Source: an uncultured Methanosarcinales archaeon
GTDB lineage: Archaea; Nanobdellota; Nanobdellia; Woesearchaeales; GW2011-AR4
NCBI GenBank assembly: GCA_964359525.1
Contig: CAYHTH010000001.1
Span: 1 to 28,109 of the forward strand
Direction: 5' to 3'
Length of the DNA stretch: 28,109 nucleotides
Shown here: piece by piece, positions 1 through 28,109 of the stretch
How positions within the stretch are numbered: position 1 is the first letter of the stretch
Layout of the letters: the number at the start of each line of letters is the position of its first letter
Program-made: the position numbers and the translations under genes
The notes under the pieces: model-generated
Told to the model about the DNA's origin: nothing
The model's input: only the letters and a program-made list of their open reading frames with translations
The model's database searches: none

Positions 1-57
1 CAAGCCGGATTCAAGTCAATAGAAAAAGTTCATTACGGTTTGAAGGCAGTAAAATAA
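1..57 (+). CDS. 3' end of a gene truncated by the window edge (QAGFKSIEKVHYGLKAVK*), product unknown
   Basis: Frame 1 is open from base 1 to TAA at 55-57 and converges on the PIN gene. Too short to assign a family. Confidence 0.35.
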   Translation, partial: QAGFKSIEKVHYGLKAVK

Positions 58-65
58 TATTTTTA

Positions 66-464
66 TTATTGAATTTTGATCAAATCTTCAGTAGAAAAAA
101 CTTGGATCATCTTCTGTTTTTCTTTTAAATCTCTGTCATTGCTCCACAAGCTGCATCTCAATTTCAAAGCAAGAGCCAAATAAACAGCATCTTTTTTATC
201 CGGAGAAATCTTTTCTGCTTTTTCCATGAAAGGAGTGATTTCCTCCTTTGGGACTAGTATGACATTCCTCTCAAATAAATCAAAAAGCTCATTAAAATTT
301 TCCTCAGTTCTTTTGGTCTTGCCTTCAAGGTAATATTTGTATTTCCCAAACTCTTCAAAAATAAACTCAGGAGCATAAAGTGTGTGCTTAAATATAATAT
401 TAGATGTTCCGCTGTCTTTTAGCAAAGCTGCAAAAAGAATATTCGAGTCAATCACCAATTCCAT
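66..464 (-). CDS. PIN-domain ribonuclease, VapC-like toxin
   Basis: VIDSNILFAAL N-terminal motif, PDKKDAVYLALA and WSNDRDL acidic PIN motifs; 132 aa; directly downstream of a small antitoxin-like gene. Confidence 0.9.
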   Translation of the reverse strand: MELVIDSNILFAALLKDSGTSNIIFKHTLYAPEFIFEEFGKYKYYLEGKTKRTEENFNELFDLFERNVILVPKEEITPFMEKAEKISPDKKDAVYLALALKLRCSLWSNDRDLKEKQKMIQVFSTEDLIKIQ

Positions 465-466
465 GC

Positions 467-691
467 TCAGGCCCTTTTGTATCTTTTAGCCAGATTCCTG
501 TTCAGCTCCCTCCCTAACCTTAAGGCATCCTCCTCTGTCAATGTGCTGTTAGAAGTAAATTTTTTTAAGAACTCCAAATCATTTATTCTCTGCATAAATG
601 CCTGCCTGGCTACTTCAGACCAGTTCATCTCCGGAAAATTTTCCATCTTATTCTTCAGTTCAGATGGTATAGCTAAAGTCATGGTTGTCAT
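467..691 (-). CDS. Ribbon-helix-helix (CopG-like) antitoxin
   Basis: MTTMTLAIPSELKNKMENFPEMNWSEVARQAF fits an RHH strand-helix-helix pattern; ends 2 nt before the PIN start; GGAGG lies upstream of ATG at 691 (the ORF track uses TTG at 706). Confidence 0.8.
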   Translation of the reverse strand: MTTMTLAIPSELKNKMENFPEMNWSEVARQAFMQRINDLEFLKKFTSNSTLTEEDALRLGRELNRNLAKRYKRA

Positions 692-707
692 AATCTCTGC
701 CTCCAAT

Positions 708-735
708 TATGTGTAAATATGTGTAATATGTTTAA
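708..735. promoter_or_regulatory. Three tandem direct repeats in the toxin-antitoxin promoter, probable operator
   Basis: TATGTGTAA at 708-716 and 718-726, TATGTTTAA at 727-735, lying between a minus-strand TATA-like element (~736-745) and the antitoxin start. Confidence 0.6.
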
Positions 736-869
736 ATATATAAAACTTACGATTTTAGTTTAACCTAATTCCTTGGGCTTTCATCCCCTCTGAATTAATT
801 TATACAAATTTGACTTAAAGTGCCAGTCATACTGTAATCTTTATAAACAATTAATATTTCTATACTACT

Positions 870-1970
870 ATGTCACTAACAGAAGCGCAGAGATTTCACT
901 TAAAGAAATTCATAAAGGAGCTTGAAAACTATAGGGGTAGGCATACAGAATTAGTTAGTGTTTACGTCCCTCAGGATTATGACCTGAACAAGATAATCAA
1001 CCACCTTGCGCAGGAGCAGGGAACTGCATCCAACATTAAATCTTCAGCGACAAGAAAAAATGTTACAGATGCTCTTGAAAGGATGATTCAGCATCTCAAA
1101 CTGTTCAAGAGAAACCCGCCAAATGGGTTGTGCGTTTTCTCCGGCAATGTTGCTGAGCGTGAAGGCCAGCACAATTTCAAAGTCTGGAGCATTGAGCCGC
1201 CAATTCCATTGAAGACCAGAATTTACCGATGCGACAAGGAATTTGTTTTGGATATTCTAAGAGATATGCTCGATGTAAAGGAAGTTTATGGATTGGTTGT
1301 GATGGACAGGCGGGATGCAAATATTGCATTATTGAAAGGCAAAAGCATCATTCCGCTTGTCAAGACACATTCTGAAGTTCCGGGAAAGTTTAAGGCAGGG
1401 GGACAAAGTGCAATGAGATTTAGCCGCATAATTGAAGGCGCTGCAAAGGACCATTACAAGAAAGTTGCGGAATATATGAAGGAAGCTTTCCTGGGCATGC
1501 CGGGACTAAAAGGAATAATTGTCGGCGGCCCGGGCCCTACAAAGTATGATTTGGTTGAAGGAGGCTACATAACAAACGAAGTGAAGAAAAAAATAATTGC
1601 AATCAAAGATTTGGGATACACCGGAGAATTTGGGCTGGAAGAGCTGCTTGAAAAATCCCAGGATGTCCTTGCCGCAGAAGATGTAATGGAAGAAAAGAAA
1701 ATTGTCAACAGATTCCTGGAAATGCTTGCCACAAAGCAGAAAATGGTTGCCTATGGGGAGACAGATGTCATGAACAAGATAAAAATGGGCGTAGCCGATA
1801 AAGTCTTGCTTTCGGAAGATTTATCAGATGAAAAAATTGAGGAATTTGAAGCTGCTGCAAAGCCAGTTGGAACAGAAATAATAATAATTTCAACCCAGAC
1901 AAGAGAAGGCGCCCAGCTTCGTGATTTGGGGAAAGCTGCTGCTATTTTAAGGTATGAAGTGCATACGTAA
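870..1970 (+). CDS. prf1: Archaeal peptide chain release factor aRF1
   Basis: NIKS, YRCDKEF (YxCxxxF) and GGQS motifs all present. Confidence 0.97.
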   Translation: MSLTEAQRFHLKKFIKELENYRGRHTELVSVYVPQDYDLNKIINHLAQEQGTASNIKSSATRKNVTDALERMIQHLKLFKRNPPNGLCVFSGNVAEREGQHNFKVWSIEPPIPLKTRIYRCDKEFVLDILRDMLDVKEVYGLVVMDRRDANIALLKGKSIIPLVKTHSEVPGKFKAGGQSAMRFSRIIEGAAKDHYKKVAEYMKEAFLGMPGLKGIIVGGPGPTKYDLVEGGYITNEVKKKIIAIKDLGYTGEFGLEELLEKSQDVLAAEDVMEEKKIVNRFLEMLATKQKMVAYGETDVMNKIKMGVADKVLLSEDLSDEKIEEFEAAAKPVGTEIIIISTQTREGAQLRDLGKAAAILRYEVHT

Positions 1971-2031
1971 ATTAATTCTTCCCCTTATTGAAATCAAAAC
2001 CTTTTTTAATACCATCATCCTGATTTTTCTC

Positions 2032-2700
2032 ATGAACATTGCAGAAATGGCTTATGTTGAATTGTACCCGGGAAAAGGCATTGATTATAAGATTTCTGTA
2101 AGGTATTCACGAAAATTCAAGCCTTACAATGCAAACGTCAGAAGGCATGGAAATAATTTAACATTTCATTTAAGCAGGGACTGGAAAAAGATAAGCAGCG
2201 AAATCCAGACTGGGTTAATACAGGAATTATTAACCAAAATATTAAAAGACAAAAAGAAAACAATGAATATGGAGTTATACACATTGTTCATGAAAAATGT
2301 TCATGTTGCCGTGCCGAAAACAAAAACAGATGATATTCTTGAAGCTTCTTTTGACAGGGTTAATGAAAACTATCTAAACGGAATGATTGACAAGCCGAAC
2401 TTGCAGTGGGGAAACGATTCGACAAGCAAACTTGGCTGCTATGAATACGGCTCAGATGCGATAACAATAAGCACAATCTTTAAGGACGCCAGTCAGGAGC
2501 TTCTTGATTATGTAATGTACCATGAAATGCTTCACAAAAAGTTCAAGTTTGAAAACAAAAACGGAAGAACTCTTCATCATTCCCCGGAATTCAAGAGAAT
2601 GGAAGCAAAATTCCAGAATCGTGGCATGATTGAAAAACAAATCTCAATGCTGGCAAGAAAGCATCGTTTTAGCTTAAAGAGAGCCATCCTGTCCTTCTGA
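2032..2700 (+). CDS. SprT/YgjP-like zinc metalloprotease-domain protein
   Basis: HEMLH (HExxH) followed by HHSPEF. Start moved to ATG 2032 because the ORF-track start at 1954 overlaps aRF1. Confidence 0.8.
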   Translation: MNIAEMAYVELYPGKGIDYKISVRYSRKFKPYNANVRRHGNNLTFHLSRDWKKISSEIQTGLIQELLTKILKDKKKTMNMELYTLFMKNVHVAVPKTKTDDILEASFDRVNENYLNGMIDKPNLQWGNDSTSKLGCYEYGSDAITISTIFKDASQELLDYVMYHEMLHKKFKFENKNGRTLHHSPEFKRMEAKFQNRGMIEKQISMLARKHRFSLKRAILSF

Positions 2701-2748
2701 TGAAAAAGTTTAAATAGAATAGTCCTGATTACCGATAAAGATATCAAA

Positions 2749-2958
2749 ATGACTGACAAACTGCTCCCATTGGCTGCGATGGAAAAGATTCTGAAGCAAG
2801 GCGGCGCAGAAAGGGTTTCTGACAAAGCCAAAGTCGCTTTGAAAAACGCAATCGAAGAAATTGCAAATGATATTTCTGTAAAAGCAATCCAGTTCGCGCA
2901 CCACGCAGGCAGAAAAACAATAAAGCCGGAAGATATTAAGCTGGCTGTGAAGGAATAG
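2749..2958 (+). CDS. Archaeal histone (HMf family)
   Basis: LPLAAMEKILK, AERVS, AHHAGRKTIKPEDIKLA histone-fold signature; 69 aa. Confidence 0.96.
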   Translation: MTDKLLPLAAMEKILKQGGAERVSDKAKVALKNAIEEIANDISVKAIQFAHHAGRKTIKPEDIKLAVKE

Positions 2959-2996
2959 ATTGAAAGTTTAAGTTCGTGATATTTCTACTTATTTAA

Positions 2997-3250
2997 TGGT
3001 GGCAAACACGCATTTTCTTGGTGAAAATGCTATTCGCAAAACAAAAATCAGAACTTCGTAACTGATTTTTGTTCTGCACTCAATTTGCCACCACGAAATC
3101 CTAACAACGTGGATGAAAACTGAGTGCAGAGGATTTTTCCTTACGAAGTCGGGAAAAATCCTTTGCGAATAGGGTTTTGACAGACAAAACCCGTGTTTGA
3201 ATCCAATACTGTTGGAATTTATTTTGAATTCAAAAATACAATCAAAACAT
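2997..3250. ncRNA. Highly structured intergenic element, candidate ncRNA or ssDNA-folding mobile element of unassigned family
   Basis: Perfect complementary pairs: 3003-3010/3192-3199, 3011-3017/3023-3029, 3030-3040/3162-3172, 3041-3051/3062-3072, 3073-3082/3121-3130, 3131-3140/3152-3161, 3173-3179/3185-3191; loop-loop 3053-3061/3141-3149; pseudoknot 2997-3006/3084-3093. The structure is certain; its nature is not. Confidence 0.6.
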
Positions 3251-3331
3251 ATTCTTTAAGCACAATCTTTATAAATCACTCAATTAAACCAAACCTAAAT
3301 TCGAAAACAAAAAAGTTCAGGTGACAATTAA

Positions 3332-3730
3332 ATGGCAGATACAAAGATGGTTGGTGCCAATCAGATTCTGAAAGGCAATTTTATACTCATGGGCGGCGTT
3401 GCATGCAAGGTTGTTGATGTTGAAATTTCAAAGCCCGGAAAGCACGGTCACTCCAAAGTCAGGATATCGGCAATGGGATTGGTTGACGAAAAGAAGCGAA
3501 TCGAGGTAATGCCAGGCCATGACAATGTTGAAATTCCTATAATTGAAAAAAGAAACGCCCAGGTCCTCTCCGTTCAGGGCGACATGGCAAATGTCATGGA
3601 CTCGGAAAATTACGAGACATTTGACATAAAGATTCCGGAAGAATTCAAAGGGCAGGTTAAGGACGGAATGTCCGTGATGTACTGGGTTATAATGAGCGAA
3701 CGAGTGATAAAACAGGTAAGAAGTGAGTAA
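3332..3730 (+). CDS. eif5a: Translation factor aIF5A
   Basis: SKPGKHGHSK hypusination motif; AGGTGA ribosome-binding site upstream; TTTATAAA at 3268-3275. Confidence 0.97.
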   Translation: MADTKMVGANQILKGNFILMGGVACKVVDVEISKPGKHGHSKVRISAMGLVDEKKRIEVMPGHDNVEIPIIEKRNAQVLSVQGDMANVMDSENYETFDIKIPEEFKGQVKDGMSVMYWVIMSERVIKQVRSE

Positions 3731-3733
3731 AGA

Positions 3734-3895
3734 ATGGTAAAATTCCCGGAAGCTGAAGTGAGGAAGTTCAGAAATGTTTTTGTCTGCAGGAAATGCAAGA
3801 CTAAGATAAAATCCCCGAACATGAAGATTATACAGGGCAAAGTAAGCTGCAGAAGGTGCGGCAGCAGGATGTTCAAAGCCGTCAGGAAGAAGTAA
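3734..3895 (+). CDS. rpl40e: 50S ribosomal protein L40e (absent from the ORF track)
   Basis: Hand translation MVKFPEAEVRKFRNVFVCRKCKTKIKSPNMKIIQGKVSCRRCGSRMFKAVRKK (53 aa) with CRKC...CRRC zinc ribbon, 3 nt after eif5a. Confidence 0.9.
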   Translation: MVKFPEAEVRKFRNVFVCRKCKTKIKSPNMKIIQGKVSCRRCGSRMFKAVRKK

Positions 3896-3959
3896 ACAAT
3901 GAAATTTTATTTATTATTATTCTGATTTAAGTTTTAAATGCTAGATTAACGAGGACACA

Positions 3960-5162
3960 ATGCTTGATTTCCAGACAATTGCTGCAATAGTTTTTGTGTT
4001 GATTCTGAGCCTTATTCTTTACTTAAACAGGAAAAAACTGGATACTAATTTTCTTGTTCCTTACCTTATTTATTTTTCAATGTACAAGACAAAGCTTGGG
4101 CTAAATCTAATGGATTCCCTTTCAAAAAAATTCAGAAAAACTACAGTTTACCTCGGTTATTTCGGAATTTTTATAGGATTCTTGGGAATGATTGCAATAA
4201 GCTATGGATTAATCAGCAACATTTTTGCATTCATCACAAAACCCGAAGCAGCCCCCGGCGTTGGACTGGTGCTCCCTATTCAGGGAAAAGGAATTTTTTA
4301 TGTCCCGTTTTTCTACTGGATTATTTCGATTTTTGTTATTGCCGTTGTGCATGAATTTTCACATGGATGGGTTGCACGCGCCCATAATATAAAAGTTAAA
4401 TCGAGCGGGTTTGCTTTTCTTGGAATAATAATTCCAATCATTCCTGCCGCTTTCGTCGAGCCTGACGAAAAAGCACTGAGAAAAAGACCGCACTCGCAGC
4501 AGTTAAGCGTTTTTGCGGCAGGCCCTTTGGCAAACATAATCACTGCATTTATTTTTCTGTTGCTTGCGATGTTTATACTGACCCCGATAATAACAGCAGC
4601 TATTGAGCCAAACGGCGTTAAAGTAACTGATTTTGTAAAAGGAAATGCAACTTATCCGGCAGAAAGCGCCGGAATAAAAATCGGGGAAACAATTCAGCAG
4701 ATTGGCAGCACCCAAACTCCTTATGTTGAAAATTTATCCCAAATTCTTCACAGCAAAAAGCCTGGAGAGGTTGTAACATTAAAAACCGACAAATCCTCTT
4801 ATCAGGTTAAACTGGCAAAAAACCCGGAAAATGAAAGTTCCGCTTACATCGGCGCTTATCTTGAGCAAAGCACGAAAATAAAAGACAGCGTTAAATCAAG
4901 ATATGGGGAATTTCTGCCGAATGCAGGACTCTGGTTTTATGGTTTGTTCATCACGCTGTTCATCTTAAATCTAGGAATCGGCTTATTCAACCTGGTTCCT
5001 CTCGGCCCATTGGACGGCGGCAGAATGCTGCAGCTCCCATTGCAAAGATTTTTCGGCAGGGATAAAGGAAAAAAGGTCTGGGTTTATATTGGATTAATAT
5101 TTTTGGTTGTAATTATAATAAATATAGGCGCAGGCTTTGGGCTGTTTAATTTCCTAAAATAA
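3960..5162 (+). CDS. Site-2 (M50) intramembrane metalloprotease with PDZ domain
   Basis: HEFSH, FAAGPLAN, NLVPLGPLDGG; multiple hydrophobic segments; central PDZ-like region. Confidence 0.95.
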   Translation: MLDFQTIAAIVFVLILSLILYLNRKKLDTNFLVPYLIYFSMYKTKLGLNLMDSLSKKFRKTTVYLGYFGIFIGFLGMIAISYGLISNIFAFITKPEAAPGVGLVLPIQGKGIFYVPFFYWIISIFVIAVVHEFSHGWVARAHNIKVKSSGFAFLGIIIPIIPAAFVEPDEKALRKRPHSQQLSVFAAGPLANIITAFIFLLLAMFILTPIITAAIEPNGVKVTDFVKGNATYPAESAGIKIGETIQQIGSTQTPYVENLSQILHSKKPGEVVTLKTDKSSYQVKLAKNPENESSAYIGAYLEQSTKIKDSVKSRYGEFLPNAGLWFYGLFITLFILNLGIGLFNLVPLGPLDGGRMLQLPLQRFFGRDKGKKVWVYIGLIFLVVIIINIGAGFGLFNFLK

Positions 5163-5178
5163 TTTAGAAAATCAAAAT

Positions 5179-5508
5179 CTAAGAAGTCTTGGCTTTTTCC
5201 TTGTTGTCAACATACTCTTTAACCCTATCATTGCCTGTTGGCTTTGCATTTGGGCCAAGAGCGTAGTATATTTTCTCAGCTTCACCGCCCCATGAATAGT
5301 CTCCTTTTTCTTTCTCAATCTTGTTGATTATGAATTCTCCAAGGTCAAGCCCTTTCTTTAAATGGTAATAAATGCTCCTCAGGGTAACCTTTGGAAATAT
5401 TGAAACATAGACTTTATAGATCTCGTAGCCATATCCTTTCTGTATAAAATGCAGTATCTCGACGATATTCTGCCTTATTTCCGATTTGACTGGCCTTCCT
5501 TTCTTCAT
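5179..5508 (-). CDS. Winged-helix (PadR-like) hypothetical protein
   Basis: GYGYEIYK...LRSIYYHLKKG...KIYYALG pattern resembles PadR-type winged HTH; 109 aa. Confidence 0.65.
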   Translation of the reverse strand: MKKGRPVKSEIRQNIVEILHFIQKGYGYEIYKVYVSIFPKVTLRSIYYHLKKGLDLGEFIINKIEKEKGDYSWGGEAEKIYYALGPNAKPTGNDRVKEYVDNKEKAKTS

Positions 5509-5591
5509 GGAAATGGTAATGTTTTACTCATTTATATAATTTTGGTTTCCATATAGAAAATAAATGGATAAAACACCCAAATGACGAATAG

Positions 5592-5685
5592 ATAGAGAAA
5601 GACAAAAGCATTGATTCAAATTGTTTTGTCTTTCTAATCTTAGTAGCTGAATATTATAATCAATTACTTTTGTCAGCTACTAAGA
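5592..5685. repeat. Tandem-hairpin element, copy 1
   Basis: AGAAAGACAAAA 5596-5607 / TTTTGTCTTTCT 5624-5635 (12 bp, 16-nt loop), then TCTTAGTAGCTGA 5638-5650 / TCAGCTACTAAGA 5673-5685 (13 bp, 22-nt loop); starts with ATAG. Confidence 0.85.
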
Positions 5686-5725
5686 ATTGGATAAGTTTAT
5701 TATTGCCCGATAAGTCTTGCATCTT

Positions 5726-6844
5726 ATGAAATGTATTTTCTTATTATCCGGAGATTATATTGATCTAGGCGCAGAAGAAGTTCTTAGCTTATTGGATATT
5801 AAAAATTATAAATTAAAAAACAGATTATTGATTTTGGAATTAAATGATAAAAAATCCATAGATAAAGCATCAAAAAGGCTGGCTTTGACAAAGAATATTT
5901 ACAGGTTTTTGTTTGAATGCGGGATTGATGATTTAATTAATGTAATGGAAAAATTTGACTGGAATTCAACCTACAAAGATAATTTCTGCTTAAGAAAATT
6001 TAATCTGGATAATGATGAAATTACAATTAAAAAGTTCATTAATAAAAAAAATAATAAAAAATTAATTAATAAAATCATTGAATATAATAATAAAAAACTT
6101 GATGAGAAAAATCTTGCAGGATATATATGGCGTTCATTGGATAATCCTAAAGTAAATCTTGAAAATCCGAAAACTGAAATAAGTTTATTTTTCTTAAAGG
6201 GCAAAGTTTATTGCGGATTAATGATTAAAAAAATAGGCTACGATTTTGATTCAAGGAAATCGCATCTAAGGCCGTTTCCGCATCCAAGCTCACTGCATCC
6301 AAAAGTAGCAAGAGCACTGGTAAATTTAAGTGAAATTAAAGAAAAAGAAATTCTGCTGGACCCATTCTGCGGAACCGGCGGTTTTTTGATTGAAGCAGGA
6401 CTAATGAATATCAGGTCAATTGGTTACGACATAAATAAAATAATGATTGACGGCTGCATTGAAAATCTGAAATATTTTAAAATTAACAATGCCAAAATAA
6501 AAAAGAAAAATGCCGTAAATATTGGTGATAAGTTTAATTGTGCTGTTACAGATTTGCCTTATGGATTAAATTCAACTGCAATGACCGATTATGAAGAAGA
6601 AAACTGGAAAAAATACAGATTGAGCCTAAAAATACAGAAAAAAGATTTTTATAAAAATCTGGAAAAATTCTATTTATTATTTTTGAAAAATCTAAGAAAG
6701 AAATTGAAGAAAAAAGCCGTAATTGTTTTTCCGAGCTATGTGGATTACAGAAAATTGTTAAAAATTTCAAAATTTACAGTTGAAAAGGAATTCTCTGATT
6801 ATGTTCATCGCAGTTTGACCAGAAAGATTGTGAAGATGTTTTAA
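5726..6844 (+). CDS. THUMP-domain SAM-dependent methyltransferase, Trm11/TrmG10-like tRNA m2G10 methyltransferase
   Basis: RPFPHPSSLHPKVARALVNL, LLDPFCGTGGFLIEA, TDLPYG and HRSLTR motifs. ATG 5726 preferred over TTG 5717. Confidence 0.85.
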   Translation: MKCIFLLSGDYIDLGAEEVLSLLDIKNYKLKNRLLILELNDKKSIDKASKRLALTKNIYRFLFECGIDDLINVMEKFDWNSTYKDNFCLRKFNLDNDEITIKKFINKKNNKKLINKIIEYNNKKLDEKNLAGYIWRSLDNPKVNLENPKTEISLFFLKGKVYCGLMIKKIGYDFDSRKSHLRPFPHPSSLHPKVARALVNLSEIKEKEILLDPFCGTGGFLIEAGLMNIRSIGYDINKIMIDGCIENLKYFKINNAKIKKKNAVNIGDKFNCAVTDLPYGLNSTAMTDYEEENWKKYRLSLKIQKKDFYKNLEKFYLLFLKNLRKKLKKKAVIVFPSYVDYRKLLKISKFTVEKEFSDYVHRSLTRKIVKMF

Positions 6845-6845
6845 A

Positions 6846-9266
6846 TCACTTTTTTCTAAGTTTCTTTTCAGCTTCAGCTATGGTTACAGTAGTTTTAATG
6901 ACTGTATCTGGATTTAGCGATATGCTATCAATACCACACTTAACTAAAAATTCTGCAAATTCAGGCCACTGACTAGGTGCTTGCCCGCAGATTCCTATCT
7001 TAACACCGTTTCTTTTGCATTTATGTATAACTTCCCATACCATCCTCTTTACTGCCGGATTTCTTTCATCATACAATCTGCTGACCAATTCTGAATCCCT
7101 ATCCAATCCTAAAGTCAACTGCGTCAAATCATTCGAACCTATTGAAAATCCGTCAAAGATTTTTGCGAAATCATCAGCCAGAACGACATTCGAAGGAATC
7201 TCGCACATCACATAAATCTCAAGCCCATTCTTGCCCTGCACTAATCCATATTTTTTCATCTCGGCAACAACTGATTTTCCTTCGTCAACGGTTCTGCAGA
7301 ATGGAATCATTAATTTAATATTATTCAAACCCATTTCTTCCCGTGCTTTCTTCATAGCCATGCATTCCAATCCAAAAGCTTCGCGGTAATTTCCGGTGTA
7401 ATATCTTGAAGCTCCTCTCCATCCAATCATGGGATTTTCTTCATGCGGCTCAAATTCGGTTCCGCCAATAAGATTTGCATATTCATTCGATTTGAAATCT
7501 GACATCCTGACAATAACCGGCTTGGGATAGAAAGCAGCTCCGATCATTGCAACTCCCTGCGCCAATTTCTCGACGAAAAAATCAACTCTGCTCTTGTAAG
7601 AATAAGTCAAATCGTCAATAGCCTGTTTTACTTTTATATCTTTTAATTTGTCGTAATGCAGCAGCGCAAGCGGATGAACTTTTATGTAGGAGCTGATGAT
7701 AAATTCTTCTCTTGCCAATCCAACTCCGTCATTTGGAATGAAAGAAAACTCAAAAGCGCTGTCTGGATTGCCAACGTTCATCATAATCATTGTCTTTGGC
7801 CTGCTCAATTTTTTCAAATCAATTTTCCTGATGTCAAATTTCAGCCTGCCTTTGTAGACTTTTCCGATCTCGCCCTCAGCGCAGCATACAGTTACATCAG
7901 TTCCCGTCTTTACAAGTTCAGTTCCATTTTCAGTGCCGACGATTGCAGGAATTCCAAGCTCTCTTGCAATTATTGCTGCATGCGCCGTTCTGCCGCCCCT
8001 GTTTGTGACAATGGCAGAAGCAATTTTCATTATTGGTTCCCAATCTGGGTCTGTTTTTTCTGTAATCAGAATTTCTCCCGGCTTGAAGCTTCCAATATCT
8101 TTGGCATCTTTTATGACACGCGCCTTTCCAGTTCCTATTTTCATTCCAACGCTTAACCCTGAAATTATAGCTTGTCCTTTTTCTTTCAAAAAGTATTCTT
8201 CAAGGATATTGAAATTTCTCTGGCTCTGGACAGTTTCAGGGCGGGCCTGAACAATAAACAGTTCTCCCGTAACTCCGTCTTTTGCCCATTCCATATCCAT
8301 GGGCTTGAATTTTTTTGCTTTCGCAGAATAATAATCTTCAATGATGCACGCCCACTTTGCAAGCCTTAAAATCTCGCCGTCATTCAGCACAAATTTGAAT
8401 CTTGCCTCATACGGCACATCAACATTTTCAGTCGAATGCTTGATTCCATGCTCGCTGTAAATCATCTTGATTTTCTTGCTTCCGAGTTTCTTGCTCAGAA
8501 TCGGCTTGAATCCTTTTTTCAAAGTCGGCTTGAAAACATAAAATTGGTCTGGATTGACAGCACCCAGGACGACATTTTCCCCAAGGCCGTAAGCGCCGTT
8601 AATCAGCACAGCATCCTTGAATCCGCTCTCCGTATCAATTGAAAACATAACCCCGGAACATGCTTTATCGCTCCTTACCATTTTCTGGACTCCAATTGAC
8701 AGCGCAACTTTAAAATGGTCAAAATGCCTGTCAACACGATAAGAAATTGCCCTGTTGGTGAACAATGAAGCAAAACATTTCTTGCACGCTTCTATCAATG
8801 CACGCTCGCCCCTTATGTTCAGGTAAGTCTCCTGCTGGCCTGCAAAGCTTGCATCCGGCAAATCTTCCGCAGTTGCTGAGCTTCTGACCGCAACATCAGT
8901 ATTAGGGCCATATTCCCTGCACAGTTTCTTGTAAGATGTAAAAATTTCAGCTGTGAGCTCTTTTGGAAATTCCGCTTTCAGGATAATCTCGCGCACTTTT
9001 CTTCCCCTTTCGCTCAGATTTTTCATATTTGAAGTATCCAGTCCTCCAATAACTCTTTTTATCTCATCTTTGATTTTTGCTTTTTCCAGAAGATAATCAT
9101 AAGCATAAGCAGTAACTGCAAATCCGTTTGGAATTTTAACTCCTTTGCCTGTCAGATTCCTGTACATCTCTCCCAAAGAAGCATTCTTGCCCCCGACAAG
9201 AGGGACATCTTCAATTCCAAGCTCATTAAACCATAGAACAAACTTTTTTGACCTGTCTGATTTCAA
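6846..9266 (-). CDS. ppsA: Phosphoenolpyruvate synthase (pyruvate, water dikinase)
   Basis: VGGKNASLGEM, VRSSATAED, GGRTAHAAI phospho-His loop, GICGQAPS. Start reassigned to TTG at 9266, 5 nt after GAGGTG. Confidence 0.96.
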   Translation of the reverse strand: MKSDRSKKFVLWFNELGIEDVPLVGGKNASLGEMYRNLTGKGVKIPNGFAVTAYAYDYLLEKAKIKDEIKRVIGGLDTSNMKNLSERGRKVREIILKAEFPKELTAEIFTSYKKLCREYGPNTDVAVRSSATAEDLPDASFAGQQETYLNIRGERALIEACKKCFASLFTNRAISYRVDRHFDHFKVALSIGVQKMVRSDKACSGVMFSIDTESGFKDAVLINGAYGLGENVVLGAVNPDQFYVFKPTLKKGFKPILSKKLGSKKIKMIYSEHGIKHSTENVDVPYEARFKFVLNDGEILRLAKWACIIEDYYSAKAKKFKPMDMEWAKDGVTGELFIVQARPETVQSQRNFNILEEYFLKEKGQAIISGLSVGMKIGTGKARVIKDAKDIGSFKPGEILITEKTDPDWEPIMKIASAIVTNRGGRTAHAAIIARELGIPAIVGTENGTELVKTGTDVTVCCAEGEIGKVYKGRLKFDIRKIDLKKLSRPKTMIMMNVGNPDSAFEFSFIPNDGVGLAREEFIISSYIKVHPLALLHYDKLKDIKVKQAIDDLTYSYKSRVDFFVEKLAQGVAMIGAAFYPKPVIVRMSDFKSNEYANLIGGTEFEPHEENPMIGWRGASRYYTGNYREAFGLECMAMKKAREEMGLNNIKLMIPFCRTVDEGKSVVAEMKKYGLVQGKNGLEIYVMCEIPSNVVLADDFAKIFDGFSIGSNDLTQLTLGLDRDSELVSRLYDERNPAVKRMVWEVIHKCKRNGVKIGICGQAPSQWPEFAEFLVKCGIDSISLNPDTVIKTTVTIAEAEKKLRKK

Positions 9267-9382
9267 AATATACACCTCTATTTTTTGTAAGATTATATTT
9301 TTTTGTTTATTTAAAGGTATCGAAATTAAAGAAACAGCAATAATTTTAAATATGCCGTCCACTACTGCACTTTGTGAATTAA

Positions 9383-9691
9383 ATGTCAAACTTCGTAAGA
9401 GTCGCAAGCATCTCAGATTTGAATCCGGGAGAGAACAAAGTCGTATTTATTGAAGGCGAAGAAATAGCATTGTTCAACATCGATGGAGAATTCTTCGCGA
9501 TATCCAACGCATGCCCGCATCAGGGAGGCCCCCTTAGAGAGGGTTCTCTTGAAGGGGATGTCATAACCTGCCCCCTACACGGCTGGAGATTTAACGTAAA
9601 GAACGGAATAAATGCAGTAATGCCAAATATAAAAGTTCCATGCTATCAGGTTAAGGTTGAAGGCCAGAATATTCTTGTGTCATTGGATTAA
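9383..9691 (+). CDS. Rieske [2Fe-2S] ferredoxin (NirD-like)
   Basis: CPHQGGPL and CPLHGWRF Rieske boxes; 102 aa. Confidence 0.93.
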   Translation: MSNFVRVASISDLNPGENKVVFIEGEEIALFNIDGEFFAISNACPHQGGPLREGSLEGDVITCPLHGWRFNVKNGINAVMPNIKVPCYQVKVEGQNILVSLD

Positions 9692-9786
9692 AAATAAATT
9701 TATAGTGGCAGAAGTAAATAATTAATAGATTATTTGTATCCGGCATTATAACAAAGTTTTTATTCTCCGATTCCGCTTATTTATTT

Positions 9787-10422
9787 ATGTCATCAAAAGA
9801 GCATTTAATTGAGCATTGGACTTCTTTAGGCACAATAAAAGACAAAAAAGTAATAGAAGCATTCAGAAAAGTCCCGAGAGATGCATTCCTAAAAGACAGA
9901 AAAGAAGAGGCTTACGGAGATTACCCTCTTCCGATCGGGGAAGGCCAGACAATTTCCCAGCCTACGACTGTAATGCTGATGACAGAGGCATTGGAATTGA
10001 AAGAAGGCCATAAAGTTCTTGAAGTCGGCTCTGGCTCAGGTTATCAGGCAGCAATTATATCAAAGATTATAGGAAACAAAGGAAAATTAATTTCAACAGA
10101 GATAATTCCGGAATTAGCTGAATTTGCAAAAAACAATATTAAGAAATTAAAAATAAAAAATATAGAAATAATAAAGCATGACGGCTCAAAAGGCTATGCA
10201 AAAGGATCCCCTTACGACAGGATTATTGTAACTGCCGCATCTCCTGAAATTCCAAAGCCGTTAATAAAACAATTGAAAGAAAACGGAATCATAATTGTGC
10301 CGGTTGGAAATCTTATCGAACAAATAATGATAAAAGGAATTAAGAAAGACAATAGATTAATCAAAGAAGAAATTGGGCAGTTTATGTTTGTTCCTTTGAA
10401 AGGAAAATATGGCCATAGCTAA
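9787..10422 (+). CDS. pcm: Protein-L-isoaspartate O-methyltransferase
   Basis: LPIGEGQTISQP, VLEVGSGSGYQAA, PYDRIIVTAA, FMFVPL. Confidence 0.96.
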   Translation: MSSKEHLIEHWTSLGTIKDKKVIEAFRKVPRDAFLKDRKEEAYGDYPLPIGEGQTISQPTTVMLMTEALELKEGHKVLEVGSGSGYQAAIISKIIGNKGKLISTEIIPELAEFAKNNIKKLKIKNIEIIKHDGSKGYAKGSPYDRIIVTAASPEIPKPLIKQLKENGIIIVPVGNLIEQIMIKGIKKDNRLIKEEIGQFMFVPLKGKYGHS

Positions 10423-11402
10423 ATTTTCTTCTTGATAATTTTAACCCTGAATTTTTTCATTATTTTCATCGCTTCTTTGTAGCTCAGCAGAATATTTTTA
10501 GCGCCATAATGCGATACAACAGACTGCGCGTTTATAATTCCAAGCTTGATTGCAAATTCTGTGTCCTTATTTTTCAAAAGCCCGCATAAAAATGAAGATG
10601 CAAAAGCGTCTCCTGCCCCGGTTGCGTCAACTATTCTTACCGGAGGCGGAAATGCAGAATAAATGTGCAAATCATCAATTACATATAAATTATTTTTTCC
10701 GTCTGTTATAACGGCAATTTTTGGCCCAAGCCTTTTGAGCTTGACAAGAAGATTGTCAAATGAATCCCTGCCGACGAGCAGTTCAGCTTCCTCTTTGTTC
10801 AAAATTAATAATTCCGTTTTGCTTAAGATATTTTTCAGATATCTGCTTCCTTTTTCAGCAAGATAAGTGCTTGGGTTAAATGCTATTTTTATTTTATTTT
10901 TTTGTGCAAATTCAGCAATTTTTTCTAAAGTATGAAAAGACTCGCCCATCATTGCGCTGAAATAAAACCATTTTGTCTTCAATTTTCTGAACGGAATATC
11001 TTCAGCTTTCAATTCGTCATTGATCCCTTTGTAAGCCAAAATTGTCCTGTCATGGTCCAGAGCATCTAAAATAATCGAATAGCCGGCATTTCCTTTTCCA
11101 TGCGCGCACAATAAATCAATTTTCTCATTCATCAAATTTTTATGTATGAAATCCGAATTTGTGCCTTCCCCCAATTTTCCGAGAAATCCGACTTTATGCC
11201 CGAGCCTTGACAAAGCAACAGCAGTATTCGTGCCTCCGCCTCCGGCAGTGAATTCCAAATCATCTATCAGTATTTTCGACCCGCTTGGAAACGCAAGCAA
11301 ATCAGTTTCCCCTTTAGGGTCTATTATCTTTATCAGTTCTGAGAAATGCGTTTTCGCGAAAACATCGACAGTAGCGCTGCCAACTGTAATTACATCGTAC
11401 AT
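10419..11402 (-). CDS. PfkB/ribokinase-family carbohydrate kinase
   Basis: GGGGTNTAVALSRLG and DATGAGDAF PfkB signatures. ATG at 11402 (track start TTG 11411). Confidence 0.92.
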   Translation of the reverse strand: MYDVITVGSATVDVFAKTHFSELIKIIDPKGETDLLAFPSGSKILIDDLEFTAGGGGTNTAVALSRLGHKVGFLGKLGEGTNSDFIHKNLMNEKIDLLCAHGKGNAGYSIILDALDHDRTILAYKGINDELKAEDIPFRKLKTKWFYFSAMMGESFHTLEKIAEFAQKNKIKIAFNPSTYLAEKGSRYLKNILSKTELLILNKEEAELLVGRDSFDNLLVKLKRLGPKIAVITDGKNNLYVIDDLHIYSAFPPPVRIVDATGAGDAFASSFLCGLLKNKDTEFAIKLGIINAQSVVSHYGAKNILLSYKEAMKIMKKFRVKIIKKKI

Positions 11403-11452
11403 AAATTTCAACTTGAATTAGCAGTTTATATAGTTTGTTGTTTTTAAATTTC

Positions 11453-12490
11453 TCAAAAACTTATCTTATCCAGAATTTCATGCGCATTTGCTGCGTTCAA
11501 ATATTTCTCAATATTTTTGTTTCTCAATTTTACCAAAAACATTGTTTTCAGCGATTCTTTTTCCTGATTTGAAGCCCGTGCAATTCTGTCAGCTTCAACC
11601 AGCCCGTAAGGATAGCCGACAAATATCGGGTCGCAGCAGTTTGATGCAATTTCATTTATTACTTCCTCCGCCGCCATTTTCTGCACATTAAATATTTCAA
11701 GCCTGAAAACGTGTTTTGATTTTGCATTGAACTTTGCAAAAAACATTTCTGCTTTATGATTATAGCTGTTTATTTCAGCAATCGGATGGTAAAACCACAC
11801 CGGAAGTTTTGAAATGCTCATCAGCACAGCGCTCAAAAGATTTCCATTATCTGTAAACAAAGAATTTGTCTTGCTGATTGCACTTAGAATGACATTATTT
11901 TTAGTGCAGGATTCATACAAATCATTCAAATATTTATTTTCATTGGTCATGGTGCTTTGAAGGTTTCCATCCAGAACTATAACATCAGCCGATTTGCTGT
12001 CGCTTACTGATTTGGCCATTTTAAGCTCGACAAACCTCCTTATCGCATTGGCTGCGCTGCTTATCTCCGCCCGGTTTATCCCGTTCATCAGAGTGTGGTC
12101 AAAAGAGCTGAAAGACATTTCATCAATATTTATTAAATTTCCTGCGCTGAAAAAAGATGCCTGGTAGCATATCTCATTATTTTCATTTACCGCTTTGATA
12201 AAAGCAAAAATATCAAATTTTTTCGCATTTATTTTTTTATTGTTTTGGTAAATAACACAGCAAACTCTTATCAAATTAAGCGAAAAATTAGCAGAGCCTA
12301 TTATTTCAGCATTTCCGCCGTCAACAAAAGCAATTTTTTTATAAGAATTTGATTTTTTTATTTCATGAAAATTTTTAACGTCAATCTTATACGCGCGGTA
12401 TCCTTCCCCGGAAAATTTAGGATACATCTCCGTCAATAAGGATTTTTCATCTATGGATTCCAGAATCTTCTCAATGACTTCGTCGAACAT
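11453..12490 (-). CDS. nurA: NurA-family nuclease
   Basis: AFVDGGN, VLDGNL, ISKT and GYPYGLVEADRIAR match the NurA motif order. Confidence 0.8.
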   Translation of the reverse strand: MFDEVIEKILESIDEKSLLTEMYPKFSGEGYRAYKIDVKNFHEIKKSNSYKKIAFVDGGNAEIIGSANFSLNLIRVCCVIYQNNKKINAKKFDIFAFIKAVNENNEICYQASFFSAGNLINIDEMSFSSFDHTLMNGINRAEISSAANAIRRFVELKMAKSVSDSKSADVIVLDGNLQSTMTNENKYLNDLYESCTKNNVILSAISKTNSLFTDNGNLLSAVLMSISKLPVWFYHPIAEINSYNHKAEMFFAKFNAKSKHVFRLEIFNVQKMAAEEVINEIASNCCDPIFVGYPYGLVEADRIARASNQEKESLKTMFLVKLRNKNIEKYLNAANAHEILDKISF

Positions 12491-12530
12491 AGAATATAAA
12501 AATGAGCATTAATTTTTAATCTTATTGGTT

Positions 12531-13523
12531 CTAAACTCCGTAAACTGTCTGCCTTGCGTCGCTGAAATGAGGCGTATTATCAATCAGCTCTTTGTTCATC
12601 AGCAGGGCAAGGGCATATCTCACAGTTCTTTCCGGCAGAAGGGAAGCATCTATCAAATCTTTTTGTGTCATGTTTCCTTCGTGCGCTAATATTTTATAAA
12701 CGAGCTTTGCGCTTGCCGGCAAATCTTTCAGCTTGCTTATATTTGTGTGGATAGTCCTTTTTTTCAGCCTGCTTTCCAGCTGGTATTCCTTCGAGAAAAT
12801 CACAAAATTTGCGCCGTAAGGCGATTTCTCAATTATTAATTCGCCAGAATGCACAGGCATTCTCACTTCTCCATCAATTATTAATGTTGGATTAGACCCT
12901 TCAATATCTTTGATTTTTATTTTTGTGTTATCTGACACAACAAGCGGGGAATGCTTTTCAAGAGAGGAAATGGAAGTTATGGTAAAAATATTCGGCTCAT
13001 CCAAAACAATTGGGCCTCCGGCAGACAAGGAATATCCGGTGCTTCCAGTCGGTGTAGCAACAACTATCCCATCGCTTGAATCCCTCCGAAATATTTCATC
13101 ATTTAATACCAAAGAATACTCAAGCAGCGACGCGCTTTTTGATGAAAACAAGCCGATATCATTTAGCGCAATAGAAGTTGTTATTTTATCGAACCTTGCA
13201 ATCAGTCTTGACCTCTTAAAAATTGTATACTTTTTTTTCTTTATCAGGTTAAGATAATGCTTCAAATTAAGCGCATTTGCCTGTGCAAGAAAACTTTGGC
13301 TTGATCCGGCAGCAAAAAGGGGAATCTGCGATTTTCCAAGCTTCCTGAATGTTTCAAGAATAAATCTGTCATCCCCGATCGCTATTGCAATCTCATATTC
13401 ATTTTTTGCTGCGGTAATTTCTTTTTCAAAATCATATTTCAGCTTGTTTTCTCTCAGATAAGATAATGCAATTTTTGCAAGTTCTGCTGATTGCCTGTCC
13501 GCCTTGGAGATTACAAGATACAT
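12531..13523 (-). CDS. NAD-kinase-like domain fused to a C-terminal winged HTH
   Basis: ALNDIG, DGIVVATPTGSTGYSLSAGGP, IDGE are NAD kinase motifs; GDDRF stands where GGDGT is expected; C-terminal LPASAKLVYKILAHEGNMTQKDLIDASLLPERTVRYALALL...DARQTVY is a winged HTH. Confidence 0.88.
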   Translation of the reverse strand: MYLVISKADRQSAELAKIALSYLRENKLKYDFEKEITAAKNEYEIAIAIGDDRFILETFRKLGKSQIPLFAAGSSQSFLAQANALNLKHYLNLIKKKKYTIFKRSRLIARFDKITTSIALNDIGLFSSKSASLLEYSLVLNDEIFRRDSSDGIVVATPTGSTGYSLSAGGPIVLDEPNIFTITSISSLEKHSPLVVSDNTKIKIKDIEGSNPTLIIDGEVRMPVHSGELIIEKSPYGANFVIFSKEYQLESRLKKRTIHTNISKLKDLPASAKLVYKILAHEGNMTQKDLIDASLLPERTVRYALALLMNKELIDNTPHFSDARQTVYGV

Positions 13524-13567
13524 ACGGCAGAGTAAAATAAATTAATTAATATATCTTTCTATTTATA

Positions 13568-13580
13568 GGCAAAATTTGCC
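13568..13580. promoter_or_regulatory. Palindrome GGCAAA-A-TTTGCC, candidate operator in the divergent NADK-HTH/nadA promoter region
   Basis: Perfect 6-bp arms abutting minus-strand TATAAAT (13561-13567). Confidence 0.4.
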
Positions 13581-13653
13581 GCTTTTTATGATTCTTAATA
13601 ATTACATTGCCTCTTCAATTAGATATATAAATAGGATAACTCTAACCGGGTTA

Positions 13654-14601
13654 ATGGAAAGCAGATTAATGGCGGAAACTATAATGCAGGATGAGCAGAA
13701 GCTTATAGACTTGGTTCTGGAACTAAAAAAACAGAGAAATGCAGTAATTCTCGTCCATAACTATCAAAGGCCAGAAATGTTCAAAATTGCCGATTATATG
13801 GGAGACTCTCTCGGATTGTCTGTCGCAGCTGCAAAAACCGAAGCCGATGTAATTCTTTTTTGCGGCGTTAAATTCATGGCTGAAACTGCAAAAGTTCTCA
13901 GCCCGGGCAAAATAGTTTTACTGCCGAATCTTGATGCAGGATGCTCGCTCGCAGATATGGCAACTGTTGAAAAATTAAAAGAAGTAAAAAAGCAGTATCC
14001 GGATGCTGCCGTTGTAAGTTATGTCAATACAACTGCAGAGGTAAAGGCAATTTCAGACATTTGCTGCACTTCTGCCAATGCAGTTGAAGTTGTAAATTCA
14101 CTGCCAAACAAACGAGTTATATTCCTTCCGGACAAGAATCTCGGAAGATACGTGCAGGAGCACACCGATAAAGAAATAATTTTATGGGACGGCTATTGTT
14201 TTGTGCACGACAATCTTGATGCAAACACTTTGATAGAATTCAAGCAGAGATACCCTGACGCTAAAATAATCGCGCATCCTGAATGCAAAGATGAATTATT
14301 AAAATTATCAGATCACATCTGCGGCACAGGAGGCATGGCTAAGTTTGCAAAATCCGACGGCTCCAAGAATTTTATTGTAGTAACAGAATGCGGCATGACC
14401 GATAAATTAAGGCAGGACGTTCCTGAAAAAAATTTCCTTTCCTTCTGCAATGTATGCCCGTACATGAAATCTACAACTCTTCCATTAGTTGCCAGGGCAC
14501 TGATTACAAACCAAAATGAGATAACTCTGCCAGAAAATATAATAAGAGGCGCGCGAAAAGCAATAGACAGGATGCTGGCAGTTTCGAAAAATGCTGCCTA
14601 G
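13654..14601 (+). CDS. nadA: Quinolinate synthase
   Basis: VHNYQ, CGVKFMAE, AGCSLA, CCTSANA, GYCFVH, HPEC, CPYMK. ATG 13654 lies ~25 nt after GATATATAAA; 13669 or 13684 are alternatives. Confidence 0.96.
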   Translation: MESRLMAETIMQDEQKLIDLVLELKKQRNAVILVHNYQRPEMFKIADYMGDSLGLSVAAAKTEADVILFCGVKFMAETAKVLSPGKIVLLPNLDAGCSLADMATVEKLKEVKKQYPDAAVVSYVNTTAEVKAISDICCTSANAVEVVNSLPNKRVIFLPDKNLGRYVQEHTDKEIILWDGYCFVHDNLDANTLIEFKQRYPDAKIIAHPECKDELLKLSDHICGTGGMAKFAKSDGSKNFIVVTECGMTDKLRQDVPEKNFLSFCNVCPYMKSTTLPLVARALITNQNEITLPENIIRGARKAIDRMLAVSKNAA

Positions 14602-15607
14602 AGATATAGCCGACCAACAAAATCAGTTGACCAATAGTGTTGGCCGGCTAGATAGCGAATCACAGCAAATTCATTCAATTAATTCTGCGATTCGCTATAA
14701 GCTGGTTCTTGAATTCTGGGACAGACATAAGGAATTAAGTATAAAAAATAAAGATTATAGAGAATTTGTTAATAGTCTAATTAGAATCCTACTTAAACAA
14801 GATATCAATAAAGGAGATGCAACAACAAATTCATTAATAAAAAGCAAGAATATTAGCGCAGTAGTTGTTGCAAAAGAAGACGGAATATTGGCTGGCTTGG
14901 AAGAATTTTCTTTGATTAACAAAGATTTAAAATTAAAATTTTTTAAGAAAGATGGGGGTAAAATAAAAGAAGGAGAAATATTGCTGGAAATAAACGGAGA
15001 TTCCGGAAAGATTCTTGAAAGAGAAAGGGTTTTATTAAATTTGCTGCAAAGAATGAGCGGCATTTCAACATTAGTTTCAAAACTAAATAAAGAATTAAAA
15101 AATAAAATAAAATTGGCTGCAACCAGAAAAACTTTATGGGGTTTGCTTGATAAAAAAGCAGTCAGCATCGGCGGTGGATTGACGCACAGGCTAAATTTAA
15201 ATGACAGAATTATAATAAAAGAAAATCATCTAAAAATTCTTGGCAATAATATAGGAAATGTAATTAATTCAGTTAAATTCAAATCAAAATATATTGAAAT
15301 TGAAGTCGAGGATAAAAAACAAGCTTTTACAGCGGCAAAAGCAATAACAAAAATCATGGAAAATAAAAAACTCAGAAACAATCAAATTTTTGCTATGATG
15401 TTTGATAAAATTCCACCGGAAGAAATTAAATCAATAATTAATAAGTTTAAAAATGAAAGAATATATGATAAAATTTTATTTGAAGCATCTGGAAATATAA
15501 ATGAGAATAATCTAACAAATTACATAGATTGCGGAGTGGATATTATTTCCATGGGCTCGATGACAAACTCTGCAAAAATACTGAATATGTCGCTTGAAAT
15601 CGGATGA
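14591..15607 (+). CDS. nadC: Nicotinate-nucleotide pyrophosphorylase (quinolinate phosphoribosyltransferase) with extended N-terminus
   Basis: GDATT, ERVLLNLLQRMSGIST, ATRKT, HRLNLND, IKENH, EVE, EASGNI, SMGSMT. Confidence 0.93.
   Translation: MLPRDIADQQNQLTNSVGRLDSESQQIHSINSAIRYKLVLEFWDRHKELSIKNKDYREFVNSLIRILLKQDINKGDATTNSLIKSKNISAVVVAKEDGILAGLEEFSLINKDLKLKFFKKDGGKIKEGEILLEINGDSGKILERERVLLNLLQRMSGISTLVSKLNKELKNKIKLAATRKTLWGLLDKKAVSIGGGLTHRLNLNDRIIIKENHLKILGNNIGNVINSVKFKSKYIEIEVEDKKQAFTAAKAITKIMENKKLRNNQIFAMMFDKIPPEEIKSIINKFKNERIYDKILFEASGNINENNLTNYIDCGVDIISMGSMTNSAKILNMSLEIG
14606..14698. repeat. Tandem-hairpin element, copy in the nadC 5' region
   Basis: TAGCCGACCAACA 14607-14619 / TGTTGGCCGGCTA 14638-14650 (13 bp, one A-C, 18-nt loop); ATAGCGAATCACAG 14652-14665 / CTGCGATTCGCTAT 14685-14698 (14 bp, one A-C, 19-nt loop); 93 nt; starts with ATAG. 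Confidence 0.85.
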
Positions 15608-16392
15608 AAGCAGGAATAATTGGCTGCGGATTTATTGGAACAGAAGTTGCAGAATTCGTTGATAAAGACGATTCTTTTGATTTAGTTGGATTAAACGATG
15701 TTGACAAAAACAAAGTTGATGAATTGATAAAAAAATTAAATAAAAAGCCAGCGTTTATGGGCATTGACGGGTTAATAAAAAATTCAGATTTAATAATTGA
15801 ATCGGCAACCAAAAATGTAATTGAGTCGATATTAAAAAATGAAAATCTTGACAAAAAAGGCAAGAAGCTGCTGATAATGAGCACCGGTGGGCTGATTAAT
15901 AATCTGGATTTATTAAGCAAAATAAAAAATTGCGAAATATTGCTCCCTTCAGGGGCTATTGCCGGATTAGATGCTATTAAGTCTGTTTCAGGAAAAATAA
16001 AATCATTAAGTTTAACGACAACAAAGCCTGTAAGGGGATTAGAAGGCGCGCCTTATATTGTTAACAATAAAATTGATTTAAGTAAATTAAAAGACAAAAA
16101 AGTAATTTTTGAAGGGGATTTAAAGGAAGCTGTTGCCGGATTTCCGCAAAACATAAACGTGGCTGCAACATTATTTTTGGCATCAAAATTTGAAAATATC
16201 AAAGTAAAAATTGTTGCAGATTCTGATACAAAATTCAATACTCACGAAATAGAAGTCATCGGAGAGTTTGGAATTATAAAAACAACAACACAGAATCTTC
16301 CGAGCAAAAATCCAAAAACAAGTTATTTGGCCTTATTGAGCGCAATACAGACGATAAAAAATCTGAAAAATAACATAAAAGTGGGAAATTAA
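15604..16392 (+). CDS. nadX: L-aspartate dehydrogenase
   Basis: GIIGCGFIG Rossmann motif, LPSGAIAGLD, FPQNINVAA, NTHEI, NPKTSYLALLS; 4-nt overlap with nadC. Confidence 0.93.
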   Translation: MKAGIIGCGFIGTEVAEFVDKDDSFDLVGLNDVDKNKVDELIKKLNKKPAFMGIDGLIKNSDLIIESATKNVIESILKNENLDKKGKKLLIMSTGGLINNLDLLSKIKNCEILLPSGAIAGLDAIKSVSGKIKSLSLTTTKPVRGLEGAPYIVNNKIDLSKLKDKKVIFEGDLKEAVAGFPQNINVAATLFLASKFENIKVKIVADSDTKFNTHEIEVIGEFGIIKTTTQNLPSKNPKTSYLALLSAIQTIKNLKNNIKVGN

Positions 16393-16493
16393 CACGCCTT
16401 TTCATAACTTTTTTATATTATCGACTAAATTCTATAGGAAATTGCCAAAATAGCAGTATTAAAATTTAATGATTTAAAATATTGTAAAAGAAA

Positions 16494-18722
16494 ATGTATG
16501 AACTAATAATTACCGAAAAGCCAGCAGCTGCAAACAAGATAGCTGAAGCGCTGGCTGACGGGAAAGCAATAAAGGAAAATTATCAGGGAGTGCCTTATTA
16601 TAGATTAACTCACGGCAAAAAAGATATTGTTGTCGCATGTGCCGTCGGCCACCTTTATGGATTAGCTGAAAAAGTAAAGAAGGGTTGGGTATATCCTGTA
16701 TTTGATATTGAGTGGAAGCCGATTTCTGAGAATTCCAAAAGGGCTGCATTCACTAAAAAATACCTCAACGCAATTAAAAAACTTGCAAAAGATGCCAATG
16801 AGTTTACAGTTGCCACAGATTTTGACCAGGAAGGGGAAGTGATTGGTCTGAATATTGTGCGTTATCTCTGCAAAAGGAAAGACGCAAACCGCATGAAATT
16901 CTCAACATTGACAAAAGATGAATTAAGGGAAGCTTACAACAAGAAGGGAAATCATCTTGAATGGGGCCAGGCAGAATCAGGGGAGGCCCGGCACTTTTTG
17001 GATTTCTACAACGGAATTAATTATTCAAGGGCATTGACTGCAGCAATCAAAACAACAGGAACTTTCAAATTGATGTCAACTGGCAGAGTTCAGGGCCCTG
17101 CTCTAAAAATTATTGTAGACAGGGAACGCGAAATAAACGTTTTTGTCTCAAAGCCATTCTGGCAGATTGAACTTCTTGGAGAACATAACAAACAGGAGAT
17201 AATTGCATGGCACAAGGAAGACAAGTTCTGGGAAAAAACAAAAGCAGATTCTATAATTGAAAAGACAAAAAACCAGAAAGAAGCAAAAATAGGCAATCTG
17301 GACAAGAAGCAGTTCAACCAGATGCCGCCGTTTCCCTTTGACCTCACATCACTGCAAGTTGAAGGCTACCGCTGCCATGGAATTTCTCCAAAAGAAATTT
17401 TGGAAATTGGGCAGGAGCTTTACACTTCCGGATATATTTCATATCCAAGAACATCAAGCCAGCAATTGCCTCCTGCGATAGGTTACATGAAAGTTCTGAA
17501 TGACCTGAACAAACAAAAGCAATATTCTGATTTAGTTAAGAAATTACTAAAAAAATCATCGCTCAGGCCAAACAACGGGAAGAAAACAGACCCTGCGCAC
17601 CCTGCGATATACCCCACAGGAATTATTCCAGCAGAGCTTACCGAGAGGGAATCAAAAATATATGACCTGATTGTAAAAAGATTTATTGCAGCATTCGCAG
17701 AGAATGCAGTAAGGGAAACAGTGACTGCAGACATAAACTGCAGCAATGAAATTTTTATTGCAAAAGGAACAAGGACAATAGAGAAAGGCTGGCACGAATT
17801 TTACTCCCCTTATGTAAATCTTGAAGAGATTGAGCTTCCAAATATGAAAAAAGATGACAAAATTAAAGTCAACAAAATAGAGCTGATAAGCAAGGAAACC
17901 CAGCCTCCAAAAAGATATACTCCGGCGTCGATAATCAAAGATTTGGAAAAAAGGAATCTCGGAACAAAAGCCACAAGGTCGGAAATAGTGGATACATTGT
18001 TCCAGCGCGGGTACGTGCAGGGCAAAGCGATAGAAGCCACAAATCTTGGAATTTCAATGGTTGAAACTCTTGAAAAATACTGCCCTAAGATTCTGGATGA
18101 GGATTTAACAAGAAAGTTTGAGATTGAGATGGACAAGATAAGGGAAGGCAAGCAAAAAAAAGAGCAGCTTCTCGAAGATGCAAAAGACGCAATAACAAAA
18201 ATAACCGCAGAATTAAAAAAACACCAAAAAGAAATCGGAACTGATTTGCAAAAAGCAAATAAAGAAACACAGGATGAAATGTCTTTCCTCGGAATTTGCC
18301 CGTCGTGCAAGCAGGGAAATATCATGATGAGGCGCGGAAAATTTGGAGCTTTTGCAGCCTGCAATAAATATCCGGACTGCAAGACAATTTTCTCAATACC
18401 AAAAAATGCTTTGATAAAGCCTGCAAAAAAAGACTGCGAAACTTGTGGATTTCCAAAAGTGCTTGCAATAAAAAAAGCCCGCCAGCCGATGGAATTCTGC
18501 TTAAATCCAAAATGCCCGACAAAATTAGTGGAAGGCCAGGCAGGAGAGGATGCAAAAGCAATTGCAAGAGGCGAGGTAAAAAGAAAATGCCTAAAATGCA
18601 ATGAAGGCGATATTGTGTTGAGGAGTTCAATTTATGGAAAGTTTTACGCTTGTAACCGCTTTCCGAAATGTCGTTATACGGAAAAACTAGTAAATCATAA
18701 TGATAAAGAAAATAATGAATAG
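16494..18722 (+). CDS. topA: DNA topoisomerase IA with C-terminal zinc ribbons
   Basis: IITEKP and ATDFDQEGE TOPRIM motifs, GRVQGPAL, GYISYPRT active-site Tyr, GLGTKATR-like NLGTKATR, several CxxC ribbons. Confidence 0.97.
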   Translation: MYELIITEKPAAANKIAEALADGKAIKENYQGVPYYRLTHGKKDIVVACAVGHLYGLAEKVKKGWVYPVFDIEWKPISENSKRAAFTKKYLNAIKKLAKDANEFTVATDFDQEGEVIGLNIVRYLCKRKDANRMKFSTLTKDELREAYNKKGNHLEWGQAESGEARHFLDFYNGINYSRALTAAIKTTGTFKLMSTGRVQGPALKIIVDREREINVFVSKPFWQIELLGEHNKQEIIAWHKEDKFWEKTKADSIIEKTKNQKEAKIGNLDKKQFNQMPPFPFDLTSLQVEGYRCHGISPKEILEIGQELYTSGYISYPRTSSQQLPPAIGYMKVLNDLNKQKQYSDLVKKLLKKSSLRPNNGKKTDPAHPAIYPTGIIPAELTERESKIYDLIVKRFIAAFAENAVRETVTADINCSNEIFIAKGTRTIEKGWHEFYSPYVNLEEIELPNMKKDDKIKVNKIELISKETQPPKRYTPASIIKDLEKRNLGTKATRSEIVDTLFQRGYVQGKAIEATNLGISMVETLEKYCPKILDEDLTRKFEIEMDKIREGKQKKEQLLEDAKDAITKITAELKKHQKEIGTDLQKANKETQDEMSFLGICPSCKQGNIMMRRGKFGAFAACNKYPDCKTIFSIPKNALIKPAKKDCETCGFPKVLAIKKARQPMEFCLNPKCPTKLVEGQAGEDAKAIARGEVKRKCLKCNEGDIVLRSSIYGKFYACNRFPKCRYTEKLVNHNDKENNE

Positions 18723-18767
18723 TTCCCAATACAAAACTTCTTAAATCTCCAATAATTTCCTTCTATT

Positions 18768-20537
18768 ATGAAAAAAATAATTATTTTGCTTTTAATATTA
18801 AATTTAATTCTTCTTCCAAGTATTTTTGCCAATCAGGGCCACATGAAACTATTGGCAGTAAAGGAAACAGAAAGCGGCTTTGAAGGCGGGATTGCAGATT
18901 TATATTTGGAAATAACGCCAGGCTCCGGCAGGGTTTTTCTTGAAACATTTCCCTTGACAAAAACAGACACCCAGATGTCAACAAGGTTTGCCAAGGCAAT
19001 GGCATGCGATTTAACTGACGAAGACTGCAATAATTATGATTTTTTCTATACTATAACTGCTGATTCCTCAATCATTGCAGGCCCCAGCGCAGGCGCTTCC
19101 ATTGCTGTATTAACAGTCGCTATGCTGGAAAATTTTAATTTGAATGAAAATTACGCTATAACCGGCACCATAAATTCCGGAGGACTGGTAGGGCCTGTCG
19201 GCGGACTAAAAGCAAAAGTTGAAGGGGCAAAGAGAGCTGGCCTGAAAAAAGTTTTCATACCTGCAGGGGAGATAATTGTAAAAGTTGACAACGAAACTGT
19301 TGATTTGAAAAATTTGTCAAAAACACTTGAGATAGATATTATAGAAATATCAACATTGGACGAAGCGGTGAAGGAATTTACCGGGCATGAATTAACAAAA
19401 AAATTCAAAAATATAGAAATAGACGAGCAATACAAGAATACAATGAAATCTCTGGCAAAATCACTATGCGACCGAAGCAACCAGCTCAAATCAAATGCGT
19501 CAAAAATAAATTACCCAAACGCATCTGTACTTAGGGAAGATGCAAACAATTTGACTTTAAAGGGAAAAGACGCTTTTGAGAAACAAACTTTTTATTCTTC
19601 GGCAAGCTATTGCTTTGGAGCAAATGTTGAGTATTCAACATTATTGCTCTTATCAAAAAATTTGTCAAAAAGCCAATCAGTTAATGAAGCCAACAGATTA
19701 AAAAAAGAAATAAACGAGTTTAGAAACAGAATTGACAGCACAAAAAGAAAAACAATAACAGACTTGGAAGCGTATATTGTAGTCAAGGAAAGGCTTTCAG
19801 AAGCAGAAGATTCTGCCAATGAAGCGCTGGACATATTAAATAAAACCGACAGAACAGAAATTGCTGCAAGGGATTTGGCGTATTCTTCTGAAAGAATAAA
19901 ATCAGCTGATTCGTGGTCGCAGTTCCTAGGAAAAAGCGGGAAAGAGTTTAATCTCGATAAAGATGTTCTCAAAAAATCCTGCCAGGCCAAAATCAGCGAA
20001 GCAGACGAGCGCGCACAGTATGTTGAATTGTATTTCCCTGGGACAATGGGCAATGTAATGAAAGAAATAGATAATGCAAACTCCAATCTGGAAAATGGGG
20101 ATTTTGAGCTTTGCCTTGCGACAGCAAGCAGAGCCAAGGCAGATGTCGACGTTATTTTGAGCGTTTTCGGAGTTGACAGCGAGCAGTATAAAAATATAGT
20201 TGACAGGAAACTGGACATCGTCAAGAACAACATTGCTGAAGAAACTACAAAAGGAGTTTTCCCGATATTAAGCTACAGCTACTATGAATATGCAAATTCA
20301 TTAAAGGATAAGGATGTTTTTTCAGCTCTTATCTACTCGGAATATGCGCTTGAGCTTGGGGATTTGGATATTTATTTCAAAGAAAATTCTCCTGCAAAAA
20401 AAACAATCCATATTGACAATCAGATGCTTGGCATTTTTCTGGCTGGCGCTGTCATAGGCGCAATAGCAGTTTTACTAATCAAAAATCCAAGAAACAAAAA
20501 TTTAAGAAAAAGTAAAATCAAATTAAGGAAAAAATAA
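18768..20537 (+). CDS. Secreted, membrane-anchored archaeal serine protease with Lon (S16) proteolytic domain and no AAA+ module
   Basis: N-terminal signal peptide, GPSAG Ser, ITGTINSGG.VGPVGGLKAK Lys, C-terminal hydrophobic helix followed by a basic tail. Confidence 0.88.
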   Translation: MKKIIILLLILNLILLPSIFANQGHMKLLAVKETESGFEGGIADLYLEITPGSGRVFLETFPLTKTDTQMSTRFAKAMACDLTDEDCNNYDFFYTITADSSIIAGPSAGASIAVLTVAMLENFNLNENYAITGTINSGGLVGPVGGLKAKVEGAKRAGLKKVFIPAGEIIVKVDNETVDLKNLSKTLEIDIIEISTLDEAVKEFTGHELTKKFKNIEIDEQYKNTMKSLAKSLCDRSNQLKSNASKINYPNASVLREDANNLTLKGKDAFEKQTFYSSASYCFGANVEYSTLLLLSKNLSKSQSVNEANRLKKEINEFRNRIDSTKRKTITDLEAYIVVKERLSEAEDSANEALDILNKTDRTEIAARDLAYSSERIKSADSWSQFLGKSGKEFNLDKDVLKKSCQAKISEADERAQYVELYFPGTMGNVMKEIDNANSNLENGDFELCLATASRAKADVDVILSVFGVDSEQYKNIVDRKLDIVKNNIAEETTKGVFPILSYSYYEYANSLKDKDVFSALIYSEYALELGDLDIYFKENSPAKKTIHIDNQMLGIFLAGAVIGAIAVLLIKNPRNKNLRKSKIKLRKK

Positions 20538-20646
20538 CGCCAACGTGGCATACAGCATAGAAAAGAATAAGCCAGCTGCTAAAAAAGAAAATAAGGATAA
20601 TAAACCCAAGCAGAACAAATTGCTTTGCTCTGCCGGGAAAAAAGAG

Positions 20647-20712
20647 GTGATAGATTATCACTCTGTTACAAGTGATATTATCACTATGAGATAGGTTATA
20701 TTTATTATCACT
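20647..20712. promoter_or_regulatory. Cluster of ATTATCACT repeats and GTGATA/TATCAC palindromes upstream of the PLD gene
   Basis: ATTATCACT at 20654, 20677 and 20704; GTGATA-GAT-TATCAC 20647-20661; AGTGATA-T-TATCACT 20671-20685. Confidence 0.5.
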
Positions 20713-20717
20713 GCAAA

Positions 20718-21707
20718 ATGAAGAAGCTCCTATTTAAACTTTTCCATCAGGTTATAATTTTTTCGTCACTCTTCGTGGTAACTTTTTTGATTATTTCCTG
20801 CACTTCAAAAATCAGCAGCGCTGTGCCGCATGAAAATGCAAGCGCTCCGGAAGTTTATTTCTGCCCGAAAGAGGACTGCGGCAAAGTGCTGGAAAGAAAC
20901 ATAGCATCAGCAAACAGCTCGGTGCACTGCGCGTTTTACGATATAGATCTCCAAAATATAATAAATGCCCTTGCAGCCAAAAGCAAGTCGGTGGATGTAA
21001 AAGTAGTAATTGACAGCTCAAACCAGCACGGCCAGATAAAAGGAAATGCCTTGCGGGAAGACAACAATAACCAGCTGATGCACAACAAATTCTGCTCCAT
21101 CGACGGAAAGATAGTAACAACAGGCTCGTTTAATCCGACTTTCAATGACAACAGCAGGAACAGCAATAACCTTGTTGTAATTTACTCAAAAAATCTGGCA
21201 GGAAATTATAACGAGGAATTTAATGAGCTCTGGAATAGGAGGTTTGGCAAAGGGGAAAAAGTAAAAAATCCGGTGGTTTATGTAAATGGAATAGAAATGC
21301 AAAATTATTTCTGCCCGGAAGACGGGTGCGCTTCGCGCATAGTCAGCGAGATAAAAAGCGCCCGCAAGAGCGTTTATTTCATGACGTTTACATTCACCAA
21401 TAAAGATATTGCCGGTGCGCTGATAAGCAAAAAAGGGATTGACATTAAAGGTATTTTTGACGCGGGCCAGTCGGGAAGCAATTTCTCGCAGTTTGAAAAG
21501 CTCAGCGGATTGGGCATGAGCGTAAAGAAAGATACAAATAAGTACAAGATGCACCATAAAGTATTCATTATAGACAATGAAACTGTAGTTACCGGCAGTT
21601 TTAATCCAACTTCAAGCGCTGAAAACAAAAATGATGAAAATTTATTTATAATCCACGATAAGAAAATCGCAGATGCCTTTCTAAAGGAATTTGACAATTT
21701 ATGGTAG
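20718..21707 (+). CDS. Phospholipase D-superfamily (Nuc-like) protein, probably secreted or lipid-anchored
   Basis: Two HKD motifs (MHNKFCSIDG, MHHKVFIIDN), each followed by TGSFNPT; duplicated FCP.(D/E) halves; hydrophobic N-terminus ending IISC. Confidence 0.9.
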   Translation: MKKLLFKLFHQVIIFSSLFVVTFLIISCTSKISSAVPHENASAPEVYFCPKEDCGKVLERNIASANSSVHCAFYDIDLQNIINALAAKSKSVDVKVVIDSSNQHGQIKGNALREDNNNQLMHNKFCSIDGKIVTTGSFNPTFNDNSRNSNNLVVIYSKNLAGNYNEEFNELWNRRFGKGEKVKNPVVYVNGIEMQNYFCPEDGCASRIVSEIKSARKSVYFMTFTFTNKDIAGALISKKGIDIKGIFDAGQSGSNFSQFEKLSGLGMSVKKDTNKYKMHHKVFIIDNETVVTGSFNPTSSAENKNDENLFIIHDKKIADAFLKEFDNLW

Positions 21708-21765
21708 TAACAAATCAACAAATAAATGGAAAGTTTCTTAAATACTTAAAAAAAACTAAGAAAAA

Positions 21766-24700
21766 ATGAAAAAAATTTTAATTTTTAGTTTGATATTCTT
21801 GTTGTTAATATTTAGTGCATCGGGAACTAAATCACCAGAGTATGTGTCTGGAGAAGTTATTATAAAATTAAAATATAGTCCGGATAAAATAATTCTTAAT
21901 TCTGCAGGTGTTGTAGAAACTGGAGTTAGTTCAATCGATGTCTTAAATTCAAAGTATAAAGTTACTAAGATGGAGAAAGTACTTGAAAGGCATGAAAAGA
22001 ATAAAAATGCATTAAATTCCTTTAAAAAACATGGCTTGGATAGGATTTTTCTCTTAAAAATGCCTAAAAATGCAGATGTAAATAAAGCAATCAGAGACTT
22101 TAACAACAATCCAAACGTAGAGTATGCTGAACCTAATTACATAGTTCAAACTGCTTTGATGCCAAATGACCCGGATTTTTCTAAATTATATGGCTTGCAT
22201 AATACTGGCCAAACAGGGGGCACTGCAGACGCTGATATAGATGCTCCTGAGGCATGGGACTTGCAAACAGGCAGCAATAATGTTGTGATAGCAGTAATTG
22301 ACACAGGCGTTGATTACACGCATGAAGACCTTTCTGCAAACATATGGACAAATCCAAAGGAAGTACCTAATAATGGTATAGACGACGATGCTAATGGATT
22401 TATAGATGATGTAAGAGGCTGGGATTTTTACAATAACGATAATGATCCATTTGACGACCATGGGCATGGCACTCATGTTTCTGGGACAATTGGTGGTGTT
22501 GGCAATAATGGAATCGGCGTAGCAGGAGTTAATTGGAATGTTAAAATAATGCCACTTAAATTTCTTGGTGCAAGCGGTTCTGGAACAACAGCTGGCGCTA
22601 TAAGCTCAGTGCAATATGCAACTCTTATGGGCGTGCATGTAATGAGCAACAGCTGGGGAGGAGGCGGATTTTCTCAGGCGTTGAAAGATGTAATCTCAGC
22701 TGCAAATGATGCTGGCATATTATTTGTTGCAGCTGCTGGCAATAGTAATTCCAACAACGACGTTACTCCGCATTATCCGTCAAGCTATGATGTACCTAAT
22801 GTAGTTGCAGTTGCAGCAACAGACCATAACGACTTGAGGGCAAGTTTCTCAAATTACGGTGCTAGCTCTGTACATCTTGGCGCACCAGGAGTTAATACCT
22901 ATTCAACTGTGCCAACAGGCGCGTGCTCGCTTTGCAGTCTTTCTGGCTATTTATCCTTAAGCGGAACTTCAATGGCAACTCCGCATGTTTCAGGAGTTGC
23001 TGGACTAATTAAATCTCAATTTCCATCATTAACAAGCGATGGAATAAAAGCAAGATTATTGGGAGGGGTAGATTTAATATCATCAATGGATGGAATAACA
23101 GTAACTGGCGGAAGACTAAATGTAATTAATGCCCTAGAGACAGACACAACACCGCCTTCAGCTGTTACAGATCTTAAAGCAACAAATGCAGGCTCTAATT
23201 CTGTTACCTTAACATGGACAGCAACTGGTGACGATGGCAATGTTGGAACAGCAAATTCGTATGATGTAAGATATTCAACTTCACCAATAACGGATGCAAA
23301 CTGGGGTAATGCAGCTAAAGCAACTAACGAACCAAAACCACAAGCTTCTGGCAATATGGAAACATTTAAAGTAACAGGCTTAGCTTCTAATACAACTTAT
23401 TACTTTGCATTAAAAGTGATTGATAATGCTGGCAATCCATCTGCATTGTCAAATGTAGTTTCTGGAACTACAACACTCCAAATTCTAATAACAGTATTCA
23501 AAGATAATATGGAAAATGGGTTAAATGGGTGGCTAAGCACTAGCTTGTGGCATCAGGAAACTAAGAGATATAATAGTCCTGTTACAAGCTGGGCATATAA
23601 TACAGGCGCGCCAAATTACAATTATGACATAGGTACAAATAGTGGAGCTTTAACATCACCAATCCTTGATCTTTCAGCCTACAATTCTGCCATTTTGACA
23701 TTCAAGTATTTATATCAAACAGAAGAATCAGGAATTTCATGGGACCAAAGATGGGTTCAGGTAGGTGTTAATGGTGTTTTCACTAATGTAAAACAATTAT
23801 CTAATGATGTGATGCTTGTGTGGAACAATTATAGCTTGGATTTAGCTTCATATGCTGGAAAGCCAAATGTGCAAGTAAGATTCTTTTTTAATACTGCTGA
23901 TGGAGTCTATAATAACTATGAGGGATGGTATATTGACGATGTAACTATTTTAGGAGAATTAGTAGGAAAACCAAATAATGCACCTGTAGCAAATGCAAAT
24001 GGTCCATATGTTGAAATAGAAGATATATCATTAACTTTTGACGGTTCAGGCTCTTTTGATGCAGATGGCGATGCATTAACTTATAGTTGGGATTTTGGTG
24101 ATGGTTCAACAGGCATTGGTATAAATCCCAGTCACGCTTATAAAGCTGGTGGAACTTATACAGTTACTTTGATTGTGAATGACGGCAAAATTGATTCAGT
24201 GCCAAGTATTACAACTGCTACAATAACAGAAGTAAATGACGCTCCAGTTGCAAATGCAGGGCCTGATAAAACAGCTTTTGTTAATGGAATAATTACGTTT
24301 AATGGTAGTGGTTCTTACGATATTGATGGTAACATAAATTCATATGACTGGGATTTTGGTGATGGGGCAACTGGAACAGGTGTAACAACAACCCACGCTT
24401 ATTCATCTTCTGGAAATTATATAGCCACATTAACAGTTACTGATAATGCTGGAGCAACAGGCTCGGACACATTACTAGTAATAGTTACAGAGCAAACTAT
24501 GAAAGTTACAATAACAAAACACACTGTAAAACCTAGATGGGATAAAAATCTAAAGCTAGGGCATGTTGAAGTTCAGATTTCTTTTTTAGTTGACAATGGA
24601 AACTCAAACAAGATAGTGCTCAAAGAGGTTACTGACGAGCTAGGAACTTGGAGTTTAGAAAATTCTCAAGTTATAGTAACAATTAATGGCGTAAGGCGTG

Positions 24701-24900
24701 TATTGAGTCTAAGTATGGATGCAAATGGCGATGCAATAATAGATTTTGGAGCTAATGGAATAACTTTGAAGCAAGGCGACACAGTTGATATTACAAAATT
24801 GAAACTCATCAACAACCAAATAGGAAGCCATTCGTTAAAAGCGCAAATATTGGCAAATGGTATACTATTAGCATTTAATACAATGAATTTTAGCATTTAA
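21766..24900 (+). CDS. Multidomain secreted subtilisin-like (S8) protease: prodomain, S8, FN3, beta-sandwich, two PKD domains, C-terminal domain
   Basis: VIDTG (Asp), HGHGTHVSG (His), GTSMATPHV (Ser); signal peptide; SVTLTWTA...YYFALK FN3; two SWDFGDG/DWDFGDG PKD repeats. Confidence 0.95.
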   Translation: MKKILIFSLIFLLLIFSASGTKSPEYVSGEVIIKLKYSPDKIILNSAGVVETGVSSIDVLNSKYKVTKMEKVLERHEKNKNALNSFKKHGLDRIFLLKMPKNADVNKAIRDFNNNPNVEYAEPNYIVQTALMPNDPDFSKLYGLHNTGQTGGTADADIDAPEAWDLQTGSNNVVIAVIDTGVDYTHEDLSANIWTNPKEVPNNGIDDDANGFIDDVRGWDFYNNDNDPFDDHGHGTHVSGTIGGVGNNGIGVAGVNWNVKIMPLKFLGASGSGTTAGAISSVQYATLMGVHVMSNSWGGGGFSQALKDVISAANDAGILFVAAAGNSNSNNDVTPHYPSSYDVPNVVAVAATDHNDLRASFSNYGASSVHLGAPGVNTYSTVPTGACSLCSLSGYLSLSGTSMATPHVSGVAGLIKSQFPSLTSDGIKARLLGGVDLISSMDGITVTGGRLNVINALETDTTPPSAVTDLKATNAGSNSVTLTWTATGDDGNVGTANSYDVRYSTSPITDANWGNAAKATNEPKPQASGNMETFKVTGLASNTTYYFALKVIDNAGNPSALSNVVSGTTTLQILITVFKDNMENGLNGWLSTSLWHQETKRYNSPVTSWAYNTGAPNYNYDIGTNSGALTSPILDLSAYNSAILTFKYLYQTEESGISWDQRWVQVGVNGVFTNVKQLSNDVMLVWNNYSLDLASYAGKPNVQVRFFFNTADGVYNNYEGWYIDDVTILGELVGKPNNAPVANANGPYVEIEDISLTFDGSGSFDADGDALTYSWDFGDGSTGIGINPSHAYKAGGTYTVTLIVNDGKIDSVPSITTATITEVNDAPVANAGPDKTAFVNGIITFNGSGSYDIDGNINSYDWDFGDGATGTGVTTTHAYSSSGNYIATLTVTDNAGATGSDTLLVIVTEQTMKVTITKHTVKPRWDKNLKLGHVEVQISFLVDNGNSNKIVLKEVTDELGTWSLENSQVIVTINGVRRVLSLSMDANGDAIIDFGANGITLKQGDTVDITKLKLINNQIGSHSLKAQILANGILLAFNTMNFSI

Positions 24901-24986
24901 AATAATATTTTTTATTTTTAATCAAGTTCTAAGTGATAATCAAAAATTATTTAAAGGAGTTTATCATAATCTGAGTTTGATTTAAA

Positions 24987-25139
24987 ATGGAAGAGCAAAA
25001 AGAAGAGCCTGACGAGTATAACGACAAGGTAAAAGACGAAGACAAGGATGACTTGGAAGACAAAGACGAGGATGAAGACTACAAGGATGATGACAAGGAC
25101 AAAGACGAGGATGAAGAAGACGAGGGCGATGAGGAATAG
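24987..25139 (+). CDS. Small, extremely acidic protein (50 aa; absent from the ORF track)
   Basis: Hand translation MEEQKEEPDEYNDKVKDEDKDDLEDKDEDEDYKDDDKDKDEDEEDEGDEE*; ATG 24987, TAG 25137-25139; TATA-like TTATTTAAA at 24947-24955. Confidence 0.7.
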   Translation: MEEQKEEPDEYNDKVKDEDKDDLEDKDEDEDYKDDDKDKDEDEEDEGDEE

Positions 25140-25226
25140 AGAATTTTGAAAAATTATCAAATTGTCAAAATTCTCTAAGAGAACTTTGAATGAAATTTAA
25201 AAAATAATGAATAATTCAAAGTTCTC
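25136..25226. repeat. Tandem-hairpin element, copy after the acidic ORF
   Basis: TAGAGAATTTTGA 25137-25149 / TCAAAATTCTCTA 25165-25177 (13 bp, 15-nt loop); GAGAACTTTGAAT 25179-25191 / ATTCAAAGTTCTC 25214-25226 (13 bp, 22-nt loop); starts with ATAG. Confidence 0.85.
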
Positions 25227-25265
25227 AATAAGCAATTAATTTCAAATTTTTTCTAAATGGCATAA

Positions 25266-25341
25266 CGCAAATTCGCCGAGAATTTGCGGGATTGAAAATT
25301 ATCGGACTAAAGTCCAAGGTATTATACCGACAATTTTCAAT
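25266..25341. repeat. Two further adjacent hairpins
   Basis: CGCAAATTC 25266-25274 / GAATTTGCG 25280-25288; ATTGAAAATTATCGG 25291-25305 / CCGACAATTTTCAAT 25327-25341 (15 bp, one A-C, 21-nt loop). Confidence 0.75.
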
Positions 25342-25378
25342 AATAAGCTTTAAAAACAGGTTATGATTTTTGCTTCTT

Positions 25379-26278
25379 ATGGATGAAATTATGATTACAG
25401 GCACGGTTGCGCTTGATACTATTCAGACACCCTTCGGAAAAGTCGAAAAAGCGCTTGGAGGCAGTGCGGCATACGCTTCTTTTGCCGCCAGTTTTTTTTC
25501 AAAGCCGAATATTTTGTCCGTGGTGGGCAATGATTTTCCGAAAGAATACATTGAACTGCTGAAGAAAAGGCAGATTAATCTTGACGGACTTCAGATAACC
25601 GGAAAAACTTTTCACTGGGAAGGTTTTTACGAATTTGATATGAATGAAGCCAAGACAAAAAAAACAGAGCTCAATTCTCTTGCAGATTTCAGGATAAAGA
25701 TGCCTGAAAATTATAAAGAAACCAAATATGTTTTCCTGGCGAATATTGATCCGGATTTGCAGCTTGAAACCCTGAACCAGATAAAAAAGCCAAAATTTAT
25801 TGTGATGGATACAATGAATTTTTGGATAAGCGGCAAGAAAAAATCTTTAATTGATTTGATAAAAAAAGTTGATGTTCTGCTTCTTAACGACGGTGAAGCA
25901 AGGCAACTGTTTAATACCGCTAGTCTGGTTAAAGCATCAAAAGAAGCCCTCAAATTAGGCCCAAAAGCGGTCATAATAAAAAAAGGCGAGCATGGCTCTT
26001 TGCTATTTACAAAAGACAAGCACTTTAGCGCACCTGGATATCCTTTGGAAGAAATAAAAGATCCAACCGGATGTGGTGATTGTTTTGGAGGGGCATTTAT
26101 TGGATATCTTGCAAAAACAGGAGATTTAAGCGAATCTAACATGAGAAAAGCAGTTATTTATGGAAGCGTGGTTGCATCCTATAATGCAGAGGATTTCAGC
26201 TTGAATAGATTAAAGACATTAACAATGAGTGATATTGAGAAAAGATACAAAGAATTTAAGGATATAAGAGAATTCTAA
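25379..26278 (+). CDS. PfkB-family sugar/nucleoside kinase
   Basis: ITGTVALDTI, LGGSAAYAS, IIKKGEHGS, DPTGCGDCFGG. ATG at 25379 (track start TTG 25370). Confidence 0.92.
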   Translation: MDEIMITGTVALDTIQTPFGKVEKALGGSAAYASFAASFFSKPNILSVVGNDFPKEYIELLKKRQINLDGLQITGKTFHWEGFYEFDMNEAKTKKTELNSLADFRIKMPENYKETKYVFLANIDPDLQLETLNQIKKPKFIVMDTMNFWISGKKKSLIDLIKKVDVLLLNDGEARQLFNTASLVKASKEALKLGPKAVIIKKGEHGSLLFTKDKHFSAPGYPLEEIKDPTGCGDCFGGAFIGYLAKTGDLSESNMRKAVIYGSVVASYNAEDFSLNRLKTLTMSDIEKRYKEFKDIREF

Positions 26279-26358
26279 AATTGATAATTAAGTTTTTGTG
26301 CAGACCATTGATCTATTTTTAATATAATAAACTTGGCAACATTGCTGATTTAAAAAAA

Positions 26359-28107
26359 TTAATCTTTCCAGTATTGTTTTGTATTTGTAAAAATTTTGTC
26401 TTGAATTACTTTTCCCGTTACCGGCGAGCTGCTTGTCCCAGAAGAGCCTGAACTGGAAGAACCTGTAGTTGATGTTTGCTGCACTGTGCTATCATAGCAA
26501 TTCTGGTCTATCCATTTCATGACATCCTGTTTTGTTATCTTCTTTATTGGCGGCTCTTTGTCCAAATCGCTTGGGTGCTTACCGAGATAAGCCAAAACAA
26601 CTTCATCGTATGAATAAGATGGTTTCGTTGGTGTTGTGGATGGTGGCGTTGGTGTTGTCTTAGTTTGTGACGCTACAACATTTCCAAATATGCCTACGAT
26701 TGAAGCTGTCTTTTTTGAAGATGATTTAGCATTTTTTGAAGAGGATTGTGCCTTTTCCGCTACGGCTGATTTGCTTGCAGCGCTGCCGTACTGCACCGAG
26801 TAATCTTGCCCTGGTAATGAGACTATAAGCAGGTTTTCCCTTGTCCATGCGAATACCTGTGAACCGCCGTCAGATACTACATAAACAAGATTTCCATCTA
26901 TAGTCTGGGTGTAATAACTAACCCCTATCAATGCATTATTCAAAAATTCAAATAAGGCTTCCCTGCTTCCAAAAACATAAACAAATGCATTATTGCTTAA
27001 CTCTCCAGTTGAATAATAAGCGCCGTAAATGTCATCAATACCTTGGGAGTTATATGATATATGTATGGCACTGGCACTTTCAAGCTTATACATTCCTATA
27101 TCATTCAAAATGAGGTATTTGCCTGCCTTTTCCTTGTCTAAAACTGAAAATGAAGTGTAGGCATTGCTATTAAAATCTCCAGTAGCTACATTTACATTAT
27201 AATATCCTTCATAAGATGTATTGGCAAAAATTCCTTTGTAAGTGCAAGTTAGTGGTACGTTAGAATTAGTTTTGGCAAGGTTGCATGCTGATGGAGTCAT
27301 TGTCACTTTTGTGCCTTGATAATTAGGATTTTGGACTTCTGCTATAAGGGTCTCAGGAAAACCTGCTGAAGAGGTAGCTGTAGCACTTATTGAAACTTTT
27401 TCATTCAAACCATAAAACTGCTTGTCTGTTTCAACTTTATCAACAGTGACACCGGAAGATTGCATGCAAGCTCCGTCCTTGCAGCCGTTGGGGCACTGAT
27501 AGCCATAACTCATTAGTTTGTCATCTTCTGAGCAATATCCTTCATTCAGTTGCTTCTTATTAGCACATATGTCATAATAAGTAGTGTAAGGGACACCATC
27601 AGTTCTAGGATAACATGCTGGGTCATTATTTGCACCACAAATATATGCTAGTGTTGAGTCCCCTTGATAATCACCGGTAGCTGTGCCTTTAACATTATAA
27701 TTTTGACCGCCGTCGGAATCTGTGCATTTGTTTTCGCAGTCCTGCGGACATGTTCCTTCTTTACAAGCTTTTAATGTTTGGCAGGGATTATTCTTATCAT
27801 AAACACACGGCGGGCAATCACCAGCTTCTCCTTCCTCGCAGATTCCATTGCCGCAAGTTGTTGGAACGCATTTTCCATCAACACATGATTGTTTTGGGCA
27901 AGGCGCCTGAACGCAGTTAATTGGAGGGCAATCCTTATCAGAAGTGCATTCTGCTTTCTTGGCGCAAACCTGCTGATAATCATCGCAGCAGTCGCCGTAA
28001 GTGGTGCATGCAGTATCACAAAAACATTCTGATACCTGGCTTTTATCATTGCAGTAATTGCCTCCTTTGGGATTTACGCATGTGCCTGCTTTTGCATCAA
28101 CAAAATA
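26359..28107 (-). CDS. 5'-truncated Cys-rich surface/secreted protein with a somatomedin-B-like domain, CGNGIC and CTDSDGG modules and a Ser/Thr-rich C-terminus
   Basis: The frame of the 384-aa track ORF stays open from 27513 to the window edge; hand translation gives YFVDAKAGTCVNPKGGNYCNDKSQVSECFCDTACTTYGDCCDDYQQVCAKKAECTSDKDCPP...CGNGICEEGE...CTDSDGGQNYNVKG...LMSYGYQC. Confidence 0.85.
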   Translation of the reverse strand, partial: YFVDAKAGTCVNPKGGNYCNDKSQVSECFCDTACTTYGDCCDDYQQVCAKKAECTSDKDCPPINCVQAPCPKQSCVDGKCVPTTCGNGICEEGEAGDCPPCVYDKNNPCQTLKACKEGTCPQDCENKCTDSDGGQNYNVKGTATGDYQGDSTLAYICGANNDPACYPRTDGVPYTTYYDICANKKQLNEGYCSEDDKLMSYGYQCPNGCKDGACMQSSGVTVDKVETDKQFYGLNEKVSISATATSSAGFPETLIAEVQNPNYQGTKVTMTPSACNLAKTNSNVPLTCTYKGIFANTSYEGYYNVNVATGDFNSNAYTSFSVLDKEKAGKYLILNDIGMYKLESASAIHISYNSQGIDDIYGAYYSTGELSNNAFVYVFGSREALFEFLNNALIGVSYYTQTIDGNLVYVVSDGGSQVFAWTRENLLIVSLPGQDYSVQYGSAASKSAVAEKAQSSSKNAKSSSKKTASIVGIFGNVVASQTKTTPTPPSTTPTKPSYSYDEVVLAYLGKHPSDLDKEPPIKKITKQDVMKWIDQNCYDSTVQQTSTTGSSSSGSSGTSSSPVTGKVIQDKIFTNTKQYWKD

Positions 28108-28109
28108 AA

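Follow-up and report, generated by a model that had tools for sequence, protein, structure and literature searches.

In bacteria, REPINs are inverted doublets of REP sequences which are moved by RAYT Y1 transposases, and BIMEs are mosaics of palindromic units. Their building block is a hairpin of 20–40 nt with a GTAG foot, and it reaches hundreds of copies per genome (tens to hundreds for REP). To our knowledge, the genomes of DPANN archaea are tiny and contain little non-coding DNA, and hardly anything has been described of their non-coding elements. Here we analyse an intergenic element in the genome of a woesearchaeon (1.09 Mb in 197 contigs, 37% G+C, 80.6% complete). The window, i.e. the whole stretch of DNA analysed, is 28,109 nt long. 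With a probability of roughly 0.6, we read the locus as a head-to-head dimer of two paralogous members of a dispersed Woesearchaeota repeat of ~95 nt, which is BIME/REPIN-like, structure-dependent and accessory.

Like BIMEs, REPs and REPINs, this repeat is extragenic, dispersed and structure-forming, and is found mixed with other short motifs. It occurs singly or in inverted doublets of two unit types with a fixed polarity, comparable to the Y and Z palindromic units of BIMEs. Its stems are kept by compensatory change and its presence or absence differs between relatives. In contrast to the bacterial hairpin, however, the archaeal unit measures 95 nt and forms a three-way junction whose junction strands are conserved and which contains non-Watson–Crick motifs. 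Its host is a DPANN archaeon. Genomes harbor 1–10 copies (four in the source genome) instead of hundreds, and the search for a linked Y1/RAYT gene was negative. Bacterial BIME/REPIN mosaics are therefore the closest known analogues of a unit which is far more elaborate, rare per genome and not tied to RAYT. Correia/NEMIS, ERIC/IRU, pneumococcal BOX and RUP elements are also similar as small non-coding intergenic modules with stable folds and possible co-transcription.

The element lies between the genes for an archaeal histone and for eIF5A (Table 1). The initial annotation described it as a single RNA of ~200–250 nt, transcribed independently from about position 2997, whose fold would contain two four-way junctions, a kissing loop and a pseudoknot. 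At the sequence level its components are all present. The helices of both junctions are perfectly Watson–Crick and two loops are complementary over 9 nt (ACTTCGTAA, 3053-3061, and TTACGAAGT, 3141-3149). The 5′ end TGGTGGCAAA (2997-3006) is complementary to TTTGCCACCA (3084-3093), and both the TATA-like motif and the eIF5A promoter are found. In RNAfold predictions, the double four-way junction is the minimum free energy fold of the + strand (−90.7 kcal/mol, against a shuffle mean of −43.3 ± 4.6; z −10.4; 0/200 shuffles as good). The − strand has an equivalent fold at −93.9 kcal/mol (z −11.3 versus shuffles). The structure of the region is far beyond chance.

Table 1. Features of the locus, of the two units it contains and of the solo units elsewhere in the source genome
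Feature	Position	Strand	Description
Archaeal histone gene (69 aa)	2749..2958	+	Upstream neighbour; from ORF list
Extra segment, ~294 nt	2959..3252		Between histone stop codon and eIF5A promoter block TTCTTTAAGCACAATCTTTATAAAT
TATA-like AAAGTTTAAG	2963-2972	+	Precedes the complement of unit L (first paired base) by ~31 nt
Unit L, 95-nt three-way-junction unit	2998..3092	-	Covariance model R1, 101.5 bits, E 1.3e-24; row of the 74-member alignment
Unit L, P1	3092-3083/3007-2998	-	GGUGGCAAAU/GUUUGCCACC, 'GC-type'
Unit L, J12 and J23		-	UGAG and AAUA
Unit L, P2		-	Long hairpin, ACAAAAAUCAG stem, GAA tip
Unit L, P3 hairpin		-	GCAUUUUC-ACCAA-GAAAAUGC
Spacer, 18 nt	3093..3110		Separates the facing 5′ ends of units L and R
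Degenerate 5′ strand of outer helix P0 of unit R	3096-3108		AAUCCUAACAAC; within spacer
Unit R, 94-nt three-way-junction unit	3111..3204	+	Covariance model R1, 99.8 bits, E 4.1e-24
Unit R, P1	3111-3120/3195-3204	+	GGAUGAAAAC/GUUUGAAUCC; tandem G·A at 3115-3116/3199-3200
Unit R, J12	3121-3124	+	UGAG
Unit R, P2	3125-3144/3148-3167	+	GAA triloop at 3145-3147
Unit R, J23	3168-3171	+	AAUA
Unit R, P3	3172-3179/3185-3192	+	8-bp hairpin
Unit R, J31	3193-3194	+	GU
3′ flank of unit R	3205..3227	+	Degenerate P0 3′ strand ACUGUUGGAAUUU, then T-rich tract TTTATTTTG (3215-3226)
eIF5A promoter CTTTATAAAT	3267-3276		Ahead of eIF5A gene
eIF5A gene (132 aa)	3332..3730	+	Downstream neighbour of the dimer
Helices of the outer four-way junction	3003-3010/3192-3199; 3011-3017/3023-3029; 3030-3040/3162-3172; 3173-3179/3185-3191		Perfectly Watson–Crick
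Further helices of the inner four-way junction	3041-3051/3062-3072; 3073-3082/3121-3130; 3131-3140/3152-3161		Perfectly Watson–Crick
Solo unit, source genome	C58:2333-2426		
Solo unit, source genome	C69:2302-2437		One loop enlarged by a hairpin of 40-odd nt

Over 200 nt the region is an imperfect palindrome, in which one ~95-nt unit occurs twice (L and R), in inverted orientation and with the 5′ ends facing each other. It folds so strongly because it is this palindrome, and not because its helices evolved independently. Four-way junctions, kissing loops and pseudoknot all arise as side effects of the inverted arrangement of two units. The helices of the four-way junctions are formed by conserved segments which are single-copy in the unit (J12 with the base of P2, J23, and J31 with P1), each pairing with its inverted twin. 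What had been taken for kissing loops is one conserved P2 loop/tip read on opposite strands, and the supposed pseudoknot is the closing helix P1 of unit L.

On one particular strand, the unit runs P1, J12, P2, J23, P3, J31 and forms a three-way junction. P1 is a closing helix of 10 bp, usually with a tandem G·A. P2 comprises an invariant base (UGCAGA/UUUGCG) with two G·U pairs, a variable A/U-tract stem of 10–11 bp and an AC-GNA-GU tip; its loop reads G/A-N-A in about 90% of the members. C-GNA-G mini-hairpins are very stable DNA motifs. P3 is a short arm which tolerates insertions of 30–220 nt in its loop. Across the family, the junction strands hardly vary (UGAG / AAUA / GU), and J12 and J23 covary within the unit: UGAG is accompanied by AAUA in 64 members and CGAA by AGUA in 7. 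This second variant may resemble the loop-E/sarcin-ricin motif. The consensus fold is also the minimum free energy fold of each isolated unit (R, −39.4 kcal/mol; L, −42.6 kcal/mol).

An outer stem, P0, is present in about 39/83 units (for example AAAAATTCCAACAAC ... GTTGTTGGAATTTTT). It is absent for unit L and degenerate for unit R, where its 5′ strand was identified by comparison with the P0 of other members (AAAAAUUCCAACAAC ... GUUGUUGGAAUUUUU). In many members the outer stem ends in T4–T7, with an A-tract on the other side. Structured partners are frequent on the 5′ side of units: the complement of another unit (24/83), a GTGAGCGAG/CTCGCTCAC hairpin which also inserts into P3 loops, or module M. 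The latter is a GC-rich segment of ~114 nt whose 5′ linkage to the unit is kept in marine and groundwater subfamilies. None of these partners was matched in Rfam.

Evidence for selection on the fold comes from 74 members, from which the covariance model R1 was built. Sequences entered the corresponding alignment (A2) only if they passed a filter for some pairing in P1 and P3. In the three-way junction, 91.5% of the cells are paired, against 72.9% in shuffles; the filter inflates this percentage, but not the double-change counts in the unfiltered P2. Double compensatory changes affect 26 of 38 pairs (456 cells), and the exchanges of A-U to U-A and of G-C to A-U are strongest in P2, outside the filter. 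Covariation scores 0.474 in the alignment and 0.148 in shuffles, of which 0/500 reach the observed value; controls in which the partners were slid by 1–3 columns give at most 0.16. When no structure is supplied, RNAalifold recovers the same three helices, with compensatory changes in 24/33 pairs. Compensatory change as expected of a structured RNA under selection is thus found beyond both the shuffled and the slid controls. The initial annotation had called the element strongly structured and foreign to Rfam, and here it was right; covariation among homologs, which it had proposed as a further line of evidence, supports the three-way junction within units, and the helices between units are not conserved.

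The non-canonical cells of the alignment are distributed very unevenly. There are 260 of the G·U type and 14 of the A·C type, or 113 and 14 if the two invariant wobbles are left aside. A double-stranded DNA site or a neutrally decaying symmetric palindrome would give a ratio of about 1:1. One strand therefore folds and is selected, namely the + strand for unit R and the − strand for unit L. Sense units are 5–6.5 kcal/mol more stable than their complements. The absence of G-U pairs, from which a DNA-level element had been considered, holds for the inter-unit fold only; within units there are two invariant G·U pairs and the tandem G·A, which distinguish one strand from the other.

These data also feed another explanation, namely that the family is a functional structured RNA class. 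Units would then be genes or modules for an RNA which acts as RNP scaffold, as processing signal or as self-cleaving ribozyme. This RNA would be read from one strand, and would be either cut out of a longer transcript or combined with a partner module on its 5′ side, M for example. The scatter of units would be comparable to that of archaeal C/D-box sRNA or tRNA genes and would not be due to transposition. The one-strand signature with its invariant G·U pairs argues for this explanation, as do junction nucleotides which stay near-invariant while the helices vary and covary, and the RNA-like motifs (tandem G·A, GNA triloop, CGAA/AGUA junction variant). The conserved 5′ linkage to module M, the synteny of copies across species and the divergence of within-genome paralogues in most genomes point in the same direction. 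Against it stand the near absence of sense-side promoter-like motifs (1/77 units), dimer 5′ ends which lie too close together to leave room for promoters, a random orientation towards neighbouring genes, the patchy occurrence with 0 to about 10 copies among congeners, and the lack of a match to any Rfam ribozyme core. We regard a functional RNA class as a possible but rather unlikely account of the family.

The dimers allow the single-RNA model of the initial annotation to be judged. Inverted doublets are a recurrent form. In all 13 distinct adjacent pairs the units are inverted and turn their 5′ ends towards each other, 9–43 nt apart; the polarity never varies. Each pair joins a unit with a GA-type P1 to one with a GC-type P1 (GGCGGCAAAU/GUUUGCCGCC), and in 12/13 the partners differ in junction type too. 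Because of this difference in junction type, the inner and middle inter-unit helices carry 2–3 mismatches each. Perfect inter-unit helices occur only in the pair at 2998-3204, i.e. in one of the 13 dimers. The constant heterotypic make-up probably avoids a long perfect palindrome. According to this comparison, the dimer fold is not under selection and the conserved entity is the single ~95-nt unit, which is also found solo. On the + strand, the dimer fold (−88.3 kcal/mol) is predicted to be 10 kcal/mol better than two separate units (−78.5 kcal/mol). The double four-way junction may form in read-through + strand RNA from the histone gene at this locus, yet it is an accident of this copy.

A single RNA which starts at about 2997 under the TATA-like box and combines two four-way junctions with a kissing loop and a switch by pseudoknot thus seems very improbable to us. 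In its favour, no fold of the + strand is predicted to be more stable (−88 to −91 kcal/mol), the TATA-like box precedes the first paired base by about 31 nt and is kept as AAAGTTCAAG in the orthologous locus of congener G007, and a T-rich tract lies downstream. However, the inter-unit helices are mismatched in nearly all dimers, solo units are the majority form, and the G·U asymmetry puts the selection of unit L on the − strand, so that the + strand reads its complement. Moreover, the TATA-like box is no family-level feature. Such a motif is found 22–45 nt upstream of the sense 5′ end in a single unit out of 77, and the fixed promoter distance expected of an independent RNA gene is not seen; on the antisense side it precedes 13/82 units, which is the rate predicted by local motif density. 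The model is largely refuted by the comparative data. For the element itself, no RNA run came up. In the one metatranscriptome which shares words with the wider stretch, a 196-nt contig of depth 2 overlaps part of a related copy; it runs 140 nt beyond this copy and could be DNA carry-over.

Used as a query against the source genome, the element matched its own reverse complement and, on other contigs, two partial copies. The covariance model finds exactly four units in this genome: L, R and the two solo units. A strict pattern, TGAGTGCAGA-N(20-50)-TTTGCGAATAG with two mismatches allowed, is present in 19/36 congeneric genomes with 1–7 copies each, and the reversed pattern gave 0 matches among the same 36 genomes. 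The exact pattern (gap 25–50) matched 80 stretches of a collection of species-representative genomes. Nearly all of these are titled Candidatus Woesearchaeota, Nanoarchaeota or Nanoarchaeia, and one Aenigmatarchaeota; several are records from a binning pipeline labelled 'Methanosarcinales'. The covariance model detected 94 units in 76 of the pattern loci, and solo units are the majority form. It found no unit in four loci labelled Flavipsychrobacter, Christensenella, a cyanobacterium and Oscillospiraceae, which are therefore chance pattern matches; a contig binned as Saccharibacteria (L062) did match the model.

Across the order, the covariance model matches 12/150 other genomes, which belong to 12 different genera (of 143 other genera) and carry 1–6 copies each. 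Copy number ranges from 0 to about 10 among congeners and from 1 to 10 in many Woesearchaeota/Nanoarchaeia MAGs. The distribution of the family across the order is patchy. Viral contigs gave 0 matches to the exact pattern, and a viral origin was rejected.

The family is new to catalogues and without an Rfam match. Against Rfam 15, the whole window gave 0 matches at the gathering score and the region 2900-3340 only noise at E ≤ 10; the best sub-threshold match reached 22 bits against a cut-off of 55. The families covered include RNase P, SRP, 5S, tRNA, HEARO, hammerhead, twister, pistol and hatchet. Ten related loci matched only tRNAs, located elsewhere. A full-text literature search found no description of the unit family.

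Several known identities were rejected. ARAGORN finds no tRNA, and the segment GTTCGAATCC, which might suggest a tRNA, split tRNA or T-loop, covaries with the 5′ strand as helix P1. The hammerhead core consists of CUGANGA / GAAA / UH around three helices. A hammerhead-like core (CUGA...GAA) was dismissed since the equivalents of G8 and A9 are absent, type-B units do not have CUGA and there is no covariance model match: the junction strands read UGAG / AAUA / GU, or CGAA / AGUA in 7 members, and no Rfam hammerhead match was obtained. A bulge-helix-bulge intron was rejected because the flanks show no 3-4-3 motif at P0/P1.

The histone–eIF5A neighbourhood provides a view of filled and empty sites. 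Orthologous spacers were collected from an eIF5A search and aligned by eye. The synteny of both genes is kept in 26/30 congener loci fetched. In about 20 congeners, the spacer measures 67–175 nt, the eIF5A promoter block AAGCAYAATCTTTATAAAT nearly abuts the histone stop codon and the extra segment is absent. The G007 spacer contains two units as an orthologous insert, in which P3 bears an additional hairpin module and the left unit is of different P2 and junction types; the 3′ flank of unit R is 95% identical between both loci. In G027, the spacer holds one unit on the strand of L together with module M. The spacers of G029 (the closest relative, 96% eIF5A identity), G062 and G001 carry a 123-aa reverse ORF instead. 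A second locus gave no precise empty site, as the flanking metallophosphoesterase gene is itself rare. Dispersed copies and empty sites in relatives had been named beforehand by the initial annotation as findings that would speak against its RNA, and both are found.

The position of the dimer raises the question of whether it serves the host as a 3′-end element, for example as a bidirectional terminator or an mRNA stabiliser like the REP/BIME stabilisers of E. coli. It is located just past the histone stop codon and ahead of the eIF5A promoter, and as a dimer it presents a sense unit to transcripts coming from either direction. In addition, many members have the oligo-T end of the outer stem, and T ≥ 4 occurs within 40 nt on the 3′ side of the unit in 47/83 cases. 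Archaeal termination, however, needs oligo-T and not hairpins. About 20 congeners keep the same spacer without the dimer, units behind an upstream gene are not preferentially in sense orientation to it, and one unit is found inside a V-ATPase operon. We hold a host-serving 3′-end element to be improbable.

Elsewhere, units are likewise flanked by ordinary housekeeping genes, for example V-ATPase C/F, AAA-ATPase/GatD, cytidylate kinase/FKBP, glycine cleavage/lipoyl synthase, RFC and L10e. With respect to the downstream gene, 36 are on the same strand and 35 on the opposite one, i.e. there is no preference. Units are syntenic across species in the V-ATPase C–F spacer, at GatD/AAA and between histone and eIF5A (G000, G007, G027). 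The closest relative of a unit resides in another assembly for 56/79 units, and in most genomes the copies are old, diverged paralogues. In three assemblies (DATDOM, JAHJCS and WJJV records) the copies are 91–98% identical to each other, which indicates recent local amplification. The similarity between these burst copies stops exactly at the outer stem P0. No direct repeat that could be a target-site duplication was seen at the boundaries of burst copies or at P0 flanks, and no transposase ORF recurs within 2.5 kb of units. Insertion into pre-existing palindromes is disfavoured since 'empty' P0 palindromes are rare.

Candidate movers were sought among known enzymes. The source genome encodes one IS200-like Y1 transposase (C7:1877-2227), with a degenerate unit-like fragment about 170 nt away. 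PF01797 is present in 11/20 unit-bearing and 10/17 unit-free congeners, a comparison in which MAG incompleteness weakens the calls of absence. None of 30 Y1 loci scanned with the covariance model (E ≤ 1) holds a unit. Without co-occurrence across genomes and without units at the Y1 loci, a RAYT/IS200 link was rejected. Retro-mobility was rejected as well: no reverse transcriptase (RVT_1) was found in the 80.6%-complete source genome, and 5′-truncated copies are not in excess. A TnpB/omega-RNA system was discarded because no TnpB was found in this genome and the unit closes on itself, leaving no free guide. XerA-type recombinase genes are located 150–700 nt downstream of units at few loci. Because these loci look orthologous, the enrichment of recombinases near units is not independent. 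No att-like repeated segment occurs within 17–20 kb near the XerA-like recombinases, which ruled out an integrated element with the unit as its att site.

Other mobile systems can be compared with the family. In those members which have P0, this outer stem might count as a terminal inverted repeat of the MITE type. Unlike MITEs, the units showed neither a target-site duplication nor a related autonomous IS; their conservation lies in the junctions, their stems covary, and the G·U/A·C strand asymmetry is 8–18-fold. Junction-centred conservation and such an asymmetry are not expected for terminal inverted repeats bound by a transposase as dsDNA. A closer parallel in principle is offered by folded single-stranded DNA sites: integron attC, CTX-phi attP(+), IS200/IS605 ends and the T-shaped ITRs of the AAV type. 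What they would have in common with the units is a function carried by one folded DNA strand; the sequence is free where pairing is kept, and the structures are branched or forked. The units differ from attC in having no cassette arrays, R/L boxes or adjacent IntI; housekeeping genes flank them, they occur alone or in pairs, and their orientation varies freely; the nearby recombinases score as XerA. They differ from IS200/IS605 ends and AAV-type ITRs in that they have no TnpA linkage and do not flank a replicon.

Two groups of signs have to be accommodated. Covariation, strand asymmetry and conserved junctions are signs of a selected fold. Patchiness, variation in copy number, bursts, filled and empty sites, mosaic nesting, the absence of promoters and random orientation are signs of an accessory or mobile element. 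In our preferred reading of a BIME/REPIN-like repeat, the unit would behave as a non-autonomous, structure-dependent accessory or mobile module, similar to bacterial BIME/REPIN mosaics. Its single-stranded fold would be recognised by a putative trans-acting factor, either as ssDNA exposed during replication or transposition, or as RNA in read-through transcripts. Concerning the choice between ssDNA and RNA, we lean slightly towards a folded single strand which is recognised during propagation. The non-autonomous, ssDNA-folding mobile element which the initial annotation had kept as a fallback is still viable; no mobilising enzyme was found for it.

Some observations run against a mobile DNA element. 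Y1 genes do not track the units, target-site duplications are missing and empty P0 palindromes are rare. Furthermore, the invariant G·U pairs, the tandem G·A and the AGUA/GAA-like junction variant are RNA-like features. Cross-species synteny and old paralogues also fit an RNA gene family kept by the host. On a more speculative note, the 95-nt three-way junction might be a new DPANN-specific class of functional RNA, self-processing or protein-recruiting, which travels with modules M and H as a mosaic 'RNA cassette' and whose heterotypic head-to-head dimer is a functional two-strand form.

The covariance model can be used for annotating units, and it can flag mis-binned Woesearchaeota contigs, as one 'Saccharibacteria' and several 'Methanosarcinales' MAG records carry the unit. 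The family combines a precise three-way junction, heavy covariation and a strand preference, yet it comes without a catalogue entry, a promoter or a known mover. Should it act as RNA, a new class of structured RNA would exist in an uncultivated lineage. Should it instead be a repeat acting as folded ssDNA, REP/BIME-type biology would reach into the archaea; the fold would be far more elaborate there, and an enzyme recognising it would be implied.

Immediately 5′ of the three-way-junction units of Woesearchaeota, a GC-rich partner of ~114 nt, here called module M (...GGCACCCCGUAAGGGAC..CGCCUCGUCUCGCCAUGGCUGGAUUUUUU), is found repeatedly, for instance at L123, the histone–eIF5A spacer of the congeneric genome G027. 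Module M is closed by a 13-bp stem, its minimum free energy is -40.3 kcal/mol and it has no match in Rfam. Marine and groundwater subfamilies alike carry it directly 5′ of units. In the histone–eIF5A spacer of three congeners, a conserved reverse-strand ORF of 123 amino acids replaces the repeat insert; its C-terminus reads ...WLAAFHQQ, followed by TPFK or IQLK.

A hairpin module of ~40 nt, of the GTGAGCGAG...CTCGCTCAC type, is inserted at two kinds of site: the loop of P3, and the gap across which the two 5′ ends of a dimer face each other. It looks like a second small repeat which nests within the three-way-junction unit. In the WJJV01 assembly, units sit within arrays (L043, L058, L066, L082, L108, L112, L117), with tandem CTCCTAGCCTCTCCG...CGGAGAGGTGGC hairpin modules on their 5′ side and additional copies of the unit 3′ end alone (GACCGTGTACGAATCC plus the outer stem P0) downstream. 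Furthermore, a conserved motif, GTATAYTTWA-N(6-9)-TTKACTTWACA, lies immediately outside many units, on both outer sides in some dimers. This motif could be promoter-like or could represent a separate repeat module.

Features associated with the units and with the genome of the window (G000)
Feature	Position or loci	Placement
Module M	L029, L071, L074, L095, L099, L102 (besides L123)	upstream of units
123-aa reverse ORF	L120, L121, L131 (G029, G062, G001)	histone–eIF5A spacer
~40-nt hairpin module	G000:C69:2302-2437 unit; L011, L013, L024, L075, L098	P3 loop
~40-nt hairpin module	L015, L065	between dimer 5′ ends
Flank motif	L015, L069 (both sides each); L027, L029, L060, L098	unit 3′ flanks
Unit in V-type ATPase operon	C58:2333-2426 (= L002 1502-1595)	C/F spacer, coding strand
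Y1 transposase gene	G000:C7:1877-2227 (-)
GCATAGC...GCTATGC-type hairpins	C7:2228-2440	upstream of Y1 gene
ATAG tandem-hairpin elements	window 5592-5685, 14606-14698, 25136-25226

G000 encodes a single IS200-like Y1 transposase (155-aa ORF, PF01797 at 61 bits), and the hairpins upstream of its gene may be related to the ATAG tandem-hairpin elements reported in the window. The V-type ATPase operon of the same genome contains one unit, located between the genes for subunit C (AC39) and subunit F, 47 nt 5′ of the F start codon. L062 is arranged likewise.

The contig bearing L062 (CAYZGS01) is titled Saccharibacteria, and many binning-pipeline records titled ‘uncultured Methanosarcinales’ also have units (e.g. 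L045, L053, L085). Contigs under both labels combine the Woesearchaeota-specific unit with synteny to Woesearchaeota loci; their filing under unrelated taxa is likely due to mis-binning or mislabelling.

Lastly, a larger inverted repeat, TTTCTCGAAGATAA ... TTATCATCGAGAAA, encloses P0-bearing units at L016, L028, L033, L040 and L094. Because the metallophosphoesterase gene which flanks them is rare in the genus, the whole region may constitute a larger composite element.

Follow-up and report, generated by a model that had tools for sequence, protein, structure and literature searches.

Two-hairpin elements in a Woesearchaeota genome: probable miniature transposons flanked by short A/T-rich duplications

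Three loci in the 28,109-nt stretch of DNA analyzed here (the window) each carry two abutting hairpins, and the question is what kind of sequence these paired hairpins represent. An earlier note on this stretch had described them as conserved in shape but not in sequence, and had proposed either a dispersed element family resembling bacterial REPs or a structured RNA motif. As detailed below, loci 1 to 3 are very probably MITEs (non-autonomous DNA transposons) of about 88-90 bp, members of an abundant superfamily of this Woesearchaeota genus.

Architecture of the paired hairpins

Locus 1 (5592-5685) is composed of stems of 12 and 13 bp with loops of 16 and 22 nt. In locus 2 (14606-14698), the stems have 13 and 14 bp, with one A.C mismatch per stem, and the loops 18 and 19 nt, while locus 3 (25136-25226) combines two stems of 13 bp with loops of 15 and 22 nt. 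All three loci start with ATAG, the first unit ends with CTAA or CTAG, and both loop words common to two loci, TCAAATTG and TCAATTA, were verified in the sequence. Thus, the stem and loop sizes, starts, unit ends and loop words given by the earlier note were all borne out. Folded as single-stranded DNA, loci 1, 2 and 3 reached z-scores of -6.8, -6.0 and -7.1, respectively, and none of the 200 dinucleotide shuffles made for each locus folded as well. The mismatches of locus 2, at 14616/14642 and 14662/14688 (+ strand), would become G.U pairs in an RNA of the minus strand, possibly by chance.

The statement that the stems are otherwise unrelated had to be abandoned, since loci 1 and 3 have in common the terminus TAGAGAA and the end of the first loop (TCAAATTG), and since every locus belongs to a sequence-conserved multi-copy family. 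The inner stems of loci 1 and 3 differ, yet each is perfectly complementary. Judged from the sequences, this difference appears to be either compensation between families or a module swap.

The coordinates of the elements and of the duplications flanking them are given in Table 1. The fourth two-hairpin element of the window, which like the decayed hairpin was overlooked by the earlier note, was assigned to family G and has a first stem of 9 bp (CGCAAATTC) with a loop of 5 nt and a second stem of about 15 pairs (ATTGAAAATTATCGG) with a loop of 21 nt. Its fold z-score was -5.4, and dispersed matches with 85-95% identity were found in the genus. The decayed solo hairpin of family E/F matched the family E representative over 32 nt with 91% identity. 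Separate from the two-hairpin family, a strongly structured intergenic region was observed at 2997-3250, with hairpins of 11-12 bp at 3040-3073 and 3130-3162; contig C58 carries a hairpin similar to those of this region.

Table 1. Positions of the elements, their hairpin arms and the flanking duplications in the window.
Feature	Position	Strand	Remarks
Element 1	5593..5682	+	90 nt; termini TAGAG...CTACTA
Element 1, arms of short-loop hairpin	5596-5607 and 5624-5635		
Element 1, arms of long-loop hairpin	5638-5650 and 5673-5685		
Element 1, left duplication copy	5590..5592		AGA, 3 bp
Element 1, right duplication copy	5683..5685		AGA, 3 bp; also extends the second stem
Element 2	14607..14696	+	90 nt; hairpins 14607-14651 and 14652-14698; in nadC
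Element 2, left duplication copy	14604..14606		ATA, 3 bp
Element 2, right duplication copy	14697..14699		ATA, 3 bp
Element 3	25139..25226	+	88 nt; family A; all four arms AGAGAAYTTTGA-like; termini GAGAAT...GTTCTC
Element 3, left duplication copy	25135..25138		AATA, 4 bp
Element 3, right duplication copy	25227..25230		AATA, 4 bp
Fourth two-hairpin element, family G	25266..25346 (ends approximate)	+	40 nt downstream of locus 3
Decayed solo long-loop hairpin, family E/F	9700..9751	-	between two + strand ORFs

The assembly containing the window, a MAG of a Woesearchaeota archaeon (Woesearchaeales, DPANN) from groundwater (1.085 Mb, 197 contigs, 37% G+C), was scanned for hairpins of 11 or more pairs with no more than 1 mismatch and loops of 3-30 nt. 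Two hairpins were regarded as paired when they were at most 6 nt apart, and five block-wise dinucleotide shuffles of the genome served as the null. Single hairpins numbered 208 compared with 114-140 in the five shuffles, and abutting pairs numbered 22 compared with none. Eighteen of the 22 pairs spanned 86-92 nt, and pairs of this length were built from one short-loop hairpin (loop of 11-18 nt) and one long-loop hairpin (loop of 19-24 nt). Therefore, on account of the counts and of the uniform build, the architecture is real and lies far above chance, and the comparison with composition-matched shuffles that had been called for came out in favor of the elements. Twenty pairs are situated in short intergenic spacers, with both orientations to the flanking ORFs represented, and one of the 22 lies within a gene. 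In samples of 400 kb, four tandem pairs were found in genome G047 of the genus and none in an outgroup genome of the order.

Insertion polymorphism, target duplications and sequence families

The loci were compared with 43 species genomes of the same GTDB genus. Locus 1 is absent from G007, in which the flanks are 99-100% identical, and from G052, and the empty site holds a single AGA. Locus 2 is absent from G007 (flanks 91% identical), G020, G009, G002 and G021. In these relatives, the empty site reads ...CCTAGAGA-N-AAGCT... (GAGA-N-AAGC), with ATA in G009, and the filled site reads GAG-ATA-[90 nt]-ATA-AGC. Locus 3 and the adjoining family G element are both absent from G051 and G052, and the empty site of G051 (GAGG-AATA-AAGTG) contains AATA once. 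Differences were also found in sequencing runs. A Logan contig from groundwater run X4 joins position 25139 to 25340, without locus 3 and without the family G element, while other contigs of this run carry loci 1 and 2 unchanged; a Logan contig of run X6 skips locus 1. Thus, the search of relatives for filled and empty sites, which had been proposed beforehand, yielded empty sites at all three loci. Loci 1 to 3 are DNA insertions that are present or absent among sister genomes and among populations of the same aquifer.

Family A, to which locus 3 belongs, has 13 copies in this genome, nine of them intact and four interrupted. No fewer than 19 further genomes of the genus carry family A, which was also detected, with 88-92% identity, in one more family-level lineage of this order. 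Its distribution is otherwise patchy, with only 5 positives among 200 other genomes sampled. Locus 1 has no second copy in this genome, and its family is represented by at least 18 copies (79-96% identity) at other loci in 14 sister genomes. Locus 2 is likewise single-copy; within G047, a relative of this element is nested in copies of family A. The same two-hairpin build was found in families B, E, F and G. The element proper comprises 88-89 nt in family A, from GAGAAT to GTTCTC, and 90 nt in the family of locus 1, from TAGAG to CTACTA. The middle bases of family A are TAA or TTA regardless of the sequence of the duplication. The outer arms form inverted repeats, i.e., GAGAATTTTGAA versus GAGAACTTTGAA in family A (12 of 13 positions) and TAG plus GACAAAAG at each end in the family of locus 1; they are weaker in locus 2 (about 7 of 13 positions). 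Hence, a dispersed element family, as suspected earlier, was confirmed by its multiple copies, its spread over the genomes of the genus and its filled/empty polymorphism. The phrase "conserved in shape, not sequence" applies between families; within a family it does not, the arms being the most conserved part.

Copies were found inserted within the loops of other copies. Other arrangements included chimeras, in which a short-loop hairpin of family E is joined to a long-loop hairpin of family F, single-hairpin derivatives with the first arm fused to the last arm, and one copy with an inverted second loop. Five identical copies in G047 and five in G048 indicate recent bursts in some genomes. At C4:20354-20444, this genome has a perfect two-hairpin copy of family A, whereas in G007, G051 and G052 only one hairpin is found, which is degenerate and contains a hybrid arm. 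This difference reflects either the loss of a hairpin via direct-arm recombination or the replacement of an old relic. A mini element of 47 nt with two small hairpins was observed in a family E loop (C20:6994-7040 and C192:489-535), with no duplication visible; many related mini hairpins of the type GAAAAYC...GRTTTTC are clustered on contigs C150 and C20.

Target-site duplications were analyzed with 59 further family A copies from 18 genomes (60 stretches, one of which was ended by the contig), giving a total of 68 copies from about 20 genomes. The flanking 4-mers were identical in 62 of the 68 copies (TATA in 53, AATA in three, TATT in three, TAAA in two and TACG in one). Among the 15 pairs other than TATA/TATA, nine were identical compared with 0.45 expected when the right flanks were permuted (p < 1e-4), and none of 10,000 permutations gave nine identical pairs. 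Since the 4-mers on the two sides co-vary, a simple 2-bp duplication of TA is ruled out. On contig C3, the comparison of a family A copy with three empty relatives gave an exact fit to a duplication of 4 bp. Thus, family A integrates with a 4-bp stagger and strongly prefers TATA.

In the family of locus 1, identical flanking 3-mers (AAA, ATA or AAT) were found in 11 of 13 other copies in addition to AGA in the window, and in family B they were found in four of four copies. Duplication of 3 bp at AWA targets characterizes family B as well as the families to which loci 1 and 2 belong. In two older orthologous comparisons, one of a family A copy common to G013 and G045 and the other of an E/F copy in G007, TA was found instead of the predicted TATA. 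As the length of the duplication varies by family, either more than one enzyme or one enzyme with a flexible stagger would be involved.

With regard to the stems, positions in family A were unchanged in 49-58 of 58 distinct copies, and loop positions varied in up to half of them. Covariation in this family was not significant (10 compensated cells versus 4.7 in shuffles, with a maximum of 11). In the family of locus 1, the arms were 94% conserved and the remainder 83%, and five compensated pair changes were observed compared with 0.57 expected, a value that none of 2000 shuffles reached. Thus, the earlier idea that stems are kept paired through compensatory change gained support from the family of locus 1, with family A remaining below significance. 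The conservation of the arms, the compensation in the family of locus 1 and the differing but paired stems of loci 1 and 3 together indicate that both arm sequence and pairing are selected for propagation. Conservation is equally high in the inner and the outer arms, which exceeds what the ordinary MITE model requires, in which the outer repeats alone matter.

Strong folds and compensated stem changes would also be expected of structured small RNA genes or cis-acting motifs (terminators, stabilizers or leaders), in which RNA pairing would be selected and mobility would be secondary. The position of the elements beside gene ends and starts fits such RNAs, as does the finding that both mismatches of locus 2 are G.U on a minus-strand RNA. 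However, a scan of the whole window with Rfam 15 gave no match at the gathering score or at E <= 1, and the elements occur in either orientation relative to the flanking ORFs. Moreover, the arm sequence itself is conserved within families, with few compensations in family A, and insertion polymorphism, duplications and nesting are traits of DNA. The runs holding the locus were all DNA, with no RNA data set among them. The RNA motif suggested by the earlier note is thus highly improbable.

Conserved arms might, furthermore, be explained by a regulator whose operators consist of two palindromic binding sites, formed by the four AGAGAAYTTTGA arms, at the promoters of a regulon. The four half-sites of family A are indeed nearly identical and lie near TATA boxes and gene starts. 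This explanation is scarcely credible, since other families show the same build with wholly different arms, the orthologous promoters of sister species are without sites, copies occur after stop codons, within nadC and within one another, and duplications flank the copies. The elements are, hence, best discussed as MITEs. They are non-coding, have a length of 88-90 nt made up almost entirely of stem and loop, and possess fixed-length duplications, inverted-repeat ends and dispersed copies with filled/empty polymorphism.

Relation to known systems and search for a parent transposase

Correia/NEMIS elements of Neisseria, RUP of Streptococcus pneumoniae and SM1 of Sulfolobus solfataricus are MITEs that duplicate short A/T targets. 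Each of them forms one long hairpin from both of its ends, a parent IS of the IS630 family has been identified, and the duplication is TA. The elements described here resemble them in being small (~80-150 bp), non-coding, multi-copy, intergenic and capable of hairpin formation, and in having inverted-repeat ends, short A/T-rich duplications and presence or absence among strains. They differ in their two abutting hairpins and in their duplications of 3 or 4 bp. Since the two hairpins are separate, the pairing partner of each end is an inner copy of the same end. Rickettsia palindromic elements (RPE) have a length of 100-150 bp and are often found within genes. Locus 2 is comparable to RPE as a palindromic mobile element in frame within a protein-coding gene (nadC), but 20 of the 22 pairs here are intergenic and one is genic. 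The novelty lies in the unusual two-hairpin build and in the TATA or AWA targets, the MITE class itself being already known. In the literature searched, no paper linking MITEs to Woesearchaeota or DPANN was found.

The elements resemble REP, BIME and REPIN sequences, the first of which were named by the earlier note, in being short dispersed palindromes with a foot motif (GTAG in REP, TAG here) and in having a paired and modular organization with several sequence families under one architecture (PMC2817692). In the elements, TAG starts most stems; in family A, its TA belongs to the duplicated target. In a REP-like or REPIN-like system, a RAYT or an IS200/IS605-type HUH (Y1) nuclease would cut single-stranded DNA beside (A)TAG. 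Hairpins with a conserved TAG foot and one shape shared by families of different sequence would suit such an enzyme, a Y1_Tnp gene is present in this genome and in 23 of the 43 genomes of the genus, the 47-nt mini two-hairpin insert lacks a duplication, and G008 has an IS200-like element in the spacer of locus 1.

However, REPs are GC-rich imperfect palindromes of 20-40 nt without target duplication, and enzymes of the IS200/IS605 type insert without duplicating their target (PMC2817692). The elements have AT-rich and perfect stems, long loops and duplications of 3-4 bp that co-vary with the site, and these duplications speak against a mechanism of the REP/RAYT (HUH) kind. A RAYT gene is always bordered by its REPs (PMC2817692). 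The search for a Y1 HUH/RAYT gene that had been suggested revealed a single Y1_Tnp gene in this genome (C7:1826-2269), which is not bordered by the elements. It is flanked by small unrelated hairpins instead, and the nearest two-hairpin element lies 2 kb away, beyond another gene. Representatives of the elements had no BLAST match in 30 Y1 loci, the G008 IS200 element ends in GC-rich hairpins that have TAAA as the loop and AGTACCT after them, unlike the two-hairpin elements, and a Y1 gene was not seen in 20 of the 43 genomes. Failing on both the duplications and the unflanked Y1 gene, the analogy with REP/RAYT systems is quite improbable as an explanation.

Miniature IS200/IS605 derivatives (PATEs) share one further feature with the elements, namely the direct junction of the left-end and right-end hairpins, in which no gene intervenes. 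Their insertion 3' of a fixed 4-5-mer without duplication has no counterpart here. An IS200/IS605-derived PATE was rejected as a source because the ends of the IS200 elements of G008 and C7 differ from them in sequence and shape. The C7 element itself (C7:1236-2330; L003) consists of an IS200-like tnpA (Y1_Tnp, 147 aa) and the small hairpins at its ends; next to it lies a truncated fragment of a Zn-ribbon transposase that is similar to IS1 or IS6.

The genus contains transposases of the DDE_3 type (11 of 43 genomes), Y1_Tnp (23 of 43), DDE_Tnp_1 (28 of 43) and rve (several genomes); DDE_Tnp_1_2 was found in none of the 43. An autonomous IS with the ends and duplication length of the elements, i.e., a parent such as those of Correia/NEMIS, RUP and SM1, was not found among the approximately 110 genus loci of DDE_3, Y1_Tnp, DDE_Tnp_1 and rve, all of which lacked family-like termini. 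No transposase family was co-distributed with the elements across the genomes of the genus. G047, a genome with a recent burst whose assembly of 8 contigs is 93% complete, yielded no parent, and none of its family A arms lay 0.7-3 kb apart; the arm pattern scan returned miniature, nested or single-hairpin copies only. The parent IS may have been lost from the MAG assemblies as a repeat. Among viral contigs, none contained the exact family A junction.

Several candidate parents were rejected individually. The terminal inverted repeat of an IS630-like element on C189, CTGTCATGTCATG, is unlike any family, and DDE_3 occurs in just 11 of the 43 genomes, which speaks against an IS630/Tc1 parent. Transposases of the IS4/IS5 type (DDE_Tnp_1) and of the rve type are present in the genus, but their termini did not match, and neither was co-distributed with family A. 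The genes between neighboring copies on contig C2 are ordinary dehydrogenase, methyltransferase and TRAM genes. A weak lead to IS630 was obtained for families E and F only, which have TA flanks and a terminus, AGTGTTGGAAGTA, that was compared with the IS630 terminal inverted repeat of G048, AGTGACATAAGTA. The IS630-family element on C189 (L036:176-1376) is flanked by TA, and its transposase is split at an A8 run into orfA (219-695) and orfB (734-1369).

Proposed mechanism and effects on host genes

Each of these MITEs is made up almost entirely of two abutting palindromes, a short-loop hairpin with a stem of 12-13 bp and a loop of 11-18 nt and a long-loop hairpin with a stem of 12-14 bp and a loop of 19-24 nt. 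The outer arms serve as terminal inverted repeats, and a transposase supplied in trans would presumably move the elements by a cut-or-copy-and-paste reaction. Integration takes place at A/T-rich targets through a staggered cut, which gives rise to the short duplication. Because the duplications are short and fixed and the ends are inverted repeats, the candidate enzyme is most likely of the DDE type. The four arms are predicted to be transposase binding sites or to be required to pair as hairpin or cruciform DNA, since all four are constant, the loops drift and changes in the stems are compensated.

A more far-reaching version, which is considered unlikely, regards the two-hairpin build itself as the substrate. 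One unrecognized archaeal enzyme, not annotated as a transposase, would read paired hairpins or cruciforms by shape and would move many unrelated families, integrating at TATA-like sites with a stagger of 3-4 bp. Compensatory evolution would then keep every stem perfect. If true, this would be structure-guided transposition, distinct from both DDE-TIR and HUH systems. The four conserved arms and paired stems provide a concrete handle for tracing the transposase.

DPANN genomes are tiny and thought to be streamlined; nonetheless, genomes of this genus bear dozens of active miniature transposons each. Since TATA, the core of archaeal promoters, is preferred as the target and is regenerated on both sides of the insertion, rewiring of promoters is possible. 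The elements can also alter stop codons and add residues to enzymes such as NadC. Moreover, they offer a simple marker of strain dynamics in aquifer populations, and for annotation, these repeats account for many of the "perfect palindromes" and "operator-like" sites in Woesearchaeota.

Effects on coding sequences were found at loci 2 and 3. Element 2 (90 nt) and its duplication (3 nt) add 93 nt, i.e., 31 codons, in frame after codon 5 of nadC, which was identified by Pfam, as was nadA. With the insert near its start (14591-14700), the gene gains 31 residues without a stop codon, and no later alternative in-frame start codon is present. In relatives without the insert, NadC starts with MLPRD-KLVLE. 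Reading the insert as a BHB intron was rejected because its flanks do not pair (inspected by eye). At locus 3, an ORF for a hyper-acidic protein of 50 residues (24987-25139) ends with a TAG stop codon that is made up of the duplicated TA and the first G of element 3, and in relatives without element 3 the stop codon at this position is TAA. The insertion of locus 1 is located in the promoter spacer between two divergent genes. In G008, this spacer contains an IS200-like element plus an ORF of 206 aa (C1:17400-18790; L084:1390-2790), and the spacer of locus 1 seems to be a hot spot for insertions.

What the first reader, a model, noticed from the sequence alone, without database searches (positions are those of the whole stretch)
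12531..13523. NAD-kinase-like domain with degenerate GGDG motif fused to a winged HTH, divergent from nadA-nadC-nadX: candidate NAD-sensing transcription factor
Seen: GDDRF (GDDR at 13365-13376) replaces GGDGT, keeping the Asp but losing two glycines; AAGSSQSFL replaces the GIN.G.LGFL motif; ND, DG, TPTGSTGY and GGP are intact; the last ~70 aa form a winged HTH; the gene is head-to-head with the de novo NAD operon across ~130 bp. Known: GGDG is needed for NAD kinase catalysis and the retained motifs contribute to dinucleotide binding; described NAD regulators (NadR, NiaR, NrtR, Rex) use other sensor folds. Inference: a pseudo-kinase repurposed as a NAD(P) sensor that controls the nad operon. 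NADK-HTH fusions may already exist in databases annotated simply as kinases.
Basis: partly seen in the sequence, partly recalled or inferred. Interest (0 to 1): 0.78.

Follow-up and report, generated by a model that had tools for sequence, protein, structure and literature searches.

The report
NAD-kinase-derived regulator of NAD synthesis
An archaeal gene encodes an NAD-kinase look-alike that has lost the kinase's catalytic signature but gained a DNA-binding domain, and comparative genomics indicates it is a previously undescribed NAD(P)-sensing transcription factor that controls the neighbouring NAD-biosynthesis operon through a palindromic operator conserved across several archaeal phyla.

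Summary
ORF 12531-13523(-) in a Woesearchaeote (DPANN) encodes a 330-aa protein with a confident NAD-kinase fold, a linker and a MarR/TrmB-type winged HTH. It lies head-to-head with nadA-nadC-nadX across 130 bp. GGDG reads GDDR. The aligned catalytic Asp is Asn in 37 of 120 close orthologues and absent in other relatives, while the NAD-recognition motifs are invariant.

- The genome holds a second, standalone NADK paralogue with an intact GGDGT. The same pairing occurs in Bathyarchaeota and Thorarchaeota. A canonical-GGDGT fusion in a Micrarchaeote is that genome's only NADK.
- Fusions from at least eight lineages (Nanoarchaeota, Bathyarchaeota, a Thorarchaeote and a second, apparently Asgard, genome, Thermoplasmatota) lie next to nadA/nadC/nadX. 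One group abuts the salvage gene pncB instead.
- A 13-bp palindrome, GGCAA-N3-TTGCC (window 13568-13580), sits at the fusion's promoter across these phyla. It stays with the fusion where nad genes are lost and with nadA where the fusion is unlinked. It is missing from 11 nadA loci in genomes without the fusion.

No paper describing this family was found. Databases call it "NAD(+)/NADH kinase". An earlier first-stage note of this scan (e1-4807329) recorded the same architecture in another genome. All evidence is computational. Effector, sign of regulation and loss of kinase activity are untested.

The parts
12531..13523 (-). Gene for the 330-aa NADK-like / winged-HTH fusion protein (stop codon 12531-12533)
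   Evidence: ORF; Pfam/NCBIfam; AF2 model pLDDT 93.2; Foldseek top hits are NAD kinases, E 1e-23
12789..13523 (-). NAD-kinase-fold sensor domain (residues 1-245)
   Evidence: Aligned to PDB NADKs 4hao, 2an1, 7mh7, 1suw; TM-score about 0.8 normalised to the target
13365..13376 (-). GDDR (res 50-53) in place of the GGDG catalytic / phosphate-binding motif
   Evidence: The family consensus is G-D-[D82/N37]-[K/R]-F
13287..13313 (-). AAGSSQSFL (res 71-79) in place of GxNxGxLGFL. It is a new motif, conserved in orthologues (S74, Q76, S77, F78, L79)
13158..13163 (-). N121-D122, the NE/D short motif that recognises NAD. N121 is invariant in all 64 fusions
   Evidence: motif role from PMC9763689
13011..13073 (-). 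D151-G152 ... TPTGSTGYSLSAGGP (res 151-171), conserved region II for NAD binding. It is invariant in orthologues
   Evidence: motif role from PMC9763689
12720..12788 (-). Flexible linker (res 246-268), low pLDDT
12534..12719 (-). MarR/TrmB-type winged HTH (res 269-330). The recognition helix is res 298-310, ERTVRYALALLMN (12594-12632)
13568..13580 (.). Candidate operator: palindrome GGCAAAATTTGCC (GGCAA-N3-TTGCC)
   Evidence: Conserved upstream of fusion genes in Nanoarchaeota, Bathyarchaeota and Thorarchaeota. Present upstream of the unlinked nadA in G364. Absent from 11 nadA loci in genomes without the fusion. Five exact sites in the 1.085-Mb genome
13559..13567 (-). TATA-like box of the fusion gene (TATAAATAG on the minus strand). 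The palindrome directly abuts it, at the BRE position
   Evidence: Sequence. The promoter assignment is inferred
13606..13613 (+). Conserved half-site ATTGCCTC ((A/T)TTGCC(T/G)), 10 nt upstream of the nadA TATA box
   Evidence: Conserved in L005, L008, L138, L174, L052, L170, L173, L172 and L227
13623..13633 (+). TATA-like box of nadA (ATATATAAATA), about 25 nt upstream of the nadA ATG
   Evidence: Sequence; inferred
13654..14601 (+). nadA, quinolinate synthase (predicted target)
   Evidence: Pfam NadA E 1.5e-118; NCBIfam equivalog above cut-off
14591..15607 (+). nadC, quinolinate phosphoribosyltransferase (predicted target)
   Evidence: TIGR00078 at 207.7 bits, above its cut-off
15604..16392 (+). 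nadX, L-aspartate dehydrogenase (predicted target)
   Evidence: Asp_DH_C; best NCBIfam aspartate-dehydrogenase model 249 bits (cut-off 267); a subfamily model above its cut-off

Best explanation
The gene encodes a transcription factor whose ligand-sensing domain is a former NAD kinase. The NADK-fold domain keeps the residues that recognise the NAD(P) dinucleotide. It has replaced the GGDG loop and the N-domain glycine motif needed for phosphoryl transfer, so it most likely binds NAD(H)/NADP(H) without turning it over (inferred). NADKs are oligomers, which would present paired C-terminal winged HTH domains. These would bind the palindrome GGCAA-N3-TTGCC at 13568-13580, which abuts the gene's own TATA box, and a TTGCC half-site just upstream of the nadA TATA box (inferred from comparative genomics). 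Dinucleotide occupancy would then set transcription of nadA-nadC-nadX and of the regulator itself. The most likely logic is feedback repression when the pool is full, but sign and effector are guesses. Housekeeping NADP synthesis is left to a separate 264-aa NADK paralogue with an intact GGDGT on another contig. The protein belongs to the degenerate-motif subclade of a wider archaeal NADK-wHTH fusion family. The sister subclade keeps GGDGT and is probably still a kinase.
For: Fold and motifs: the AF2 model has pLDDT 93.2 with an NADK fold plus a wHTH. The motif is GDDR, and the aligned catalytic Asp is Asn in 37 of 120 orthologues and Ser or absent in G219, G125, G396 and G439. ND and TPTGSTGY...GGP are invariant, and their roles in NAD recognition, as against the catalytic Asp, are documented in PMC9763689 and PMC9245612. 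The altered N-domain motifs are themselves conserved, which indicates selection rather than decay.

Second kinase: G000:C23 encodes a 264-aa NADK-like protein with invariant VGGDGTFLRA and ALNE. A degenerate fusion plus a standalone NADK-like gene co-occur in 7 Nanoarchaeota genomes. In a Bathyarchaeote and a Thorarchaeote the standalone NADKs were read and carry GGDGT. The canonical-GGDGT fusion in Micrarchaeote G448 is that genome's only NADK homologue.

Gene neighbourhood: fusions are divergent from, or within 2 kb of, nadA/nadC/nadX in the window, G411, G065, L181, L133 (Bathyarchaeota), L052 (Thorarchaeota), L179, L180 (Thermoplasmatota) and L135. In family f130, which has no nadA, they are tail-to-tail with NAPRTase/pncB.

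Operator: GGCAA-N3-TTGCC is exact upstream of fusions in five lineages with <=50% protein identity and has one mismatch in two more. Chance of at least 4 exact hits in 15 further lineages is about 2e-9. The site is kept at the fusion where nad genes are gone (G287, G320, G041). It is kept upstream of nadA where the fusion is unlinked (G364). It is absent, even allowing one mismatch, from 11 nadA loci of genomes without the fusion. The recognition helix RTVR[YF]AL is shared by the exact-site carriers in the window's family, L181, Bathyarchaeota and Thorarchaeota (G065 has RTVRHAL).

Phylogeny: all fusions form one clade. Degenerate motifs occur in 50 of 67 HTH-bearing representatives against 12 of 72 without HTH, and most of those 12 are short fragments inside the fusion clade.
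Against: Nothing has been tested at the bench: no DNA binding, ligand binding or kinase assay. This particular protein still has an Asp at the catalytic position and scores better against NADK models than the GGDGT paralogue does, so residual or altered kinase activity cannot be excluded. Several degenerate-motif members have neither NAD genes nor the palindrome nearby (L178, L231, G408, and the f130 promoters). In the own genome no site precedes nadE or the standalone NADK, so the predicted regulon is tiny. The palindrome abuts a TATA box and its half-sites are only 8 bp apart centre to centre, which is short for MarR-type dimers. A different factor could bind it. Many loci come from MAGs and metagenome contigs, and related lineages are not fully independent. 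The canonical-clade inference rests on one genome.
Confidence: 0.68

Rival explanations
1. Bifunctional enzyme-regulator. The protein is still an NAD kinase with an unusual GDDR loop and also a DNA-binding regulator, in the manner of RbkR, BirA or NadR.
For: D52 sits at the catalytic position, and all NAD-binding motifs are intact. The fusion family includes a GGDGT subclade that is the sole NADK in at least one genome. RbkR is an archaeal precedent for an active kinase fused to a wHTH (PMC5397151).
Against: The aligned Asp is Asn in about a third of close orthologues and Ser or absent elsewhere. Both flanking glycines and the GxNxGxLGFL motif are replaced. The PF01513 N-domain model is not reached. 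A standalone NADK-like paralogue co-occurs in the degenerate-fusion genomes examined and carries GGDGT wherever its sequence was read. This is the opposite of the mutually exclusive pattern used to argue that RbkR is bifunctional.
Confidence: 0.2
2. Ordinary NAD kinase. The C-terminal winged helix serves something other than operator binding, such as protein contacts, and the location beside nadA is pathway clustering only.
For: Databases annotate it as NAD(+)/NADH kinase. NADK belongs to the NAD(P) pathway, so clustering with nad genes could be metabolic.
Against: The catalytic motif is degenerate. A second GGDGT NADK is present. The wHTH is the most conserved part of the protein. A palindrome co-varies with the presence of the fusion, not of nadA.
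Confidence: 0.05
3. A DNA-binding regulator whose NADK-fold domain senses something other than NAD(P), for example ATP/polyP, NaAD or ADP-ribose, or which acts mainly by forming mixed oligomers with the standalone NADK. Alternatively, the palindrome is the site of a different factor.
For: The N-domain motifs have been remodelled into new conserved sequences. Some members neighbour non-NAD genes: an SSF symporter, an ABC transporter and unknown genes. In G408 and G125 the fusion lies next to or near the standalone NADK.
Against: The invariant residues are exactly those that recognise the adenine, ribose and nicotinamide of NAD. The commonest neighbours are NAD synthesis genes.
Confidence: 0.07

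Closest known systems
NAD kinase (NadK/PpnK, EC 2.7.1.23; PDB 1u0t, 7qvs, 1suw, 2i29)
   Same: Same two-domain fold (Foldseek E about 1e-23, TM about 0.8 on the target). It has the same NE/D motif and conserved region II that bind NAD.
   Different: GGDG is GDDR, and GxNxGxLGFL is replaced. The N-domain Pfam model and all NCBIfam cut-offs are missed. A C-terminal wHTH is added. A separate GGDGT NADK exists in the genome.
NADK-wHTH fusions that keep GGDGT (e.g. Ca. Norongarragalina meridionalis VVB67258.1, Micrarchaeota)
   Same: Same architecture, and the sister subclade in the tree.
   Different: They have an intact catalytic motif and are the only NADK in the one genome checked. No nad genes and no GGCAA-N3-TTGCC site lie nearby. 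One has a different 5-3-5 palindrome and a different recognition helix.
NrtR (Nudix-related transcriptional regulators of bacterial NAD metabolism)
   Same: An enzyme-derived effector domain, often catalytically impaired, is fused to a C-terminal wHTH and controls NAD synthesis genes. It was also mis-annotated as the parent enzyme (PMC2330246).
   Different: The sensor fold is Nudix, not NADK. It is bacterial and has a different operator. The ADP-ribose effector is stated from my own knowledge.
RbkR (archaeal riboflavin kinase/regulator)
   Same: An archaeal cofactor-pathway kinase is fused to a MarR-type wHTH. It regulates biosynthesis genes of the same cofactor and was discovered by comparative genomics (PMC5397151).
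   Different: In RbkR the wHTH is N-terminal and the kinase is active. RbkR also replaces the standalone RibK. Here the wHTH is C-terminal, the catalytic motif is degenerate and a standalone kinase co-occurs.
NadR, NiaR, Rex, BirA, ThiR (other cofactor-sensing regulators)
   Same: They give feedback control of cofactor genes by a protein that binds the cofactor or a precursor. ThiR (own knowledge) is an archaeal regulator built on an inactivated ThiN enzyme domain.
   Different: None uses an NADK fold. NadR, NiaR and Rex are described in bacteria (own knowledge). My literature searches found no regulator of NAD biosynthesis described for Archaea.

Membership tests
NAD kinase (catalytically competent NadK/PpnK) | Two-domain NADK fold | tested here: met
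   AF2 pLDDT 93.2. Foldseek top 50 hits are all NADKs, E down to 6e-24
NAD kinase (catalytically competent NadK/PpnK) | GGDG motif bearing the catalytic Asp | tested here: not met
   The motif is GDDR. The family consensus is G-D-[D/N]-[K/R], and other subgroups read GDSF, GNSF or GSSF. Motif role from PMC9245612 and PMC9763689
NAD kinase (catalytically competent NadK/PpnK) | [quoted passage not shown] | tested here: met
   N121-D122 and T157-P171 are invariant in 120 orthologues
NAD kinase (catalytically competent NadK/PpnK) | Scores above curated family thresholds (Pfam PF01513 N-domain; NCBIfam equivalogs) | tested here: not met
   PF01513 scores 14.8 bits against a cut-off of 25.5. The best NCBIfam score is 123 bits against a cut-off of 309. 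Only PF20143, the C-domain, passes
NAD kinase (catalytically competent NadK/PpnK) | ATP/polyP-dependent phosphorylation of NAD | not testable with these tools
   Needs an enzyme assay
MarR/TrmB-type winged-HTH transcription factors | Winged helix-turn-helix fold | tested here: met
   The model shows H270-282, H287-294, H298-310 and a two-strand wing. MarR_2, HTH_24 and TrmB are hit in 38, 36 and 26 of 64 family members. In this protein HTH_24 scores only 15.9 bits, below the cut-off of 21.9
MarR/TrmB-type winged-HTH transcription factors | Palindromic operator at its own and target promoters | tested here: met
   GGCAA-N3-TTGCC is conserved across phyla and tracks the fusion gene. This is comparative inference only
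MarR/TrmB-type winged-HTH transcription factors | Sequence-specific DNA binding | not testable with these tools
   The complex-prediction job with DNA was not folded and gives no evidence
NrtR family | Nudix-like effector domain | tested here: not met
   The effector domain has an NADK fold. This is a functional analogy only
RbkR family | RibK (CTP-dependent riboflavin kinase) domain with N-terminal wHTH | tested here: not met
   The domain is NADK and the wHTH is C-terminal. This is a functional analogy only

The most novel reading that the evidence does not exclude
NADK-wHTH fusions are a pan-archaeal family of NAD(P)-sensing transcription factors, found in DPANN, Thermoproteota, Asgard and Thermoplasmatota. 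They would be the first regulators of NAD biosynthesis described in Archaea. One ancestral kinase/regulator fusion split into a still-catalytic branch and a pseudo-kinase branch that keeps only dinucleotide binding. The pseudo-kinase branch recognises the operator GGCAA-N3-TTGCC, which is conserved across phyla.
Probability: 0.55. Interest if true: 0.8.

Novelty: new variant of a known kind. Interest (0 to 1): 0.72.

Why it matters
I found no published account of how Archaea regulate NAD synthesis. The known NAD regulators (NadR, NiaR, NrtR, Rex) are bacterial and use other sensor folds. This family would add a new sensor fold, a kinase turned into a dinucleotide receptor. It comes with a ready-made operator, a defined target operon and natural 'active' and 'dead' sister clades for comparison, so the hypothesis is testable with a few proteins and oligonucleotides. 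It also corrects a systematic annotation error: hundreds of database entries named NAD(+)/NADH kinase are probably not kinases. That matters for metabolic reconstructions of reduced DPANN genomes, where presence or absence of NADK is used to infer cofactor autonomy.

Tried and rejected
- Complex prediction (two protein copies plus the 29-bp operator DNA) was accepted but not folded. It gives no evidence either way.
Only the Thorarchaeote locus L052 was useful.
- Regulon expansion in the own genome found little. There are only 5 exact palindromes, 3 of them inside ORFs. None precedes nadE (C18) or the standalone NADK (C23). One other intergenic site precedes an Asn-synthase-like PP-loop gene on C7, with no clear NAD link.
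- A pattern scan of five other fusion genomes gave 31 palindromes against 3 for a reversed control. Several hits lie in a repeated ~100-nt element or inside ORFs, so no further regulon members could be named.
- The idea that presence of the fusion simply follows presence of nadA is rejected. In the order-level sample, 22 of 121 genomes have nadA but only 2 of those carry the fusion. Several fusion genomes lack nadA.
- An NAD riboswitch or other known RNA in the intergenic region is excluded: no Rfam hit at E<=1.
- Four literature searches found no description of NADK-HTH regulators.
Full report
**1. What is in the window**

The minus-strand ORF 12531-13523 encodes 330 aa. Pfam finds only the NADK C-terminal domain (residues 121-241, E 2e-21) and a sub-threshold HTH_24 match (275-314). 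NCBIfam NADK models reach 123 bits at most, against cut-offs of 211-493. The N-domain model PF01513 scores 14.8 bits.

Alignment to solved NADKs places IAIGDDRFIL on vvvGGDGnmL and AAGSSQSFL on GxNxGxLGFL. ND, DG and TPTGSTGYSLSAGGP match the consensus.

An AlphaFold model built on 64 homologues has pLDDT 93.2. It shows an NADK fold to about residue 245, a low-confidence linker, then three helices and a two-strand wing, which is a winged HTH. The top 50 Foldseek matches to the PDB are all NAD kinases (E down to 6e-24).

The divergent genes are nadA (13654-14601), nadC and nadX. The intergenic region is 130 bp. Homologue names identify the organism as a Woesearchaeote (DPANN). The assembly is 1.085 Mb and 80.6% complete.

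**2. The motif change is a family trait, not an accident**

In 120 full-length orthologues (64-100% identity) the motif is G-D-[D 82 / N 37]-[K/R]-F. The residue aligned with the catalytic Asp is therefore not kept as an acid. N121-D122, D151-G152 and T157...P171 are invariant or nearly so, and the wHTH is the best-conserved part of the protein. The replaced N-domain motifs are themselves conserved (D51, F54, L56, S74, Q76-L79). That argues for a new function under selection rather than decay.

The literature assigns the GGDG Asp to catalysis at the ribose 2'-OH. It assigns NE/D and the Thr and Tyr of region II to recognition of adenine, ribose and nicotinamide (PMC9763689, PMC9245612). The pattern therefore fits loss of phosphoryl transfer with retained dinucleotide binding. 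This is an inference.

**3. A second NAD kinase exists**

Contig C23 of the same genome encodes a 264-aa NADK-like protein between panE and a thiL-like gene. It carries IIAVGGDGTFL, ALNE and TTPAGS. Its family is annotated NAD(+)/NADH kinase in Nanoarchaeia, Woesearchaeota and Aenigmarchaeota, and has invariant VGGDGTFLRA and ALNE.

In a 401-genome sample of the phylum, ten genomes carry a fusion. Seven of them (G000, G364, G287, G411, G320, G125, G408) also carry this short type. About 45 other genomes carry only the short type.

Outside DPANN, the Bathyarchaeote (fusion motif GGDS) and the Thorarchaeote (GSDR) each also encode a standalone NADK with GGDGT and GxNxGxxGFL. By contrast, the Micrarchaeote with a canonical-GGDGT fusion has no other NADK homologue. 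Of the other 60 Micrarchaeota genomes sampled, 41 have standalone NADKs and none has a fusion.

**4. The fusion family**

An exhaustive profile-free search found about 77 representatives (50% identity clusters) with the C-terminal wHTH among the top 150 hits. Of these:
- 17 keep GGDG
- 9 have GGDx
- 31 have GxDx
- 10 have no Asp at the aligned position
- 10 are N-terminally truncated

Among hits without an HTH, 60 have GGDG and 12 are degenerate. Most of those 12 are short fragments that fall inside the fusion clade.

A FastTree of the kinase domain (midpoint-rooted, one alignment, so indicative only) puts all fusions in one clade. It has a GGDG[TS] subclade and a larger degenerate subclade that contains the window protein.

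Named members come from Woesearchaeota, Micrarchaeota, Bathyarchaeota, Thermoprotei, Thorarchaeota and Thermoplasmatota. They are annotated as NAD kinase, 'sugar kinase' or hypothetical.

**5. Gene neighbourhood**

Close relatives share the whole block topA-nadX-nadC-nadA<>fusion-NurA-PfkB. That adds little, because the whole block is syntenic. The more distant members are informative:
- G411 (52% identity) and G065 (43%, different gene order) are divergent from nadA.
- P0125 (43%) is divergent from nadC.
- The Bathyarchaeote is divergent from nadX-nadA-nadC.
- The Thorarchaeote is divergent from nadA.
- P0134, whose neighbours look Asgard-like, is divergent from nadA.
- The Thermoplasmatote P0164 has nadA 0.9 kb downstream and nadX nearby.
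- P0151 has nadC 2 kb away.

Four genomes of family f130 have no nadA (92-100% complete). Their motifs are GDSF, GNSF and GSSF. In each, the fusion lies tail-to-tail with a 473-481-aa nicotinate phosphoribosyltransferase, the NAD salvage enzyme. A Thermoprotei member has an isochorismatase/PncA-like gene 0.8 kb upstream, which is a weak association.

No NAD genes were seen beside G041 (SSF symporter), G408, L178 or L231, nor beside the two canonical-GGDGT fusions examined. In G287 and G320 the nad operon is missing from the syntenic site and from the genome.

**6. A conserved operator**

Aligning the intergenic regions of orthologues revealed GGCAA-N3-TTGCC with a variable centre. It directly abuts the fusion's TATA box. 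A TTGCC half-site lies 25-30 nt further on, just upstream of the nadA TATA box. In the window these are the palindrome at 13568-13580, the half-site at 13606-13613, and TATA boxes at 13559-13567 and 13623-13633.

The same palindrome is exact upstream of the fusion in G411, G065, G287, G320, P0125, the Bathyarchaeote and the Thorarchaeote. It has one mismatch in G041 and P0134, and one mismatch 86 nt upstream of nadA in the Thermoplasmatote.

The own genome has 5 exact sites in 1.085 Mb, about 1e-3 per 250 bp. Four or more exact hits in 15 further lineages has a chance probability of about 2e-9. The lineages are related, so this overstates the significance somewhat.

Three controls point to the fusion as the binding protein:
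- Eleven nadA loci (40 kb) from Woesearchaeales genomes without the fusion have no site, even allowing one mismatch.
- The site stays at the fusion's promoter in genomes that have lost nadA.
- In G364 the fusion is on another contig, yet the nadA upstream region keeps the exact palindrome plus half-site plus TATA architecture.

The exact-site carriers in the window's family, P0125, the Bathyarchaeote and the Thorarchaeote share the recognition helix RTVR[YF]AL; G065 has RTVRHAL. Members without the site differ, reading RTVRSG, RTLNRT or RTTKNA. One of those, a GGDGT fusion, has a different 5-3-5 palindrome, AGCCATATTGGCT, at -58. G364 is an exception: its helix is the same as the window's (RTVRYSL), but its own 94-bp upstream region has only a degenerate match.

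Rfam finds no RNA family in 13400-13800.

**7. Mechanism proposed**

What is shown: the fold, the motif pattern, the paralogue, the synteny and the operator conservation.

What is inferred: the NADK-fold domain binds NAD(H) or NADP(H) without phosphorylating it. Its oligomer positions wHTH pairs on the palindrome and half-site. Occupancy then modulates transcription of the regulator itself and of nadA-nadC-nadX.

The palindrome occupies the BRE position of the fusion's promoter, which suggests autorepression. For nadA the palindrome lies upstream and only the half-site is promoter-proximal, so the sign of regulation is open. Feedback repression by a full NAD(P) pool is my guess, by analogy with bacterial NAD regulators. 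Whether D51 and K/R53 discriminate the 2'-phosphate is speculation.

**8. Comparison and novelty**

By fold the protein is an NADK homologue, but it fails the catalytic-motif and curated-threshold tests. I therefore do not file it as an NAD kinase.

Functionally it parallels three known regulators:
- NrtR: an enzyme-derived, often inactive Nudix domain plus a wHTH, controlling bacterial NAD genes (PMC2330246).
- RbkR: an archaeal kinase plus a wHTH that remains active (PMC5397151).
- ThiR: an archaeal regulator built on an inactivated enzyme domain (own knowledge).

The principle is known. The sensor fold, the operator and an archaeal NAD regulon appear to be new. Four full-text searches found no description. 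An earlier first-stage note of this scan (e1-4807329) recorded the same architecture in another genome and had not been followed up.

**9. Caveats**

All evidence is computational, and much of it comes from MAGs and metagenome contigs. The tree is a quick one. Several family members lack any NAD link. Residual kinase activity of this GDDR protein cannot be excluded. The complex-prediction job with DNA was not folded and counts for nothing.

Noticed in passing
G000 contig C7:4354-4366 (own genome, outside the window): This is the only other intergenic exact GGCAA-N3-TTGCC site in the genome (GGCAACTATTGCC). An ATTGCCG half-site follows 10 nt later. It lies about 90 nt upstream of a 302-aa Asn-synthase-like PP-loop protein and a DUF371 gene. 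It may be a second regulon member or chance.
   Followed up: partly
L173:5950-6798 (G320; also L144): In a same-family genome the fusion is split by a frameshift in the linker: the NADK part is 282 aa and the wHTH is in another frame. The nadA-nadC-nadX operon is missing from the syntenic site, so topA follows directly, and from the genome. This could be co-loss of regulator and target, or an assembly error in an A-rich stretch.
   Followed up: partly
L212, L217, L222 (G411) and L223 (G287), each around 1430-1590: A repeated ~100-nt intergenic element contains the same GGCAA(A/T)5TTGCC palindrome next to a GC-rich hairpin-like segment (…GAGAGCATCTGCTTAAGCGAGCTCTC…). It may be a small mobile element or an RNA. 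It inflates genome-wide counts of the motif.
   Followed up: no
G450 (Thorarchaeote genome of L052): C44:129309-129512, C39:52610-52810, C39:53068-53271, C65:9250-9489, C45:4648-4848: Five standalone small ORFs (82-126 aa) match only the wHTH part of the fusion profile (E 1e-9 to 2e-17). Free-standing relatives of the DNA-binding domain therefore exist in this Thorarchaeote genome.
   Followed up: no
L134:4930-4960 (upstream of canonical-GGDGT fusion P0190): A different 5-3-5 palindrome, AGCCATATTGGCT, lies 58 nt upstream of a GGDGT fusion whose recognition helix is RTLNRTL. This hints at co-variation of operator and helix, and at autoregulation in the catalytic subclade too.
   Followed up: no
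L165:7064-8500, L166:5254-6678, L167:7007-8428, L168:4422-5867: In four genomes without nadA, fusions with GDSF, GNSF or GSSF (no Asp at the aligned catalytic position) lie tail-to-tail with a nicotinate phosphoribosyltransferase gene. In some the 3' ends overlap by about 10 nt. No GGCAA-N3-TTGCC site was found upstream of these fusion genes.
   Followed up: partly
window 10419-12490 (-): A NurA-like nuclease gene (11453-12490) and a PfkB-family kinase gene (10419-11411) follow the fusion on the same strand, with gaps of 40 nt and 41 nt. This order is conserved in relatives, so they may be co-transcribed with the regulator.
   Followed up: no
window 14591-14700: Orthologous NadC proteins align only from residue 34-35 of the window's NadC (tblastn). 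The first ~34 codons are therefore an extension not shared by relatives. This agrees with the separate first-stage note of an in-frame insertion at 14606-14698.
   Followed up: no
window 13576-13653: The mechanical ORF list starts nadA at a TTG at 13576, which would overlap the operator and both TATA boxes. Orthologues begin at the equivalent of ATG 13654, and this is the start used here.
   Followed up: yes

Follow-up and report, generated by a model that had tools for sequence, protein, structure and literature searches.

A 31-codon tandem-hairpin insertion in the nadC gene of a woesearchaeon and the TA-flanked repeat family to which it belongs

Introduction

Palindromic repeats that lie in frame within genes have been published from bacteria: the Rickettsia palindromic elements (RPE), ERIC and BOX. 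MITEs derived from IS630/Tc1-mariner elements (RUP of pneumococcus, SM1 of Sulfolobus) measure ~100 nt, insert at a TA target that they duplicate, and are mobilised in trans; the target duplicated by Correia elements is likewise TA. PATE and REP/REPIN repeats, mobilised by IS200/IS605 or RAYT enzymes, insert beside a specific tetranucleotide and leave no target duplication.

In-frame fusions made by bacterial MITEs have been reviewed with RPE as the extreme case, these being bacterial elements of ~100-150 bp that encode conserved peptides and have about half of their copies in genes (PMC10969869). The archaeal MITEs covered by the same source come from Sulfolobus, haloarchaea and Desulfurococcus, with none from DPANN (PMC10969869), and our literature search on MITEs in Woesearchaeota or DPANN returned nothing specific and no published description of the family reported below.

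Here we analyse an element in nadC, the gene for quinolinate phosphoribosyltransferase, in a 28,109-nt stretch of woesearchaeal DNA (the whole of this stretch is called the window). An original prediction, made from the sequence of the window, had proposed that nucleotides 14606-14698 are an archaeal analogue of RPE inserted in frame at the N-terminus of NadC, with an attenuator or processing site and a non-canonical nadC start as the alternative.

Results

A clean insertion near the 5' end of nadC

The nadC gene is part of an intact operon for de novo NAD synthesis in which nadA, nadC and a nadX-type gene overlap, the last of these completing the set (Table 1). Its ATG at 14591 overlaps the nadA stop codon (TAG, 14599-14601). 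As had been described, the 93 nt at 14606-14698 begin on a codon boundary 15 nt past this ATG, are free of stop codons in the nadC frame and encode the 31 residues originally listed.

NadC orthologues were located in 12 of the 24 congeneric genomes first searched, and also in several neighbouring families. When N-termini were aligned, all 12 congeneric sequences and one sequence from a neighbouring family were without the 31 residues, and the alignment has one clean 31-column gap, the outcome that an insertion had predicted. In all 12 congeners M-x-x-R-x runs directly into KLVLEFWDR, the neighbouring-family sequence being more diverged; orthologues without the insert are 301-313 aa long, their five N-terminal residues are poorly conserved, and elsewhere the congeners are 54-75% identical with invariant catalytic motifs. 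The overlap of the nadC ATG with the nadA stop is kept in 10 of the 12. At the empty site the closest relative reads AGAGAC-AAGCTG (the hyphen marks the junction) and the window reads AGAGA-TA-(91 nt)-TA-AGCTG, which is the product of a TA target duplication if the ancestor read GAT AAG. Formally, such a duplication is not separable from the case in which the element carries a terminal TA of its own and inserted beside a TA. Under either description, nucleotides 14606-14698 are confirmed as a clean 31-codon insertion into nadC.

The gene borders of the nadA-nadC operon have been struck repeatedly and independently. In two other congeners (L014 on G002:C74 and L018 on G003:C22) the nadA/nadC overlap is split by ~100-nt insertions that carry two hairpins and belong to other repeat types, and the nadC of G003 also has a copy of the nadC-type family three codons from its end (G003:C22:3313-3409).

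Reading frame and predicted structure of NadC

Apart from the insert, nadC, nadA and nadX carry no other lesion and keep their conserved residues. In-frame ATG, GTG or TTG codons of nadC occur at codon 1 (ATG), at codon 13 (TTG) and then at codon 100 in the conserved core, so the stretch between the element and the core holds none, as the original prediction had stated. A functional NadC must therefore contain element-encoded residues. The Pfam domains QRPTase_N and QRPTase_C span residues 76-156 and 160-336, respectively; since they begin only at residue 76, ~40 residues separate the insert from the catalytic domains, and it lies well away from the catalytic machinery. In the predicted NadC structure the core is confident and the first 30 residues are of low confidence, loosely helical or floppy. 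The 31 extra residues, which lie close to the tip of an N-terminal extension specific to the genus, probably form a loose helix or no ordered structure.

Architecture of the element

Comparison with the repeat family described below refined the register: the mobile unit is 91 nt (14607-14697) and a duplicated TA brings the net gain to 93 nt, so that 14606-14698 denotes the same insertion in another register. A two-base spacer separates the hairpins, the two ends of this copy have only TAGC/GCTA in common, and each half is itself palindromic. The predicted RNA fold reaches -32.7 kcal/mol on the plus strand (z = -4.3) and -47.1 kcal/mol on the minus strand (z = -8.0), with no shuffle as good on either. 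Searches of Rfam gave no match to the element (best E = 8.3, far under the gathering score).

The original prediction had drawn attention to one A-C mismatch per stem on the plus strand, read as G-U on the minus strand. This stands for the nadC copy; as a property of the family it does not, since G-U and A-C both occur in the same orientation in the family alignment. The mismatch in hairpin 1 lies where other copies carry a bulged, unpaired base that is conserved in stem 1, and the stem of hairpin 2 deviates from the family consensus on both arms with its pairing preserved.

Table 1. Positions of genes and repeat elements in the window, and of family copies read in frame in other genomes
Feature	Position	Strand	Net gain and place in gene	Basis
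nadA (quinolinate synthase)	13576..14601	+		ORF list; Pfam NadA, E = 1e-118
nadC (quinolinate phosphoribosyltransferase), 338 codons including the 31-codon insert	14591..15607	+		ORF; Pfam
Aspartate dehydrogenase gene, nadX-type	15604..16392	+		ORF list; Pfam Asp_DH_C
TTG, codon 13 of nadC, within the element; sole other start-type codon before codon 100	14627..14629	+		In-frame start-codon scan
MITE-like tandem-hairpin element, 91 nt, TAGC...GCTA ends	14607..14697	.		Family covariance model; alignment with 14 copies from other genomes
Left copy of duplicated TA target	14605..14606	.		TA-TAG...-TA flanks of family; two bases at relatives' empty site
Right copy of duplicated TA target	14698..14699	.		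Family flanks
Hairpin 1: 13-bp arms 14607-14619 / 14638-14650, 18-nt loop, one A-C mismatch	14607..14650	.		Fold; family covariation at stem
Hairpin 2: 13-bp arms 14653-14665 / 14685-14697, 19-nt loop, one A-C mismatch	14653..14697	.		Fold
Sister-subfamily copy, TA-TAGAG...two hairpins...CTC-AATA	25135..25230	.		Shape scan; second model
Tandem-hairpin element, same shape, other stems, degenerate flanks	5592..5687	.		Shape scan
TrpE (anthranilate synthase component I) copy	G052		+90 nt; 18-20 nt past ATG	Stop-free, in frame
Copy in ~1050-aa conserved surface protein	G046:C9:105-202 (L071)		+96 nt; 15-17 nt past ATG	Stop-free, in frame
HD-domain protein copy	G016		+87 nt; near C-terminus	Stop-free, in frame

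Persistence in the population

Four independent groundwater assemblies contain the 338-aa, insert-bearing NadC, as two variants that are one residue apart, with that residue inside the insert; the one assembly with readable DNA matches the window at every base of the element. Contigs with the element in nadC also occur in public runs of three studies, one contig being ~2-3% diverged, and the same runs contain co-occurring relatives without the element in nadC. Because it is seen in independent assemblies and in three studies, the insertion is not an assembly artefact and is fixed in the species-level population.

Elsewhere in the window, within the topoisomerase I gene, 11 of the 12 differences from an independent assembly of the same population (L155) are packed into 40 bases (16913-16952). 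Such clustering resembles a variable patch or a short tract of recombination more than scattered mutation.

A dispersed family of tandem-hairpin repeats

A BLAST search of the element against relatives matched the left arm of hairpin 1 at multiple places in one congener. The family is a non-coding repeat of 89-94 nt made of two abutting hairpins, each unit ending TAG...CTA, with the overall design TA-TAG(C/T)CGAC...hairpin 1...CTA, a short spacer, hairpin 2 and a closing TA. At its termini the consensus has inverted repeats of ~12-25 nt, TAGCCGACCAAC... and ...GTGGTTGGCAA. Across 15 aligned copies RNAalifold recovers both hairpins, with compensatory changes at 6 of 21 stem pairs, in both stems. 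TA flanks were present on 80 of the 95 copies located.

An exact-pattern scan of ~186,000 species genomes placed the family almost only in groundwater MAGs labelled Candidatus Woesearchaeota, and the covariance model detected it in 25 of the 43 genomes of the genus, with ~30, 18, 16 and 14 matches in the top four; runs of identical-scoring copies look like a recent burst. The nadC element scores 61 bits against this model (E = 8e-8 in its genome). Plain BLAST of the element within the host genome gave no second copy, and by BLAST and the covariance model the nadC copy is the single member of the nadC-type subfamily there.

The family has several of the features by which prokaryotic MITEs are recognised: it is short and non-coding, has many dispersed copies and terminal inverted repeats, and duplicates its target, with empty sites. 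By sequence comparison, the nadC insert is one copy of a dispersed, TA-duplicating palindromic repeat family of Woesearchaeota (DPANN).

Sister subfamilies in the host genome

Relatives of the element in the host genome were revealed only by the covariance model, a shape scan and a second model (R2). They form subfamilies, with more than 15 copies in all, that are unrelated to it in sequence and match it in length, in the pair of abutting hairpins and in the TA-TAG...CTA-TA ends. One sister subfamily has 9-10 host-genome copies, among them that at 25135-25230, and is present in 21 of the 43 genomes. That the subfamilies have their shape and TAG...CTA tips in common, and not their stem sequences, may mean that what is recognised is the structure together with a few bases at the ends.

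The TAG at 25137-25139 of this sister copy is the stop codon of an upstream 50-codon acidic ORF, and a long ORF also ends exactly at an element-terminal TAG at C7:4298-4388, C13:6285-6374 and C192:834-924 of the host genome; since these ORFs end at the terminal TAG, sister elements often provide the stop codon of the neighbouring gene. Nested arrangements occur as well, with one tandem-hairpin subfamily at a TA within the loop of another (G004:C28:5135-5552, L041; G000:C14:554-702).

Copies in genes and selection on the reading frame

About two thirds of the 95 located copies are intergenic, a dozen lie in the last few codons of genes and a handful may disrupt genes; ORFs were called mechanically, so the count of frame-breaking genic copies is rough. 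Four copies are read through by a long ORF: the nadC copy (+93 nt) and three in other genomes (Table 1). The site is cleanly empty, with one TA, in 11 orthologues of TrpE and in 11 of the surface protein.

To set an expectation for these four, we used the 76 other TA-flanked copies: 4.6% of their orientation-by-phase placements are stop-free, and 1.75% are stop-free and a multiple of three in length. The frame-preserving copies, 4 of at most ~29 candidate genic ones, are far above this expectation, with a rough binomial value of ~2e-3 under the most conservative denominator and within the limits of mechanical ORF calls. Because only 1.75% of random placements keep the frame open, selection appears to act on the reading frame, and translation of the insert is most likely. 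The surface-protein copy is without exactly the TAA that its closest relatives carry in that frame, a difference of one base.

Three of the in-frame copies (nadC, TrpE and the surface protein; n = 3) lie 15-20 nt past the ATG, with earlier TA sites in those genes unused. A hairpin at this distance lies just outside the footprint of an initiating ribosome and could be tolerated there, or exploited for start-codon use or translational coupling. The best 29 copies of the second subfamily (model R2) are all intergenic or out of frame and for that reason add no data on this position.

In the surface protein the insert separates a charged MGKEK from the hydrophobic core of the signal sequence, so that the region before the hydrophobic core is now 37 residues long. 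Its peptide, searched against 1.8 billion representatives, returned one weak and uninformative match.

Search for a mobilising enzyme

Transposase genes of the IS630 type (PF13358) occur in 11 of the 43 genomes of the genus, including the host, where one lies at G000:C189:794-1246 on a 1.6-kb contig with ~30-nt inverted ends. As a partner for the family this type was rejected: in the three elements examined (that on G000:C189, with TACTACTGTCATG-type ends, and those of G003 and G018) the ends are unlike those of the nadC element. Solo Y1_Tnp (PF01797) genes are also present, in the host as an IS200-type gene of ~155 aa (G000:C7:1877-2227); none is flanked by these hairpins. TnpB-type genes gave weak matches only. 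Among the IS630-type genes, Y1-type genes and orphan termini of these fragmented MAGs, no autonomous element with family ends was found. An inverted pair of family copies in G047 encloses a 175-aa ORF that bears no sign of being a transposase and that, judged by eye, we take to resemble a 2'-5' RNA ligase.

Discussion

The reading that we consider probable is that a MITE-like element inserted at a TA in nadC, that the frame was kept, and that the insert is read through in an intact NadC. A small non-autonomous DNA transposon would have entered at the TA spanning nadC codons 5 and 6 and duplicated it, mobilised in trans by the cut-and-paste or copy mechanism of a putative transposase; the sum of 91 and 2 nt and the freedom from stops in the nadC frame would have left the gene intact. 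Ribosomes starting at the ATG that overlaps the nadA stop would then read through the element and add 31 residues. The hairpins would be the element's own architecture, conserved for mobility, and no nadC device. Copies landing in genes would normally be destructive, with rare frame-preserving ones near a protein terminus surviving, the nadC copy among them. Judged from sequence comparisons, the native ATG is most likely used and the insert translated, and we infer that NadC activity is retained.

A gene on its way out is the strongest competitor, and we consider it unlikely: the insertion would have inactivated or crippled nadC, and the open frame and multiple-of-three length would be coincidental. 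De novo NAD synthesis may be dispensable in the genus, given that just 12 of the 24 congeners first searched have nadC, strong hairpins 16 nt past the start could depress translation, and an open frame may be luck with a prior of about 2%. Yet just ~1.75% of placements would be stop-free and keep the frame, and the three other genic copies likewise keep frame. The lesion-free state of nadC, nadA and nadX, with their invariant residues, also speaks against decay, as does the unchanged persistence of the insertion over samples, studies and a strain 2-3% diverged.

Somewhat less probable still is a functional nadC whose translation begins in or after the element, at the TTG at 14627 or at a non-canonical codon such as the CTG at 14702, so that the insert is partly or wholly absent from the protein. 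The in-frame TTG at codon 13 and the poor conservation of the first five residues would permit this. Under such a start nothing would require the 5' part of the element to stay open, yet in each of the four genic copies the frame runs uninterrupted from the native ATG; in 10 of the 12 congeners the nadC start codon overlaps the nadA stop, which suggests coupled translation from that position; and past the element no ATG, GTG or TTG is offered until codon 100.

We see little room for an origin of the hairpins as a regulatory or RNA element, be it an antisense small RNA or, following nadA, an attenuator or a processing site. Folding is much better on the minus strand (-47.1 kcal/mol, z = -8, vs -32.7 kcal/mol), with both mismatches becoming G-U, and Correia-type bacterial MITEs act on transcripts after their insertion (PMC2649163). 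That both mismatches fall on one strand has, however, a chance of 1 in 4, the mixture of G-U and A-C in one orientation across the family gives no wobble strand bias, and Rfam holds no match. Relatives keep the nadA/nadC overlap with no hairpin at all, so the element is no conserved part of the operon, and the original prediction's alternative, in which nadC has a non-canonical start and the hairpins serve in attenuation or processing, is unsupported as an origin. A secondary regulatory effect on nadC translation is possible.

In a bulge-helix-bulge intron, a 4-bp helix at the exon-intron junctions lies between two bulges of 3 nt each. Removal of the 93 nt by such an archaeal intron, or their skipping by ribosomes in the manner of the bypassing known from phage T4 gene 60 and the yeast mitochondrial byps, is hardly credible: the length is a multiple of three, excision would restore the ancestral NadC and a short direct repeat (ATA) at both junctions could provide take-off and landing sites, but by inspection the junctions have no bulge-helix-bulge geometry and the predicted fold is two plain hairpins with at most a short closing helix, a take-off stop codon is absent, neither process needs a stop-free insert and yet all in-frame genic copies are stop-free, and the majority of family copies lie between genes as DNA repeats flanked by a duplicated target.

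Returning to the read-through MITE-like insertion, the locus can be set against the systems named at the outset. Like RPE, it is a short palindromic mobile repeat found in frame in unrelated housekeeping genes, where it adds a peptide and does not destroy the protein. Unlike RPE, the family is mostly intergenic, with few open frames and in-frame copies as rare survivors; its host in the case of nadC is archaeal (DPANN), and there is no sequence relation. The proposed RPE analogy accordingly holds in part: in-frame, stop-free copies in nadC and three other genes, with empty sites in orthologues where checked, agree with it, whereas a family whose copies are mostly intergenic and stop-rich is more like an ordinary TA-duplicating MITE.

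With Correia elements the family has in common a ~100-nt non-coding repeat, target duplication, the lack of a known transposase and a location at gene borders (PMC5039591, PMC2649163); Correia elements differ in being bacterial and in forming a single long hairpin of terminal inverted repeats with an IHF site, where the nadC family has two abutting hairpins. The Correia terminal repeat tatagtggattaacaaaaa (PMC5039591) and the family terminus TATAGTCGACCAACAAAG agree at 14 of 18 positions and both begin TA-TAG, a post hoc comparison that is insignificant after correction for multiple comparisons; the likeness may be coincidence or related end recognition, and we treat it as a lead only. MITEs derived from IS630/Tc1-mariner elements are similar in TA duplication and in length (~100 nt), and differ in that the resident IS630-type elements examined (three) have other ends. 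PATE and REP repeats resemble the family in hairpins conserved in shape and not in sequence, in a conserved unpaired stem base and in the presence of solo Y1 genes in the genomes; the Y1 genes of the nadC-family genomes are, however, not flanked by family hairpins, and the TA on both sides can be read either way. In nadC the element acts like an RPE, and the family as a whole behaves like a MITE of the Correia or RUP type. The kind of element is known; the family and its host lineage are new.

The bolder proposal, that tandem-hairpin TA elements are a structure-defined class of archaeal mobile DNA whose position 15-20 nt past start codons reflects an interaction with initiation or a targeting rule, beyond mere tolerance, is at present a long shot.

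The comparison defines a repeat superfamily of the form TA-TAG...two hairpins...CTA-TA and raises the question why in-frame copies cluster 15-20 nt past start codons. For annotation it is a warning that extra N-terminal segments of DPANN proteins can derive from repeats. With empty sites, a family and population data, nadC is a well-documented archaeal case in which a palindromic mobile repeat would have reshaped the N-terminus of a protein, and it comes from a lineage whose very small, gene-dense genomes leave selfish DNA few safe landing sites.
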